Shown in pieces: positions 1 to 64,000 of a stretch of DNA of 64,000 nucleotides (the first letter of the stretch is position 1; every line of letters starts with the position of its first letter). The stretch spans positions 1,824,001 to 1,888,000 of the forward strand of contig NZ_JAQNDL010000001.1 in assembly GCF_028368995.1 (NCBI RefSeq), in the 5' to 3' direction. The DNA is from Nannocystis bainbridge (GTDB lineage Bacteria; Myxococcota_A; Polyangia; Nannocystales; Nannocystaceae). The translations under genes and the position numbers were made by a program. The notes beneath the pieces were generated by a model. It was not told the DNA's origin. It saw only the letters and a list, made by a program, of their open reading frames with translations, and ran no database searches.

Positions 1-2
1 GC

Positions 3-527
3 GACTACTCGCTCACCGCCCTGCGCGCCGCCGTCGGCATCGTCCAGCAGGAGTCGTTCATCTTCACGGGCACGGTCCGCGAGAACATCGCCTACGGCCG
101 CCCGGACGCTGCCGACGAGGAGATCGAGGCGGCCGCCCGGGCGGCCTACGCCCACGAGTTCATCACCCGCCTGGGCGACGGCTACGACACCCGGCTCGGC
201 GAGCGCGGCGTCAATCTCTCGGGCGGCCAGCGCCAGCGGATCTCGATCGCCCGCGCGCTCCTCAAGGATCCGCGGATCCTCATCCTCGACGAGGCGACCA
301 GCTCGCTCGACGCCGAGAGCGAGGCGATCGTCCAGCGCGCGCTCGAGGTCCTCATGCGCTCCCGGACTTGCCTCGTCATCGCCCATCGACTCAGCACGAT
401 CCGCAAGGCCGACCGCATCTTCGTCCTCGACGCCGGCCGCGTCGTCGAGTGCGGCACCCACCGCGAGCTGCTCGCCCGCGACGGCGCCTATACCCGACTC
501 GTCCGCCACCAGGCCGCGGTCGGGTGA
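3..527 (+). CDS. ABC transporter ATP-binding/permease (MsbA-like exporter), 3' partial
   Basis: Manual translation of frame 3: ...[10 protein letters not shown] (Q-loop), [15 protein letters not shown] (signature), [12 protein letters not shown] (Walker B), IAHRLSTI (H-loop); TGA at 525-527. The 5' part lies outside the window. Confidence 0.93.
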
Positions 528-549
528 TCCTCCTCGACAGGCCGCGCCC

Positions 550-1383
550 TCAGCGAGAGGCCGCTTTTGATGCCAGCGAGTCCGACGACGCTGCAGGACC
601 GTCAGGCCTGGAACGACCGCCGGGCCGCGTGAAGTAGGCGGCGCTCTCCTCGTCCGCGGGGTAGTACGATTCGATGGCGATCTCGTCCAGCGTGATGTCC
701 ATCGGGGTGCCGAACGTGGTGATGGTCGAGAACAGGCGCAGCTCCCGTCCCTCGACGCGGACGATCATCGGGATCAGGACGTCGGATTCGACAGTCCGGC
801 CCGGCGCCTCATCGGGGTCGGACGCCAGCAGCTCCTCGTAGAGCGCGAGCAGCTCGGCGTCGGGAGCGACGGCGAGCTGGCGCGTGAGCCGGGCGCGGAA
901 CACCGCGCGCACGTCGGCCAGGTTGACGACCAGCGAAGCGAGCCCCCGCGGGTCCAGCCCCAGCCGCACCAGGTTGACCGGCGGCCGCAGCAGGTCGGGG
1001 GCGACGTGGGCGAAGAACGGGTCGACGGCGCGGTTGGTCATGACGATGTTCCACCGGCGATCGAAGACCAGCGCGGGATAGGGCTCGTGCGCGCGCAGCA
1101 CCCTCCCGACCGCGTCCCGGGCCGCCGCCAGCGCGCCGTCGTCGAGCGGCCGCTCGGCGTACCGGGGTGCGAAGCCCGCGGCGAGCAGCAGCCGGTTGCG
1201 CTCGCGCAGCGGCACGCCGAGCTGCTTCGCCAGCCGGAGGACCATGTCGGCGCTCGGGTTGGACTTGCCGGTCTCGACCAGGCTGACGTGACGCGGCGAG
1301 ACGTCGGCGGCGAGCGCGAGCTCCAGCTGGCTGAGCCGCCGACGATGTCGCCACTGCCGCAGGAGTTCCCCGACCGTGTTCAC
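550..1383 (-). CDS. XRE-family HTH regulator with MmyB-like ligand-binding domain
   Basis: N-terminal LRQWRHRRRLSQLELALAADVSPRHVSLVETGKS helix-turn-helix; C-terminal HEPYPALVFDRRWNIV...FSTITTFGTP...IESYYPAD typical of the MmyB domain. Confidence 0.9.
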   Translation of the reverse strand: MNTVGELLRQWRHRRRLSQLELALAADVSPRHVSLVETGKSNPSADMVLRLAKQLGVPLRERNRLLLAAGFAPRYAERPLDDGALAAARDAVGRVLRAHEPYPALVFDRRWNIVMTNRAVDPFFAHVAPDLLRPPVNLVRLGLDPRGLASLVVNLADVRAVFRARLTRQLAVAPDAELLALYEELLASDPDEAPGRTVESDVLIPMIVRVEGRELRLFSTITTFGTPMDITLDEIAIESYYPADEESAAYFTRPGGRSRPDGPAASSDSLASKAASR

Positions 1384-1418
1384 GCTCGTCGAGAGTACCC
1401 GTCCGCGAGCGGAGCGCC

Positions 1419-1435
1419 ATGAAATCGGAGTTCAT
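1419..1435. promoter_or_regulatory. Candidate operator dyad ATGAA-N7-TTCAT between the divergent MmyB regulator and SnoaL gene
   Basis: Inverted repeat in a divergent intergenic region; function is inferred. Confidence 0.35.
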
Positions 1436-1469
1436 CGACAGCCGTCGCGACCGCGGAAACACTGCGGCC

Positions 1470-1880
1470 ATGACCACGGACAACAGAAACATCGTCGAAC
1501 GGGCGCTGGCGCGGGTGATCGAGACGGGCGACATCGACACGCTCGAACCGCTGCTGAGCGCGGACTTCGTGCACCACCGGCCGGGCTCGAGCTCTCGGAC
1601 CCGGGCGGAGTGGCTCGCCGCCGCCCGCCCGGTGCCGATGGGCGACATGCAGGTCGAGATCCAGCACATGCTGGCCGCCGGCGACCACGTCGTGATGTAC
1701 TCGCAGCGCCGGCTCCCGGGCGCCGGTCCGGGGATCGCGGTCGTCGACATCTGGCGGTTCGAGGCCGGGCTGATCGCCGAGGCGTGGGAGATCATCGAGC
1801 CAGTGGCCCAGGCACCCGCCAACTTCGAGTGGTGGAAGTCCGCCGCCCATCCCCGCGGGCGCGAGGCGCCGGTGGCATGA
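1470..1880 (+). CDS. SnoaL-like / NTF2-fold protein
   Basis: GDIDTLEPLLSADFVHH...GDHVVMY...VVDIWRFEAGLIAEAWE pattern. Start chosen at ATG 1470 (alternative 1419). Confidence 0.85.
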   Translation: MTTDNRNIVERALARVIETGDIDTLEPLLSADFVHHRPGSSSRTRAEWLAAARPVPMGDMQVEIQHMLAAGDHVVMYSQRRLPGAGPGIAVVDIWRFEAGLIAEAWEIIEPVAQAPANFEWWKSAAHPRGREAPVA

Positions 1881-2000
1881 TCTCGTGGGGTGCGAATCGC
1901 TAAGCTCCGCGCCGTTGTCGGCCGGTTCGACGAGGATGCCGCGGTCCCTCGCTGAGACAGCGGGCGAGAGCTCCTCCGCCCCTCGCCCTCGACGGGTAAC

Positions 2001-2588
2001 ATGGCGCCCATGCCCACGCCGGAGCACTGCCTCGTCTTCCTCGTCGCGCTGCTCGTCGCATGCGCCGGTCCATCACCGAGCGGCGTGCGACCGCCGCCCG
2101 CGGACACGACGGCGGATCTGCTGCCGTGCGCCGGCCGCTCCCGTCGCTCCCGCGAACGCGACCCCACGCTCGGCACCATTCACGTCCGCGTCTGGTGCGA
2201 GCGGGACCACGTGATCGTCGAGCGCCGCGGCGCGGCGTGGGCGGAGCGCTGCCTCGTCGAACGCGAGCACGGTTTGACGATCTGGGATGCCGCCCGCCGC
2301 GACCAGGTCGCGGCCGCCCTCGCCGCGCTGCCCGCTCGCGCTGCAAGCCCCCCGCAGCCCGCGCCACGTCCGGACCCGCAGCCCATGACCGAGGAGCGAG
2401 CGGTCGCTATGACCCAGACGAGCTGCCCGTGCCCCCGTGTCGGCGACTTCCGCGGCGAACACTGCTGGGACCACCCGTGCGATCCGTCCCCGCTGCCGGA
2501 CCCCACGCCGGCGAGCCCGACCTCCGACCAGCCCCTCGTCCCCGACCTCTTCCCGCTCGCGTCCCGCTGTTCGACCGTCCTGCAGTGA
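2001..2588 (+). CDS. Hypothetical lipoprotein with Cys-rich C-terminus
   Basis: Hydrophobic signal and lipobox LVAC; CPCP...CWDHPC segment. Confidence 0.55.
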   Translation: MAPMPTPEHCLVFLVALLVACAGPSPSGVRPPPADTTADLLPCAGRSRRSRERDPTLGTIHVRVWCERDHVIVERRGAAWAERCLVEREHGLTIWDAARRDQVAAALAALPARAASPPQPAPRPDPQPMTEERAVAMTQTSCPCPRVGDFRGEHCWDHPCDPSPLPDPTPASPTSDQPLVPDLFPLASRCSTVLQ

Positions 2589-2724
2589 ACGACGATCGCT
2601 GCGGCCTCGCCGGGCTCGAGATATCCGCCGCACGCCAGAGGCACGTCAAGCTCGTCCGCGGCCGGGCGCCCGATGGGCTCGCGCTCACCGGACGCCGGCG
2701 CGACCGGCTCGACTCGCCTGCATT

Positions 2725-3450
2725 TCACTCGCTGGCCGGGCAGCCAGGCACGCTCAACCGGGCCCGCGCTTGCTCCTCGAGCCGTTGCATCGCGTCATGC
2801 AGAAGATCGCTGGCCGCGAGCGACGTGCCGCGCGGGACCACCCGCGACACCTCGGCGCCGTTGCTCGCGGCCACCGCGAACGCGCCCTCGAGCACCGGCG
2901 GGTCCGCGAAGCGATAGACCAACGCCCAGCCCTCCCAGCGGGCGTCACGCACGATCGCTCGCGCGCCGGGTTCGGGGCTGTCCCCCAGCTCGCCCTGCTC
3001 GATGCGGCTCGGCCTGAAGACGACGAGGGTGTCCACGGGAGCGAGCGTCTCCGCGGCCGCGCGCAGGCCGGCGGCCTCGCTCGTCGAGGCCCCCGACTTG
3101 TCGAGCGTATTCTGCGCGTCAGCCTTGTTCCACATGCGCTGAAAGCCCTCGTCGGTCAGGTTCATGCGCTCCCACTGCTCGACCTGGGTGGGCTTCTCGA
3201 GCAGGTACTCCAGCTGCGCGAAGTGGATGGCCGCGAGCTTGCTCGTCGCCACGCGGGGAGCACACGCGATGCTCGTCTCGCTGCCCGGCGCCGGCAGTGC
3301 AGCATCGACCGCAGCGAGCCTGGTGCGGATCGGTGCGAGGGTCTCGTACGCGGACCAGAACGCCTGCGCCTCCTCGGCGGATGGGCCCGATCCACAGGCG
3401 GCGAGGAGCGCGACGAAGGGGACGGCGAACCCGCGATGCATCGGCGGCAC
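2725..3450 (-). CDS. Hypothetical lipoprotein
   Basis: Signal peptide FVALLAAC (lipobox); protein-like composition; GC-rich third codon positions. Confidence 0.7.
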   Translation of the reverse strand: MPPMHRGFAVPFVALLAACGSGPSAEEAQAFWSAYETLAPIRTRLAAVDAALPAPGSETSIACAPRVATSKLAAIHFAQLEYLLEKPTQVEQWERMNLTDEGFQRMWNKADAQNTLDKSGASTSEAAGLRAAAETLAPVDTLVVFRPSRIEQGELGDSPEPGARAIVRDARWEGWALVYRFADPPVLEGAFAVAASNGAEVSRVVPRGTSLAASDLLHDAMQRLEEQARARLSVPGCPASE

Positions 3451-3741
3451 CTATAACCCTGGCGCGACGCGGATCGCAACACCTTGGCGACGCATCGCTG
3501 GCGGACGAAGAAGTGGAGCGGATGAAGGGTCGAGGCGGCGATTCTCGGAGGGACGACGCTGTCAGCGAACCATCGCCGGGACGTCGCGGCGCTCGAGGAA
3601 ATTGATTTCGAGCGCGTGGTCCCGCTGGGCGCGACTTCTCGCGGAGAGGTCTTCGAGCTCCTCGCGCGCGCGGGGTCCGTCGCCGCGTGACCCCGCCGAG
3701 AGCGCCTGCGAGTACGCCGGGGAGGGCGTACTCTCCCGTGC

Positions 3742-4293
3742 GTGGAGCTCGAGCTCGATCTGGAAAGCGCCCGCCTCGTTCTCCTCGGCGAGGACGGCGA
3801 AGACCGGTGGTCGGTCCGCCTCGAAGCATCGGCGCTTCGAGACGCGTGTTTCCGCGAGGCGTTCCTCTGGCGGCCCGGCGGTGTGGCGTGCGTCGGCGCA
3901 GGGGAGCATGTGTGGCTCTTCGATCTCGCGTCCGGCGCCCCTCGCCTGCACCTCGACGTTCATCGCTCCGGTTCCTCCTTCTTCGGCCATTTCGGACACG
4001 CGACTCTCGGCGACGGCACCGAGCTGCTCATCGTGCTCACCTGCACCGACGTGATCGCTATCGATGCGTCGCTGTCGATCCGATGGACGGCCCGCGACGT
4101 CGCCGTCGATGGCATCACGGGGGCTGACGGCTGCCGCGACGGCGACCGGCTGGTCGTGCACGCCGAGCGGGACCCGCCGGGCGGGTGGTTCGAGGTCACG
4201 CTCGACGCCCGAACCGGTGGCGAGCTCGCAAGCACGCCGAGCTTCTCACCGGGCTACGTCGGCAGGTACGGCGCGGGACCGGCCGAGACCTGA
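3742..4293 (+). CDS. Hypothetical protein (beta-rich, possible immunity-like)
   Basis: GTG start; protein-like 183-aa ORF with W-T-A-R-D-V-A-V-D-G and DPPGGW motifs. Confidence 0.7.
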   Translation: MELELDLESARLVLLGEDGEDRWSVRLEASALRDACFREAFLWRPGGVACVGAGEHVWLFDLASGAPRLHLDVHRSGSSFFGHFGHATLGDGTELLIVLTCTDVIAIDASLSIRWTARDVAVDGITGADGCRDGDRLVVHAERDPPGGWFEVTLDARTGGELASTPSFSPGYVGRYGAGPAET

Positions 4294-4396
4294 AAGTCGC
4301 AACCGTGAGCCGCGCGCAGCTCGCCATCGCCGGGGCGGCCGGCGCCCCGCGCGTGCTCGGACGGGCCGCAAGAGCGGGGGCGAGGGCCTCCCATGA

Positions 4397-4418
4397 GACA
4401 TGTCCTGGAGGTCATGTC
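4397..4418. repeat. CATG-rich imperfect palindrome (REP-like family)
   Basis: GACATGTCCT-GG-AGGTCATGTC between convergent genes; related to the palindrome at 61538-61559. Confidence 0.55.
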
Positions 4419-4531
4419 CTGCGAGACACTCGAGTCGGGGTGATCCCATGACCACTGAGGGCCTCGTTCAGTGCTATCTAAATATGGGCCCCCGGCCAGG
4501 GGCTCGCTCTGGCGAGCGGAAGGTCCGGCGC

Positions 4532-6154
4532 TTACTTCTGAGACGGCCGCGCATCGAGCGGCAGCGTGACGGTGAAGGTGGTCCCGACCCCCGCGGCGCT
4601 CTCGACCTCGACGGAACCGCCGTGGGCCTCGGCGCAGGCGCGGACGAACGCCAGCCCGAGCCCCCAGCTCTCCTCTGCCTTCGGCGCCCGACGTCGCTGC
4701 GAGAACACGTCGAAGATGTGCTCGCGGTGCTCGTCGGGGATCGGGTCACCGAAGTTGTGGACCGACACGCGCACGTCATCGCCGCGACGCGCGAGCCGGA
4801 TGGCGACCTGCGTGTCGGCACGCCCGTACTTGAGCGCGTTGACGATGAGGTTCCACAACGCCCGGCGGAGCTCGTCGCGGCTCCACATGCCGCGAACATC
4901 CCCTTCGGCTTCGATGACGAAGCGCGGGCCGTGCTGGGCCTCGAGGTCCTGGACGACGTCCTCGGCGACCTCGCGGAGGTCGCACGCGGCGATGTTCAGC
5001 GGCAAGCGCTGTCCCGCCTCCATCCGGCTGACGTCGAGGAGGTCGCGGATCATGAGATCGACGCGCTCGAGGTTGCGATCGATCCGGGCGACGATATCGG
5101 GCCGGGCGGCCCGGTCGCCGAGCCGTACCAGGATCTGGGCGCTCATCTTGGCGCTGGCCAGCGGACCGCGGAGGTCGTGCGCGAGGATGGCCGTGAAGCG
5201 CTCCCGCAGCGCGCGTTCGGCCTCCAGCTCATCGATCCGAAGCCGCAGCTCCGCGTGCAGGTGCCCGTTCTCGAGGTGCAGGGTCATGCCCTCGCCGAGC
5301 GCTTCGATGCGCCGGAGCTCACGGGTGGAGAATGGCCCCTGGACGCGCGTGCCCACGTACATGACGCCGCGGATCCGGTCGCGCTGCGGGAGGCGCACGC
5401 CGAGCAGCGAGTGGATGCCGCTGCGTCGCAGCGCGTCGCTGACCACGAGCTCGGTCGTCGCGACGTCGTCGATGGCGACCGGCTCCGCGCTCGCGGCCAT
5501 CAGGCCGGTGACCGTCGCAGGGTCGAGCGACGTCATGATCTCTTGCAAGTCGTCCTCGGCGAGCCCGACCGCGGCCTGGGTCACCAACAGTTCGCTCCGC
5601 GGATCATAGAGGAACAGCGCCGCGCACTGCGCCGCCATCGCCTCCATGATCACCGCCAGCATCTCCTTCAGGTGCTCTCCCAGCGGCGCCCCGGGTGCGT
5701 GGAGCGCCTGGTCGGCCAGCGTCCGCAGCTGTCGGAGGAAACGCTTCTCCTGCTGCTCGTCGAGCTGCATGTGCACCTGGAACGAGTCCGTCGTCCGCAC
5801 CATGATGCTCTGCAGTGCGATGAAGATCCGCGCGAGCTCATCGGGGGACGGCCGTTCGTCCGCCGGGGCCATCGCTGCGCAGGACGAGATGCAACGCTCG
5901 AGGATGGCGAACTCCTCCACCGCCTCCCCGACTTCGAAGCCCCAGCGGATTCGATCCGACAGGTGGCTCTCGATGTGACGCATGAGAACCTTCCAGTCGG
6001 CGCCGCCCGTCAGCGCCGCCAGACAGACCGGCATCAAGTTCTTGAGCTCGACGTCGGACAGCCCACGAGCGGACGCGGCGCGGCTGGCCTCGCTGGCCCA
6101 CGTCTTGAGGATCTCGTCACCATGACGGTCGAGGAAACCGGTCGAGGACGCCAC
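4532..6154 (-). CDS. GAF-domain sensor histidine kinase (N-terminal RsbRD_N-like helical domain)
   Basis: GAF (SLLGVRLP..IRGVMYVG), H-box AHDLRGPL, N-box NLIVNALKY, G2 box GLGLAFV. GTG start 6154 chosen; the ORF extends to 6280. Confidence 0.92.
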   Translation of the reverse strand: MASSTGFLDRHGDEILKTWASEASRAASARGLSDVELKNLMPVCLAALTGGADWKVLMRHIESHLSDRIRWGFEVGEAVEEFAILERCISSCAAMAPADERPSPDELARIFIALQSIMVRTTDSFQVHMQLDEQQEKRFLRQLRTLADQALHAPGAPLGEHLKEMLAVIMEAMAAQCAALFLYDPRSELLVTQAAVGLAEDDLQEIMTSLDPATVTGLMAASAEPVAIDDVATTELVVSDALRRSGIHSLLGVRLPQRDRIRGVMYVGTRVQGPFSTRELRRIEALGEGMTLHLENGHLHAELRLRIDELEAERALRERFTAILAHDLRGPLASAKMSAQILVRLGDRAARPDIVARIDRNLERVDLMIRDLLDVSRMEAGQRLPLNIAACDLREVAEDVVQDLEAQHGPRFVIEAEGDVRGMWSRDELRRALWNLIVNALKYGRADTQVAIRLARRGDDVRVSVHNFGDPIPDEHREHIFDVFSQRRRAPKAEESWGLGLAFVRACAEAHGGSVEVESAAGVGTTFTVTLPLDARPSQK

Positions 6155-6592
6155 ATCATGATTGTACTCCGAGATCCGTACCGCGGCAGACAGCGCGTCG
6201 ACTACACTCGATCTCCGTCGAGAACGACGTAATAAAGTCGTCGATATCGGTTCACCGATCGATCGCTTGAGCTCGAGCACGTTTGGCCGAGCGCACCAGC
6301 TTCAGCCCGCTGCGAGTGCGGTCGCCGCGACATCGAGCGGCGGACGCGGCCAGCGGCCGAGGCTGCGACGATGCATCCGCAGGTCTCGCTCGCGCGCGTG
6401 ATCGTCGACGCGCTGCGGCTGCGTCGGCTGACGCCATGAACAGGACGGCGGCGCCAGGCGCTGACTGTGAGACGTACGACACGACGTGTCGCGCGCGAAC
6501 CGCCGCCTGCGGCGAGTGACCGCGCGACCCCAGCCCGGCCGCCCGCTGGCGCCCGCAGGATTCGCGGCCACACTCCGCCACGGACGCGTCCG

Positions 6593-8011
6593 ATGCAGCG
6601 AATGACCGGACTCGACGCGAGCTTCCTTTACATGGAGTCGCCGTCGGTGTCGATGCACACAGTCATCCTCATGCTCATGGACGTGTCGCAGGTACCGGGC
6701 GGCTACTCCTTCGCCCGGATCAGGCGGCTGTTCGAGCGCCGCGTCCACCTGATCCCCCTGCTCCGGCGCAGGATCGTGGAGGTCCCGGGCGACCTCTACC
6801 ATCCGGTGTGGATCGAGGATCCCGCGCTCGACCTCTCCCAGCACCTGCGACGGGCGAAGCTGGCGCCCCGCGGCGACAGACGCGCCCTCGAGTCCCTGGT
6901 CGGCGAGCTCCTCTCGACTCCCATGAGCCGCGCCCGCCCGCTGTGGGAGATCACGTTCGTCGAAGGCCTCGAAGAGCACCGAGTGGCGCTCCTGTGCAAG
7001 GTGCACCACGCGGTCATCGACGGGGCGGCGATGACCACAGTGCTGGAGCGGGTGATGACCAGCGATCGGGACGACCACGTCGTGGCGCCCCCGACGAGCA
7101 CGTGGGCCGCGGAGCCGCTACCCGGCGCGCGGCAGCTCGTCCTCGACGCGCTCCACGATCGTCTGCGGGGCCTGTCCCGGCTGCCACGCCTCCTCGGAAG
7201 GACGGCGCGCGCCGCCGTGCAGCTGTTGCAGCGCACGCGCGGCCACAAGCTCTCGCTCCCCTTCATCGGCCCCCGGACCGCGTTCAACGCCCCGCTCACG
7301 CCGCGACGCAGCTTCGCCACGGTCGACCTGCCGCTCGCGGACGTGCTGGCCATCAAGACCCTGACTGGTTGCACGCTCAACGACGTCGTCCTCGGCGTGG
7401 TTGCCGGCGCGCTTCGGCGCTATTTGGAGGGCCACGGCGAGGTCCATCGTCGACCGTTGCTGGCGAGCGTCCCGGTCGCCACGGGGGGACTCGAGGACGT
7501 GCGTCTCAGCGGAAACAAGGTGTCGAGCCTCCTCGTCTCGCTGCGCACGGATGTCGCCGATCCGCTGGCGCGCCTGCGAGAGATCCACGCGCTCACGGAG
7601 GCGGCCAAGGACGCCCACGATCACGAGATCGGCGGCCTGCTCGAGCAATGGAGCGAGTACGCGCGCCCCTGGCTGATGCAGCTGTTCATGAACCAGGTGC
7701 TGCCCCGCCTGCCGCGACCGCCGGTCAACCTCGTGATCTCGAACGTGCGCGGGGCGACGGAGACGCGATACCTCGTCGGCTCCGCGCTCGACAGCATTTA
7801 CCTCGGCGGGCCGCTGCTCGCGCAGATCGGCCTCAACCTCACGGTGTGGAGCTACCGCGACACGCTGCACCTCGCCGCGGTCGGTTGCCCCGACACCCTC
7901 CCCGATCTCCGCGCCCTGCTCGCAGAATGCGAGCACGCGCTCGCCGAGCTCGTCGTCGCGGTCCAGAGCGCCGGGCCGGATCGCGGCCATCGCATCCAGT
8001 CCCATGAATGA
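6593..8011 (+). CDS. Wax ester synthase / diacylglycerol O-acyltransferase (WS/DGAT)
   Basis: MTGLDASFLYME start, PLWEI, catalytic HHAVIDG, TLNDVV, NLVISNVRG. Confidence 0.95.
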   Translation: MQRMTGLDASFLYMESPSVSMHTVILMLMDVSQVPGGYSFARIRRLFERRVHLIPLLRRRIVEVPGDLYHPVWIEDPALDLSQHLRRAKLAPRGDRRALESLVGELLSTPMSRARPLWEITFVEGLEEHRVALLCKVHHAVIDGAAMTTVLERVMTSDRDDHVVAPPTSTWAAEPLPGARQLVLDALHDRLRGLSRLPRLLGRTARAAVQLLQRTRGHKLSLPFIGPRTAFNAPLTPRRSFATVDLPLADVLAIKTLTGCTLNDVVLGVVAGALRRYLEGHGEVHRRPLLASVPVATGGLEDVRLSGNKVSSLLVSLRTDVADPLARLREIHALTEAAKDAHDHEIGGLLEQWSEYARPWLMQLFMNQVLPRLPRPPVNLVISNVRGATETRYLVGSALDSIYLGGPLLAQIGLNLTVWSYRDTLHLAAVGCPDTLPDLRALLAECEHALAELVVAVQSAGPDRGHRIQSHE

Positions 8012-9092
8012 CGACGAGACAGACGCCGTTCGGCGCGAACAGGCTCGCAGGCTCATCCTGCTCGCGACGGTGGTAGGCGCGTTCTACCTCTGTTGGTTGA
8101 TGCTCGAGCCGTTCGTCGACGTGCTCCTGTGGGCAGGGGTGTTGACCTTGACCTTCGAGCCCGTCCACCGGCGAATCCTCGCGCACGTGAGGCGGCCCGA
8201 CCTGAGCGCCGGGTTGTCGACCCTGTTCGTGGTGGTCGTGATCGGAGCGCCCATGGGTCTCGTGGCGTGGGCGATCGCCCGCGAGATCGCGCCGGCGATC
8301 GGGATGCTGCAGACCGGGCTCGGGCAGCTCCTCGACCCCGACTCCGAGCTCACCGGACCGGCGATGCGGTGGCTGGGTCGCCACGTCGACCTGGCGCAGA
8401 TCCGGCACCAGATCAGCGAACAGCTGCGAGCGCTCGGCATGCAGCTCGCCAACCGGACGCTCGGCGTGCTCGGCAACGTGCTCGGCCTGTTCATTCGGGC
8501 GCTGTTCGTCGTATTCGTCGCGTATTACCTGTTCCGCGACGGGAGGATGGTGCGCGACGCGATGGCGAGCGCGATCCCCCTGCAAGACCGACAGACCCGC
8601 GAGATCCTGCGCCGAATCGGCGAGGTCGTCGGCGCCAGCGTCCACGGCGTGCTCGTCATCGCGACGCTTCAGGGCGTGCTCGGCGGCCTGGCGTTCGCCG
8701 TGCTCGGCGTGCCCTCGGCCATCATCTGGGGGGTGGCGATGGTCTTCCTGTCGCTCATCCCGCTCGCCGGCGCGTTCGTGGTCTGGATCCCGGCGGCGAT
8801 CTACCTCTTCGCGTCCGGCGCGTGGATAAAGGGCATCCTGCTCGCGCTCTGGGGGGTTCTGGTCATCAGCCTGGTCGACAACTTCCTGCGGCCCCGGCTC
8901 GTCGGTAAGCGGGCCAAGCTGCACGAGCTCTTCATCTTCTTCGCGGTGCTCGGCGGATTGCAAGTGTTCGGGCTCATCGGCCTGGTGCTCGGGCCGGTGG
9001 TGCTGGCGATCGCCCTCTCGCTGTTCGAGGCGTTCCGCCACCCCGGGGACGCCGCGGCCGCTCCCCCGCCGGATCCGGCTCCGGTGCAGTGA
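8004..9092 (+). CDS. AI-2E family transporter
   Basis: Multiple TM helices; YYLFRDG, QGVLGG, DNFLRPRLVG, GGLQVFGLIGLVLGP motifs. Confidence 0.92.
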   Translation: MNDDETDAVRREQARRLILLATVVGAFYLCWLMLEPFVDVLLWAGVLTLTFEPVHRRILAHVRRPDLSAGLSTLFVVVVIGAPMGLVAWAIAREIAPAIGMLQTGLGQLLDPDSELTGPAMRWLGRHVDLAQIRHQISEQLRALGMQLANRTLGVLGNVLGLFIRALFVVFVAYYLFRDGRMVRDAMASAIPLQDRQTREILRRIGEVVGASVHGVLVIATLQGVLGGLAFAVLGVPSAIIWGVAMVFLSLIPLAGAFVVWIPAAIYLFASGAWIKGILLALWGVLVISLVDNFLRPRLVGKRAKLHELFIFFAVLGGLQVFGLIGLVLGPVVLAIALSLFEAFRHPGDAAAAPPPDPAPVQ

Positions 9093-9116
9093 TCGCAGTC
9101 GCCGAATCGCAGGACC

Positions 9117-11174
9117 ATGGCGAGCCTCACATACACTCTCCAGGTCCTCGGCGTCGTCCTGGGCACCGCGGCGGTGACGAGCCTGGTCTCGCAACGATTC
9201 GGGCAACCGCCCATCTTCGGCTATCTGCTCGCAGGTGTCTTGCTGGGGCCGCACATGCCGTGGCAGATGATCGCCGGCCCCGGCGGCGAGGCCCTCACGC
9301 ACGCCATGTCCGAATTCGGCGTCATCCTCCTGATGTTCGGCATCGGCATCGAATTCAACCTGCGAAAGATCGCCCGCATCGGCCCGTCGACCGGGATGAC
9401 GGCGCTGTTCGTCGTCGGGCTGATGGTCTCGGGCGGCTACCTGGTCGGTCGAGCGTTCGCCTGGACCAGGGTCGAGAGCCTGTTCATCGGCGGGTGCGTC
9501 GCCATATCCTCGACGATGTTCGTCGCCAAGGCGTTCGAGGATCAGCACCTCGGCGGGGAGTTCACGACGGTCACGGTCGCCATCCTCGTGTTCGAGGATC
9601 TCATCGCGATCCTGTTGCTCTCGGTGCTGACGGCGCTCGCCGCGGGCGCCGGCCTGTCCGCGACTCAGTTCGCGCTGACCCTCGGCAAGCTGCTCGGGTT
9701 CCTCGTCTTGCTGCTCACGGCGGGCCTGCTCGTCGTGCCGCGCTTCGTCCGCCGCATCATCGGACAATATCGGGCCGAGTCCACGCTGATTGCCGGGATC
9801 GCCATCTGCTTCATCACGACCGCGCTGACGTCGGCCGCTGGCTATTCGGTCGCGCTCGGCGGGTTCATGGCCGGACTCCTCGTCGCCGAATCGGGGGAGG
9901 GCGCCCGCGTCGAGCACGTGGTTCGGCCGCTGCGGGACATCTTCGGCGCGCTGTTCTTCATCGCGGTCGGGATGTCGATCGACCCGTCGCGGCTCGTCGC
10001 GCACTGGCTCCCCGTGCTCGCGCTCACCGCCCTCGTGCTCGTCGGGAAGGTCGCCAGCGTCTCGCTCGGCGCGGTCCTGTTCGGTCATGGGCTGCAAACT
10101 TCCGTGCGCGCAGCGATGAGCCTCGCGCAGATCGGCGAATTTTCGTTCATCATCGCCGGGCTGGGCATCGCCTCCGGGGTCACCCGCGAGTTCATCTTTC
10201 CGGTCGTCGTCGGCGTCTCCCTGCTCACGTCCGTGATCACGCCGTGGATGGTGCGGCGCTCCCAGGACGCCGCCGCCGCGCTCGAGGCGCGCCTGCCCGT
10301 CAGGCTGCGCCTCCTGCTGGCGATCTACGTGGCGTGGACCCAGCGCCTGTGGTCCGCCCCGCCGGTGTTCACGGCGAGGGGCCGCCTCGCACGGGACGCG
10401 CTGTTTCTGGTGGTCGACGCGGTGTTGCTCGTCGCCGTGCTCGCGGGATCGAGCCGGGGCCGAGACGCGCTCGAGGCCCTCGTGTCCCGCCGCCTCGCGC
10501 TTCCGGCGACGCTCGTGAGCGTCGTGTGGATCGCGGCGACGCTGCTGTTCGCCGGCCTGTTCTTCGTCGGTGTTCTCCGACGCAGCGCGGCGCTCGCCCG
10601 CACCCTCACGGATGACACCGTGCGCCATCACGAGCCCGACGCGCCGGAGGACCGGCGAGCGCCGTGGTCCGCGCTGACCGTCATGATCGAGCTGGCCGTG
10701 CTCTTCATCGTCGGCGTACCGCTGGTGATCGTCTCCCAGCCGTTCGTCCCCTTCCGTTCGGGCGTGCTCGTCCTGGTGCTGGTCGTCGCCGTCCTCGCTC
10801 ACAAGGTGTGGCAGGGCATCACCACGCTCGAGGAACATACCCATGCCGGCGCCGAGCTCATCGTCCAGGTGCTGGCGCGTCAGGGACGCGAGCCCGTCGA
10901 GGTCGCCGAGCCACCGCAACCAGCGCCCGATCTGCCTGGCTTGGGACGGATCCGCCTCGAGGCGGGCAGCATCGTCGCCCGGAACGGACTCGACCCATTC
11001 GACATTGCGTCGCGCAGCGGCGCGCGAGTCGTCGCCATCGAGCGCGAGGGGGTCGGTGCGCTCCTACCGGCGCCGCGACAACCGCTCGAACCGGCCGACG
11101 TTCTCGTCCTCCTCGGCCCCGAAGCAGCGCTCGCGGCAGCGCGAATCATCCTCCACGCCGACCCGAAGCCTTGA
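9117..11174 (+). CDS. CPA2 cation:proton antiporter with degenerate C-terminal TrkA-C/RCK domain
   Basis: GYLLAGVLLGP, EFGVILLMFGIGIEF, ISST, ILVFEDL, LAQIGEFSFII; C-terminal GARVVAIER...DVLVLLG. Confidence 0.92.
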   Translation: MASLTYTLQVLGVVLGTAAVTSLVSQRFGQPPIFGYLLAGVLLGPHMPWQMIAGPGGEALTHAMSEFGVILLMFGIGIEFNLRKIARIGPSTGMTALFVVGLMVSGGYLVGRAFAWTRVESLFIGGCVAISSTMFVAKAFEDQHLGGEFTTVTVAILVFEDLIAILLLSVLTALAAGAGLSATQFALTLGKLLGFLVLLLTAGLLVVPRFVRRIIGQYRAESTLIAGIAICFITTALTSAAGYSVALGGFMAGLLVAESGEGARVEHVVRPLRDIFGALFFIAVGMSIDPSRLVAHWLPVLALTALVLVGKVASVSLGAVLFGHGLQTSVRAAMSLAQIGEFSFIIAGLGIASGVTREFIFPVVVGVSLLTSVITPWMVRRSQDAAAALEARLPVRLRLLLAIYVAWTQRLWSAPPVFTARGRLARDALFLVVDAVLLVAVLAGSSRGRDALEALVSRRLALPATLVSVVWIAATLLFAGLFFVGVLRRSAALARTLTDDTVRHHEPDAPEDRRAPWSALTVMIELAVLFIVGVPLVIVSQPFVPFRSGVLVLVLVVAVLAHKVWQGITTLEEHTHAGAELIVQVLARQGREPVEVAEPPQPAPDLPGLGRIRLEAGSIVARNGLDPFDIASRSGARVVAIEREGVGALLPAPRQPLEPADVLVLLGPEAALAAARIILHADPKP

Positions 11175-11274
11175 GGCTCGCCCTTCGGCGCACTGGCCCT
11201 GATGCGTGACATCCGGGGCCGCGATGATCGCCCGTCCCGGGCCGGCGTCGTGAAGGCGAGGTCGACGTGCCCGT

Positions 11275-12444
11275 TCAACGCGCCTGCAGCCGGACCCCGC
11301 GGAGGCGCGCCAGCTCGACCGCCGCCTCCGCGTGATCCCACACCGTCGATACCCACGTGTCGCCCTCCACCCGCGACACGAGCGCAGCGACCAGCGCCTC
11401 TGGCGTGTGCGTGGCTTCGAGCGCCAGCGCCAGCGTGCGAGCGCTCGCGGCGTGGCCGATCGTCCCGAGGTCGTCGTCCGCCGCGTACTCGACGTGCACG
11501 ACCACCCCCTGACCCAGCGGCGAGAAGTCGACCGGGGCCGCCAGCATGGCGCTGTGGATCGCCAGCACCCGCAGCGCCGGCAACCGTGACTCGCGCAGGA
11601 ACGCATCGAGCAGCCCCTCGCCCAGGCCCTCGAGCAGCACCTCTTCGAGGCTCTCGCTGACGATCGCCGGCAGCGTCGGCGACAGGCTGTGGACCCCCAG
11701 CTCGACCAGCCGCGGCAGCCCCCGCACCGCCTCCGCGAGCCCGTCCAGCTCGTCGAGCACGACGATCAGCGACTGCAACCACGGCAGCGGATGCCTGGCG
11801 ATCGTCGCCAACCACAGCGCATCGTCGACATCGTGGAGCTGGCGCAGCACCGGCCAGATCGCCGTCTGCGGCAGCGCCTCCGCCTGGTCCGCCGTCAGCG
11901 TCCCCCGCACCAGCAGCGCCCGCTGCCCGATCCACTCCGGCTCCTCGTCCCCCTCGTCGTCGACCACGCTCCCGTACAGCAGCTCCGTCTGCCGATCCCA
12001 GTACGGCGGCTCCACGCTCCCGACCGCCGCCCACGGCGCGTCGTCGACCGTCGCCACGCTCCACACGAGCGGGCGCCCGTCGGGCCAGTGTGTCGGGCGC
12101 TCGCCGCGTTCGAGCCGTCCCACCAGCCAGCACGCCTCCTCCGCGGTCAGCAGGTGCCGCGCCGTCGCCTCGAACGGCTCGCTCCCGCCGTCGAGCAGCT
12201 CGAGGATCTCCGGCGTGTCGCTGGCCCCGAGCGGGCTCTCGCCGTCCATGCGGATCAAGAACCCCGAGCCCACCGCCTCCTGATCCTCGTCGAACCCCGT
12301 CCAGTGGATCGCCGCATACGTCCGTCCGACCTGCACCGCGATCTCGAGGTTGTCCCAATGCTCCCGCGGGTCGGCGAACAGCCGCGCGAGCGCCTCCTCC
12401 GTCCTGCTGCCCGAGTCGCCCCCGTCATCGATCGTCACTGTCAT
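11275..12444 (-). CDS. Hypothetical protein: Imm1-like N-terminus plus leucine-rich C-terminal region
   Basis: N-terminal LEIAV..YAAIHW...LLTAEEA..ERGERP.W resembles Imm1 immunity proteins (recognised by eye); C-terminal LPRLVEL/LPALRVL LRR-like units. Confidence 0.6.
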   Translation of the reverse strand: MTVTIDDGGDSGSRTEEALARLFADPREHWDNLEIAVQVGRTYAAIHWTGFDEDQEAVGSGFLIRMDGESPLGASDTPEILELLDGGSEPFEATARHLLTAEEACWLVGRLERGERPTHWPDGRPLVWSVATVDDAPWAAVGSVEPPYWDRQTELLYGSVVDDEGDEEPEWIGQRALLVRGTLTADQAEALPQTAIWPVLRQLHDVDDALWLATIARHPLPWLQSLIVVLDELDGLAEAVRGLPRLVELGVHSLSPTLPAIVSESLEEVLLEGLGEGLLDAFLRESRLPALRVLAIHSAMLAAPVDFSPLGQGVVVHVEYAADDDLGTIGHAASARTLALALEATHTPEALVAALVSRVEGDTWVSTVWDHAEAAVELARLRGVRLQAR

Positions 12445-12556
12445 GATCTTCTCCACCGGAGGACGACCACGCAATGCGCCTCCATGCTCGCCAGCCGTCC
12501 TTCGACATCCGCCATCCCTCGCACTGTAGCGCGTCCCGGCGCCCTTTGTTGACGGG

Positions 12557-13447
12557 TCACGCCGGTGCCCCGACGAACTTGAAGACCGTGCTGCCGATCT
12601 TCAGGAGGTCGCCGGTGGCCAGGCGCGCCTCCTCGACCTGCTCGTCGTGGACGTAGGTGCCGTTGGTGCTGTGGTTGTCGACGACCCACCAGCCGTCGTC
12701 GCGCGGCTCGAGGCGGGCGTGGCAGCGCGAGACGGAGTCGCTGCCCAGCACGATCGTGTTGTCGAGGCCGCGCCCGACGGTGACGCCCGCCGGGTTCAGC
12801 ATGAAGGAGCGACCGACGAGCTCGGTGTCCAGCGAATAGAGGACCACGAGGGCTTCGACGTGTTTGGGGGCGCCGGGTCCGTACGAGAACAGGCGATCGG
12901 CCCAGTCGCGCACGGGGTCCGGGCGGCCGAGCTGTACGGTCCGGACGCCGCCGTCCGTGAGCGGCTTGGGGATGGCGATGCACTGCCCCGCGAACGCGCG
13001 GACCTCGGCGTCGGCGACGGTCTCGCAGTAATAGACGCGCTCGTTGCATTGCTGGCACATCCGGACCGACTCGCTGTCGGAGGGCGCGAGCGTCTCCCAC
13101 CGCTTGGGGCAGGCGAAGGCGAAGCGGACCCGCGGCGCGGCCTGTCTGGCGCCCTCGCTGCCGCAGTTCATGATCGCTTCGCGCAGCAGCGCGTCGGCGT
13201 AGTCGCGGCCGATCTCGCGCGCCAGCGCGACGAACCGGGTGAGCACGGCGGGGTCGTCGGTCGCCTTTGAATGGAGGGCGACCTCGAGGCGCAGCCACTC
13301 GGCGCGCTCGGGGTCCCTGCCCTCGACGAGCGCCGCGTAGGCGAGACGATCGGCGTCGCCGAGCGTTTGGTCGAACGCTTTGTGAATGAACGGCCGCTCG
13401 TCGTCGAGGCGCAGGTATTCGGCGATGCGACGCGGCTCCTCGGCCAT
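12557..13447 (-). CDS. FHA-domain protein with TIGR02996-like N-terminal motif and Cys cluster
   Basis: RLAYAALVEGRDPERAEWLRLE (TIGR02996-like); CPKRW..CQQC..YYC..C; intact FHA motifs VGR, VSRCHARL, STNGTYV. Confidence 0.85.
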   Translation of the reverse strand: MAEEPRRIAEYLRLDDERPFIHKAFDQTLGDADRLAYAALVEGRDPERAEWLRLEVALHSKATDDPAVLTRFVALAREIGRDYADALLREAIMNCGSEGARQAAPRVRFAFACPKRWETLAPSDSESVRMCQQCNERVYYCETVADAEVRAFAGQCIAIPKPLTDGGVRTVQLGRPDPVRDWADRLFSYGPGAPKHVEALVVLYSLDTELVGRSFMLNPAGVTVGRGLDNTIVLGSDSVSRCHARLEPRDDGWWVVDNHSTNGTYVHDEQVEEARLATGDLLKIGSTVFKFVGAPA

Positions 13448-13731
13448 GATGTGTGAATAGCACGGACGGCCACGGACGGCCTTCACCGCGAAGCCGAGAT
13501 CGACCCTTCACCGGGCCACGCTGTGGCCGGCGCCGCCCGGCCATCGAGACAAGCGGAGGGGTGAAGATGGGCAAGTTCGAGCCACGGGCAACAACACGCA
13601 CGCCGGCGGACCTCCGGTGGCCAGGCCGACGCCGGCGACGATCTCGACGACACGCTCCAGGGTCGTCGCACGCTCCCCTGTCGGCAAAAAGGCTTGAATC
13701 TCCACGCGCGTACGGTACAGAAGGCGCCCGC

Positions 13732-14646
13732 ATGAACGAGGAAGCTGCACCCGCGCGCCGACTCACCCGGGCCGCCCAGCGCAAGCTCAACGAGCTCATC
13801 GCGCAGGGCGTGCCGCTCGCTAGCGCGATGATGCAGGTGCGCGCCGAGCCCGGCGCGTTCGAGCCAATCGCGCCGGCCGAAACACCCGCACCCATCCCGC
13901 GGCCCGCGTGGTCCGGCGATCGCACCGACTGGGAGCGCGCGGTCGAGAAGCTCCAGATCTTGCGTGAGCTCGATCGCGGGTACACGACATTCGGCGCCCG
14001 GACCCACCGGTACCTCCTGCGCCCGACGGCCACCACGCGCCAGCTCGCGGCGATCGAAAAGAAGCTCGGCGCGAAGCTTCCGCCCGGCCTGCACGCGTTC
14101 TATCTCGATGTCGGCGACGGCGGCGCGGGACCCGACTTTGGCCTGTTCGCCGCGGCGGAGCTCAAGGGCCGCCGTCCAGCCACCGCGTACCCGGGGATCG
14201 AGGCGTTGCGCGCGCTCGGCGTGCGCACCGAGGCGCAGCCGCCCGAGCCGACGAGCGCCAACCTGTCGCCGTCGCGGCTGACCGGCATCGTCACGCTCCT
14301 GTTCTCGGGATGCTCGCTCTACTCCGGCGTGGTGTGTACCGGTGACGTCGGGCGCATCGTGCACTGGGACGACGACCGTATCGTCGAGACCGACGACACC
14401 CTCGTCGCCTGGTACGAGCGCTGGCTCGACGACGAGATCGCGCAGTTCAGGCTGGTCGAGCGGCTGCGCGACGAGGGCGCCACGAGCGACGCGCTGGTCA
14501 GCGCGATGAAGCGGCTGTTGCCCCCCGGCATGTCGCCCGCCGCCAAGTCGTCGCGCGCGCGCGAGCTGGTGGATGCGAAGCTCCGCGGGCTCTCGCCGGA
14601 GGAGGCGGACGAGGCGACTGCCGGCGACGGCGAGGTTCAGAGGTAG
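13732..14646 (+). CDS. SMI1/KNR4 (SUKH) family protein
   Basis: FGARTHRY.L.P...IEKKLGAKLPPGLHAFYLDVGDGGAGP.FGL...GC...WYERWLD. Confidence 0.85.
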   Translation: MNEEAAPARRLTRAAQRKLNELIAQGVPLASAMMQVRAEPGAFEPIAPAETPAPIPRPAWSGDRTDWERAVEKLQILRELDRGYTTFGARTHRYLLRPTATTRQLAAIEKKLGAKLPPGLHAFYLDVGDGGAGPDFGLFAAAELKGRRPATAYPGIEALRALGVRTEAQPPEPTSANLSPSRLTGIVTLLFSGCSLYSGVVCTGDVGRIVHWDDDRIVETDDTLVAWYERWLDDEIAQFRLVERLRDEGATSDALVSAMKRLLPPGMSPAAKSSRARELVDAKLRGLSPEEADEATAGDGEVQR

Positions 14647-15254
14647 TGGATGTCGAAGTAGCCGTGGCGGACCGCGGCTGCCCGAGCGCCGCCGAGCGCT
14701 GGCTCGACCGCGGAACGCGACCACGCGCGCTGCGTCGAGCGCCCCGGGTGCATCGCCGGCGGGGCGCCTTCGCCCGCTTCTATCCCGGAGGACAGCTCAT
14801 CCTCGCCTTCGAGTCCGGCCAGCCGTGGTCCGACGCCGGGTCGTACGGCGACCGTTACGGCGGGATCCAGATCATGGCGCCGACCGCAGATCCGCTGCGC
14901 TGGGTCATGGTCGGCCTCGAGTTCGATTACCGCAGCCACGACAAGACCTTCGTCCCTCACGACGTCGTCTGGCACCCGCGCGGCGCCCTCGCGTGGTTGC
15001 ACGAGGGATGTCTCTACGGCCAGGTGCTCGCCCACCCGCGCGGCGAGCTGGACTTCTACAGCTGGCCGCGGCGTGACCAGGAGCTCCCGCTCGAGCTCGT
15101 CCTCGACCGCTGGGGCGACTGGCGCAGCCTCGAGCTCGACGAGGCGGGCCGGATCCTCACCGCCCGCGACGCCGCCGGCTGCGACCGCTACGACCTCGTC
15201 GACGGCCTGCACGCCCGCGACGACGGCGCCTGGGAGCCCCTCGAAGTCGCCTGA
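14646..15254 (+). CDS. Hypothetical protein
   Basis: GTG start overlaps the SMI1 stop codon; aromatic-rich, protein-like 202-aa ORF. Confidence 0.65.
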   Translation: MDVEVAVADRGCPSAAERWLDRGTRPRALRRAPRVHRRRGAFARFYPGGQLILAFESGQPWSDAGSYGDRYGGIQIMAPTADPLRWVMVGLEFDYRSHDKTFVPHDVVWHPRGALAWLHEGCLYGQVLAHPRGELDFYSWPRRDQELPLELVLDRWGDWRSLELDEAGRILTARDAAGCDRYDLVDGLHARDDGAWEPLEVA

Positions 15255-16234
15255 CCGGCATTGTAGCGAGCTGTCTCGAAGGACATCTCGTTCTCGCGCA
15301 GAGCACGCCCGCCACTGCCCTCGCCGCTCCTGTTCCCGCCTGGCGCGACCCGCGGCCCGCGCTCGGCGACCGCCGCCACGAGCCCGACCGCGCAGGCGCA
15401 ACCTCCGGCCCCGTGGCCCGTCGGCGATCGCCAGGAGGTCGCATGTGAGCAGGCCTCGGGCGCGGTGCTCACAATGCGCGTGCAGCGAACGGGATGCGGC
15501 CGTCGCCGAGAAGATTCGACGAGGGGGTAAACGAAAACTCGAGGGTCCGGAGAATAAAGGACAGATTCATGGCTCCCCTGCCCCTCCCGCCCCGGCACCT
15601 CCCCGAGCCTCTGCGCCCGCGCGGAGGTCGTCGTCGCGGGTATCGCGGGCATGGGCGGGTGCTCGCCGACAAACTACGAACGGCCGTTCGTGGACGGCTG
15701 TCTCACCTGCGGCGCGCAGACGGTCACGAGCGTCGTCCCACCGGGTGCGAGCCCGGCCGACAGTCCAACCGGCGCACGTCGTGCAGCCCGCGCGCGGATG
15801 ACTCTGGCGTCAAAGTGGATCTGCGTCGACGGGGTGACATGCGGCACGACAGGCGCACGAGCTCCCGGCCTCCACCCTTTTCAGCTTGGCTTGATCCTTG
15901 GCTTGTTTGCGGACAGGAGGGAGGGCGCAGCGCCGAGGACCGGACCCTCGAATCAGGTCTTCGGCGGCTCGCTCACGCCACGCGAGAATAATAGCACTTC
16001 GGGCCCTCGATTCTCTCCTTCAACTGCCAGTCCCCGCGCCGGCGAACCGCCGCCTGCTCGGTATGTTTCGTCGCGACCGCAATTCGAGCGGTATCGGCGA
16101 GCTGCGGGACCCGAGGGCGGAACGAGGGGTTTCGTCGCCGCGCTGGCGAATGCAGGCAGGACAATCACGTTCGCCCGGCGCATGTCCGTTGCGGTTCTGA
16201 TGGCGGCGAGTTCGGCCCGTGCTACATGCGATGC

Positions 16235-17026
16235 ATGCGTTTTATTTATTCCTGCTTCGCGCTTGCGGTCCTCCTTGCTTGTGAGAACGCAACCACCCAT
16301 CCGCACCTCGACACCTCCACCGATACGGAGAGCGAGGCGCCGGCGAGCACCACCGACTCCGCCGAGCCAGTGACCCCCACGAGCACCTCCGCGACCGAGG
16401 GCGTCGAGCCGCACAGCACCGAGGATTCGACGACCGGTGATACCAGCACCACGGTGTTCCCGGGGACGGGGACCGTCGATCCCGACGAGCCTGCGGAATC
16501 GAGCACGACGCTGTTCGAGAGCGACACCGACGATACCGCCAGCGCGAGCGACACCGACGAACCTCCCGAGGAGACTTCCACGGGCAGCGATCCGCAGTCG
16601 TGCGTGGGCGCGGCGAGCCCGGTCAAGGCCGAGGTCCTCGCCTATCTCGAATCGCAGATCGAAGGCGACACGGGCGGCGAGCCGGGCCGCCTGTACCTGC
16701 GATTCTCCAGCCAGAGCTTCACCTGCGCCGATCCTCACGCCGAGCTCGCGTGCGGCCACAATTGGGACGTGTCGCTGCAGATCCCGGGCGAGTTCCAGGC
16801 CCCCGGCGTCTACGCGCTCGCCGACGGCCCGATCGGCGCGATCGCCCGCTCGAACGACGGCGGCGACGTTTGTCAGGAGGCCGAGGGCGCGGTGTCGGGC
16901 ACGCTCGAGATCGATGCGATCGACGACGCGTCCGTCACCGGCCGGCTCTGCAACCTGCGAGCGTACGGTATCGAGGGACAGATCGTGCTCGATGGCACGT
17001 TCGTGGCGCCGCGCTGCGCGCAGTGA
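16235..17026 (+). CDS. Ser/Thr-rich lipoprotein with Cys-containing C-terminal domain
   Basis: Lipobox LLAC, S/T/E/D-rich linker, C-terminal GTLEIDAI...VTGRLC...DGTFVAPRC. Confidence 0.8.
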   Translation: MRFIYSCFALAVLLACENATTHPHLDTSTDTESEAPASTTDSAEPVTPTSTSATEGVEPHSTEDSTTGDTSTTVFPGTGTVDPDEPAESSTTLFESDTDDTASASDTDEPPEETSTGSDPQSCVGAASPVKAEVLAYLESQIEGDTGGEPGRLYLRFSSQSFTCADPHAELACGHNWDVSLQIPGEFQAPGVYALADGPIGAIARSNDGGDVCQEAEGAVSGTLEIDAIDDASVTGRLCNLRAYGIEGQIVLDGTFVAPRCAQ

Positions 17027-17246
17027 TTACGCGGGCCCACATCGGCCGAGCGCCGCCTCGATCGCGGCGCTCGACGATGCCGCGCTCGGCCGCGCTGTCG
17101 CCGTCGGGTGCAAAGCCAGCCGAATGCCACCGTGGAGCCCTCTCTCCATCATTCGCAAAAATCGTTGCCCCCGGCCCGGAAGTCATGTCACCCGGGCATG
17201 CAGTGAACGGGCGAACGCCCCGAGCTCGGGCTGATAGATTGATCGC

Positions 17247-20200
17247 ATGCCACTATTTATTCCCTCGTCATGCCTCACGCTGCTCGCGCTGCTCGCTGCC
17301 ACGGATGCCACCGGCGCGAGACCCAACTTCGACGTGTGGGCGGCCCACCCCGAGGTGACGCCGACTCCTGTCTCTGGCGATTCCGCGGTCGCCCGCGCGC
17401 CCGGTACGCCCTCGTTGATGTGGATCCCTCGCGGCCAGCCGCAGCCGGCGTCGCGCTCTCCCGAGGCGGCTGCGCGCGCGCAGCTGGAGCGTCACCTCGA
17501 TGCGTATGGCGTCACGCCTGACGTGCTGGCCGGGGCACGGACCCTCTTCGTGCACGACACCGGGCGCGGCGGCATCATCGTCGCCCTGCGGCAGACCGTC
17601 GACGGCATCGACCTCCATCACGGCGACGTCAAGCTGCTGCTCGACCGTTCGCTGCGCCTCCTCGCCGTCTCCGGGTCACTGCACCCCGGTGCGCACCCGG
17701 GCGCCGCGCGACCGTTCGCGTCCGCTCCCGACGCCGCGATCGCGGCGGCCCTGCGCGACCTCCACGGCGTCGCCGTGCCGCTCGTCGAGATCGAGGGGCG
17801 ACATTCGTGGCGACGCTTCGCGGCGGCGAGCGGAGCGACGGCCGGCCAGGGCCTGCGGCTGGTCGCGCCGGCGCGGGCGCGGCCGGTCTACTTCCCGACC
17901 GGCGAGGCGCTCGTCGCCGCCTACCTCGTCGAGCTGCAGACCCGGCTCGGGGCGAGCGACGAGGTGTTTCAATACGTCGTCGCCGCCGCCGACGGCCGGC
18001 TGTTGATGCGCCGCGACGGCACCGTGTATGCCCATCAGTATCGCGTGTACGCCGATCCCGCCGATCGGCGGCCGCTCGACGGTCCGCTCGCCGACTTCAA
18101 CCCCCACCCGACCGGCTTCCCCAACGTCCTCCCGGACGGCTACTCCGACGCCGCGCTCGTCACGGTCGAGGGCCTCAACACCAACCCCGAGGGCGTCTCC
18201 GATCCCTGGCTGCCCGCGAACGCCACCCAGACTGTCGGCAACAACGTCGACGCCTACACCGATCCCCTCGACACCGACCCGGTCGACAATCGTTTTCGTG
18301 CCACCGTCACCGCCCCCGGCGTGTTCGATCGCGCTTACGACTTCACGAAGGCGGCCACCACCAGCGGTGCGCAGATGATGGCCGCGCTGACGCACGCGTT
18401 TTACGTCACCAACTGGCAGCACGACTGGTGGTACGACTCGGGCCTGGTCGAGGCGACCGGCAACGCGCAGTCCGACAATTTCGGGCGCGGCGGCGAGGCT
18501 GACGACCCGATGCTGGTCGAGGTCCTGAACGGGTGGGAGATCGGCCTGCGCAACAACGCCAGCATGTTGATCACGCTCGACGGCGCCGCGCCGCGCCTGC
18601 GCCTGCGCCTGTTCGACGGGATCCGCAAGCTCAGCGACCTTTCGGTGGAATCGCTGGGTCTGGTGCTCGACGGCCAGATCGCCGAGTTCGGGCCCGCGGC
18701 CTACGACGTCACCGCGCCGCTGGTGCTCGCCAACGACGGCGCTGGCGCGGACCTCAACGACGCTTGTGAACCGCTGAACAGCGACGTGAAGGGCAAGATC
18801 GTGCTGCTCGACCGGGGCGAGTGCATCTTCGAGGCCCAGGCCCGGAACGCCCTCAACGCCGGCGCGGTGGGGGTGCTGATCGCCGACGACGTCGCAGCCG
18901 ACGAGCCGGTCGTGCCGCTCGACGACCTCACGGTCCTCAACCCCAACATCCCGACCCTCGGCCTCACCCTCGCCGAGGGCGACATCCTCAAGGCCGCGCT
19001 CGAAGGCCCCGAGTTCACCGTGCACATGGCCGCGGAGGAGGGCCCGACCCGCGACGCGGCCCTCGATTCGCTGCTGATCGCGCACGAGTTCGGCCACTTC
19101 GTGCACAACCGCCTCGGCGACGCGAGCGGCCAGACCTACCTCGCCGCGGGCGAGGGGTGGTCCGACTTCCTCGCCATGCTGATGAGCGTGCGCGAGGGCG
19201 ACGATCTGCACGGCGTGCTCAACTGGTCGCCCTGGGCCTCGATCGACCCGACCCAGTTCTTCAACTCGCGCCAGTACGCCTATTCGACCGACTTCGCCGT
19301 CAATCCGCTGACCTTCCGCCACATCGGCGACGACGTGCAGCTGCCCGAGGGCCCGCTGTTCAGCCCGAACGGCTTGCTCAACAGCCAGCAGCACAACGCG
19401 GGGCAGGTGTGGGCGGAGATGCTGTGGGACAGCTACGTCGCGCTGCAGGAGCTACACGCCGACGACCTCGGGTTCGAGGCCGTCCGGCGCAGGATGTCGG
19501 ACTACGTCGTCGCCGGCATGATGCTCGCGCCGTACGAGCCGACCATCACCGAGCGGCGCGACGCGTTGCTCATGGCGATCTCCGCCACCAGCGAGGACGA
19601 CATGCTCGCGGTCGCCGCGGCCTTCGCCGATCGCGGGGCGGGCACCTGCGCCGAGTCGCCGCCGCGGTGGTCGACGACCTTCGAGGGCGTGGTCGAGGAC
19701 TACGAGGTGCGCGGCCGCGGCGTGTTGCTCGGCGCCAGCTTCGACGACAGCGTCCTCTCGTGCGACGGGGACGGCATCCTCGACGACGGCGAGCGCGGTC
19801 GTGTCGCGTTCGAGGTCTACAATGGCGGCGTCGTGCCTCTCGCCGGCGCGACGGTCGAGATCGTCGATCCGCCGCCGGGCCTGGTGTTCCCCGACGGGCC
19901 CGTCGTGGCCCTGCCCCAGCTCGCGCCGCAGCAGACGAGCCCGCATACGATCGCCGTGGCGCTGGACCCCGGCATCACCGAGCCGACGCGCGTGGCGCTG
20001 CGCGTGCGACTGACGGCCCCCGGTGGTTGCGAGGGGCCGGTCGAGCAGGTCGTGCACGCGACGCTGAGCGCCGACGTCGCGCTCACCGGCGCGAGCGAGG
20101 ACGACGTCGAGGTCGCCGCCGTCTGGACCGCCACCGGCGACTTCGGCGCGTCGGTGTGGGCGCGCGAGTCCGGGCCCGACGGTCACGCGTGGCACGGCAA

Positions 20201-20912
20201 TGACCTCGGCACGCTGACCGACACCGCGCTCGTCTCGCCGGCCTTCACGGTCGCCGAGGACCAGGACTTCTCGCTCGCCTTCGACCACGCCTACTCCTTC
20301 GACGCCACGTTCGGCTACGCGTGGGACGGCGGCGTCATCGAGCTGTCCGACGACGACGGCGAGACCTGGAAAGACGTCGCCGAGATCATCGGCGGCGTCG
20401 GCTACAACGACACGATCATCAGCGCCGAAAACCCGCTCGTCGGTCGCGCCGCGTTCGCCCTGATGAGCCCGGGTCACCCGCAGCTGAACCCCGTCGTCCT
20501 CGATTTCGGCCAGGCGCTGGCCGGCCAGACGCTGCGCGTGCGCTTCCGGATCGGCACCGATACGGTGCTCGGCCAGGCTGGCTGGACGCTCGACAACTTC
20601 CGCTTCCAGGGGATCGTCGACAGTCCGTTCCCGCGCCTGGTCCCAGACGCCGGCGTCTGCCTGCCCGGTGAGGAGCCCACGACCAGCGACACCGGCGAGT
20701 CGACCGGCCCCGGCGAGCCGACCAGCGGCTCGGGCGAGCCGACCGGCGGGACCGGCGAGTCGACGGATACTTCGAACGAAGCCTCCGACTCCGGGGGCAT
20801 GAGCAGCGGTGCGGAGACCGGCTGCGGCTGCGTCGCCGATCCCCGCGGCGGCTGGCTGACCGGGCTGGCGCTGCCGCTCCTGGCGCTGCGCCGCCGTCGC
20901 CGGGTCACGTAA
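17247..20912 (+). CDS. M36 (fungalysin) metallopeptidase with FTP propeptide, PA domain and MYXO-CTERM-like tail
   Basis: Signal peptide, TVGNNVDAY, HEFGH zinc motif, GEGWSD, PA domain KGKIVLLDRGEC.F; C-terminal GCGC + TM helix + RRRRR. Confidence 0.93.
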   Translation: MPLFIPSSCLTLLALLAATDATGARPNFDVWAAHPEVTPTPVSGDSAVARAPGTPSLMWIPRGQPQPASRSPEAAARAQLERHLDAYGVTPDVLAGARTLFVHDTGRGGIIVALRQTVDGIDLHHGDVKLLLDRSLRLLAVSGSLHPGAHPGAARPFASAPDAAIAAALRDLHGVAVPLVEIEGRHSWRRFAAASGATAGQGLRLVAPARARPVYFPTGEALVAAYLVELQTRLGASDEVFQYVVAAADGRLLMRRDGTVYAHQYRVYADPADRRPLDGPLADFNPHPTGFPNVLPDGYSDAALVTVEGLNTNPEGVSDPWLPANATQTVGNNVDAYTDPLDTDPVDNRFRATVTAPGVFDRAYDFTKAATTSGAQMMAALTHAFYVTNWQHDWWYDSGLVEATGNAQSDNFGRGGEADDPMLVEVLNGWEIGLRNNASMLITLDGAAPRLRLRLFDGIRKLSDLSVESLGLVLDGQIAEFGPAAYDVTAPLVLANDGAGADLNDACEPLNSDVKGKIVLLDRGECIFEAQARNALNAGAVGVLIADDVAADEPVVPLDDLTVLNPNIPTLGLTLAEGDILKAALEGPEFTVHMAAEEGPTRDAALDSLLIAHEFGHFVHNRLGDASGQTYLAAGEGWSDFLAMLMSVREGDDLHGVLNWSPWASIDPTQFFNSRQYAYSTDFAVNPLTFRHIGDDVQLPEGPLFSPNGLLNSQQHNAGQVWAEMLWDSYVALQELHADDLGFEAVRRRMSDYVVAGMMLAPYEPTITERRDALLMAISATSEDDMLAVAAAFADRGAGTCAESPPRWSTTFEGVVEDYEVRGRGVLLGASFDDSVLSCDGDGILDDGERGRVAFEVYNGGVVPLAGATVEIVDPPPGLVFPDGPVVALPQLAPQQTSPHTIAVALDPGITEPTRVALRVRLTAPGGCEGPVEQVVHATLSADVALTGASEDDVEVAAVWTATGDFGASVWARESGPDGHAWHGNDLGTLTDTALVSPAFTVAEDQDFSLAFDHAYSFDATFGYAWDGGVIELSDDDGETWKDVAEIIGGVGYNDTIISAENPLVGRAAFALMSPGHPQLNPVVLDFGQALAGQTLRVRFRIGTDTVLGQAGWTLDNFRFQGIVDSPFPRLVPDAGVCLPGEEPTTSDTGESTGPGEPTSGSGEPTGGTGESTDTSNEASDSGGMSSGAETGCGCVADPRGGWLTGLALPLLALRRRRRVT

Positions 20913-20973
20913 ATCCGGGCGCGGCGACAATGTGCATACCGCGGCGACTCGGCGCCGCGGTCCATGGCAACCG

Positions 20974-21642
20974 TCACGGGCCCGGAGCAAGGGCGGGCGA
21001 TCGCCTCCCGTCGAGCGGTGGGACTGCGGCGTCGTCGCGGGCGCACAGCCGTGACAGCGCCGCCGCCAGCGCTGGCGCGCTCACGTCGACCACCTCGCGC
21101 AGCACGCCGCTGGTAGCCCCTGCCATGCCGCGCGGGCTACGCTCCTCCAGCGGGCGCATCAAATCGTATTCGTGGGACCACAACCGCTCGTGGGTCCGGC
21201 TGTCCAGCAGCTCGAGCGCGAGCCGCAGGTGGGCGGCCCACCGCGTCCTGGTGAGGTCGACCTCCTCGAGCGCCAGCACGCGCCCCTGCAAGACCGCGTC
21301 GATCGACGCGTCGTACTCCCGCTCCACCCGCACGAACCAACCGCTCGTGGCATACCCGTCGCGCAGCGCGTCGCTCACCAGGATCCCGGGCGACACGACC
21401 CACTCATGGTATTCGTAGCGCTGGAGCTGATACTCGGACTCGCGATAGATCATGCGCACGTCGTCGTACGCCCCGGCCACCTGCATGTCTCTCACCAGCA
21501 GACTCGCGCACGCCTGCGGCTCGCTATCCGGGGGCAACATGCCGGGCCCGGCGGGCAGCTCCACGCGGTAGAGATGCGTGTTCGGAGCCATGGGCGCACA
21601 CGCGAAGATGGCGGCGGCCACGGCCGCTCGAAGGCGCTTCAT
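20974..21642 (-). CDS. ABC transport auxiliary lipoprotein (PqiC-like)
   Basis: MKRLRAAVAAAIFAC lipobox; YDDVRMIYR..YEYHEW..P; LQGRVLALEE; last gene of the Mla/Mce operon, ATGA-coupled. Confidence 0.85.
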   Translation of the reverse strand: MKRLRAAVAAAIFACAPMAPNTHLYRVELPAGPGMLPPDSEPQACASLLVRDMQVAGAYDDVRMIYRESEYQLQRYEYHEWVVSPGILVSDALRDGYATSGWFVRVEREYDASIDAVLQGRVLALEEVDLTRTRWAAHLRLALELLDSRTHERLWSHEYDLMRPLEERSPRGMAGATSGVLREVVDVSAPALAAALSRLCARDDAAVPPLDGRRSPALAPGP

Positions 21643-22562
21643 CGCAGCTCGCGCTCCCTGGGCGGCTTCGAGTGGAGCAGCAAGCTCGGCCGCGCCCGCA
21701 ACGCCCGCACGAGAGCCCGGGCGTCCTGCGACACTCCGCGGATGTTGCCGATCGCCGCGCGCACGTCGTCTTCGTTCGCGTTCAGGATCGACCCCGCCAC
21801 GACGAGCAGGCGCGAGAGCTCGAGGGACGCGCTGTCGGCGTGCTCCAGCGCTGTCGAGGCCCGCTGCGCGAAGGATTCGCCGGCGTGGGCCAGATCGCCG
21901 AAGTAGGCGCGCCCCTGGCTCAACAGCTGCCCGATCTGCTCGCTGGCCGAATCGAGCCGCTTCGCCGCGCGCGCGCCGTGCATGAGGAGCGCCGCCATGT
22001 GCCGTGGGTCGACGGCGTCGACGACCGCGGCGACCCGATCGGGATCGACCGCCGCGATCACCTTCTGCGCGTCCCGGACGGCCTGCCGCGCCTCCGCGAC
22101 CAGCGTCTTCACCTCGTCGCCGAGCCCGCTCGCGTGCGCCTCGAGGGCCTCGAGCGTCGTCTCCCCGCGAGGGATGGTGCTCCCGGGAGCCAGCCGGCCA
22201 CCGGCGAGCGTGCCTCCCGTGATGTCGATGGCGCGCTGGCCGGTCACTCCGACCCGTTGAAAGTAGGCCTTCGACGCCGCGGGGATCTCGATGCCGGGCT
22301 CGATCTTCAGATCGATCCGCACGCGGCCGAAATCGCTGCGATCGAGGGTGATGGCGGCCACCTTGCCGATCTCGACCCCGCGCATCGTGACGGCGGACTC
22401 GCGATCGATGCCCAGGGCCCCGCCGCTCGTGACGATGTGATACGCGGCGGTCGCTCGCCCCAGGCGCAGCCCGCCCACCAGCACGAGCGCCAGCACCATG
22501 ACCGTGACGACGCTGACCACGAAGATCCCGAGCTTCACGGCTTGAGTGCGGCTGCGGGTCAT
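21639..22562 (-). CDS. MlaD/MCE-domain protein
   Basis: N-terminal TM helix (KLGIFV), GIDRESAVTMRGVEIGKV, GVTGQRAIDI, helical tail ending PSLLL. Confidence 0.9.
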   Translation of the reverse strand: MTRSRTQAVKLGIFVVSVVTVMVLALVLVGGLRLGRATAAYHIVTSGGALGIDRESAVTMRGVEIGKVAAITLDRSDFGRVRIDLKIEPGIEIPAASKAYFQRVGVTGQRAIDITGGTLAGGRLAPGSTIPRGETTLEALEAHASGLGDEVKTLVAEARQAVRDAQKVIAAVDPDRVAAVVDAVDPRHMAALLMHGARAAKRLDSASEQIGQLLSQGRAYFGDLAHAGESFAQRASTALEHADSASLELSRLLVVAGSILNANEDDVRAAIGNIRGVSQDARALVRALRARPSLLLHSKPPRERELR

Positions 22563-23329
22563 GCTCGCTTCGACTCCTGAGACTCCCGGGTCGGCTCGCC
22601 GTGAAACAGCGCCTGCACGTCGAGGTCCTCGCTGCGCTCCAGCGTCGCAGGCGTACCGACGGCGCAGATGCCCCCGGCAGCGAGCACGACCGTGCGGTCC
22701 GAGAGCGTCCTGACCATCTCCATGTCGTGGGTGACGAGGATGACGGTGGAGCCCTGGTCGTCGCGCAAGCGCGTGAACTCGCGGCCCAGGACCGCGGCGT
22801 TGATCGGGTCGAGGCTGGAGGTCGGCTCGTCGCAAAAGACGAGCTCGGGGGCGAGCACGTTGGCGCGCGCCAGCGCGACGCGTTTGGCCTGGCCGCCCGA
22901 GATCTCTTGCGGCATGCGTTCGGCCAGATCGGCCACACCGAGCCTCGCGAGCTCGATGAGCGCCAGCTCCTGGATCACCGCGTCGGGCAGATCGGTGAGC
23001 TTGCGACCCGGGAACATGACGTTGTCGAGGACCGACATCGAGCTGAACAGCGCGTCGCTCTGGAACAGCACGCCCACGCGCGACAGCAGGCGCCCCCGCG
23101 AGCGCGGGCGCGTCGCGTAGAGGTCCTGGCCGAACAGGCACACCGCGCCCGCGGCCGGCTCGAGCAGCCCCACCATGGCGCGCAGCAGCGTCGACTTGCC
23201 GCTGCCCGAGCCGCCGATGACGCTGACGATCTCGCCCGTGTCGATGCGCAGGTCGACCCCTGTCAAGATCGGCAGCTCGCCGTATCCGACGACCACGTCC
23301 CGCAGCTCCACGAGCGCCGCCGAGCTCAT
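22559..23329 (-). CDS. MlaF-like ABC ATPase
   Basis: Walker A GGSGSGKS, FQSDALFSSM, ISGGQAKRVALARA, FCDEPTSSLDP, VTHD. Confidence 0.93.
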   Translation of the reverse strand: MSSAALVELRDVVVGYGELPILTGVDLRIDTGEIVSVIGGSGSGKSTLLRAMVGLLEPAAGAVCLFGQDLYATRPRSRGRLLSRVGVLFQSDALFSSMSVLDNVMFPGRKLTDLPDAVIQELALIELARLGVADLAERMPQEISGGQAKRVALARANVLAPELVFCDEPTSSLDPINAAVLGREFTRLRDDQGSTVILVTHDMEMVRTLSDRTVVLAAGGICAVGTPATLERSEDLDVQALFHGEPTRESQESKRA

Positions 23330-24375
23330 TGCGCCATCGTCCATAGCGTGGTCACGATGCTGTCGACGATCATGACGAAGAGGATGCTGGCGACCGCGGC
23401 GCGCGTGGCCGCGATGCCGATGCTGAGCGCTCCGTACCCGCTGTGGAGCCCGGTGAAGGCGCTGGCGAGCCCGATCACCCACCCGAACAGCACGGACTTG
23501 ACCGTGCCGAGCCACAGGTCGCCGAGCGTCATCTCTCGCAGCATCGTCTCGAACGCCGCCATCCAGTGCGGGTCGAGCCACACCGTCACCAGCAAGCCGC
23601 CGAGGATGCCGCTGGCGGTCGCTATCAGCGAGAGCGCCGGGGTGACGAGCGTGATGGCGAACAGGCGCGGGACCACCAGGTGCCGCACCGGCGAGATGCC
23701 CATGACGCGCAGCACGTCGTTCTCCTGGCGCATCTCCATCGTCGACAGCTGCGCGGCGATGGCCGGGGCCGTGCGACTGGCCAGCAGGATCGCCACGATG
23801 AACGGCGCGAACCCGCGGGCCATGCCGATGCCGACGAACTCCAGCACGACCGACTCGGTGCCGTAGTAATGCATCTGCACCCAGGTCTGGAAGTCGAGCA
23901 CCAGACCCAGCAAAAAGCTCATCGTCGCGGCGATGGGCAGCGCGTCGGCCCCCATGAGCTCGAGCTGCTCCACGACATCGCGCCAGGCGAAGGTGCGGCG
24001 CCCCACCACGGCCCCGGCGGCGCCCTGCATCGCCTCGATGACCATGTCGGCCAGCGTCAACAGGCCGCTCCACCAAGCGAAGCACGATCGGCCCAGGCTC
24101 TCGAGCACGCCCGGCTCCGGCGGGTGTTTTGGGGGGTCAGGCTCCGGCGTTTCGGCGAGCACGCGCATGACCTCGGGCGTGGCGCCGTGCAGCTCGACGG
24201 CGACGCCCGAGCGCCTCAGCCGGCGCGTGACGGCGCGCAGCGTGGCGACGCCCGTGCTGTCGATCTGGCGCAGCGCGGACAGATCGAGCCGGAGGACGGC
24301 GGGTCGGGTCCGGGCGTGAATCTCGAGCTCATGCAGCAGCGAGCGCGGCCGTATCGCGTCGAGGCGCACGTCCAT
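23326..24375 (-). CDS. STAS-domain + MlaE-family permease
   Basis: LDLSALRQIDSTG (STAS); IAAQLSTME..E.DVLRVMGISP..LVVPR; KSVLFG; ATRAAV. Confidence 0.9.
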   Translation of the reverse strand: MDVRLDAIRPRSLLHELEIHARTRPAVLRLDLSALRQIDSTGVATLRAVTRRLRRSGVAVELHGATPEVMRVLAETPEPDPPKHPPEPGVLESLGRSCFAWWSGLLTLADMVIEAMQGAAGAVVGRRTFAWRDVVEQLELMGADALPIAATMSFLLGLVLDFQTWVQMHYYGTESVVLEFVGIGMARGFAPFIVAILLASRTAPAIAAQLSTMEMRQENDVLRVMGISPVRHLVVPRLFAITLVTPALSLIATASGILGGLLVTVWLDPHWMAAFETMLREMTLGDLWLGTVKSVLFGWVIGLASAFTGLHSGYGALSIGIAATRAAVASILFVMIVDSIVTTLWTMAQ

Positions 24376-24631
24376 GGCCGGCAGTCTGACAAAGAGGCCA
24401 GCCCCGACCAGCGGCCGACCAGGAGAACACCCGCTGGCTCCCCATGCGGGCGACCCGCGACGCGCCGCTCCCGCCCTGCACCGCCCCACGTTCGCGGCCA
24501 CCGCCAGATCGCCGCCCGCCTCCGTCGAGCTCGGCGGGGACTGGCAGGCGCGGCGGTCATGCGCCTCGCTCGGGCCCGGCGCGGGGGCATCGCTCGCTCG
24601 ATTGCAGCGAGCACCCGAACGCGTGCGACCC

Positions 24632-26011
24632 TCACGGGCAGTCGAGGTCGACCTGCGCGCTCCCTGACGAAAGCAGTCCCTCGCAGGCCGCCCCGCACAG
24701 CCGGACGCGTGAATTGTTGCCGCTGCTGTACACCCAGCCGTCGCCGGTCGAACAATCAAGGTTCGGCGAATACGCGTAGTTCATGCCGTCGACCGTCACG
24801 CGGGTCACGGTCGGGTCGGCCGGCGTTTCGTTGAGGGTGAGTTCGCAGCCGAGGGTCACGTAAACCGCCTCGTCGAGATACGCGCCGAGCTCGCTCTCGT
24901 TGGTGGCGTCATAGAACTTGGCCCCGCCGGTCCGCGGGCGCCCGCCCGCTACGGCGAGCTTGTTGAACTCTTCCACCGGGTTGGTGTTGTCCGGGTTGCC
25001 GTCCTTCATGGCCGAACTGTAGGAGTCGGGCAGGTTGACGCCGACGACGGCCGTCGGGATCTGGTCGTTCGACCAGGCGGCGCCGACGATCCCGTGGGCG
25101 CTGGTGTCGAGGGTCTCGAACAGCCCGTCGGTGTTTGGCGCGCTGTCGGAACAATTCGGCGAGCCGTCGCCGATGAGCACCATCGCCCGCGCTTCGTTCG
25201 CCGGCGCCGAATCGAGGGAGGAGAGCGCCCCGTCGAGGCCGCGAGCCATCGGCGTCGCGCCCTTGAGCATCGCGTTCGCCGCTGGCAACGCGGCGCCGAT
25301 CGCCCCCGCGCTACCCAGCGCCGGGGCGACCTCGGGCTTGGTATTGGTGACGCAAGCCGCAGCGCTGTAGTCGCTCGCCGCGGCGCTCGACGGGAACATC
25401 ATCAGGCCGAGCTTGTGCTGCGCCTGATACTTGCCGACCACCGCGGTCAAGGTCTTGTGAAGGCTGCTCCACTTGCTGACCGCGGGGGTCCCGGGGTTGC
25501 CGTCGTGATCCCAGGTGCCGACCGAGAACGAGCCGCTGCGGTCGAGCACGAAGATCAGGTTGGTCGTCGGCGCGTCCAGTTGGAGGTTCTTGCAGGTGAC
25601 CGGCTCGTCGGTGGTCATCGGCGGATCGGTGGTCGGATCGCTGTCCGACGTCGGCCCCGGGCCGCCCGTGACGGTCGGATCGCTCGACGGTCCGCTGGTC
25701 GGATCGCCGCCCGGCCCGCCGCCCGGCCCCGCGCTCGTGTCGCTGGCCGAGCCGTCGGTCGAGCCGTCGGTCGAGCCGTCGGTCGGGTCGCCGCCCGGAT
25801 CGCCGCTCGGGTCGCCCCCGGACCCGCCGCCGGGGCTCATGCAAAGGTTGTCGCCCTGGCAGACGAGCCCGGCGAAGCATTGCCCCTGAATGCACGCCCC
25901 GCTGACGTACCCCGGATCGACGCCCGCGGAGTCCAGCGGGTTGCTGTCATTGTTGCAAGCGAGGGCGAGCAGCGAGATTGACGAGAGGAGACGTATCGAC
26001 ACGGTGGACAT
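24632..26011 (-). CDS. vWA-domain lipoprotein with G/P/S/T/D-rich linker
   Basis: Lipobox ALAC; MIDAS-like FVLDRSGS, ATP and IGDG motifs; DGST x3 repeat; Cys-rich C-terminal LCGAAC. Confidence 0.88.
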   Translation of the reverse strand: MSTVSIRLLSSISLLALACNNDSNPLDSAGVDPGYVSGACIQGQCFAGLVCQGDNLCMSPGGGSGGDPSGDPGGDPTDGSTDGSTDGSASDTSAGPGGGPGGDPTSGPSSDPTVTGGPGPTSDSDPTTDPPMTTDEPVTCKNLQLDAPTTNLIFVLDRSGSFSVGTWDHDGNPGTPAVSKWSSLHKTLTAVVGKYQAQHKLGLMMFPSSAAASDYSAAACVTNTKPEVAPALGSAGAIGAALPAANAMLKGATPMARGLDGALSSLDSAPANEARAMVLIGDGSPNCSDSAPNTDGLFETLDTSAHGIVGAAWSNDQIPTAVVGVNLPDSYSSAMKDGNPDNTNPVEEFNKLAVAGGRPRTGGAKFYDATNESELGAYLDEAVYVTLGCELTLNETPADPTVTRVTVDGMNYAYSPNLDCSTGDGWVYSSGNNSRVRLCGAACEGLLSSGSAQVDLDCP

Positions 26012-26568
26012 GATTCGGCGGATCGCGGCCGGCACGGGCTGATCGTGGAGCAATGTTTAGACGCGACGGCCGGTCGGCCGGGTTCGCCGCCGCGTGGTTC
26101 GATCAATCGTGTATCACAGGCCCGGCCCGGGCGGCGGTCGATCGGCGCGCAGCCGGACGCCCGGCGGCATGGTGGCAAACACGTAGCCGACGTCCTCGAT
26201 GCAAACCGCCCGGCCCCGGATCGTCCACAGGGACCGGGCGCCGGGCGGGAGCGTGCGACACATCGCGCAGGTCATGCGCGAGGCAGCGCCGGTGCCACCG
26301 CGGCCCCGGCAGCGGGCGCACCTCCTGCGACATCGCTGCGGACGCGCCGGGCCTGCTCGGGTTGGCGACGATCGAGGACGACGAGCCCGGGCCGAGACAG
26401 GGCCCGGGCGCGCGTCCGCGCGGCAGCGGCCCGCTTCCGTGGCAGCGGCTGGCCATCTGCGGCCAGCCCCGGGCGAGGGGTTCACTACGCTCATTCATGG
26501 CGACCGGCCGGCCGACGCCCTGCGCTCATTCGGCCGGTCCTCCCATTTTTCTGCCCGGAGTCGATCCC

Positions 26569-26706
26569 ATGCCCAACGTCCTCGCATTCACCCAATCATC
26601 GCACAATCTCACCGCGCCCGTCACCGGCGGGCTGGCGATCCTCGCCATCGCCACCGACATCACCGAGGCGATCTACGTCAACGTCCACGAGGCCGAGAGC
26701 AACTAG
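26569..26706 (+). CDS. Small hypothetical protein (45 aa)
   Basis: GGAG RBS at 26557-26560, ATG at 26569, strongly C/G-biased third positions; MPNVLAFTQSSHNLTAPVTGGLAILAIATDITEAIYVNVHEAESN. Confidence 0.55.
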   Translation: MPNVLAFTQSSHNLTAPVTGGLAILAIATDITEAIYVNVHEAESN

Positions 26707-26760
26707 TGCCCGCGTCCGGTGAGTGACAGTGCGATCGCCGCGGCCCTGCCCCGCCTCGCG

Positions 26761-27585
26761 TCACGTGGCGCCGGCGGCGATGGCGTCCTGGAGGCGCGGG
26801 TACTCCGGGCGGAAGCCGAGGTCCTCGCGGATCCGGCTGACGTCGACCACGATCTCGAACCCGCGCCCAGCCTCGGCGGCGGAGCCGTCGGGCGGCGGCG
26901 CACCGACCGAGGCGAACAGCGCCGCCAGATCGGGCGCCTCGTCATCGGCGACGTTGTAGATGCGGTGCGACGGCGACGCCGCGTCGAGCACGCGCGCGAC
27001 CGCCTGCGCGACGTCGGCGTGGTGAGCGATCGACATGCGCTGCGTCGGCAGGAAGCCGCGCATCATCGGGACCACCTCCGCGATGTGCGGATCGCCGTCG
27101 CCGTAGACGAAGGGGAGCCGGAGCACGCGCACGTCGAGGCCGTCGATCGCGAACAGGGCCCGCTCGGCGGCGAGCTTGCTGGCCGGGTATCCCGGGGCCG
27201 GCGTGCATGGATCGCCCTCGCTCGCGGCGCGCCCGCCATTCGCGCCGTACACCAGCCCGGTGCTCGTGAACACGAAGCGCTGGACCGCCGCGGCGCGGGC
27301 CGCGAGCGCGAGGTGCTGCGTGCCGCCGTCGTTGACGGCGTGCGCCTGCTCCGGCGTCGCGCCGCGGAAGAACGCGGCGCAGTGGACGACCGCGTCGACG
27401 CCCCGCACGGCGGCCACGAGCGAGGCGGCGTCGAGCAGGTCGCCGCGCACGAGCTCCACATTGCGCAGGCCATCGGCGCGGCTCGGATCGCGCACGAGGG
27501 CGCGCACTTGATGACCGCGGTCGGCGAGGCGACGCGCGAGACGGCTTCCGACCTTTCCGGTCGCTCCGGTGACGAGGATCTTCAT
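26761..27585 (-). CDS. NAD-dependent epimerase/dehydratase
   Basis: MKILVTGATGKVG, VVHCAA, FTSTGLVYG, YPASK. Confidence 0.93.
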   Translation of the reverse strand: MKILVTGATGKVGSRLARRLADRGHQVRALVRDPSRADGLRNVELVRGDLLDAASLVAAVRGVDAVVHCAAFFRGATPEQAHAVNDGGTQHLALAARAAAVQRFVFTSTGLVYGANGGRAASEGDPCTPAPGYPASKLAAERALFAIDGLDVRVLRLPFVYGDGDPHIAEVVPMMRGFLPTQRMSIAHHADVAQAVARVLDAASPSHRIYNVADDEAPDLAALFASVGAPPPDGSAAEAGRGFEIVVDVSRIREDLGFRPEYPRLQDAIAAGAT

Positions 27586-27686
27586 GGCTCCGACCGTAGC
27601 GAGCCACGCGGCCGACGGATTGGAAAAACCGGACAACGTCGCGGCCCCGCTTGTGCGGGCGAGCGCGTGCCTTCATCCTGTTTGCC

Positions 27687-28484
27687 ATGCACCTCGGCGC
27701 CGCCCTTCGCCAGCCTCACGATCCGAGCGGCGCTTCGACGGCGGCGATCGTCGAGGCGCTGCAGGTCCACGAGCCCGAAGCCGGTACGCCGCACGTCTTG
27801 CTGCCCCACGCGCAGGTCGAGATCGTGGTCCGCTTCGGGCCGGCGTCGCGGAGGGGGATCGATGCACACGTGCTCGGCGCGCGGGAGCAAGTGCGGCGCA
27901 AAGTCCCGCGCGGGACGCATCGCAGCATGAGCGCGCGGCTGCGGCTGGGCGCCTCCGAGGCCGTGTTCGGCGTCCCGGCGTCGACGCTCGCCGGCCGCAT
28001 CGTCGCGCTCGAGGATGTCTGGGGCGACGCCGCGGCGCGCCGTCTCTTCGAACGACTCGCCGTCGCTGCCGACGGGCTCGCGGCCGCGAAGGTCCTCAAT
28101 TCGGCGATCGCCGAGCGCGTGGCGACCGATGCGTGCCCGCCCTGCTCGCGCCTGGCGCTCGCAGCCGCCGAGCAGCTGCGCGCCCGTTCGGCCGACGGCG
28201 CGCACGTGAACGCCATCGCCAGGGCGCTCGGGGTGAGCGAGCGCCACCTCCGGCGGGTGTTCCGAGATGCTTTCGGGATCGGGCCCAAGGCGTTCGCCAA
28301 GCTGGCGCGCTTCCAGCGGGCCCTGCATGCGGCGCGCGCGGACGAACGGGCCGCGTGGGCGACGATCGCCGCCGACGCCGGCTACTACGATCAGGCCCAC
28401 CTGATCGCCGAGTTCCACGCCATCGCCGGCGCGCCGCCGCGGGCGCTGCTCGGCGAGCTGCGGGTGGCGGCTGCGATCGGCTGA
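27687..28484 (+). CDS. AraC-family transcriptional regulator
   Basis: LGVSERHLRRVF...GIGPK...RFQRA; GYYDQAHLIAEF; divergent from the epimerase. Confidence 0.9.
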   Translation: MHLGAALRQPHDPSGASTAAIVEALQVHEPEAGTPHVLLPHAQVEIVVRFGPASRRGIDAHVLGAREQVRRKVPRGTHRSMSARLRLGASEAVFGVPASTLAGRIVALEDVWGDAAARRLFERLAVAADGLAAAKVLNSAIAERVATDACPPCSRLALAAAEQLRARSADGAHVNAIARALGVSERHLRRVFRDAFGIGPKAFAKLARFQRALHAARADERAAWATIAADAGYYDQAHLIAEFHAIAGAPPRALLGELRVAAAIG

Positions 28485-28530
28485 TCGCTACGGTTCGTCC
28501 GCGGTGCGCGACCACGAATGGGAAGCGCGC

Positions 28531-29445
28531 TCAGGCGAAGGAGACGCCGGTGAGCTGCTCCGACACGCGCCATAGGCGTTCGGCGGCGGCCCGGTCTTCC
28601 GCTCGCGGCGGAACCTTCGCCAGGGCCGGAGAGCCACGCATCTCTCCCAGCCTGTCCGGGCCGTAGTAAGCGCCGGCCCTCGCCTCGGGCGAGGTCGCGG
28701 CGAACAGCGTCGGGAGCGCGCCCTGCGATGCCGGCTGGAACATGAACCACAGGAGCGTCCGGGCGAGCCCGGCGGCGCTCCAACGGCCGGGAGCGTTGTG
28801 AAGGAGGTCGGTGCGCGAGATGCCGGGGTGCGCGGCGATGCTGGTGACGCCCCACCGATTCGCCTCGCTGCGCCGCTGCAGCTCGAGGGCGAACATCAGG
28901 CAGGCGAGCTTGGACTGGCCATAGGCCCGCATCGGCGCGTAGCTCCGCTCCGCCTGCAGGTCGTCGAAAGCGAGCGCACCATCCCGCGCAGCGACGCTCG
29001 ACAGCGTGACGATGCGCGGGCTCGTCCCATTGCGGAGCAGCGGCATGAGCTGGGCCGTCAGGGCGAAATGGCCGAGGTAGTTGGTGCCGAACTGCAGCTC
29101 GAAGCCGTCCGAGGTCTCTTGCCGGCTCGGCGGCGTCATCACGGCGGCGTTGTTGATCAAGAGATCGATCCTGTCGCTCTGGCTCCGCAGCCGCGCGGCG
29201 AATCCCGCCACGGACTCGAGACTGGCGAGATCGACATGCTCGAACCGGACAATCGCCGATGGCACTTCGGCGAGGACCCTGGCGACAGCGTCCGCCCCTT
29301 TTTGCGGGTTGCGGCCCGCGATGATGACCTCGCTCCCTGCCCGCGCGAGCCCCAGGGCATCCTCGAGTCCGAGCCCCCCGGTGCCGCTGACGACGGCCAG
29401 ACGGCCCTTCTGAGCAGGAATGTCGGTGGTTTTCCAGTTCGCCAT
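28531..29445 (-). CDS. SDR oxidoreductase (retinol dehydrogenase-like)
   Basis: SGTGGLG, LINNAAVM, FGTNYLGHF, YGQSK, AHPG. Confidence 0.93.
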   Translation of the reverse strand: MANWKTTDIPAQKGRLAVVSGTGGLGLEDALGLARAGSEVIIAGRNPQKGADAVARVLAEVPSAIVRFEHVDLASLESVAGFAARLRSQSDRIDLLINNAAVMTPPSRQETSDGFELQFGTNYLGHFALTAQLMPLLRNGTSPRIVTLSSVAARDGALAFDDLQAERSYAPMRAYGQSKLACLMFALELQRRSEANRWGVTSIAAHPGISRTDLLHNAPGRWSAAGLARTLLWFMFQPASQGALPTLFAATSPEARAGAYYGPDRLGEMRGSPALAKVPPRAEDRAAAERLWRVSEQLTGVSFA

Positions 29446-29547
29446 GATGCTTTCGCCGGTGACGAGGACGGATCGAGTCCTCGAGTTCCATGGCGGCATG
29501 GTAGGGACCCTACGAACACCGGAGAAGAGCGCGCTCGCCCGACACAC

Positions 29548-29566
29548 TGTCTGCTAGTATCAGACA
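29548..29566. promoter_or_regulatory. Candidate LysR binding dyad TGTCTG-N7-CAGACA (contains T-N11-A)
   Basis: Perfect 6-bp inverted repeat immediately 5' of the lysR ATG, in the divergent region. Confidence 0.5.
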
Positions 29567-30469
29567 ATGAGCTTCGACCTCGACTCGCTCAAGGTGTTCG
29601 TCCGGGTCGCCGAGCTGCGCAGCTTCACCCAGGCCGCGCAGCAGCTCGGCATGCCGAAGGCGCGCGCGTCGGCGCATGTGCAAAGGCTGGAGGGCGAACT
29701 CGGGGCTCGGCTCCTCCGCCGCTCGACTCGCGTCGTGTACCTCACCGCAGAGGGAGAGGTGCTGCTGAAGCGCGCCCACAGCTTCCTCGCAGAGGCCGAA
29801 GAGATCGGGGCGCTGTTTCAGGCGGGTCGCGGGCTGCGTGGGAGGGTGCGCGTCGAGCTCCCGGTCCTCATCGCGCGGGATTTCGTCATCCCCCGGCTGC
29901 CCGAGCTGCTCGCGCGCCATCCGCAGCTCCAGCTGGATATCTGCGCGAGCGACCGAATCGTGGCAGCGCTGCGCGAGGGGCTCGACGTCGTGCTGCGCGT
30001 GGGGCCGGTCGACGAACCGGGGCTGGTCGGGCGCCGGATCGGCGAGGCGACGATGATGAACTGCGCGAGCCCCTCGTACCTGCGCCAGCACGGGACTCCG
30101 CGCACGCTGGAGGATCTGCGCGACCACTTGGTCGTCCACTACGCCACCGACTCGGCCCCGGTCTTCGAGTATTTCGACGGCACGACCTACAAGGAGCTGC
30201 CGATGCGCAGCGCGCTGACGGTCGACAACTACGACGCCTACGAGGCGGCGTGCATCGCCGGCCTGGGCATCGTGCAGTTGCCGCGCCCCGGGCAGGAACG
30301 GCACGCGAGCAAGCTGGTCGAGATCCTGCCGGAGCTCACGGCGAGGCCGGTGCCCATCACGCTGCTGCACACGCACGGGCGCGCGGCGCCGCGTCGCGTC
30401 CGCGCCGTGATGACCTGGCTGACGGAGCTGCTCTCACCCGTCGTCAGCGAGCTCGTGAAGCCTCTGTGA
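29567..30469 (+). CDS. LysR-family regulator (CrgA/DmlR-like)
   Basis: FVRVAELRSFTQAA...LEGELGARLLRRSTR; EGLDVVLRVG; ASPSYL. Confidence 0.95.
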   Translation: MSFDLDSLKVFVRVAELRSFTQAAQQLGMPKARASAHVQRLEGELGARLLRRSTRVVYLTAEGEVLLKRAHSFLAEAEEIGALFQAGRGLRGRVRVELPVLIARDFVIPRLPELLARHPQLQLDICASDRIVAALREGLDVVLRVGPVDEPGLVGRRIGEATMMNCASPSYLRQHGTPRTLEDLRDHLVVHYATDSAPVFEYFDGTTYKELPMRSALTVDNYDAYEAACIAGLGIVQLPRPGQERHASKLVEILPELTARPVPITLLHTHGRAAPRRVRAVMTWLTELLSPVVSELVKPL

Positions 30470-30653
30470 GACACGCTCGACCCGGCCGAGGATGCGTTCT
30501 CCTGCGAATGGGCAGCCCATCGGCCGCGAGACCCTCAGGAACGAACGGGACACCGGCGCCTCCTCGGACGAGGCGCCGGCGCGCGACCTGCTGCGATACG
30601 CGAACCCGAGCGCTCGCCGGCGCGAACTTCTGGTACACGTCGACAGCTCGTCG

Positions 30654-31601
30654 ATGCCACTCGCACCCCTGAAAGACCGCAAGCAGCTCATGGCCGCCTG
30701 TCTCGAGCGCGACATCGCGATCGAGGGCTGGAACTACTGCGCGACGCTCGACCCCGACGGCGCCACGCTGCTGCTCGGCCGCAACAGCGGCATCCTCGTG
30801 ATCGACCTCGTGAGCGGCGGCTCGCGCGAGGTCGAGGTGCCCGCCGCCGTGTACGACGCGGTCTCGTGCCTCGAGTTCACGGCCGATCGCACGCGGGTGA
30901 TCGCCACCCTGTGGGTCGGCTCCGTCGCGGTGCTCACCTGGCCGGAGCTGCGCTGCGTCGCCGTGCACCGCGTCTGCGACACGCGCCTGCACGGGCTCGC
31001 CGTGCTGCAGGACGGCCGCTCGGCGTGGCTCGGCGGTCACGACGGCCGGCGCACGCGGATCGACCTCGACGACGGGACCGTGCTCGCCGCCTGCGCTGAC
31101 GAGCAGATGTGGATGGCCGACGCGGCGCTGTCTCCCGACGGCGAGCTCCTGGTCACGGCGGACGCCGCCGGCAACGTGCGCCTGTGCGACCCCCAGTCAG
31201 GGGCCGAGCGCCGCCTGCTGCGGATCTCCGGCTCCGCGCAGAACATGAGCTTTCACGGCGAAGAGCTGCTGGTCCCTTCGCTGACGACCGCGATCGTCGA
31301 TGTCGCCAGCGGAGAGACGCGCGCCGGCTTCACGGGCGAACACAAGCTCGGCGCCCAGACGGCGACGTTCGTCACCGACGAGCTGGTGGCGACCGGCGGC
31401 GCCCACGATCCGCTGCTCGTCCTGTGGGACCGCACCGACGGCAGCAGCGCGCTGACGCTGAAGCCGTACAACAAAGGCGCGATCGAGCGTGTACTGCTGA
31501 CGCCCGACCGCGAGCACCTGGTCGTCGTGCCGCGCTGCGATCAGGCGGTCCAGATCTGGCGCGCGACCGGGCTGGTCGAGGCGGCGCGGCGCAGCCGCTG
31601 A
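30654..31601 (+). CDS. WD40/beta-propeller repeat protein
   Basis: ALSPDGELLVTADAAGNVRLCD, VATGG..LVLWD, AVQIW repeats. Confidence 0.8.
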   Translation: MPLAPLKDRKQLMAACLERDIAIEGWNYCATLDPDGATLLLGRNSGILVIDLVSGGSREVEVPAAVYDAVSCLEFTADRTRVIATLWVGSVAVLTWPELRCVAVHRVCDTRLHGLAVLQDGRSAWLGGHDGRRTRIDLDDGTVLAACADEQMWMADAALSPDGELLVTADAAGNVRLCDPQSGAERRLLRISGSAQNMSFHGEELLVPSLTTAIVDVASGETRAGFTGEHKLGAQTATFVTDELVATGGAHDPLLVLWDRTDGSSALTLKPYNKGAIERVLLTPDREHLVVVPRCDQAVQIWRATGLVEAARRSR

Positions 31602-31936
31602 CGGCCCGCACGCGGTCGTTCACCGGCACCGAAGCCGGCGCAGCGAGGGTCTTCGACCACGGCATGCGGAGCGCGATGTCGACGGGCTTCCTCGCGAGGA
31701 GGAACGCGCGGCTGAACGCTTCTTCTTTCTCGGGCTCGACGTCGGGCGCCGCGTAGTCGCCCGTGTCCCCACGCAGCAGCGTCGCGCCATCAGCCGACGA
31801 CTCATCGAAGCGCGCGTGCGCCGGATCGAGCACTCTGCTCGGTCCCTGCGCGATTTCGCGGCGGCCGTGCGCGGACACCGAAATCGAATTCGTCACGGCC
31901 GTGGGACGACGACCTGTGGCACGATCGCGGCCCGGC

Positions 31937-32830
31937 GTGAGCGAGATCGTCGAATTCGCCTGCGGCTCGTGCGGCTCGCAGATCCAGGTCGAGGCCCACC
32001 TGCGGACCGCGACCTGCCCGTACTGCGCCTCGCCGGCGGTGGTCGAGCGGCCGCGGGACGCCGGGCTGCCGCAGCCGGACTTCGTGCTCGCGTTCATCGT
32101 CCCGCACGAGCAAGCGCTGGCCGCGGCCCGGCGCTGGGTGAGGCGGGCCTGGCTCGCCCCGGAGGCGTTCCGCAAGGCCACGGTCGAGGCCATCCGCGGG
32201 ATCTACGTGCCCTCGTACCTGTTCTCGGCGGCGGCCCACGCGGAGTACTCCGCCCGCATCGGCGAGAACTACACGGTGACCTACACGACCACGGACTCGA
32301 AGGGCCGCACGACCACGCGCACGCGCACCGAGACCGAGTGGCACACGCTCGCGGGCAGTTACTCGGCCTACGTCAGCGACGTCGTCGTCACGGCCTCGCG
32401 GGGCATCGGCAATCACGAGCTCGAGGGGGTCGAGCCCTTCGACCTGCGCGCGCTCCACCGCTATTCGCCGCGCCTGCTCTCCGGGTGGATCGCCGAGGAG
32501 GCGTCGATGACAGCCGAGGTGTGCCGCGAGCTCGCGGTCGCCGAGGCGATGGCCGAGGTCCAGCGGCGCATCGCGAAGATCCTGCCCGGCGACCGGCAGT
32601 CGGACCTCGAGGTCAGCGCCCGCCTCGCCGACATCGCCCAGGTCCTGATGCTCGCGCCGGTGTGGGTGCTGCCGGTCCGCTTCGCCGACGACCGCGTGGT
32701 CCGCCTGCTGGTCAACGGCCAGACCGGCAAGGTGTTCGGCAAGCCGCCGCGCTCGTGGGTGAAGATCGGCGCGCTGGTCCTGTTGATCGTCGGCCTCATC
32801 ACCGCGGGGGTGCTGCTTGCCCAGCGCTGA
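31937..32830 (+). CDS. Zinc-ribbon membrane protein (paralog 1)
   Basis: CGSCG and CPYC; IYVPSYLF, VEPFDL, PVW, VNGQTGKV; C-terminal TM helix. Confidence 0.8.
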   Translation: MSEIVEFACGSCGSQIQVEAHLRTATCPYCASPAVVERPRDAGLPQPDFVLAFIVPHEQALAAARRWVRRAWLAPEAFRKATVEAIRGIYVPSYLFSAAAHAEYSARIGENYTVTYTTTDSKGRTTTRTRTETEWHTLAGSYSAYVSDVVVTASRGIGNHELEGVEPFDLRALHRYSPRLLSGWIAEEASMTAEVCRELAVAEAMAEVQRRIAKILPGDRQSDLEVSARLADIAQVLMLAPVWVLPVRFADDRVVRLLVNGQTGKVFGKPPRSWVKIGALVLLIVGLITAGVLLAQR

Positions 32831-33800
32831 GACTCCCGCGACGCCGGCCCGCTCGGCCTGCGGCCGCTGCGAGTCGCCGCTCGAAGCCGGTGATCTGCGC
32901 TGTGCGGTGTGCGGGCTGCCGACGCCGGGTGAGGCGCTCGTCAGCGCCGAGACGCACGTCGAGCTGCTCCGCTGCGAGGGCTGCGGCGCTGCGGTGTCCT
33001 ACGACGTCGAGGTCCGCGCGCCGAAGTGCTCGTTCTGCGGCTCGTTGATGCACGTCGAGCGCCCCGAGGACCCGGTCGAGGAGGCGTCCGCCTACCTGCC
33101 GTTCACGGTCGACCCCGCGGCGGCGGCCGAGGGGTTGCGGCGCTGGCTCGGCACCCTCGGCTTCTTCCGCCCGAGCGACCTCCAGGCGGCAGCGACGATC
33201 GGCGAGTTGAAGCCGCTGTGGTGGGTCGGCTGGGTGTTCGACGCCGAGGTGCTGGTCAGTTGGGCCGCCGACTCCGAGGTCGGCTCACGGCGCGCGTCCT
33301 GGGCCCCGCACGCGGGCCAGCAGTCGTTGAACCTGCGAAGCGTGCTGGTGCCGGCGTCCCGTGGCCTGAGCGCTGCGGAGTGCCAGGCGATCGGCCGCGG
33401 TTACCGCGTCGAATCGGGCGGCCCGCCGCCGGAGGCCCGCCCGGGCGTGCTGATCGAGCGCTTCGACGTCCAGCGATCGGCGGCCCGCCGGGCGATCGCC
33501 GAGGGGCTCGAGCGCGCCGCGCTGGTGCACGCGAGCGAGTGGGTGCCCGGCAGCCGCCAGCGCAAGCTCTCGGTCGCGGTGCTGCCCAGGCGCCTCGACT
33601 CGGAGCGCCTCGCCTTCCCCGCCTACGTGCTCGCTTACCGCTACCGCGACAAGCTCTACCGCGCGGTGGTCAACGGCCAGGACGCGGCGGTGGTCACCGG
33701 CAAAGCGCCGCTCTCGATCGCGCGGATCGTCCTCGTGATCGTCGGAGGGCTCGCCGCGATCGCGCTGATCGTCGCGCTGATCGTGGTCCTGGCCGATTGA
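32817..33800 (+). CDS. Zinc-ribbon membrane protein (paralog 2)
   Basis: Four CxxC pairs, YLPF, VVNGQ..V.G.AP, C-terminal TM helix; overlaps the previous gene. Confidence 0.8.
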   Translation: MPSAETPATPARSACGRCESPLEAGDLRCAVCGLPTPGEALVSAETHVELLRCEGCGAAVSYDVEVRAPKCSFCGSLMHVERPEDPVEEASAYLPFTVDPAAAAEGLRRWLGTLGFFRPSDLQAAATIGELKPLWWVGWVFDAEVLVSWAADSEVGSRRASWAPHAGQQSLNLRSVLVPASRGLSAAECQAIGRGYRVESGGPPPEARPGVLIERFDVQRSAARRAIAEGLERAALVHASEWVPGSRQRKLSVAVLPRRLDSERLAFPAYVLAYRYRDKLYRAVVNGQDAAVVTGKAPLSIARIVLVIVGGLAAIALIVALIVVLAD

Positions 33801-34487
33801 CGAGAGAGGCCGATGGGGCCGTGAATGCGCCGTGCCACCCCCGGGGGGCCGCGCCCGCTCGCCACCACCAAAGGACAAACGATGGGTCTCGCGCGCCCGG
33901 CGGACCGTATGTCACGCACGGTGCATTGTCGAACAGGGCCGGACATCACCGGGCGGAGGATCGCATCATCGCATTGCCCGACACGGGCCTGCGATTCCCC
34001 TCGCGCGAGCAGGGCAATTGCGACCGCGCATTCACGTGAGCGCCCGTCCCCGCCACGAGCGCGTCCTCGTGTGGCTCCGGGGCCAGCAGCCCCATCCTTT
34101 GGGTGTCGGTGGTGGTCGCAGCCCGCATTCGCCGTCTGCGGGCCAGCGTATCCTCCGAGCACCCGGCCAAGCGCACACCGGCCATCGAGGCGCCTGCGCG
34201 TCCTGAGGGGGCCCTACCAGGCGCGCGCGAGCCGTCTCGGGGCATCGCATTCGCGGATGAACCAGCTCGCAGCGGGCCGCCACGCGCTCCGGGACGCGTC
34301 GCTCGGCGGGGCGAAGGGCACTGGCCTGGGTCGGCACGAAGAGATTGTGGATACAGGTCAGCTCTGGTATGGTGCTGCTGTCATAGGGGTCGTGCTGACC
34401 CACTCCTTGCCTCTGGGCAAGGGCTCTTCGGACATGTTCCACGGGACAGGGCCATTCGATGGACCCTGAATGCCCGCTGGAGGAGGA

Positions 34488-36683
34488 ATGCGCATGCTTC
34501 GTACCGCTGGAGTCGTCTCGTCGATCGTCTCGTGTTTCCTGCTGTCGGCCTGCCAAGAGGGAGGAGGTGCAGCCGGTGATGATGCTTCCGCGGCGGAGCG
34601 CATCGTCACCGCCGAGGATCTCGAGGGGCTCGGGGCGGCGGGCGTGCTCGAGCTCGACCTGGGGGCGGAGGCGGTGCGGTTCTCGTTCGCAGCCGGGCCG
34701 ATCGATTTCGCCAGGGTCGTCGTGGTCGGTGAGGATGGGCGCCGCGCGCTGCTGCAGGACCTGCTGGCGCGCCGCGGCGAGGCATGGGGCGTGATCCCGG
34801 CGCGGCTCGAGCTGGGTGACAGCTTCCTGGTCGACGCCGGGATGGTCGCCGACGCGGCGAAGCAGCGGCCGACCGCGCTGATGGTGGCGCAGGAGACGGC
34901 GCTGTCGCGGCTGCCGCGGATCGATCAAGTGGTGACGGCGGGCGACGGGGTGCCTTCGCTGGTCGTGGGCGACCTCGGGTTCCTGCCGAAGGGCGAGGCG
35001 CGGGCGGCCGCGCAGACGTTCCTGCAGGATGTCGCGCCGGTGTTCCGCATGCACGCGGCGACCGACCTCGAGCCGATGCGCGTGAAGAGCGACGACCGTG
35101 GTCAGGTCCACGTGAAGTTCCAGCAGTACTTGCACGACCTGCCGGTCATCGGCGGCGCGCTGACGGTCCACGCCGACGGGGTCAGCGGGCGCGTGCACGC
35201 GGTCAGCGGGCGGTTCATCGCCGGCGAGGAAGTGGCGAGCGAGCCCGAGATCGAGGGCGAGGCGGCGCTGGCGACGGTGCTCGCCGGTCTCCCGGCCGAC
35301 GCAGCCAGCACCGACGCGCCCGACCTCGTCTATGTGGTCACCGAGGATTCGGTGGCGCTCGCATGGATGGCCGAGGTGACCTACACCAGCGCCGACGGGC
35401 CCGAGCGCGACTTCGTGTTCGCCGACGCCCGGACCGGGGAGCTCGTGACGCGTCACCCGCAGCACCACCGGGCGCTGGCGCGCAGGGTCTACGACGCCAA
35501 GAAGGGCGAGAACCTGCCCGGCTCCGAGATCGCCAACCCGGGCAGCTCGGCCGACCTCTCGGTCAAGGACGCCTTCAACTACTCGGGCACGACCTACAAC
35601 TTCTACAAGGATCGGTTCGGCCGCGACTCGTTCAACGGCGCCGGCGCGACGATCCACTCGACGGTGCACTTCAGCGTCGGCTACGACAACGCGTTCTGGA
35701 ACGGCTCGCAGATGGTCTACGGCGACGGCAGCGGGCAGTACTTCTCGTCGCTCGCGCGCGACCTCGACATCGTCGCCCACGAGCTGACCCACGCGGTCAC
35801 CCAATACGAGGCGAACCTCGTCTATCAGAACCAGTCCGGCGCGCTCAACGAGGCCTTCTCCGACGTCATGGCGGCCTCGCTGCAGGCCCACCTGGCCGGC
35901 GGCGTGGTCTCGGCGGCCACGTGGAAGCTGGCCGAGGCGTCGTGGACGCCGAACACCTCCGGCGACGCGATGCGCTACATGGACGACCCGATCAAGGACG
36001 GGCAGTCGTATGATTATTGGCCGACCCGCTACCAGGGCAGCCAGGACAACGGCGGCGTGCATCTGAACTCGGGCATCGCCAACCTGGCGTTCAAGCTGCT
36101 GGTCACCGGCGGGGTCCACCCGCGCGGCAAGACCTCCAACAACGTCGCGGGCATCGGGATCACCAAGGCGAGCAAGATCTTCTACGACGCCCTGGTGACC
36201 TATCTGCCGGCCACCGCGACCTTCCAGGACGCCCGCAACGCGACGGCCCAGGCGGCCACCGCGATCCACGGGGCGGCCTCGGCGGAGGTCGCTGCGGTGC
36301 ACGCGGCGTGGACGGCCGTCGGCGTGCCTGGCGACCCGGGCAGCGGCGGTGGCGGCGGTGGCGGCGGCGGCGGGAGCTGCACCGGCACGCAGTACCAGGG
36401 AACCCTGTCCGGCGCAGGGGCCCAGCAGGCCCAGCCGAACGGCTCGTACTATCAGACGACCGCGACCAAGACGCACACGGCCTGCCTGACCGGGCCGAAC
36501 GGGACGGACTTCGACCTGTATCTCCTCAAGTGGAACGGCAGCGCTTGGGCCCAGGTGGCCAAATCCGAGACCGAGACGTCGAGCGAGTCGATCTCCTACG
36601 TCGGCACCGCGGGCTTCTACTCGTATACGGTTGGGTCGTACGCTGGCGCCGGAAACTACACGCTGACCGCTGGCGTGAAGTAA
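34488..36683 (+). CDS. M4 (thermolysin-family) metallopeptidase, lipoprotein, with C-terminal PPC-like domain
   Basis: GGAGGAGG RBS; lipobox LSAC; FTP propeptide; NAFWNG, HELTH, GALNEAFSD, GGVHLNSG; Gly linker; DFDLYL domain. Confidence 0.95.
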   Translation: MRMLRTAGVVSSIVSCFLLSACQEGGGAAGDDASAAERIVTAEDLEGLGAAGVLELDLGAEAVRFSFAAGPIDFARVVVVGEDGRRALLQDLLARRGEAWGVIPARLELGDSFLVDAGMVADAAKQRPTALMVAQETALSRLPRIDQVVTAGDGVPSLVVGDLGFLPKGEARAAAQTFLQDVAPVFRMHAATDLEPMRVKSDDRGQVHVKFQQYLHDLPVIGGALTVHADGVSGRVHAVSGRFIAGEEVASEPEIEGEAALATVLAGLPADAASTDAPDLVYVVTEDSVALAWMAEVTYTSADGPERDFVFADARTGELVTRHPQHHRALARRVYDAKKGENLPGSEIANPGSSADLSVKDAFNYSGTTYNFYKDRFGRDSFNGAGATIHSTVHFSVGYDNAFWNGSQMVYGDGSGQYFSSLARDLDIVAHELTHAVTQYEANLVYQNQSGALNEAFSDVMAASLQAHLAGGVVSAATWKLAEASWTPNTSGDAMRYMDDPIKDGQSYDYWPTRYQGSQDNGGVHLNSGIANLAFKLLVTGGVHPRGKTSNNVAGIGITKASKIFYDALVTYLPATATFQDARNATAQAATAIHGAASAEVAAVHAAWTAVGVPGDPGSGGGGGGGGGGSCTGTQYQGTLSGAGAQQAQPNGSYYQTTATKTHTACLTGPNGTDFDLYLLKWNGSAWAQVAKSETETSSESISYVGTAGFYSYTVGSYAGAGNYTLTAGVK

Positions 36684-36694
36684 CCTCGTGATCC

Positions 36695-36742
36695 ACATGG
36701 CGCGACGAACATGGTCCTCGGGCCATGTTCATCGCGCCATGT
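36695..36742. terminator. Long CATG-rich hairpin after the M4 peptidase (REP-like / terminator)
   Basis: ACATGGCGCGACGAACATGGTCC / GGGCCATGTTCATCGCGCCATGT form 23-bp arms with 2 imperfections, followed by CCTTT. Confidence 0.65.
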
Positions 36743-36854
36743 CCTTTGATATCACCTCGTGGTCCGCCCTGCCCCGGTCGCATGCACGCCGAGCCGAAGC
36801 AGTCGCAGGCCCGGCGAGGTTGACAGGCGGTCGCTGCCGCACGAGCATCGACGC

Positions 36855-37109
36855 GTGGCGACAGTCCGGACGACGCTTGTCCGAGTCGAGGTCGAGACCG
36901 GTACGTCCGCCGAGCGAGAACTCGCGGAATGGTTGCGACGCTGGCGACGGCGCGGCGTCCGACGCGACGGCAAGCCGTCCTATCCGCACCAGGGCGCGTC
37001 GATGGTGCTCGTGTTCCATGCCCCTGAAGCGGCCATCGCCGACCTCGAGCGAGGGTTCGCCGGCTCGTCGTCCGCCGTGGTCACGCGCGTGCCCGCCGAC
37101 GCTGGCTGA
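36855..37109 (+). CDS. Small hypothetical protein; its 3' end is duplicated at 49959-50015
   Basis: GTG start, ELAEWLRRW...FHAPEAAIADL. The start position is uncertain. Confidence 0.5.
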   Translation: MATVRTTLVRVEVETGTSAERELAEWLRRWRRRGVRRDGKPSYPHQGASMVLVFHAPEAAIADLERGFAGSSSAVVTRVPADAG

Positions 37110-37133
37110 GCCGCGCAGGGGTCCCGCGCGACG
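37053..37133 (+). repeat. 81-bp direct repeat, copy 1
   Basis: 77/81 identical to 49959-50039 by manual alignment. Confidence 0.9.
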
Positions 37134-37159
37134 TCATTCGGCAGGTCACGGGCCCTGCG

Positions 37160-38704
37160 CTAGCGTCCGGGCGCGATCGTCGGCCGATACGTGGGCCGCT
37201 TGCGGGCCCGGGTCTCCTGCTCGAACGCGAAGCCGAGCGCCAGCAGCTCGGCCTCGCCGTTCGGCTTGCCGAGGAACGCGAGCCCGACCGGCAGCCCGTG
37301 GATCTCGCCCATCGGCACCGTCAGGCTCGGCGTCCCGGCGATCGCGGCCATGCTCGTGCCGCTGCCCGTAAACCTGTCCCCGAGCACAGGGTCGATCGGC
37401 CAGGCGGGTCCGGTGGTCGGGGCCACCACCGCGTCGAGCTTGTGCTGCTTCAGCGCCGCCCCGAGCCCCTCGTCCCACGCGAGCTTGCGCGCCGTCTCGC
37501 GGGCCGCGACGTACTCGGGCGAGTCGAGCGAGCCCTTGGCCTGCGCCTGCTCGAACAGCTCCTGCCCGAACCACGGCATCACCACCACCGCGTGCTCGCG
37601 GTTCCAAGCGATCACGTCGGCGAGCGACGACACCGGCGCGCGCGAGTCCTTGAGGTAGCGGTTCAGGCCGTCCTTGAACTCGAACAGCAGCACGTCGAGC
37701 GCGACCTCGTCCCACTTGTTCCACGTAGCGATCTCGATCGGGTCCACGACCTCGGCGCCGCGGGCCACGAGGGTCGCTACCGCGGCCTCGGTGAGCGCGT
37801 CGACATCGGGGTGGTAGCCCATCGCCTGCCGCAGCACGCCGATCCGCTTGCCCTGCAGCGCGTCGATCGAGAGCCCCTTCACGTAGTCGCGCGGCTCGCC
37901 CTCGGCCAGCGCCGCGAGCACGAGCGCCGCTTCGGTGACGGTGCGCGTCATCGGGCCCGCGGTGTCCTGCGTCGCCGAGATCGGGATGATGCCCTCGCGG
38001 CTCACGAGGCCCACCGTCGGCTTGAGGCCGACGAGGCCGTTGACCGCCGACGGGCACATGATGCTGCCGTCGGTCTCGGTGCCGACGCCGACGGCGGCGA
38101 GGCTGGCCGCGATCGCGGCGCCGGTCCCCGAGCTCGAGCCGCAGGCGTTGCGGTCGAGCACATAGGGGTTGCGCGTCTGGCCGCCGCGGCTGCTCCAGCC
38201 CGACACCGCGCGCAGCGAGCGGAGGTTGGCCCACTCGCTGAGGTTGGCCTTGCCGAGGATCACCGCCCCGGCCGCGCGCAAGCGGGCCACGAGCGGCGCA
38301 TCGGCGCGAGGGCGATGCGTCGCCAGCAACACCGTGCCGGCCGAGTTGGCCATGCCGACGACGTCGATGTTGTCCTTGATCAGCACCGGGATCCCGTGCA
38401 GCGGCCCGCGCACGCGGCCGGCCGCGCGTTCGCGGTCGAGCGCCTCGGCCTCCGCGCGCGCCCGCGGGTTGAGCTCGATCACCGCGGACAGTCGCGGGCC
38501 CGCGACATCGATCGCCGCGATCCGCTCGAGGTACGCCGCGGTCAGCCGCGCCGAAGTCAGCGAGCCGTCCTTCATCTGCGCCTGCGCTGTCGACACGTCG
38601 AGCTCGATCACCGCCGGCGCGACGCTGTCGGGCTCCCGCGCGTCGGCACCGGGACGACAACTGGCGAGGAGGACCGCAACTCCGACGACGAGGGCGCGAC
38701 GCAT
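37160..38704 (-). CDS. Amidase-signature family lipoprotein
   Basis: LLASC lipobox; GPLHGIPVLIKDN, GKANLSEWAN, CGSSSG, GTETDGSI. Confidence 0.95.
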   Translation of the reverse strand: MRRALVVGVAVLLASCRPGADAREPDSVAPAVIELDVSTAQAQMKDGSLTSARLTAAYLERIAAIDVAGPRLSAVIELNPRARAEAEALDRERAAGRVRGPLHGIPVLIKDNIDVVGMANSAGTVLLATHRPRADAPLVARLRAAGAVILGKANLSEWANLRSLRAVSGWSSRGGQTRNPYVLDRNACGSSSGTGAAIAASLAAVGVGTETDGSIMCPSAVNGLVGLKPTVGLVSREGIIPISATQDTAGPMTRTVTEAALVLAALAEGEPRDYVKGLSIDALQGKRIGVLRQAMGYHPDVDALTEAAVATLVARGAEVVDPIEIATWNKWDEVALDVLLFEFKDGLNRYLKDSRAPVSSLADVIAWNREHAVVVMPWFGQELFEQAQAKGSLDSPEYVAARETARKLAWDEGLGAALKQHKLDAVVAPTTGPAWPIDPVLGDRFTGSGTSMAAIAGTPSLTVPMGEIHGLPVGLAFLGKPNGEAELLALGFAFEQETRARKRPTYRPTIAPGR

Positions 38705-38757
38705 CGCGGCTACCTTACCGCACCACTCGCCGCGCGGGTGTCCGGTGACTCCTGCCG

Positions 38758-39633
38758 TCACACCCGCCACGTCTTCCGGAGCCCTTCGAGGACGCGGTCC
38801 CGGTTGGCGGGCGTCAGCTTCTTGATCTCGCGCGGCTCCCAGGACTCGGGGTGTCTGCCGAGGATGTTCTCGTTGAACACGCAGGCCACCTCGTCGCCGA
38901 CCTTCGGCGCCGGCCTCGTGCACGAGAAGGGGCCCTCGAACTCTGCGAAGGGGGCGTCCCGATCCAGCGCGATGCGAAAGAGCTGCTTCTGCAGCATCTC
39001 CGACACGACCTCCCCGACGTGAACGACGCGCCCGACGCCGACAAAATTCTTCGGCGCCCGGTAGCGTGCCAGCACAGCGGCCTCTTCGGCAGGCTCGAAG
39101 TAGTGCAGAGAGTACTCGGGGGGCCCGTCGTGCTTGAGCTTCCAGCCCTGTGACGACAGCTCGATGGCGCGGGGCCCGACCCAGACAGTCCGCTCCCGGC
39201 TCCCGACGTCGGGCTTGAAGTCCGACGCATACACCAAAGAATTCTCGAAGTTCGCCTTGATCCAGCGGCCGAGCGCGTTGAACCAGGAGGTCATCGCGCG
39301 CGCGGTCTTCGGGTTCGTCGCTGGCGCCCCTCTCCAGCCCGTGGCGAGCGCGATACGGCCCACCCCGATCGAGGTGCCCTTGACCGGAGAGCGCAGGAAC
39401 TGGATGAGCGACTCGTCCGAGCGCAGGCAGTAGTCGTCGCACGACGCGACGTGCTCGACATGCGGCCGAGGGAGGATGGCCGCGTCCCACAGCATGCAAT
39501 GCAGGCTGTGGATCTCCCGGACCTCGCGCGTGCGGGGGAACTCGGGGCCCGGGCTCCGCACGTCGGTGATCAGCGAGACGGTCGGCCGCTCGAACACGAA
39601 GCTCAGGAAGGCGGCTTCATCTTCGGGCGCCAT
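38758..39633 (-). CDS. Hypothetical protein
   Basis: Protein-like ORF (IQFLRS..GRIA...WIK...VWVGP.A). Start uncertain (GTG near 39666 is possible). Confidence 0.7.
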   Translation of the reverse strand: MAPEDEAAFLSFVFERPTVSLITDVRSPGPEFPRTREVREIHSLHCMLWDAAILPRPHVEHVASCDDYCLRSDESLIQFLRSPVKGTSIGVGRIALATGWRGAPATNPKTARAMTSWFNALGRWIKANFENSLVYASDFKPDVGSRERTVWVGPRAIELSSQGWKLKHDGPPEYSLHYFEPAEEAAVLARYRAPKNFVGVGRVVHVGEVVSEMLQKQLFRIALDRDAPFAEFEGPFSCTRPAPKVGDEVACVFNENILGRHPESWEPREIKKLTPANRDRVLEGLRKTWRV

Positions 39634-39934
39634 GAGCGTGATGAGCTGCGAGCGCACGCCTGTCACTGTGCCACGCTCGAGCTCGGACGTGGGCGCCGAA
39701 CAGCTCGCCCGGATCGGTGCCGACCCACGGGTCGCCACGAACCCGAGGGCGCACGAGCTGGCGTCGTCGGCGACGGCACCGCCTACCAGCGCGTCAGGCG
39801 TGGTTGGGAAACACCGATGGACGTGCAGGCTCTGCAGTCGAGCGCAGTCGTCATCTCGACCGCGACGCCGGCGCTCAGTGAGAGCTTCGGCGTGACGCTC
39901 CTGGGCATTCATCGGCCGAGCGGAGCCGCCGCGG

Positions 39935-40828
39935 TCACGCCGGCCCCAGCGCCCACCCCAGCCGCCCGAGCCCCTCCGCCAGGAACCTCGCGCTCGCCTT
40001 CACCCGCGGCACCGAGCGCACGTCGCGGTGCACCCCGAGCCACAGCTGCCGCCGCGGGCCCGGTACCGGCGTCGGCAGCAGGCGCAGGTTCGGCGCGCGG
40101 TCGCCGAGGAAACGCGGCAGGCAGGTCATGCCGAGCCCCGCCGCGGCCATCGTCACCATCGGTTCGCGCCCGTTGGTGCGCACGCCCACCCTTGCTCGCC
40201 CGGCGATCTGCGGCAACCACTCGACATCGGGGATCTTCGTCAGCGACTCGCTCATCGCAATCAGCACGTGCCCCTCGCACTGGGCCGCGAAGTCCGGCAT
40301 GCCGCGCTGCGCGAGGTAGCCGTCGGACGCGTACAGGCCGAAAGCGACCGCGCCCACCTGCCGCTGCACCACCTCCGCCTGCTCGAAGCGCGACGGCCGG
40401 ACCGCGATGTCGGCCTCGCGGCGCGACAGGCTCAGGTGCCGCACGTCGGCCACCAGCTCGAGCTCGAGCCCCGGGTGCTCGCCGACGAACGGTCCCAGCA
40501 GCGGCCCCAGCACGCTGCCGACCAGCCACTCCGACGCCGTGATCACCACGCGCCCGCGCAGCCCCACGTCGCGCCCCGCGGCCACCCGCTCGGCGGCCAG
40601 CGCCGCGGCCTCCATCTGCTCGGCGCGCGCCAGCATCATCCGTCCCGAGGGTGACAGCGATTGACCCGTCGCCGCCGGCACGAACAGCCGCGCCCCGAGC
40701 GTCCGCTCGAGCGCGGCCATCCGGCGCCCCACTGTCGGCTGGGTCACCCCCAGCCCGCGCGCCGCCGCCGAGAACGAGCCCGCGCGGGCCACCGCGAGGA
40801 AGAAGCGCAGGTCGTCCCAGTCGAGCAC
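39935..40828 (-). CDS. LysR-family regulator
   Basis: LDWDDLRFFLAVARAGSFSAAA, QPTVGRR, LSRREADIAVR. Confidence 0.93.
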   Translation of the reverse strand: MLDWDDLRFFLAVARAGSFSAAARGLGVTQPTVGRRMAALERTLGARLFVPAATGQSLSPSGRMMLARAEQMEAAALAAERVAAGRDVGLRGRVVITASEWLVGSVLGPLLGPFVGEHPGLELELVADVRHLSLSRREADIAVRPSRFEQAEVVQRQVGAVAFGLYASDGYLAQRGMPDFAAQCEGHVLIAMSESLTKIPDVEWLPQIAGRARVGVRTNGREPMVTMAAAGLGMTCLPRFLGDRAPNLRLLPTPVPGPRRQLWLGVHRDVRSVPRVKASARFLAEGLGRLGWALGPA

Positions 40829-40850
40829 CGCCTGCCAGCGTACACGGCCC

Positions 40851-40866
40851 CATGCAGAAATGCATG
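40851..40866. promoter_or_regulatory. Candidate LysR operator CATGCA-GAAA-TGCATG
   Basis: Perfect 6-bp dyad between the divergent lysR and HAD genes. Confidence 0.5.
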
Positions 40867-40924
40867 CCAGGCGTGTGCCGTTCGGCAATCGACCTCTCTG
40901 CCGGGACCCGTCATGCTCGATGGC

Positions 40925-41689
40925 ATGTCTCGCCGCCAGTTCCTCCGCGTGGTCGCCGGCGCCGGCGGCCTGCTCGGTGCGTGCCGCACCACGGGCGCCC
41001 AGCCGCCCGTGGGCGGCCGCGCCGAGATCCGCGCGATCTGCTTCGACCTGTTTACCCTGTTCGACCCACGCGGCGTGGAGCGGGCCGCCGAGGCCGTCGC
41101 CCCCGGTCAGGCCGCAGAGCTGTGCCGCGACTGGCGCGTCCGACAGTTCGAATATGCATGGCTGCGCGCCACCGCCGACCAATACCGCGACTTCGAGTTC
41201 GTCACCGGCGAGGCCCTCGATTACGCCGCCGGGGCACGCGGTCTCTCGCTGTCCGCCGCCGAGCGCCGCCGCCTCGTCGCCGCATACTCCGAGCTCACGC
41301 CGTGGCCCGACACCCGCGCCGCCCTCGACGCATGGCGGCGCGTCGGCCTGCGCCTGGCCCCCCTCGCCAACTATTCGCCGGCGATGCTCGATCGCCTGCT
41401 CACGCACGCCGGGCTCGCCGACCTGTTCGACGACCAGATCAGCACCGACCGCGCCCGGACCTACAAGCCGAGCCCGCGGGCCTACGCACTCGGACCGACC
41501 GCGCTCGGCGTCCCGCGCGAGCAGATAGTCTTTGCCGCGTTCGGCGGCTGGGACGCCGCCGGGGCCGCCTGGTACGGCTTTCCCACGTTCTGGCTCAACC
41601 GCCTCCAAGTCGCGCCCGAGGCCCTGTCAGCCGCCGCGCATGCGACTGGCGCGACGCTCGCCGATCTCGCCGCGTTCGTCGCCGCTTGA
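40925..41689 (+). CDS. Type II haloacid dehalogenase-like HAD hydrolase with Tat/lipoprotein signal
   Basis: MSRRQFL...LGAC; FDLFTLFD, WRVRQFEYAW, YKPSP, GWDAAGA. Confidence 0.88.
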   Translation: MSRRQFLRVVAGAGGLLGACRTTGAQPPVGGRAEIRAICFDLFTLFDPRGVERAAEAVAPGQAAELCRDWRVRQFEYAWLRATADQYRDFEFVTGEALDYAAGARGLSLSAAERRRLVAAYSELTPWPDTRAALDAWRRVGLRLAPLANYSPAMLDRLLTHAGLADLFDDQISTDRARTYKPSPRAYALGPTALGVPREQIVFAAFGGWDAAGAAWYGFPTFWLNRLQVAPEALSAAAHATGATLADLAAFVAA

Positions 41690-41699
41690 ACCGTCGAGG

Positions 41700-41934
41700 A
41701 AGCCGCGTCTGGCCATCGGGGATGGGCCAAGATCGCGGGGCCTTCGTCGGCTGGCTCGACCCAGGGGAGCGGCGTGCGAATCTCGACGGCGAGCGGCACC
41801 GTCGGGTCGTGGATGCCGTCGGCGAAGCCGCCGCGCGACGAGTGGAACGCGAGCGACAGGCCGTTCATCTGCTGATAGAAGCTCCGCAAGGCAGCCGGGA
41901 GGGCGAACCCCAGCCGGGACACGGGAACACTCAT
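41700..41934 (-). pseudogene. SMI1/KNR4-like gene fragment
   Basis: RLGFALPAALRSFYQQMNGL matches the SUKH helix motif; the frame is short and runs into the HAD gene antisense. Confidence 0.45.
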
Positions 41935-41960
41935 CGCCGGCGCTCGGCGCGGCCTCGTTC

Positions 41961-42977
41961 ATGCTCTCGTTCACCGCTCAGCGCTTCGCCGCCCCCCAGT
42001 CGCCGTGTCCGCCGTACGACGAAGACAGCGGCATCTACCTCGCCTGGTCCACCAGCCCCGCGGGCCCCTTCGCCCCGCCCGCCCGACCGTGGGAGCCGCT
42101 GCCGGCGGGCGCCGAGCTCTCGACCTGTCTCTATCGCCCTGTCCTTCCGCACAGTCTGGACTTCGCCTCCGACGACTGCCAAGGCGTCCCCTGCCACCTC
42201 ATCATGCGTCTCGACTCGACGGTGTTCCACGGCCCGCAGACCGGTCGCTGGTGGCTCGCCTATTCCTGGTACACCAACAGCCCGCCGACACTCGCGTGGG
42301 AGCTCGCCAACCACGGCCAACACGTCCACCTCGTCGAGCTCGACCTCAAGGATCCGTTCGCCGTCCGCTGCGACCTCGCCACCGCGCAGATCCACGCCGG
42401 CACCCCCCACGACGGCGAGACGCTCGCGCGCCTCGCCGCCAGCTGCTCCGGCTGCGAGCAGATGCTGTCGATGACGCGCGGCCCTCTCGGCGAGGAAATG
42501 CTACGCGACGGTGTTTCCCTGGGCGTCGTCGAGGCCCCGAGCCTGTTTCGCCGCGGCGAATACGTGTATCTCCTCCTCAGCGGCAGCAACTGGGACTCCC
42601 CCTATTACCACGTGTACTGGGTCGCCGCGAAGTCCGTCGAGGAGTTGGTGTACACCAACCCCGGGCGGCTCGTCGGCCGCTTCCTGATCCCGAGCGACGG
42701 CCAGGCCTTCGGGCACGGCTCTGCTGTGCTCGGCCCTGACGGCGAGCGCTGGTACTTCGTCCACCACCGTCTCGCGCAGGTCCCGTGCGAGCAGTCCGGC
42801 TGTAAGCGCGACGTGTGGGTCAGTCCGATTGAGTTCGACGATCGCGGCGACGGCCTCGCTGACGTGCACATTCGGCCACGCTGGCCCGCTCAGGACCCGA
42901 GCTTCAGCGTCGCCGTCTCAGCCGGCCGGCAGGAGGCTCCGCCTCACGCGCTCCCAGCCGAGGCCCGGGATGACTGA
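41961..42977 (+). CDS. GH43-like five-bladed beta-propeller protein, probably 5'-truncated
   Basis: LDSTVF, VVEAPSLFRRGEYVYLLLS..WDS.YY, FGHGSAV.GPDG. The N-terminal blade with the first catalytic Asp and a signal peptide are not evident. Confidence 0.65.
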   Translation: MLSFTAQRFAAPQSPCPPYDEDSGIYLAWSTSPAGPFAPPARPWEPLPAGAELSTCLYRPVLPHSLDFASDDCQGVPCHLIMRLDSTVFHGPQTGRWWLAYSWYTNSPPTLAWELANHGQHVHLVELDLKDPFAVRCDLATAQIHAGTPHDGETLARLAASCSGCEQMLSMTRGPLGEEMLRDGVSLGVVEAPSLFRRGEYVYLLLSGSNWDSPYYHVYWVAAKSVEELVYTNPGRLVGRFLIPSDGQAFGHGSAVLGPDGERWYFVHHRLAQVPCEQSGCKRDVWVSPIEFDDRGDGLADVHIRPRWPAQDPSFSVAVSAGRQEAPPHALPAEARDD

Positions 42978-43094
42978 AACAACCCCGGACAGACTGCGCA
43001 CAGCTCGTCGCTGCGGCGGGAGAGGAGGGCGTGTCATCGGTCGTGCAGGGCCAGGCAGACGGCTCTGGCCTCCGACAGGGGACCGAGCGTCCGC

Positions 43095-43565
43095 TCAGTT
43101 CAGGTGATAGCGGGTTCCCCTGGCTTTTCCGGACCAGGTGAGCTCCCCGGCCTCGATGAGGCGGTTCAGACCTGCGCGGACCTGCATGTTGGAACCACCG
43201 ATGCGCTCTTGAACTTGTGAGGCACTGACGGGGCCTCCGATGGCCGTCACGACCTCGAGAAGCCTTTTGTCGAAGGCTTCGCGGCCGGCATGCGTTCGCG
43301 TATTTACGTCCGCCACCTCGACCGTATTCGTCGGGTGGGACTTGGCCGGGGCAGCCTTGCCCCCCGGAGCCTCTCGGACGGGGGTTTGTGAGCCATGACG
43401 CCCTTGCAAGTCAGAGATGGTGATCGAGCGCAGCAGTGAGCCGAGCTCTCCGCGCGCCAATTGCTGCAGTTCTGCGAGGGTGAGCTGGGGGTGCTGAAGC
43501 AGGAGCTCGATCAGGAGCTCACGCTTGCGGTCTTCCATTGCGGCCACGAGATCGAACTTGGACAC
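43095..43565 (-). CDS. Putative DNA-binding protein with C-terminal winged HTH
   Basis: GPVSASQVQERIGGSNMQVRAGLNRLIEAGELTWSGKARGTRY; visibly more A/T at third positions than its neighbours. Confidence 0.75.
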   Translation of the reverse strand: MSKFDLVAAMEDRKRELLIELLLQHPQLTLAELQQLARGELGSLLRSITISDLQGRHGSQTPVREAPGGKAAPAKSHPTNTVEVADVNTRTHAGREAFDKRLLEVVTAIGGPVSASQVQERIGGSNMQVRAGLNRLIEAGELTWSGKARGTRYHLN

Positions 43566-43992
43566 GGCCGCGACAGTAGCACACTTGCGCAAGTGTCTGT
43601 ACGCTCGCTCGGCCGTCGCTGGCGACCGAGCCCCGCCGAGCTCGAGTCGTGCCGCGGGTATCGAACGGGCCGAGTAAGTCGTGCTCCCTGTCACTGGCCT
43701 CGGCTCGCACCCCGGCGCTGACGCTATACGAGCGGCGCCTCGCACCGCGCGGTCGTCGAAAGCGCAAGGCCGTCCCGACACGACCGACGAGCGAACGGCT
43801 GCAAGAGCCGGCCGGGAGGTCATGGCGCTCGCGCAAAGGTGGTCCAATTCTACGGCCCTCTCCATGCGGAGCCGTACCGACGAAGCGCCGACGCACGCCG
43901 TCTCGACCGGCGCGGGCGACCGCCACGCGCGCCCCTTGCAGGCGCGACGGGCGCGACGGGCCGAGGCCCGCGTGGGGGTCGAGGCCGACCCG

Positions 43993-46545
43993 ATGCGGGC
44001 CATGACCGCGGCGCTGTCCGAAGCCTTCACGCAGCTCCGCAGCTCCGAGCGCGGTCTGACCGACCGCGAGGTACGAGACCGCCTCGCGGCGCTCGGACTC
44101 AACGAGGTCGTGCCCCCCCAGCGCGCCAACCTGGTGCGCGACGTCCTGGCCCGCTTCGCCAACCCATTGATCGCCATCCTCGCGTTCGCCAGCGTCGTCT
44201 CGCTGTCGCTCGGGGACCTCGTCAACGCGAGCATCATCCTCGTGATGATCGCCCTGAGCATCGCGCTCGAGACGTTTCAGACCCGCCGTTCGCAGGCCGC
44301 GGCCGAGCGGTTGCGGGGTCGCGTCGCGCCCGAGGCCACCGCCCTGCGAGACGGGCACTTCATCAGGGTCCCGCAGCGCGAGCTGGTGCCGGGCGACGTC
44401 GTGCGCCTGGCCGCCGGCGCCCTCGTCCCGGCCGATTGTCGCCTCGTCACCGCCAGGGACTTGCACGTGCAACAGGCCGCCCTGACCGGCGAGCCCCTGC
44501 CCGCCGAGAAGGAGGCCACCGCGGGCCCGGCCGGCGATGTCCGCGATCCGGCCGGGATGCCCCACGCCGTCTTCCTCGGCACCTCGGTCGTCAGCGGTGT
44601 CGCCACGGCGCTGGTGGTCGCCACCGGCGCGCGCACTCAATTCGGCGACATCGCCCGCGCGCTCGCCCGCCGGGGCCCGCGAACCGAGTTCGAGGTCGGC
44701 ATGTTCGACTTCGGCGCCTTCATCCTGAAGACGGTCGTCTTCCTGGTGCTGTTCGTGTTCGTGATCGCGGCGGCGGGCCACCGCCCCGTGCTCGAGGCGC
44801 TGCTGTTCGCGCTCGCGCTCGCCGTCGGGCTCACGCCTGAGTTCCTGCCGATGATCACGACCGTCACGCTCGGGGAGGGCGCGCTGCGAATGGCGAAGCA
44901 GCGGGTCATCGTCAAGAACCTGGCGGCGATCCAGAACCTCGGCAGCATCGACGTGCTGTGCTGCGACAAGACCGGCACCCTCACGGAGGGGCGGATGACC
45001 CTCGAGCGCCACGTCGATCCGTTCGGGGCCGCGGACGAGCGCCCGCTCCGGCTCGCCAGCATCAACAGCTTCTTCGAGAGCGGCATCGACTACGGCTTCG
45101 ACGACGCGGTGCTCGACCGCGCCGGCATCGATCCGCTCGACGCCGCCGTGCTGCGCCACGAGCACCCCGATCTGCGGGGATGGCGAAAGCTCGACGAGCT
45201 CCCCTTCGACTTCGAACGCCGCCGCATCAGCATCCTCGCCGAGAAGGACGGCGCGAGCCTCCTCGTCACCAAAGGCGCGCCGGAGGGCTTGCTGGCGCAG
45301 GCGACCTCCTGCGAGACCGGCGGCGCGCGGCGGCCCCTCGACGCCGAGCTGCGCGCGCGCTGCGAGGCGACGTTCCGGGAGCTCTCGACCCACGGATACC
45401 GCGTGCTCGCCGTGGCCTACAAGGAGATCACCGACGTCGCGCCGCTGCGCGCGGGCGACGAGGCCGGCCTCACCCTCGCCGGCTTCCTCGCCTTCGTCGA
45501 CGCGCCGCTCCTCGGCGCGGCTCGAGTGCTCGAGGCGCTCGCCGCCGAGGGTGTACGGGTCAAGATCGTCAGCGGCGACAACGAGCTCGTCGTGCGCCAC
45601 ATCGCCGATCGCGTCGGCATCGCTCCGGGCCAGATCCTCCTCGGCGCCGAGGTCGACCGCCTCGGCGACGCCGCGCTCGGCAAGGTCGCCGAGGAGACCC
45701 GCCTCTTCGCCCGGGTCTCGCCCGCGCACAAGAGCCGCATCATCCGCGCGCTCCGGGCCCGCGGTCACGTCGTCGGCTACCTCGGCGACGGCATCAATGA
45801 CGCGCCCTCCCTCCACGGCGCCGATGTCGGGATCTCCGTCGCCGGCGCCGTGGACGTGGCCCGCGACGCCGCCGAAGTCATCCTGCTCGAGCGCGACCTC
45901 GGGGTCCTCCTCGCCGGCATCCTCGAGGGTCGGCGCGCCTTCGGCAACGTCATGAAGTACGTCCTGATGGGGACGAGCTCCAACTTCGGCAACATGGTCA
46001 GCATGGCCGGGGCCTTCGTCGTCCTGCCGTTCTTGCCGATGCTCCCGACCCAGATCTTGCTCAACAACTTCCTTTACGACCTGGCGCAGATCACGATCCC
46101 GACCGACAACGTCGACCCCGGCTTCCTCAAGAAGCCGCGGCGGTGGGACATCGGCCTGATCCGTCGCTTCATGGTCGTCCTCGGGCCGGTCAGTTCGCTC
46201 TACGACATCCTCACGTTCTACGCGCTCCTCCACCTGTTCCACGCGTCGCCCGCGTTGTTCCACACCGGGTGGTTCGTCGAGTCCCTGGTCACGCAGACGC
46301 TGGTGTTGTTCGTCATTCGTACCGCCGCGCGCCCGTGGGACAGCCGGCCGAGCCGACCGCTCGTGCTCACCGCGCTGGCCGTCGTAATCACCGCGCTCGT
46401 GCTGCCCTGGACGCCGCTCGCCACGCCGCTCGGGTTCGTCGCGCTACCGCCGGGCTTCTTCCTGTTCCTCGTCGTCGTCTCCGTCACCTATCTGGCGTTC
46501 GTCGAGGGCGTCAAGCGCCGGCTGTTCGCTCGGTTCCTCGAGTAG
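43993..46545 (+). CDS. mgtA: Magnesium-translocating P-type ATPase
   Basis: LTGE, AVGLTPEFLPM, DKTGTLT, KGAPE, GDGINDAP, TSSNFGN, LLNNFLYD, GWFVES. Confidence 0.93.
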   Translation: MRAMTAALSEAFTQLRSSERGLTDREVRDRLAALGLNEVVPPQRANLVRDVLARFANPLIAILAFASVVSLSLGDLVNASIILVMIALSIALETFQTRRSQAAAERLRGRVAPEATALRDGHFIRVPQRELVPGDVVRLAAGALVPADCRLVTARDLHVQQAALTGEPLPAEKEATAGPAGDVRDPAGMPHAVFLGTSVVSGVATALVVATGARTQFGDIARALARRGPRTEFEVGMFDFGAFILKTVVFLVLFVFVIAAAGHRPVLEALLFALALAVGLTPEFLPMITTVTLGEGALRMAKQRVIVKNLAAIQNLGSIDVLCCDKTGTLTEGRMTLERHVDPFGAADERPLRLASINSFFESGIDYGFDDAVLDRAGIDPLDAAVLRHEHPDLRGWRKLDELPFDFERRRISILAEKDGASLLVTKGAPEGLLAQATSCETGGARRPLDAELRARCEATFRELSTHGYRVLAVAYKEITDVAPLRAGDEAGLTLAGFLAFVDAPLLGAARVLEALAAEGVRVKIVSGDNELVVRHIADRVGIAPGQILLGAEVDRLGDAALGKVAEETRLFARVSPAHKSRIIRALRARGHVVGYLGDGINDAPSLHGADVGISVAGAVDVARDAAEVILLERDLGVLLAGILEGRRAFGNVMKYVLMGTSSNFGNMVSMAGAFVVLPFLPMLPTQILLNNFLYDLAQITIPTDNVDPGFLKKPRRWDIGLIRRFMVVLGPVSSLYDILTFYALLHLFHASPALFHTGWFVESLVTQTLVLFVIRTAARPWDSRPSRPLVLTALAVVITALVLPWTPLATPLGFVALPPGFFLFLVVVSVTYLAFVEGVKRRLFARFLE

Positions 46546-46597
46546 CGGCAGCAGACGGCGCATTGTGTCGTGGCCGGCAGCCGAGCGCACGGCATGC

Positions 46598-47485
46598 GAT
46601 GCCCCGGCGCTGAAGGCCGCCGACATCGGTGTCGCCATGGGCGGGCGCGGCACCGACGTGGCGCGCGAGGCGGCCACTCTCGTGCTGCTCGACGACGACT
46701 TCACTTCGCTGGTGGACAGCGTCCGCTCGGGCCGCCGTATCATCGACAACCTCCGCAAGGCGCTCGCATACATCCTCGCGGTGCACGTGCCGATCGTCGG
46801 TCTCACCTTGATCCCCGTCTTTCTTGAATGGCCGCTCGTATTGCTGCCGATCCACATCGCGTTCCTGCACCTCGTGATCGACCCGGCTTGCTCCGTCGTC
46901 TTCGAGGCCGAGCCGGAGGAGTCCGATGTGATGACCCGTCCGCCGCGGGACCCGCGGGCGCCGCTCTTCGATCGCCGCTCCATCGCCCTCAGCCTGGTTC
47001 AGGGGGCGATCGTGATGCTCGTCGTCGTCGCGGTCTACGGGCTCGCGTTGAGTCGTGGGCGCGGAGGAGCCGACGCCAGGGGACTGACGTTCACCACCTT
47101 CATGGTGGCCAACCTCGGCCTCATCTTCACCAATCGTACGTGGTCTCGGGTGCGGACCGCGACCAGGGGTCGAAATGCTGCGCTCTGGTGGGTGACCGGC
47201 GGCGCGGTCGTCTTCCTCGCGCTCGTCCTTTACGTGCCGGGCCTGCGGGAGCTGTTCCGGTTCGCCCCCCTGCGACCGCGCGACATCCTCTTCTGCATCG
47301 GCGCGGGCGTCCTGAGCGTGTCGTGGTTCGAAGCCTTCAAGGCCATCCGGCCGCGTGAGAGGCACGGGGTCGCTGCGGTCGCACCCGATGAACGACGGGC
47401 TCCGGCGAGCGAAACCTTGCTCCGCGGGGAGGCAGCCCCGACAGAACGGCCCTCCGCTGGCGTGGTCCGAAAAGCCAGCCCATGA
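46598..47485 (+). pseudogene. C-terminal fragment of a second cation P-type ATPase
   Basis: Begins abruptly at DAPALKAADIGVAMG.RGTDVAREAA and continues through the TM helices; lacks the A, N and DKTGT regions. Confidence 0.85.
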
Positions 47486-47865
47486 AATGCCGCATGCTCC
47501 GATACCCTCACTCTCTGGCGCTCCAGCTCTTCGGAATCGCTCACCAGATCGCCGGTGCGATCGCCGAGGGCAGCATCGACGACCAAAGCTTCTTGCCGGG
47601 TCGGCTGACTCGCAGTCAACTGGCCGAGGGGCTAGCCAGCCACCTGCTCACGGTTCGCCCAATTCCAGGGGAGGCGATCATCTACATGCAGGTCGAGAGC
47701 CGCCCGAACGCGGAAGCGTGGCGCGTCAAGCTGCCGTTCTGGACGGTGGAGGAAGGCGGTCGCAGCGACCTGTGCCTGTGTTTACACATCCGTCGCCAGG
47801 GCGCGGAGCTGGTCGGTCAGATCGAGGACGTTCATCCCTCCACGCAGTCGCTGGCGACCGCGTAA
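47482..47865 (+). CDS. Hypothetical protein (W-T-x-E-E-G-x-S-D-L motif, DUF7668-like)
   Basis: WRVKLPFWTVEEGGRSDLCL...IEDVH; the family assignment is tentative. Confidence 0.6.
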   Translation: MKCRMLRYPHSLALQLFGIAHQIAGAIAEGSIDDQSFLPGRLTRSQLAEGLASHLLTVRPIPGEAIIYMQVESRPNAEAWRVKLPFWTVEEGGRSDLCLCLHIRRQGAELVGQIEDVHPSTQSLATA

Positions 47866-48038
47866 CCGCCAGAGTCCAGCGAACCGCGCCTTCGGGCGCT
47901 CGTGCCCCCATTCTGCAGAACATGCGCCGGAGGTCCGGTATCTCGATGCTGCCGTTATCCAATGGCCTGACGATGCGAGGCAGCGCCGCCTGCGCCACGG
48001 CGCTGGCGACGCTCCGGAACCCCGCCTACGCTTTGGCC

Positions 48039-48452
48039 ATGCGTGTTTGGCTCATCGCCCCCATGCTCCTCGTGCTGCTCGCCTGCACCGAGCACGACCG
48101 ACGTTGTGCGCACGCGCGGGACGTCATGCTGACGCTGTGGGAGCAATCGCTGAGGGATACGCTGCCCGGACAGGACGAGGCCGAGCTGCGCCGCGCGCTC
48201 GCACACGCCGGCGAGCGTTTCATGGCGCAGTGCCGCTCGCTGCCGCTCGAGAGCCAAGCTTGCATCGACCGCATCGACGAACTCGGTACCGTGGAACGCG
48301 AGCGCCGTGCAGCCGTCGAGCGCTGCCCGAGACAGGCGGACGGCCGGCCCGAGTCGAAATGCGTCCAGGCTGCGCGCGACCGGGCGGACCTGCGGACCGC
48401 CGACTGCCAGCTCGCGCTCGGGGCGATGTTCACCACGATCCTCGAGCCTTGA
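48039..48452 (+). CDS. Cys-rich helical lipoprotein
   Basis: MRVWLIAPMLLVLLAC lipobox followed by six further Cys. Confidence 0.7.
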   Translation: MRVWLIAPMLLVLLACTEHDRRCAHARDVMLTLWEQSLRDTLPGQDEAELRRALAHAGERFMAQCRSLPLESQACIDRIDELGTVERERRAAVERCPRQADGRPESKCVQAARDRADLRTADCQLALGAMFTTILEP

Positions 48453-48691
48453 CAGGCTCAGCGCGACCGCCCGAGAGCAAGACCCGAGAGAGCGGGCCTC
48501 TATGCCGACATGCTGAGTTCTGGTGGCCGCGAGTCGCTATTGCTAGATCGCCTCGCGGCCGTGACTCGACCGAGCGGACGAGCCACGGCCGTACGACCGG
48601 CCGGTTGCCGTCACAACGATGCCCGCTACACCCAAAAAGGAGCGCCGTGGCCGAGCTTGCCGACGCAGCCGACTGGCGCGAAGGACAGAGT

Positions 48692-49901
48692 ATGCAGACG
48701 ATGGTCACAGCAGCCTCGACGTTCCTCGTCTCGTTCCTCACCATGGACGGCGAGCCGGCGACCGAATCGGCGCGAGCCGGGCTCACTGCGGTCGAGTCGC
48801 TCGGCAAGCACCTCTTTTTCGACGAATCGCTTTCGATCGGGAGCAATCAAGCGTGCGCGGCGTGCCATGGCCGCGATGTCGGCTGGACCGGGCCCGTCGA
48901 GGACATCGACGCCCACGGCGCCGTCTACGAGGGTTCGGTTCCGGGGCGCTTCGGCCCGCGAAAGCCGCCGAGTAGCGCATACGCGTCGTTCAGCCCGCCG
49001 CTGCACCGCCCCCCCTGCGGGCGAGTTCGTCGGGGGCAACTTCGGGGACGGCCGGGCGACCGGCGAGAAGCTCGGCAATCCGGCAGCCGATCAGGCGCAG
49101 GGGCCTTTCCTCAACCCGGTGGAGCAGGCGCTCCCCGACGCGGCCGCGCTCGTGACGCGGGTGTGCAGCCTGAAATCAGAGTACTGGTTGCTGCTGCGCT
49201 TCGTGTGGGGCCTCGCCGTCTGTGACGACGTCGACGCCGCATTCGCAGCGATCGCGCGGTCGATCGCCCGCTACGAGGCTTCGCGCGAGATGAGCCCGTT
49301 CAGCTCGAAGTTCGACCGGTACCTCTCGGGAGAGACCGAACTCACCGACCAGGAGCAGAGGGGCCTGGCGCTGTTCAAAGGCGAGGCCAAATGCAAAAAC
49401 TGCCACGCGATCGCCGGTGCGGACCAGGGCGGCCCGCCGCTCTTCACCGACTTCACGTTCGCCAACATCGGTGCACCGCGTAATCCGGAGAACCCATATT
49501 ACGATCAGCCGCCCGCCATCAATCCGCTCGGCAAGGCGTACGTCGATCTCGGCCTGGGTGGCTTCCTCGCCACCCGCCCGGAGTACGCCGAATATGCAAC
49601 GGTCAACGAGGGTAAGCATCGGGTGCCGACCCTGCGCAACGTCGACCGCCGGCCACGGCCCTCGTTCACCAAGGCGTACGGACACAATGGGTACTTCAAG
49701 AGCCTGGAGGAGCTGGTCCACTTCTACAACACGCGCGCTGTCCTGCCCCAGTGTGCGGCGAACGACCCCGGAGAGAGAGTTACGTGTTGGCCTGCGCCCG
49801 AGGTGCCGCGCAACCTCGATGTCGACGTCGGCGATCTCGGACTCACGCCGGCCCAGGAGGAAGATGTCGTCGCGTTCTTGCGCACGCTGACGGACAGGTG
49901 A
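48692..49901 (+). pseudogene. Di-heme cytochrome c peroxidase/MauG family, frameshifted near 49009-49015
   Basis: LGKHLFFDESLS..QACAACH in one frame; GGNF.DGRA, QAQGPFLNPVE, CKNCH, VPTLRNV, HNGYF in the +1 frame. The junction falls at a C7 run. Confidence 0.85.
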
Positions 49902-49958
49902 ATCCGGCCCCGCGCGCGCCCGGCGAGCCGAGGGTCCTCGGGCCAAGCACCCCGCGCG

Positions 49959-50039
49959 GGGTTCGCCGGCTCGTCGTCCGCCGAGGTCACGCGCGTGCCC
50001 GCCGACGCTGGCTGAGCCTCACAGGGGTCCCACGCGACG
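49959..50039 (+). repeat. 81-bp direct repeat, copy 2
   Basis: 77/81 identical to 37053-37133. Confidence 0.9.
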
Positions 50040-50074
50040 CCATCCGGCAACCGGCGACCTCCACCGGCTCGCGA

Positions 50075-50734
50075 TCAGGGCGGCGATGAGTCGGCTGCGG
50101 CCTCTTTGCGCAGCTTGGACCAGACGCGCAGGAGCTCCGCGCTGCGCGGGTCGAGGCTGCCGCGGGCGCGCACCGCCGCCTCGACCACGAGCATGCGCGC
50201 CGTCAGGGCCGGCTGCACGTCGACAGACCGGAGGTCGCGCAACGTATTGGCCGCCGCCTCGATGAAGTCGACCGGCGCGACCTCCTCCATGAATGTGAGC
50301 ACCGGCTCGACCGACTCCGCCTTGGGCACCGCGCCGATCATCTCGAGGAACGTGACCACCTTCCAGCGCGGCCACAGATCGCCGAACTTGAGGATCACCT
50401 CCCAGCACAGCGGCAAGATCGCCGGTCCGTAGACTCTGCGGGCGTTCATGGCGTACTGGGTCCAGATCCGCGAGATGCCGGTGACTCGCTTGCCCTCGGC
50501 CTCGACGTTGACCTGGTCGAGCTCCGCGAGCACCTGACGATACAGCGCCGCGTGCTCGCTCCAGCCGCGGACGATCGCCGCCAGTGTCCGCCACAGCCAG
50601 TCGGGGTCGCCCGCGAACGCCGGCAGGTAGGTCATCACCGCTGTCTGGTCGACGAGCACCCGGTCGCGCTGGTGCGCGTAGTCCTCGCCGTGAAGTCTTC
50701 GAAGCGCCGTGAACTCTGGCCAATGCTGCGTCAT
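50075..50734 (-). CDS. Hypothetical helical protein (219 aa); candidate immunity protein for the PAD
   Basis: Its ATG overlaps the PAD stop codon (ATGA); last gene of the PAAR operon; no signal peptide seen. Confidence 0.75.
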   Translation of the reverse strand: MTQHWPEFTALRRLHGEDYAHQRDRVLVDQTAVMTYLPAFAGDPDWLWRTLAAIVRGWSEHAALYRQVLAELDQVNVEAEGKRVTGISRIWTQYAMNARRVYGPAILPLCWEVILKFGDLWPRWKVVTFLEMIGAVPKAESVEPVLTFMEEVAPVDFIEAAANTLRDLRSVDVQPALTARMLVVEAAVRARGSLDPRSAELLRVWSKLRKEAAADSSPP

Positions 50735-52515
50735 ACCTGCTGCTCCCACCACCAGCGATCGACCGGTGGCTCCCGCTTGCTGTTCGTCCCGCAGTGGATC
50801 TCCCCCGAATTGACGTGATACGTGAAGAAGTCGTCGACGAATTCGAGGTCGACCCCGGTCAGTCCCGGCGGCCCGAGCGCCGCGCGGATGTGGCTCTCGA
50901 ACTGGCACACCCCGTCGATCATCGGCCCGAACGGCTTGGGGATCACGAGCCGCACCGTCTTGTCGGGTTTCGTCAATACCAGCATATTGACCACCCCTGG
51001 CGTATAGGCGATGAAATACGTTCGGTCCAGCATGAACAGCACCGGCAGCGGGATTATCTCGGATTCGGCGAGGTCGAGCTCTTCCATGAGCTTGGCCTTG
51101 ACGCCGTCGAGGTACTCCTGCACGATCACCTGCACGTCCATGAACGTCGCGTCGTCGAGCATCGCGTCGACTGTGCGCAGCGGGTAGTTGTCGTACAGCT
51201 CCTGCGGCGTCGCGTCGGTCGGCGGCCGATCGGCCCGCGGCGGCGGCGGCGTGAGCTGCAGCAGCGGCGTGGCGCCCTGCCGCGCCGCCCTCATTCGGCG
51301 CAGGATCGTCAACGCTTCGTTCGGGCTGGCGAGCGCGACCTTGAACTTCTTGGGCGCGTTCTTCATCGGCACGAACGTCATCACTTCGTCGACGTGGCCG
51401 ACCTCGAGCCACCCGGTGTCGAGCGTGAACGGCTCCTGGACCTGCTGCGCGCGCAGGAAATCGACGACATCGGGCTGCATGTTGCGTCGGGCGCCGCCGT
51501 CGACGTGCTCGCCGTAGACCAGGCGCCCGAACTTGTACTCCTTGCCGCGACGGCTGTGGGTAAACGGCGGCGAACACTCGAGGTTGCCGAACGAATCGAG
51601 GGTACCGCCAATGCCCGGGGGCATCGCCTGGACCCACCCGAAGCCGGGCTCGAGCATCCGCTCGCGCGGGTAGCGGTCGATGGTCCCCCACCTCATCTCG
51701 CTGCGATTGTTGGCGGTGCGCAGCACGACGGGCAGGTGGCGCGCCGCCGGGGGGCCGGTCCGCGGCAGGCTCGAGAACCCGAGCTCCATCGCGTCCTGCA
51801 ACCAGCGATCCCTGCCGTGCGGCGGCGGTGCGACCTCCGGGGCGGGCAACCCGGCGGCGGCGACCTGGGCCGCGAGGTCGCGGCGAAACTCCGCGTTGTC
51901 GATCGCCTCGCCGACGTACACCCGCGTGGTCGGGTCGAGGTGGTTGAACGCGATCCACGGCGCGACCCGCATCCGGACCTGCTCCTCGTACGTCCCGGAG
52001 CCGCCTCGCTCGATCCGCAGCTTGATCACGACCTCGCCCGTGAAGCTGCCCTGAGCGTACATCACCGCCTCGACCCCGAGCTCCTTCTCGGTGAAGTTCA
52101 GGTCCGTCAGCGGCCAGCTCAGCACCGCCGCGGTGCCGCCCTGGGCCGGGTCGCCGACCCCCGCGCCGAGCACCTGCGCGGCCCCGCTGCTGCGGCTGGC
52201 GAACACCCGCAAGCGCGGGGCATCTTCGGCCGAGACCTCGAGGAACCCGCGCCACGAGCCCGGCGCCGGCGGGTGCCCGGCCGCGCGCCGGATCACCAGC
52301 GGGGCGATGTCGTCGGGATCGGGCGCCGTGTTGATCTGCGCGTCCTCGTTGTCGCAGCAGTGCTGCCGATCCTCGTCGTCGTTGTTGCAAAGGATGATCG
52401 CGCCCTTGCTGCCGGGGCCCCACGCCCAGCGGTCGTTGTGGCTGCGATCGTCGTCGACGACGCCGTCGCGGTCGGCGTCGACGTGCAGGTGATACTCGAC
52501 CAGGCACGCCTCCAT
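50731..52515 (-). CDS. Protein-arginine deiminase (PADI-type, PAD_M + catalytic domain)
   Basis: DADRDG, GAIILCNNDDED, RVAPWI, DRWLQD, LDSFGNLECSPP, LDTGWLEVGHVDE, IPKPFGP, YH...GEIHCGTN..R.P....WWE. Confidence 0.95.
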   Translation of the reverse strand: MEACLVEYHLHVDADRDGVVDDDRSHNDRWAWGPGSKGAIILCNNDDEDRQHCCDNEDAQINTAPDPDDIAPLVIRRAAGHPPAPGSWRGFLEVSAEDAPRLRVFASRSSGAAQVLGAGVGDPAQGGTAAVLSWPLTDLNFTEKELGVEAVMYAQGSFTGEVVIKLRIERGGSGTYEEQVRMRVAPWIAFNHLDPTTRVYVGEAIDNAEFRRDLAAQVAAAGLPAPEVAPPPHGRDRWLQDAMELGFSSLPRTGPPAARHLPVVLRTANNRSEMRWGTIDRYPRERMLEPGFGWVQAMPPGIGGTLDSFGNLECSPPFTHSRRGKEYKFGRLVYGEHVDGGARRNMQPDVVDFLRAQQVQEPFTLDTGWLEVGHVDEVMTFVPMKNAPKKFKVALASPNEALTILRRMRAARQGATPLLQLTPPPPRADRPPTDATPQELYDNYPLRTVDAMLDDATFMDVQVIVQEYLDGVKAKLMEELDLAESEIIPLPVLFMLDRTYFIAYTPGVVNMLVLTKPDKTVRLVIPKPFGPMIDGVCQFESHIRAALGPPGLTGVDLEFVDDFFTYHVNSGEIHCGTNSKREPPVDRWWWEQQV

Positions 52516-52589
52516 CGTATTACCCGGGCGGGTCGCCGCCGTCGGCCCGCGCTCGCTCTCTCCCCGCTGGACTCCGCCACCTAATCCCA

Positions 52590-53369
52590 TCACTCCTCCT
52601 CTGCCCAGAAGCGATCGAGGCACCCGATCGCCCCGCGCAGCAGTGCTTCGATCCGCGTCCGCTCGTTCGTGTCCCCGACCTCGGCGAGCGCCCGCCTGGC
52701 CCACATGAACTGCGGATCGCCATGAAGATCGCCGCCGAAGATCACCGCGAGGCCGACGAACAGCGCCTGCCCGCGCTCGCTGATCAGCGCGAAGCTCCGC
52801 GCCTTCGCCAGCGCCTGTTCGACCGTCCGGACCAGCGCCGGCTCGCCGATGGCCTCGCACTTGGCCGGGAACACCCGGCGGAGCAGCGCCACCAGCCGGG
52901 CCCGCAGGTCGAGCCCCGCCTCGTCGCTCAGCGTGCGCTCGGGCTGCGCGAACTGCTGCAGCTCGGCCGCCGCCCGACCCGGCTGCGAGCGCCCGGCGGC
53001 GTCGAGGTCGTCGCTGGCCGTGCGGTCGAGGAAGCGCCAGGCGGCGTCGCGGAGCCGGTCGAGGCGCGCGAACTCGCCGTCGCCCGCGCGCAGCGGCTCC
53101 ACCGCCCACGCGTGCTGTGGGTCGGTGTCGAAGCCGGCGCCGAACATCAGCATCAGCTCGATGTAAATTCGCGTGCCGCGCTCGGAGACCAGCCCGTACG
53201 TCTCGGCTCGCGTGCAGCCGACGACGATCAGCTCGCCGAGCTCGGGATCGCCGACGATCCGCAGGTGCCGCGGGCTGAACCGCTTGAGGTGCGCCAGCAT
53301 GCGCGCCTCGAAGTCGGCGAGCGCCGCGCGCTCGAACGCCCCCAGTTGTGTGGCGCTGATCTTCAGCAT
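52590..53369 (-). CDS. Hypothetical two-repeat protein; candidate T6SS co-chaperone
   Basis: Two homologous halves (..SERG...FG....DPQ..WA); lies directly downstream of the DUF4123 gene. Confidence 0.75.
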   Translation of the reverse strand: MLKISATQLGAFERAALADFEARMLAHLKRFSPRHLRIVGDPELGELIVVGCTRAETYGLVSERGTRIYIELMLMFGAGFDTDPQHAWAVEPLRAGDGEFARLDRLRDAAWRFLDRTASDDLDAAGRSQPGRAAAELQQFAQPERTLSDEAGLDLRARLVALLRRVFPAKCEAIGEPALVRTVEQALAKARSFALISERGQALFVGLAVIFGGDLHGDPQFMWARRALAEVGDTNERTRIEALLRGAIGCLDRFWAEEE

Positions 53370-53376
53370 CGCGGAC

Positions 53377-54498
53377 TCACTCGATCACGCCCATCCGCAG
53401 GCCGTGAGTGGCTCGTTCGAACAGGACCGCGTCGACCGCTCTTCGCAGCTCCGATCTCTGCTCGGGCGTCATCACCTCGGCGAAGGTGCATAGCACCCGT
53501 GGGTCGTAGAAACGAAAGAACCTCGGCTTTGCCTCGCCCTCGACTTCGACCTTGAGGAATTGGCGAAAGTGGCGGCGGACCTTCTCGAAGCCGGCGCTGC
53601 TCTCCACATAAACACCCCAGGCGTCGCCCCAGCCCTCGGTGACGAGGCGCCGCAGCAGCCCCGAGCTCGGTTGCAGGTGGACGAGGTAGGGAGCGATGTC
53701 GTCGAAGGCGCGGCCCTGTTCGCCGTCGTAGAGGGAGGCGTAGGGGTCGATGCTCTCCTCGACGAGCTGGAGGGCGCGTTCGGAGCGGGCGGCGTCGATG
53801 ATGGCGTAGAGGTTGCCGGAGCCGCAGCGGCGCGCGAGCTCGGTGAGGGCGTCGAGGGCGGCGGCGGCGGCGTCGATGGGTTCGGGGGGCGGGGTATGGT
53901 CCTCGACGAGGAAGCGATAGGCCGTGCGGACGGCGGTCATCCAGCCGCGGTTGGCCATCTCGCCATACCATGTGGCCACACCATTGATAGCAAGGCGGTG
54001 CGTACCCTCGGCCTGGACGTGGGCGCTGACGCCGTCCCATACGATCTGAAAGTGCGGTGACCCGGCGGTGTCGCCATGGACGACAAAGTCGGCCTGAGCG
54101 CTGCCGACGGTGCGCGGGACGCCGAGGTCGAGCACGAGCTTGCGGTAGGTCTCGCGCCCGGACCACACCTGCAAGACGCCGCGGCGACGCACGGACGGAC
54201 CGTGCGGCAATTGCGGGTAGCGGCGAAATGTGTAGTCGATCTCCTCGAGCTGGTCGGCGTATTCGGGGTCGATGTCTTCGAGGTTGCGAGCCGCGAGCGG
54301 GCCGAGGGTGGTGCGCATGCGATCTTCCTCGTGAGGCACGCGGCCCTGTTTGGTCTGCTCGGCGATGAACTGGAGCTGTGCCTCGATCTGCCCGAGCAGC
54401 GGCCAGCGCGAGGGGTCGAGCGTGCGGGTGCGGCGGCGGGCCTCGACGAGCACCTGGGCGAAGGCGTCGCGCGACAGAATCCGCATCATGTCGGCCAT
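53377..54498 (-). CDS. Fusion: Tsi6-like immunity domain + degenerate FHA + DUF4123 T6SS effector chaperone
   Basis: IEAQLQFI...TLGPLAARNLEDIDPE (Tsi6-like); FHA-like beta segment; LYAIIDAAR, SLYDG, APYLV, GWG..WG, HFRQF, FFRFYDPRVL (DUF4123). Confidence 0.85.
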   Translation of the reverse strand: MADMMRILSRDAFAQVLVEARRRTRTLDPSRWPLLGQIEAQLQFIAEQTKQGRVPHEEDRMRTTLGPLAARNLEDIDPEYADQLEEIDYTFRRYPQLPHGPSVRRRGVLQVWSGRETYRKLVLDLGVPRTVGSAQADFVVHGDTAGSPHFQIVWDGVSAHVQAEGTHRLAINGVATWYGEMANRGWMTAVRTAYRFLVEDHTPPPEPIDAAAAALDALTELARRCGSGNLYAIIDAARSERALQLVEESIDPYASLYDGEQGRAFDDIAPYLVHLQPSSGLLRRLVTEGWGDAWGVYVESSAGFEKVRRHFRQFLKVEVEGEAKPRFFRFYDPRVLCTFAEVMTPEQRSELRRAVDAVLFERATHGLRMGVIE

Positions 54499-54507
54499 GG
54501 TGTCGCC

Positions 54508-55521
54508 TCAGACGTTGCGGCTGGAGAGGTGGAAGAGCCGCGGGACGTACACCTGCGTGCCGCCGCCCTGGCACGTGATCTGCTCACCGCGATCCGTGGC
54601 GGTGCTCGGGAAGGTCCAGGTGTCGATCACGGAGGCGGCGGTGCTCTTGAGGCCGAACGCAGGGGCTTCGCCGTACTCGACGGTTCGTCTGTCTCTTGAG
54701 ACACGTGTGCCGTCGGGCCCGGAGACGATCGCGGAGGTGCCGAGCTGCTCCGGCGTCAGGTCCGGATCGAGCGCGAAGTACTCGCCGTTGACCCCACCCG
54801 GGTAGCCGCGCTGGTGAAGCGTCCGGGCGGCGACCGCGATCACCTCGACGGGCTGCGAGAGGTCGATCGCGCGGATGTGCGAGGTCAGCCTGCTCGGCTT
54901 GAACTTCTCGCCGGCGTGGGCGGCGTAGAACTGATAGGCGACGGCGACTCTGGCGGCGACCCGTTCGGCGTCGAGCCCATCGTTCAGGTTGGGCTGGGCG
55001 GCGAGCCCCTGCTTGTTGAGCAGCGAGCTCGCCAGCAGATCGCGACCGAGCTCGGCGCCGGACGGAGGTCGGTCGTCGTCGAGGGTCGCGGTGTCGGGGT
55101 CGGGCGGGACGACCTCGGCGGAATCGTCGTGCTGGTCCATCTCCTGGCGCTTGCGCTCGCATTCCTCGCAGAAGGGGGTGCCGCGCCGGGCGGCGCCGCG
55201 GAAGGTGAAGGCCTGGGTGGAGTCGCCGATCACGACCGTCGGGCAGCCGGCGACGATCAGGTCGCCAGAAACGTGAGAACCAGGATCCGATCTGCGGGCA
55301 GCGGGACGACTGTTGATCAGCACGGTCGACGAGCCCTGCCTGATCCTGTCGGTCGGACCGACCGGAAAGCAAACGACGCTGTCCCCCTGGCGCGCGGCGG
55401 GCAAGAACCCGATGATCACGTTGGCGCTGCCGCTGAAGATCGGACCGCCGACGTGAGGGACGGGGCCGGGCTCGGCCTTCGGGCACACGTGGAAGTCGCT
55501 GATTCGAGCGGCGTCAGGCAT
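54508..55521 (-). CDS. PAAR-domain protein with C-terminal Tse6/Ntox46-like NAD(P)+ glycohydrolase toxin
   Basis: AARISD.H.CP, PH.GG, PAARQGD, PAARRSD; TPFCEECE; A..FY...SHI.AID.S.PVEV, G.YF, LG, LKSTAA...DTW, GGGTQ. Confidence 0.88.
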   Translation of the reverse strand: MPDAARISDFHVCPKAEPGPVPHVGGPIFSGSANVIIGFLPAARQGDSVVCFPVGPTDRIRQGSSTVLINSRPAARRSDPGSHVSGDLIVAGCPTVVIGDSTQAFTFRGAARRGTPFCEECERKRQEMDQHDDSAEVVPPDPDTATLDDDRPPSGAELGRDLLASSLLNKQGLAAQPNLNDGLDAERVAARVAVAYQFYAAHAGEKFKPSRLTSHIRAIDLSQPVEVIAVAARTLHQRGYPGGVNGEYFALDPDLTPEQLGTSAIVSGPDGTRVSRDRRTVEYGEAPAFGLKSTAASVIDTWTFPSTATDRGEQITCQGGGTQVYVPRLFHLSSRNV

Positions 55522-55703
55522 GGATCCGGCGATCCTATCATAAGCCGGACGCGGCGACCCGAGACGCGTGCTGCGGCCGAATGTGGATGGCCGAGATCGC
55601 GCCGGGCGGAGGCGAACACCAGACGAGGCGAGGCTCAGGTGGGTATCGTGATACCCCAATTGACGGGCGCCGGCGATCGCGTGCATGCTCCGCGTTCGTC
55701 GGC

Positions 55704-57449
55704 GTGTCGACCTCGTTCTCACCGCAGATCGGCGAGCGCTTCGCCGGCCGCTATGAGCTCAAGTCGCCGCTCCGGAGCGAGGGCGCGGTGCGGGCGTTCC
55801 TGGCGCTCGATCACCATGCGGGCCTCGACGTCGCGCTGTTGCTGCTCGACCCGACGTGTGCGCACCCGAACGCTTGGGCTGCGTTCGCCCGGATCGTCGC
55901 CGCGGCGACGGCCAGTAAGATCGCGGGGCTGGTGCTGCCGCAGGGGGTCGCCAGCACGCCGCCAGCCCCGCCGTTCTGCCTGGCCGAGCCGCGGGTGTTC
56001 CGCGGGTTCGACAAATTGCGCGACCAGGGGCCGATGCCGTGGCGGCGCGCCCTGATGCTCGGCGAGCGCACGGCTGAGATCCTGCACGCGGCCCACGCAG
56101 CGACGGGCGTCGCTCACCGGATCCTGACGCCGTCGCGCTGCACGCTGACGATTCGCGATGACGTCAGGGTGATCGACTTCGGCGTGGCCGAGCTGGAGCT
56201 CGGCAGTCCGGACGAGGCCGGGTATCGCGCGCCGGAGCAGCGGCAAGGCGGCGGCGACTCGCGCAGCGACGCATATACGCTCGCGGTCATCCTGACCGAG
56301 CTGATCACGAATCAGAAGTCGGCCGGACAGACGCCTCCGCGGCTGCGCTCGCTCGCCGCGGTGCCGCAGCCGGTGGACGATTTCATGGCCAGGGCGTTGT
56401 CTCAGGATCCGGCGCAGCGGCCCGATCTCGCGGCGATGCGCGCCGGGCTCCGCGAGCTGCTGAGTGCCGCCGAGGCGACGACCGCGGCGGCTCCTCGGCC
56501 CAAGCCCAGACGCGATTTCTCCTCGCTCTCGATCCGCTCGGCGCCGCCGGGCGCGAGGGCGGCCCCGTCCGTGATGCCGTCGACGAAGCCGGGACCCGCA
56601 GTCGGAGTGGGCCCGGGTCTGGCGAATGTAGCGAGTCAGCCGGTACGGCCATCGTTACCCTCGATCGCGAAGGCTGCGGCTCCGCGGATGTCGAGCGCAG
56701 AGGTCTCGTTTCAGGCACCCGCGGCCTTCAAGACCGAGCTCCTCCCCCCCGCCCCGCCGACTGCGGCACCTGCGGCCTTCAAGACCGAGCTCCTCCCCCC
56801 GGTCTCATCGACTCCGGCACCTGCGCTCACTGACAGGACTGAGATCTTTCCTCCGGTCTCATCGACTCCGGCACCCCCGCTCACCGACAGGACCGAGATC
56901 TTTCCTCCGGTCTCATCGACTCCGTCCCCCCCGCTCACCGTCAGGACTGAGCTCCTCCCTCCGGTCCTGCGTTTGACGCCGGTGAATGGCGAGCGGACCG
57001 AGGTCGTGCGAGCGGACATCGCAATCGTTCGCGAAGAGCAGGCCGCACCCGAAAAATCGCTCCGAGGTTCGTTCGCGCTGGCCCAGGCGAAGGCGAGCGC
57101 AGCAGTCCTGGTGGCGAGCCCAGGAGCGGCTGCGGGCGCAGACCCGCCGACCGAGAATATCGCCGACCCACTGCCCCCCGTCGATACGACGCTGCTATTG
57201 CCGCCCGAACCGGCACGCCCGGTTCCGGCGGTCGAGCCGCCAGCTTTCGACCCGCTGCCTCCGGAACCGCAGGCTCGGTCTACCGCCGAGGTTCGACCAC
57301 CGGCCGATCGGGTTCAGGCGACGCCGTCGGCGCGATCGCCGACGATCGCTAAGCCGGTGAAAAGTTCGTTCAAGTCGACGTGGATGTGGATCGGCGCCCT
57401 ATGCCTCGCGGGGCTCGTCCTCGCAGCGCTGTGGCTGCTGATCACCTGA
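55704..57449 (+). CDS. Ser/Thr kinase-like (probable pseudokinase) with Pro-rich repeats and C-terminal TM helix
   Basis: GRYEL, VIDFGVA, YRAPEQ and SDAY retained; VAIK replaced by VALL, HRD by HRI, and no Gly-loop. Confidence 0.8.
   Translation: MSTSFSPQIGERFAGRYELKSPLRSEGAVRAFLALDHHAGLDVALLLLDPTCAHPNAWAAFARIVAAATASKIAGLVLPQGVASTPPAPPFCLAEPRVFRGFDKLRDQGPMPWRRALMLGERTAEILHAAHAATGVAHRILTPSRCTLTIRDDVRVIDFGVAELELGSPDEAGYRAPEQRQGGGDSRSDAYTLAVILTELITNQKSAGQTPPRLRSLAAVPQPVDDFMARALSQDPAQRPDLAAMRAGLRELLSAAEATTAAAPRPKPRRDFSSLSIRSAPPGARAAPSVMPSTKPGPAVGVGPGLANVASQPVRPSLPSIAKAAAPRMSSAEVSFQAPAAFKTELLPPAPPTAAPAAFKTELLPPVSSTPAPALTDRTEIFPPVSSTPAPPLTDRTEIFPPVSSTPSPPLTVRTELLPPVLRLTPVNGERTEVVRADIAIVREEQAAPEKSLRGSFALAQAKASAAVLVASPGAAAGADPPTENIADPLPPVDTTLLLPPEPARPVPAVEPPAFDPLPPEPQARSTAEVRPPADRVQATPSARSPTIAKPVKSSFKSTWMWIGALCLAGLVLAALWLLIT
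56715..56966 (+). repeat. Intragenic tandem repeats (51-bp then 54-bp period) encoding TE(L/I)(L/F)PP units
   Basis: GCACC.GCGGCCTTCAAGACCGAGCTCCTCCCCCC at 56715 and 56766; CCGGTCTCATCGACTCCG at 56799, 56853 and 56907. Confidence 0.9.
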
Positions 57450-58029
57450 GCGCGACGGCTCGCCCCGAGCAGACGAGGGAGCGCCCGACTATGGGCGCAG
57501 GTTGGCGCGCATCGAGGGATTGCAATTCAAGCAATGATCGCGCCGGGGCCCGGCTCCAAGAATGTCGACACCATCGATTCGCGGCAGTCGCTCGTCCACG
57601 GCCGAACTGGCAGCAAAGAAAGCTACGACAACATCCTGCGCGTTCGAATAAGACTCGGCTGCGAGAATGCCCGCACTCATCTCCGGCACTCTCGCAGCGA
57701 CCTCGTCTCCTGCGACGAGCACGGTCAGCCCGGGAGGCGCCCTCATGTCGAGAGGATCTGCAGGCGCCTCTACCGCGATGTGGAGTTGACGCGCATGATC
57801 CGCTCGAAGCCGGCCAGTCTTCATTTCGACCGCGACGCGGCCGCGTTTGCAGAAACACCGGAGAAGCCCTCTGGCGCGGAAGTGCACCCCCTCGCCAAAG
57901 CGCGCCCAAGGTAGCGTAGCTGCCCGTAGGGCGCGAGAGACCTGTAAACGCGACGTAAACCGGGGGTAATTCCGCGGCGGGGCCCGTTGCCGGGCTCCTG
58001 GGCGTTTGCTAGGTACGTACAACGAACGC

Positions 58030-59562
58030 ATGGCTCTGCCTCGCTTCCTGGCGCCGCTCCTGACCGTCGTGCTTCTCGGCGCGGGCGGTTTTTATGCTTA
58101 CCAGCGCTTCGCCGTCACCGAGGCGCCGGCGGTCGAGTACCGGACCCAGCCGGTCGAGCGCGCGCGCCTGACCGCGACGGTCACCGCCAGCGGCACGCTG
58201 TCGCCGGTCAAGACGGTCGCGGTCGGCAGCCAGGTGTCGGGGCGGATCGTCGAGCTGTTCGCCGACTTCAACTCCGAGGTCAAGAAGGGCGACGTGATCG
58301 CCCGCATCGATCCGAGCCTGTTCCAGTCGGACCTGATGAAGACCAAGGCCAGCTACAAGTCGTCGCAGGCCGCGGTGACGCGGGCGATCGCCGACCGCGA
58401 GAACGCGCGCATCAACCTCGACCGCGCCAAGCAGCTGCTCGCCGACAAGGTCGCGCCGCAGGCCGAGGTCGACGCCGCCGACGCCGCCTACAAGGTCGCC
58501 AAGGCCAGCGTGGAGTCGGCGCAGGCGGCCCTGGCGGTGTCCAAGGCGGCGATCGACACCGCCGACGTCAACCTGCTCTACACGACGATCCTCTCGCCGA
58601 TCGACGGTGTCGTGATCTCGCGCGACGTGTCGGTCGGGCAGACGGTCGCGGCCTCGCTGTCGGCGCCGCAGCTGTTCTCGATCGCCGAGGACCTCAAGGC
58701 GATGGAGGTCCACACCAACGTGGCCGAGTCCGATGTCGGCGCGCTCAAGCAGGACATGAAGGTCCGCTTCACCGTCGACGCCTACCCCAACGAGCGCTTC
58801 TTCGGCACGGTGGCGCAGATCCGCAACTCGCCGCTGACGCTGCAGAACGTGGTCACCTACGACGCGGTGGTCCGCGTCGACAACGACTCGCTCAAGCTGC
58901 GCCCCGGCATGACCGCGAGCGTGACGTTCATCGTCGACGAGCGCCGCGACGCGCTGGCCGTCCCCAACGCGGCGCTCCGCTTCACCCCGTCCGACCCGAA
59001 GCTGGCCGCGCTGGCGCCGAAGTCGGCGGGCGGCGAGCGGGGGGGCAAACGCGGGGGCAAGCGCGGCGAGGACTCCGGCGAAGCCAAGGCCGAAGAGACC
59101 AAAACCGAAGACGCCAAGACGGAAGCCGTCGACGCCAAGGCCGATGTCGCGGACGCCAAGGCCGATACGAAGAGCGCCAAGGTCGATGCCAAGGGCGCCA
59201 AGCCCGACACCAAGGCCGACGCCAAGCCCGAGGACACCAAGGCTGCCGAGGCGCCGGCCGAGGACAGCAAGGGCGAGCGGCGGCGGCGTCGCGGGCAGAG
59301 CTCGGAGCTCGACAACAACCGCACCGTGTGGGCGCTCGTCGACGGCCAGCCGAAGCCGGTGCCGGTGCAGATCGGGATCAGCGACGGGGCGATGACGGAG
59401 ATCGTCGGCGGCGAGCTGACCGAGGGCATGCTGGTGATCGTCGGCGCGACCGGGGGCGAGCCGGTGACGAAGGCGGCCACGGGGTCGCCGTTCAACACCA
59501 TGGGCGGCGCGGGCGGTCGCGGCGGCGGCGGCGGCGGCGGCGGTCGTCGCGGCGGGTTCTGA
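58030..59562 (+). CDS. MacA-like periplasmic adaptor (membrane fusion protein)
   Basis: ASGTL.P...VGSQVSG, SPIDGVV, GQTVAASL, LRPGMTA, VPNAALRF; DAK-rich insert; Gly-rich tail. Confidence 0.93.
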   Translation: MALPRFLAPLLTVVLLGAGGFYAYQRFAVTEAPAVEYRTQPVERARLTATVTASGTLSPVKTVAVGSQVSGRIVELFADFNSEVKKGDVIARIDPSLFQSDLMKTKASYKSSQAAVTRAIADRENARINLDRAKQLLADKVAPQAEVDAADAAYKVAKASVESAQAALAVSKAAIDTADVNLLYTTILSPIDGVVISRDVSVGQTVAASLSAPQLFSIAEDLKAMEVHTNVAESDVGALKQDMKVRFTVDAYPNERFFGTVAQIRNSPLTLQNVVTYDAVVRVDNDSLKLRPGMTASVTFIVDERRDALAVPNAALRFTPSDPKLAALAPKSAGGERGGKRGGKRGEDSGEAKAEETKTEDAKTEAVDAKADVADAKADTKSAKVDAKGAKPDTKADAKPEDTKAAEAPAEDSKGERRRRRGQSSELDNNRTVWALVDGQPKPVPVQIGISDGAMTEIVGGELTEGMLVIVGATGGEPVTKAATGSPFNTMGGAGGRGGGGGGGGRRGGF

Positions 59563-59575
59563 ACGGAGCAGGGCG

Positions 59576-60309
59576 ATGTCCGAGCCGATCCTCGAGGCCG
59601 TCGATCTGGTCAAGACCTACACGATGGAGGACGTCGAGGTCCGGGCGCTGCGCGGCGTGTCGCTGGCGGTCCGGCCGGGCGAGTTCGTCGCCATCATGGG
59701 CACCTCCGGCTCCGGCAAGTCGACGATGATGAACATCCTCGGCTGCCTCGACCGCCCGACCTCCGGCAGCTACAAGCTGGCCGGCAAAGAGGTGTCGAAG
59801 CTCGGGCGCGGCGACCTGGCGACGGTCCGCAACAAGGTGCTCGGCTTCGTGTTCCAGAGCTTCAACCTGCTGGCCCGCACCAGCGCGCAGGAGAACGTCG
59901 AGCTGCCGATGGTCTACGCCGGCATCGGCGGGGCCGAGCGGCGCGAGCGGGCGACCTTCTCGCTCGAGAAGGTCGGCCTCGGCAAGCGGCTCGACCACAC
60001 GCCGGCGCAGCTGTCGGGCGGCCAGCAGCAGCGCGTCGCCATCGCCCGCGCGATCGTCAACCGGCCCAAGGTGATCCTCGCCGACGAGCCGACCGGCAAC
60101 CTCGACTCGCGCACCAGCCTCGAGATCATGGCGCTGTTCCAGGAGCTCGGCCGCTCGGGCATCACCATCGTGCTCGTCACCCACGAGCCCGACATCGCCG
60201 AGTTCACCAGCCGCGTGGTGATGATGCGCGACGGCAAGATCCTGTCGGACGTCGCGCAGGCGCCGGTCGACGCCCGCACGGCGCTGGCCAACTTCCAGGA
60301 GGGGGACGC

Positions 60310-60313
<4 letters not shown>
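59576..60313 (+). CDS. MacB/LolD-like ABC ATPase
   Basis: GTSGSGKST, LSGGQQQRVAIARA, LADEPTGNLD, VTHE. Confidence 0.95.
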
Positions 60314-61537
<1,224 letters not shown>

Positions 61538-61539
<2 letters not shown>

Positions 61540-61559
61540 CATGTCCCCGGGGACATGTC
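61538..61559. repeat. Perfect 22-bp palindrome GACATGTCCCCGGGGACATGTC (REP-like)
   Basis: Self-reverse-complementary; starts at the permease stop codon. Confidence 0.85.
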
Positions 61560-61642
61560 CTCGGGGCCATCGTGCGAAAACGTCCCCGCCCCGCCCGCGA
61601 GCTGCGGGCGCGCGCCGGGGCCGTCGGGTATAGTCGGGGCTG

Positions 61643-63319
61643 ATGCCCGTCGCCCCGCCGAACGACCTCGATCAGATGTTGCAGGTGCTCGCCGACGGCG
61701 GCGAGCAGGCCCGCGAGCACCTGCTCGACCACCTGCGCGTGCTGGTGTCGCAGGGCTCGCCGGCGGCGTTCTCGCTGCGCGCGGCGCTGATCAAGATCCT
61801 GTCCGCCGACACGGCCGGGCGCGTCGACGACGAGGAGCACCCGGGCTCGTGGACCCGCTCGTGGCAGATGTCGGCGCTGGTGGTGGTCGCTGGCGACGAC
61901 GCCGAGGCGCGCGCGCTGATGGACGCGGCCAGCGACCGCGCGCGCGAGCCCAACCGGTGGGTCCGCTACTGGACGATCGTCACCGCCAACGAGCGCAAGG
62001 AGCACCACGCGTGGACCCTGGCGCGCGCGCGCGCCCTGGCCGAGGACACCGGCGAGCGCCTGCAGCTGCGCTGCCTCGCCTGGGCGCTGCTGGCGGCCGA
62101 CCACGAGGACCGCGACGCGGTCGCGGCGCTGCTGTGGTGCATCGACGGCGCGCCGCAGCCGGTGCCGGCGGGCAACCGCTACCTGGTCGAAGGGCCAGTC
62201 GACCCGACGCACGCCCAGAGCGCCGCGCTGCGGGCGCTGCGGGCCACGCCGCTGGCGCAGGCGTTCGACCACGTGCAGGCGATCGTCGACGCCGCGCCGT
62301 TCGCCTCGTACACGTGGGACGCGGTGTCGGTGATGGCCCGCTTCGGCGGCACCTCGCGCGCGGCCGAGGCCTCGCACACGCTGGCGCGCTTCGTCGTCAC
62401 CAACCGGCGCCGGCGCGAGTACTACGACATGGTCGGCCTGGCGGTGCGGGCGATCGGCCGCCTCGGCATCGCCCAGACCGACCTGCTGATGGCCGAGCTC
62501 GACAGCGCCAGCCCCGGCGTCGCCTTCGAGGCCGCCGGCGCGCTCGAGCTGCTGCTCACCACCTCGCGCGCGGTCGAGCGGATCCTCGACGTCGCCACCG
62601 CCAGCAGCGACCGCGACGACAAGCTGGCGTCGGCGCTGCGCAGCATGCAGCGCGCGGCGGTGGTCGAGACGCTGGCGGCCGGGCTGCGCTGCGGCAACAT
62701 GACCCGCGAGACGGCCGCGCGCCGGCTGCTGATCGAGCTCGGCGGGTCGGTGGCGATCGACCGCCTGCAGATCCGCCACCAGGACCTCGAGAGCCGGCGC
62801 AAGGTGGTGGCCGACCTCGACGACCGCCAGCGCGAGCACATCCGCTGGATCGCGCTCGGCGACGGCGTCGCCACCTGGATCTCGGTCGGCATGTGGATCG
62901 TGGTGTTCCTGGTCGGCGTCACCGCGATCTCGGGCGGCCTGCTGCTGACGTTCCGCGAGGGCTACGACGCGTTCCAGGCGCTCGTGCTGGCCGGCGCCGG
63001 GACCGTGTTCACCCTGCTCGGCAAGGTCGGCTTCCAGGGCCGCCTGGTCGAGGTCGCGGGCGCCCGCGCGGCCGCCCGCCTGGCGGTGTTCAACGGCTAC
63101 CAGCGGCGCCTGCAGCAGGTCGACCTGGTGCTGGCGCAGCGCTTCATCGACGGCGTCCAGGTCAGCGCCGAGGACCTGCGCGAGCTGTCGTCGCTGGTCT
63201 CGACCGCGCAGACCGAGGCCCAGTCGTCGCTGCTGGCGCTGATCCCCAGCGACAAGGAGTCCGACGCGCTGCAGAAGCGGCTGGCCCAGGCCGTCCACTC
63301 GGCGGGCGGCGAGGCCTGA
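61643..63319 (+). CDS. HEAT-like repeat protein with C-terminal two-TM domain
   Basis: Helical repeats (AVRAIGRLG, AAGALELL, RETAARRLL.ELGG); two hydrophobic helices near the C-terminus. Confidence 0.75.
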   Translation: MPVAPPNDLDQMLQVLADGGEQAREHLLDHLRVLVSQGSPAAFSLRAALIKILSADTAGRVDDEEHPGSWTRSWQMSALVVVAGDDAEARALMDAASDRAREPNRWVRYWTIVTANERKEHHAWTLARARALAEDTGERLQLRCLAWALLAADHEDRDAVAALLWCIDGAPQPVPAGNRYLVEGPVDPTHAQSAALRALRATPLAQAFDHVQAIVDAAPFASYTWDAVSVMARFGGTSRAAEASHTLARFVVTNRRRREYYDMVGLAVRAIGRLGIAQTDLLMAELDSASPGVAFEAAGALELLLTTSRAVERILDVATASSDRDDKLASALRSMQRAAVVETLAAGLRCGNMTRETAARRLLIELGGSVAIDRLQIRHQDLESRRKVVADLDDRQREHIRWIALGDGVATWISVGMWIVVFLVGVTAISGGLLLTFREGYDAFQALVLAGAGTVFTLLGKVGFQGRLVEVAGARAAARLAVFNGYQRRLQQVDLVLAQRFIDGVQVSAEDLRELSSLVSTAQTEAQSSLLALIPSDKESDALQKRLAQAVHSAGGEA

Positions 63320-63320
63320 G

Positions 63321-63403
63321 GTCCCCGGGGACATGTCCATCACGCCATGTCGTCCAGGACATGCTCTCTTGAGCATGTCCTGGGGGACATGTCGTGATGG
63401 ACA
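63321..63403. repeat. CATG-rich REP-like element with 32-bp-arm hairpin between convergent genes
   Basis: Arms 63335-63366 and 63371-63402 (3 mismatches, TCTT loop); 63321-63338 is identical to 61543-61560. Confidence 0.85.
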
Positions 63404-63449
63404 CCTGCGAACAGGCGCCCATCCCCTGCGGAGAGCCGGGCCGGCGCGC

Positions 63450-63827
63450 TCAGTCGACCGCGACCACGCGCACGGGGATGCACTCCTCTTCTTCGTACTC
63501 GACCTCGACGGCGATGCAGGTCTCGCCGACCGACACGCCGACGAGCACGAAGTTGTGGGCCCCGGGCGTCGCCTCGGCCAGCAGGACGTCGCGGTCCTGG
63601 CTGACCAGCGCGAGCGCGTCCTTGTTGGTGAACTCGATGCGGGCGCTGCTCTCGATCGTCACGTGGACCGCGACGGCGATGCCGACCGGGACCTCGAGCT
63701 CGTCGCCGGTCAGGCGCACCGGCACAGGCGGCTGGCTGCGCACCTCGAAGGTCACCGTCTGGTAGCGCGGGCCGCAGGCGGCGAGCAGCCCGGCGGCGGC
63801 GAGGGTCATGAAGGCGGAGCGGATCAC
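63450..63827 (-). CDS. Small hypothetical lipoprotein
   Basis: GTG start, LLAAC lipobox, beta-rich Ig-like mature part. Confidence 0.75.
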   Translation of the reverse strand: MIRSAFMTLAAAGLLAACGPRYQTVTFEVRSQPPVPVRLTGDELEVPVGIAVAVHVTIESSARIEFTNKDALALVSQDRDVLLAEATPGAHNFVLVGVSVGETCIAVEVEYEEEECIPVRVVAVD

Positions 63828-64000
63828 AGCGCACCTCCCGTCGTGTCGGAGGTCGAGTCCCCGGTGCTGGCGTCGGTCGTGCCGTCGCTCGTCGCGTCGG
63901 TCGTGCTCGCGTCGGTCGTGCTCGCGTCGGTCGTGCTTTCGTCGGTCGTGCTGTCGCTCGTCGCGTCGGTCGTGGTCAGCGGTGGTTCGCCCGACTCGAC
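63824..64000 (-). CDS. 3' end of a Ser/Thr/Asp-rich protein (partial)
   Basis: Manual translation ...STTDESTTDASTTDASTTDA...GGAL*; its stop overlaps the GTG of the next gene. Confidence 0.65.
   Translation of the reverse strand, partial: VESGEPPLTTTDATSDSTTDESTTDASTTDASTTDATSDGTTDASTGDSTSDTTGGAL

Follow-up and report, generated by a model that had tools for sequence, protein, structure and literature searches.

A candidate type VI secretion spike-accessory cassette of Nannocystis bainbridge with a PADI-type deiminase as its putative cargo

PADI-type enzymes are the kind that produces citrulline in animal proteins. In Nannocystis bainbridge, a soil myxobacterium, a gene for such a deiminase lies in a 64,000-nt stretch of genomic DNA (the window) as one of five co-oriented genes on the minus strand (positions 50075-55521), together with a gene for a PAAR spike-tip protein. 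What, then, is a protein-arginine deiminase doing beside parts of a type VI secretion system (T6SS)? The initial annotation had placed the deiminase in the effector slot of a T6SS operon and the last gene in its immunity slot, an assignment that is supported by paralogous cassettes, by the linkage of homologous loci and by a model of the complex. We consider it likely that the cassette is a T6SS "spike accessory" island whose cargo is a PADI-type deiminase with its own antidote, because the cargo slot is variable, partner-linked PAD loci often carry spike genes, gene 5 covers the active site in a model of the complex and the third gene is Tap3-like.

Table 1. Features of the cassette and of the divergent gene beside it (positions in the window)
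Feature	Position	Strand	Basis
Gene 1: PAAR spike tip, polar linker and C-terminal Ntox46, 337 aa	54508..55521	-	Pfam
Gene 2: Tsi6-like domain, beta-rich middle and DUF4123 N-lobe, 373 aa	53377..54498	-	Pfam, model
Gene 3: two-repeat all-helical protein, 259 aa, read as co-adaptor	52590..53369	-	Repeats, structural match
Gene 4: PADI-type protein-arginine deiminase, candidate cargo effector, 619 aa	50731..52590	-	Pfam, homologues
Gene 5: helical protein, 219 aa, candidate immunity protein	50075..50734	-	Linkage, complex model
Kinase-like gene with C-terminal membrane anchor, divergent	55581..57449	+	Pfam below cut-off, hydropathy

Layout of the cassette and its spike and adaptor genes

The genes are numbered in transcription order, from the PAAR-Ntox46 protein (gene 1) through the Tsi6-DUF4123 protein, the two-repeat protein and the PAD_M-PAD deiminase to the 219-aa protein (gene 5). 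Translations and Pfam searches confirmed the five co-oriented genes, and Pfam found the PAD, PAD_M, DUF4123, PAAR, Ntox46 and Tsi6 domains named beforehand. The described spacings (9 and 7 bp) and the ATGA overlap between the stop of gene 4 and gene 5 agree with the gene coordinates. Two details did not stand. The 74-bp gap before the deiminase is probably not real, because translation from an in-frame ATG at 52590, which overlaps the gene 3 stop by its A (TGATG), extends the protein by 25 residues, and close homologues of 615-650 aa conserve these; the deiminase thus most likely starts at 52590 and comprises 619 aa. The FHA domain proposed for gene 2 had no Pfam match in residues 101-228 even at E ≤ 1, and a low-confidence model (pLDDT 57) suggests for this segment a beta-rich structure and nothing more specific.

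By its domain matches, gene 1 encodes a PAAR tip protein (PAAR_motif, 63 bits, 3.1e-17) carrying an Ntox46 domain of the Tse6-like NADase family (35.3 bits, cut-off 25, 1.4e-08), and its sequence matches in the PDB include SalCis10 (4e-22) and the Tse6 toxin domain 4zv0. The PAAR N-terminus, the C-terminal Ntox46 and the adjacent Tsi6-family partner recall the Tse6/Tsi6 (Tne1) NAD(P)+ glycohydrolase pair, although gene 1 resembles Tse6 only weakly (E 1e-4) and is a putative NADase on sequence grounds. Tse6-type effectors have transmembrane segments and Eag chaperones, according to an excerpt of PMC10539506, whereas hydropathy analysis predicted no transmembrane segment in gene 1 (maximum over 19 residues, 1.32). 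Unlike P. aeruginosa Tsi6, the Tsi6 of the cassette forms part of an adaptor fusion: gene 2 matches Tsi6 over residues 16-90 (35.2 bits, cut-off 26.9, 1.4e-08) and the DUF4123 N-lobe over residues 230-349 (109.9 bits, 1.2e-31), with an NCBIfam match to the Tla1 chaperone (4e-13) below that family's cut-off. These matches identify gene 2 as a Tsi6-type immunity domain fused to the conserved N-lobe of a Tap/TecT-type DUF4123 adaptor, the C-lobe being missing because the protein stops at residue 373.

Gene 3 has no Pfam family; its halves are 34% identical to each other (E 3e-16), and its model (pLDDT 83.8) is all-helical. The top structural match was Tap3 residues 199-302 in 9r8g_B, on which repeat 1 superposes (Z 12.6, rmsd 2.5 Å, 103 aligned residues, 14% identity), and the following match reached a Z of only 7.0, although a top match with a Z of about 13 can occur by chance when the model is helical. 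In Tap3 these residues form the C-terminal five-helix domain, and residues 1-198 an alpha/beta N-domain (PMC12909789). Because it matches this C-terminal lobe, gene 3 looks like a split-off, duplicated effector-binding half of a DUF4123 adaptor, as in TecT/co-TecT. In excerpted text of PMC11582642, TecT is an N-lobe-only DUF4123 protein whose effector-binding function is supplied by co-TecT, and genes 2 and 3 may be read likewise, the likeness of gene 3 to co-TecT being one of gene order and description.

The order of the five genes, compared at the outset with P. aeruginosa PAAR4-TecT-coTecT-TseT-TsiT, does correspond to that of the TseT operon (H2-T6SS, PA3904-08), which an excerpt of PMC10586262 gives as PAAR, DUF4123 chaperone, co-chaperone, cargo effector and immunity gene, and the resemblance of gene 3 to the Tap3 C-lobe lends the third position structural support. 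The TseT operon differs in having a nuclease as effector, a PAAR4 without a toxin domain and a TecT without an immunity domain. In the P. putida K3-T6SS cluster vgrG3-tap3-tke5-tki5-PAAR (structure 9R8G, Tap3-Tke5), Tap3 is a single chain, whereas the cassette has its lobes on two genes and the C-lobe duplicated; the cargo Tke5 is a MIX-domain pore-forming toxin, unlike the enzyme of the cassette, which has no MIX domain.

The deiminase and its candidate antidote

Gene 4, analysed as the open frame 50731-52515, matched PAD (325.9 bits, 4.6e-97) and PAD_M (66 bits, 3.9e-18) and had no PAD_N domain in Pfam. It matches human PAD3/1/4/2 at E about 1e-70, with about 32-35% identity to vertebrate PADs, and carries no signal peptide or other export signal. 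For comparison we surveyed the best 80 of 575 PAD-encoding stretches, one genome per species and from species other than N. bainbridge; a gene-5 homologue lies immediately downstream of PAD in 22 of these 80 loci, in many phyla. The catalytic Asp/His/Asp/Cys are invariant and retained in all 22 partner-linked PADs. With these residues, PAD_M plus PAD_C and the Ca1 ligands, gene 4 resembles PAD1-4 and cyanoPADI; it differs from the animal and cyanobacterial enzymes in lacking PAD_N, in the replacement of the Ca2 and partly of the Ca4 ligands, and in having its gene beside spike genes and that of a dedicated inhibitor-like partner. Its clade keeps the Ca1 ligands and lacks the Ca2 "switch" ligands, with Glu in 0/22 partner-linked PADs and Arg in place of Asp in 14/22. 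Free calcium is low in the bacterial cytoplasm. PADIs are calcium-dependent, as shown for the cyanobacterial enzyme (PMC8826395), and the two points together were counted against the deiminase-effector reading; replacement of Ca2/Ca4 ligands is known for PADIs outside the cyanobacterial-animal clade (PMC8826395).

Gene 5 has no Pfam family; at E ≤ 1e-10 its own family comprises 998 cluster representatives. Models of the gene 4-gene 5 complex gave ipSAE values of 0.89, 0.88 and 0.89 (best of three controls, 0.00), a level reached by 58/80 solved complexes and 2/110 mismatched pairs; these counts apply only roughly here, because our own alignments were used. The runs share at least 91% of contacts, the partner has a pLDDT of 91, and the modelled interface takes in W238, D241, H374 and C575 of the deiminase, with gene 5 over the catalytic Cys. 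Gene 5 is therefore, by this model, a candidate immunity protein that would block the active site.

A signal-peptide heuristic found signal-like N-termini in 12/22 gene-5 homologues and in 1/22 PADs, the latter an artefact of a Cys run; among the best 140 library representatives of the gene 5 family (≤400 aa), 42 were signal-peptide-like. An excerpt of PMC10539506 states that immunity proteins are located where their effector acts, and signal-bearing partners beside signal-less PADs are the pattern of periplasm-acting T6SS effectors. Since the gene-5 homologues are so often signal-like and the deiminases are not, the periplasm is likely the site of deiminase action in many lineages; gene 5 of the window itself has no signal peptide, a point against the effector reading, so for the cassette the periplasm is one possible compartment of action.

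We propose that genes 2 and 3 would form a split adaptor, in TecT/co-TecT fashion, that holds the deiminase and docks it onto the VgrG-PAAR spike, while the Tsi6 domain of gene 2 would neutralise, and perhaps also grip, the Ntox46 domain of gene 1; one spike might then carry both payloads, as initially annotated. T6SS firing would then bring the deiminase into a neighbouring cell, where it would convert peptidyl-arginine to citrulline in that cell's proteins; sister cells would be safe through a gene 5 loop (about residues 76-96) covering the catalytic cysteine.

Linkage of the deiminase to T6SS genes

As initially annotated, the window holds no VgrG or T6SS core gene, a point against the effector reading; in genome-wide searches its sole PAAR and DUF4123 matches are those of the cassette. 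The T6SS genes sought elsewhere in the genome are present (three TssC, TssK and TssM), along with 13 VgrG, 8 PAAR and 6 DUF4123 genes. Three further PAAR-Ntox46/Tsi6-DUF4123 pairs, 58-65% identical, are followed by a Peptidase_M15_3 protein and a small protein (cassette B), by a 637-aa unknown and a SUKH-1 (SMI1_KNR4) protein, and by a convergent VgrG islet; the cargo slot is variable across the four paralogous cassettes.

The locus of Nannocystis sp. RBIL2 has only the block 50075-57458 in common with the window, the flanks differing between the two genomes. This block includes the divergent kinase-like gene (Pkinase, 1.4e-4, below cut-off; C-terminal hydrophobic segment, 2.48), whose paralogues adjoin cassettes B and C as well as one TssC gene and several VgrG genes; this gene is inherited together with the cassette and may stand outside the mechanism.

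Linkage of PAD homologues to PAAR or DUF4123 genes had been set in advance as a test that could refute the effector reading, and the reading withstood it: among the best 80 of 575 stretches VgrG, DUF4123 or PAAR occurred in the fetched flanks of 9/22 gene-5-linked PAD loci versus 0/58 others, Pfam upholding 10/10 marker calls. Of 15 genomes with the PAD/gene-5 pair that were tested, 11 contain TssC, compared with 1 of 5 hand-picked genomes with other PADs. The module is not tied to T6SS alone, because TssC is missing in the other 4/15, including an Actinoplanes and a Trueperaceae genome, and in Actinoplanes PAD forms the C-terminal end of an open frame of 2196 aa that also encodes protease, peptidoglycan-binding and amine-oxidase domains. 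In a PAD tree of 80 rows, the label "no partner gene" needs only 2 changes versus a shuffled mean of 20.2.

Alternative readings and related enzymes

The best-surviving alternative, which we regard as a real possibility though short of even, is that the operon holds two independent weapons, PAAR-Ntox46 with Tsi6 on the one hand and, on the other, a deiminase loaded by DUF4123 and gene 3 onto a VgrG encoded elsewhere, the Tsi6-DUF4123 fusion being accidental and without a docking role. In excerpted text of PMC11582642, those DUF4123 adaptors that have been characterised recognise a motif at the C-terminus of VgrG; the same text has TecT binding the C-terminal extension of PAAR4, against such a separation. 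In the loci L020, L023, L030, L040 and L049 of relatives, the PAD module comes after VgrG and no PAAR-toxin is present, as in the Alteromonas locus L030, which reads VgrG, short DUF4123, gene-3 homologue, PAD, gene-5 homologue and PAAR. Across the four paralogous pairs, Ntox46 (identity 0.57) and Tsi6 (0.66) show no special co-variation; the fusion, however, is retained by every one of the four and also by Nannocystis sp. RBIL2.

It is unlikely that the deiminase is instead aimed at amoebae, fungi or other grazers or prey, gene 5 guarding the producer only before export. What is known of PADI substrates and of their calcium control comes mainly from eukaryotic cells, and the N-termini of the gene 4 clade are Cys-rich and begin Met-Gly or Met-Cys(-Cys), which may resemble eukaryotic acylation motifs. 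Mouse proteins and histone H3 can serve as substrates of the cyanobacterial PADI (PMC8826395). Against this, the signal-bearing gene-5 homologues fit defence against a neighbour's toxin in the periplasm, and OmpA-like and peptidoglycan-binding fusions suggest the bacterial envelope.

Slightly less probable still is that gene 3, rather than being part of an adaptor, acts in the cytoplasm as an inhibitor or a second immunity protein and silences the deiminase before export. None of 14 gene-3 homologues has a signal-like N-terminal segment, and linkage to PAD is tight (immediately upstream in 11/80 loci, best 80 of 575), even where gene 5 looks periplasmic (L022, L024, L029 and L030). In cassette B a half-size homologue sits downstream of the peptidase, and in L121 and L122 the homologue closes a VgrG-DUF4123 run before an efflux operon, so that a simple rule by which the co-adaptor precedes the cargo does not fit, a point against the preferred reading. 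The fold nevertheless matches an adaptor C-lobe, the DUF4123 genes preceding gene-3 homologues encode the N-lobe alone (lengths of 175 aa for L121-L123 and ≤200 aa for L023 and L030), and homologues also accompany unrelated downstream proteins (841, 571 and 266 aa), so gene 3 is not specific to PAD.

That deiminase and gene 5 form an ordinary enzyme-regulator pair of cell physiology, the T6SS genes being merely adjacent, is very improbable: 13/22 partner-linked loci have no T6SS marker within the fetched flanks (some contigs are short), but the pair occurs in nine or more phyla with a distribution that does not follow species relationships, and the spike-gene linkage, the modelled active-site position of gene 5, the export signals of many partners but not of the PADs, and the different flanks in two Nannocystis genomes all speak against it.

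Like the proposed cargo, Porphyromonas gingivalis PPAD is a bacterial protein-citrullinating enzyme that is secreted; it uses the type IX system for export, belongs to a deiminase family other than PF03068 and is not known to have an immunity partner. Tre1 (ADP-ribosylation) and CccR (AMPylation), which act on FtsZ, are conceptually alike as injected modifiers with cognate immunity, according to an excerpt of PMC11925235; unlike theirs, the chemistry here would be hydrolytic, cofactor-free arginine deimination by an unrelated enzyme family. The words "secretion" and "toxin" are both absent from the main text of PMC8826395, and our literature search found no paper linking PADI-type enzymes to T6SS, in agreement with the initial annotation, which was aware of no such effector. 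If the preferred reading is true, the cassette would put a PADI-type deiminase to a use that we have not found described, that of an antagonistic T6SS toxin.

Gene organization and the predicted deiminase

The five genes of the cassette lie in a genome of 11.05 Mb and 70% G+C, and their positions are collected in the table with those of the other features discussed here. The PAAR, Ntox46, DUF4123, Tsi6 and PAD assignments of the initial annotation all scored above the Pfam cut-offs, and the 9-bp and 7-bp gaps and the ATGA overlap that it described agree with the gene coordinates. The 74-bp gap that it placed before the deiminase disappears if translation starts at an in-frame ATG that overlaps the gene-3 stop codon by 1 base and adds 25 residues to the protein. 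Because these residues are also found in close homologues of 615-650 aa, the deiminase is probably, as read from the sequence, a 619-aa protein whose gene overlaps gene 3 by one base, and this overlap may couple translation of the two genes. Hydropathy analysis detected no membrane-spanning or signal-like segment in any of the five cassette proteins. A scan for promoters and terminators returned 0 promoter-like and 2 terminator-like sites against 1.7 expected and is uninformative at 70% G+C. Elsewhere in the window, the P-type cation ATPase gene is complete, and behind it lies a separate ORF of 282 aa whose sole match is Cation_ATPase_C (E 3.9e-40); this ORF may be a duplicated gene fragment.

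Positions of the cassette genes and of other features (window numbering unless a locus or contig is named; C1 and C2 are contigs of the same genome, and L numbers are loci of other genomes)
Feature	Position	Strand	Content
Gene 1	54508-55521	minus	PAAR_motif + Ntox46 (Pfam)
Gene 2	53377-54498	minus	Tsi6 + DUF4123 (Pfam)
Gene 3	52590-53369	minus	259 aa, without Pfam family
Gene 4	50731-52515 (from in-frame ATG: start 52590)	minus	PAD_M + PAD (Pfam)
Gene 5	50075-50734	minus	219 aa, without Pfam family
Gly/Cys-rich deiminase N-terminus	52500-52590
PAAR-Ntox46 linker with Cys-Glu-Glu-Cys	54900-55200
Promoter and terminator scan	49700-55900
Kinase-like gene	55581-57449	plus	membrane-anchored, with Pro-rich repeats
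Kinase-like paralogues	C1:1535390, C1:1562455, C1:701194, C1:1987763, C1:1993763, C2:269792, C2:1012856
P-type cation ATPase gene	43972-47485	plus	857 aa, complete; interval includes the 282-aa ORF behind it
Actinoplanes aureus frame	L034:5075-11662		2196 aa: Peptidase_S8, PG_binding_1, flavin amine oxidase, PAD_M, PAD
Gene-5 homologue downstream of a deiminase	L036:2797-3948		three gene-5 matched stretches in one 444-aa frame
Gene-3 homologues and neighbours (L024 genome)	L118:8372-12672; L119:8179-12541		~840-aa protein without Pfam family

The gene-4 protein is 85% identical to a Nannocystis pusilla protein and 81% identical to a protein of Nannocystis sp. RBIL2. It matches PAD (PF03068) with 325.9 bits (cut-off 25) and PAD_M (PF08527) with 66 bits (cut-off 24.8), and it aligns over its full length with human PAD3, PAD1, PAD4 and PAD2 (E ~1e-70) from about residue 116 of these enzymes (116 in PAD3). 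Pfam found no PAD_N domain in it; the absence of this domain is usual in two-domain bacterial PADIs and does not preclude membership of PF03068. The catalytic residues D350, H470, D472 and C646 of PAD3 correspond to D241, H374, D376 and C575 (594-aa numbering), and this Asp/His/Asp/Cys set is invariant in 28 of 28 and in 80 of 80 aligned PADs. By domains and catalytic residues, the protein is a member of the PADI family, with a predicted deimination activity.

The calcium sites follow a different pattern. With the residues taken here to belong to sites Ca1, Ca2 and Ca4, the Ca1 ligands are retained in all 22 deiminases that have a gene-5 homologue directly downstream (hereafter partner-linked), and the Ca2 ligands are lost, Glu being present in 0/22 and Asp replaced by Arg in 14/22. 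The Ca4 Asp is Gly in the window deiminase, and PADs of the cyanobacterial clade retain both Ca2 ligands. This pattern fits a published account in which only the cyanobacterial/animal clade has sites 2 and 4 and a different regulation is considered for the remaining PADIs (PMC8826395). We speculate that Arg may substitute for the calcium 'switch'.

Several partner-linked deiminases begin with a Gly- or Cys-rich stretch (Met-Gly-x-Gly, Met-Cys-Cys or five consecutive Cys), and a conserved Cys comes next, shortly ahead of PAD_M; such N-termini were seen in the window protein, in the homologues P0011, P0012, P0017, P0026 and P0037, and in the PAD ORFs of L029 and L075. Acylation in a eukaryotic target, metal binding and periplasmic disulfides are our guesses at their role. 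Other deiminases are fused N-terminally to OmpA-like and PG_binding_1 domains (loci L025, L031, L057 and L021; proteins P0014, P0015, P0019, P0020, P0033, P0034 and P0063), and the L025 and L057 fusions additionally carry DNA_circ_N (phage Mu gp43-like).

The downstream partner and its predicted immunity function

A scan of one genome per species returned 575 stretches encoding a relative of the deiminase, and the best 80 of these were examined with flanks of at most 10 kb; profiles seeded from the window proteins (jackhmmer, E ≤ 1e-4) were run against their 12,287 six-frame ORFs. Among these best 80 of 575 loci, the deiminase is immediately followed by a gene-5 homologue on its own strand in 22 and immediately preceded by a gene-3 homologue in 11, while VgrG, DUF4123 and PAAR were encoded in 6, 5 and 2, respectively; Pfam agreed on 10/10 of the VgrG, DUF4123 and PAAR calls submitted to it. 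The proposed linkage of PAD homologues to spike and adaptor genes was thereby borne out in one group and not in the rest, being present at 9 of the 22 partner-linked loci and at 0 of the 58 others in this set of the best 80 of 575. The Alteromonas locus L030 encodes VgrG, DUF4123, a gene-3 homologue, PAD and a gene-5 homologue, with PAAR on the other strand; L023 encodes VgrG, DUF4123, half-size gene-3 homologues, PAD and a gene-5 homologue; the Lysobacter locus L020 encodes VgrG, PAD and a gene-5 homologue; and two Polyangiaceae loci encode PAD, a gene-5 homologue and VgrG.

TssC was present in 11 of 15 tested genomes with the PAD/gene-5 pair, against 1/5 genomes with other PADs, a small hand-picked control that is not random. 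The pair genomes that lack TssC are Acidobacteriota (L025), Planctomycetota (L036) and Trueperaceae (L029) MAGs and Actinoplanes aureus (L034). In a quick maximum-likelihood tree of the 80 deiminases, from which L044 was omitted with its gene split over three frames, all partner-linked enzymes shared one half of the tree with the cyanobacterial clade, and the 'no partner' label required 2 changes, compared with a shuffled mean of 20.2. Because the hosts of the pair span nine phyla (Myxococcota, Acidobacteriota, Planctomycetota, Pseudomonadota, Thermodesulfobacteriota, Fibrobacterota, Gemmatimonadota, Deinococcota and Actinomycetota), we infer that the pair moves between lineages. In Actinoplanes, a genome without TssC, the 2196-aa frame is followed by a gene-5 homologue, and this frame resembles a secreted toxin with several enzyme domains, employing the same deiminase-partner module in a Gram-positive host.

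A complex of the deiminase and the gene-5 protein was modelled with one alignment for each chain. Three runs scored 0.89, 0.88 and 0.89, and the best of three controls scored 0.00; that mark is reached by 58/80 solved complexes and 2/110 mismatched pairs, a rough comparison only, since our own alignments were supplied. The runs had at least 91% of contacts in common, and the gene-5 chain had a pLDDT of 91. On the deiminase, the modelled interface includes W238, D241, H374 and C575, that is, the active site; on gene 5, it centres on loop 76-96, with residues K82-T85 nearest to the catalytic Cys. The solved PAD entries among the PDB matches include no complex of this kind, so a model that reproduces a known complex is unlikely. 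An inhibitory loop that enters the catalytic cleft is known in other T6SS immunity proteins, such as RhsI1 (PMC10539506), and the modelled placement of the gene-5 loop resembles this mode. Taken together, the model on the active site and the conserved adjacency at 22 of the best 80 of 575 loci support the assignment of the last gene to the immunity slot, where it would act as a candidate inhibitor of the deiminase.

The gene-5 family comprises 998 cluster representatives at E ≤ 1e-10; this count was used in place of the 6250 profile matches at E ≤ 0.001, which are inflated by long HEAT-like repeat proteins. Six long proteins (P0188, P0197, P0200, P0207, P0263 and P0266, of 1224-6021 aa) match profile positions ~100-175 between 8 and 20 times, and the C-terminal part of gene 5 therefore resembles a HEAT-like repeat. 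The ESM Atlas leads for gene 5 were clusters named 'Immunity protein 30', Imm47 and HEAT-repeat (0.90-0.94, with <170 shared features). The 444-aa frame downstream of the L036 deiminase may be a tandem multi-copy immunity protein, and the library matches P0120, P0145 and P0229 (427-458 aa) contain two gene-5 stretches each.

Delivery genes and paralogous cassettes

Gene 1 matches Ntox46 with 35.3 bits (cut-off 25) and the Tse6 structure 4zv0 at E 1e-4, and gene 2 matches Tsi6 with 35.2 bits (cut-off 26.9). The cassette is like the Tse6/Tne1 NADase in combining PAAR, Ntox46 and a Tsi6-family partner, but differs in lacking N-terminal transmembrane helices and an Eag chaperone: hydropathy detected no N-terminal transmembrane helix in gene 1, and no DUF1795 (Eag chaperone) gene is present in the cassette. 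The best solved relative of the gene-1 PAAR domain is SalCis10, a tip protein of a contractile injection system (E 4e-22). The DUF4123 adaptors, together with VgrG-type spikes beside paralogous cassettes, nevertheless point to a T6SS. The PAAR-Ntox46 linker contains a Cys-Glu-Glu-Cys motif that is kept in all four paralogues and may be a metal site.

The DUF4123 domain of gene 2 (109.9 bits, cut-off 25.8) occupies residues 230-349, and the protein stops 24 residues later. The FHA domain proposed for the middle of this protein was not recovered, with no Pfam match even at E ≤ 1 and a model too poor for a fold search; that model (5-row alignment, pLDDT 57.3) places a beta-rich stretch between helical Tsi6-like and DUF4123 parts, and gene 2 had no match among PDB sequences. 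By analogy with Tse6-Tsi6, the Tsi6 domain might dock the adaptor onto the PAAR protein.

The two-repeat nature of gene 3 was upheld, its halves being homologous and 34% identical, and half-size homologues of ~100-140 aa exist. Its model (nine-row alignment, pLDDT 83.8) is all helical and had no Foldseek match in the PDB at E ≤ 1e-3. An exhaustive structural search (VIA) placed chain B of 9R8G at the top with Z 12.6, rmsd 2.5 A and 103 aligned residues, a value that is not decisive, since best scores of about Z 13 are not unusual among helical models; the second row had Z 7.0 and rank 50 had Z 4.2. This chain is Tap3, a DUF4123 adaptor of P. putida whose residues 199-302 form a C-terminal five-helix domain (PMC12909789), and the gene-3 match covers exactly these residues. 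DUF4123 adaptors consist of a conserved N-lobe and a variable, effector-binding C-lobe, and in TecT and co-TecT these two lobes are on separate genes (Colautti et al., PMC11582642). The DUF4123 genes that precede gene-3 homologues encode the N-lobe only (175 aa in L121-L123, ≤182 in L023 and ≤200 aa in L030). Since gene 2 ends 24 residues past DUF4123 and gene 3 matches the C-terminal domain of Tap3, genes 2 and 3 are consistent with a split form of the bilobed adaptor, as judged from the structural model.

The gene-3 family is rare, being found in 5/301 genomes of the same phylum and 8/400 in a gammaproteobacterial class sample, and its contexts are mixed; in L121 and L122, what follows the gene-3 homologue is not a cargo gene but an efflux operon. 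Its ESM Atlas neighbours are unnamed clusters. In L118 and L119, gene-3 homologues overlap the start of the ~840-aa protein, which is followed by a 317- or 366-aa protein of no recognised family, with no spike gene within 8 kb; these gene pairs may be unrecognised effector-immunity pairs.

The T6SS core genes absent from the window were found elsewhere in the genome. TssC matches occur at three places, one with TssK and TssM beside it on contig 2 and another with a second TssK beside it on contig 5. Profile searches of the six-frame ORFs of the whole genome returned 13 VgrG, 8 PAAR, 6 DUF4123 and 4 gene-3 homologues, and within the window, genome-wide searches matched only the PAAR and DUF4123 of this cassette, in line with the initial annotation.

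Three further PAAR-Ntox46/Tsi6-DUF4123 pairs, 58-65% identical to the window pair, are located on the same contig. In cassette B, the pair is followed by a 360-aa Peptidase_M15_3 protein and then a 119-aa half-size gene-3 homologue, which thus sits downstream of the peptidase; in cassette C, by a 637-aa protein of no known family and a 556-aa SMI1_KNR4 (SUKH-1) protein; and in cassette D, by nothing, with a convergent islet opposite that comprises VgrG, a gene-3 homologue and a 266-aa protein of no named family. Because the delivery pair is constant and the downstream genes differ, the four cassettes have the look of effector islands, with a fixed delivery module and changing cargo, and this variation supports the placement of the deiminase in the effector slot. 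Identity by domain across the four cassettes showed no clear toxin-immunity co-variation.

The kinase-like gene beside gene 1 is the sole flank in common with the Nannocystis sp. RBIL2 locus. Members of its family carry Pro-rich repeats and, by eye, have other residues in place of the ATP-binding Lys and the HRD Asp, so they may be pseudokinases; their genes are divergent from 3/4 of the PAAR-Ntox46 cassettes and are also found beside a TssC gene and several VgrG genes. The family may serve as an accessory to the T6SS spike or as a regulator.

Site of action, novelty and implications

N-terminal hydrophobic segments following the start codon, called by simple hydropathy, were present in 12 of the 22 homologues of gene 5 from the loci, some of them together with a lipobox-like Cys, and in 42 of 140 gene-5 library representatives (the best 140, ≤400 aa). 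None of 14 gene-3 homologues had such a segment, and the single call among 22 deiminases was a run of Cys and an artefact. For long fused deiminases, hydropathy covered the 400 residues before PAD_M, and the annotated N-termini of the OmpA-fused deiminases showed no signal peptide by eye; by hydropathy, the window deiminase shows no Sec/Tat-type signal (maximum 19-residue hydropathy 1.22). T6SS toxins that work in the periplasm show a combination of this kind, in which the effector lacks an export signal and its immunity protein is exported, and several deiminases of this clade carry fused OmpA-like and PG_binding_1 domains. No signal-like segment was detected by hydropathy in gene 5 of the window, its Nannocystis orthologue or its nearest neighbour, from an acidobacterial MAG.

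A full-text search found, among the matches listed, no literature connecting PADI-type deiminases with T6SS or polymorphic toxins; the listed matches for deiminase or citrullination with T6SS concerned, by title and abstract, the metabolic arginine deiminase pathway, PPAD/T9SS and host PADs. Term searches found no deiminase in the accessible parts of T6SS effector, adaptor and PAAR surveys, and the effector classes named in the available text of reviews and surveys are nucleases, deaminases, NADases, (p)ppApp synthetases, ADP-ribosyl- and AMP-transferases, lipases, peptidoglycan hydrolases and pore formers, with no deiminase. The main text of an adaptor-marker survey contains no occurrence of deiminase, PAD, citrull or arginine; one of the 92 effector families in its supplementary list could be a PAD family (PMC7714669). 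In the main text of the main evolutionary study of bacterial PADIs, the words 'secretion' and 'toxin' are absent (PMC8826395), and the accessible literature assigns no physiological role to bacterial PADI-type enzymes. The cassette shares its delivery logic with the TseT and Tke5 systems; new here are the predicted chemistry of the cargo and its candidate immunity family, as well as the fusion of Tsi6 to the adaptor and a C-lobe that is free and duplicated.

The broadest picture, which we regard as unlikely to hold in full, would be that citrullination is an interbacterial weapon. A PADI clade, carried by gene transfer into nine or more phyla and injected by T6SS or, in some lineages, carried within giant secreted proteins, would kill by deiminating envelope or cytoplasmic proteins and be checked by an immunity family that plugs the active site; Tsi6 would also dock the adaptor of a second toxin on the PAAR tip, and animal PADIs would descend from the toxin lineage. 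Animal PADIs are thought to derive from cyanobacterial PADIs, and the last element is proposed because the toxin clade groups with these. The narrower reading, in which a T6SS delivers the deiminase and gene 5 gives immunity, can be tested directly in strains that can be cultured and carry simple loci, such as Alteromonas sp. ASW11-130 and Lysobacter sp. Root690. If this narrower reading is right, then arginine deimination would be a new effector chemistry, and an adaptor C-lobe that is split off and duplicated would take the TecT/co-TecT principle further. The gene-5 family would represent natural protein inhibitors of PADI enzymes, a potential tool; bacterial PADIs would gain a function, and the origin of animal citrullination could be viewed from a new angle.
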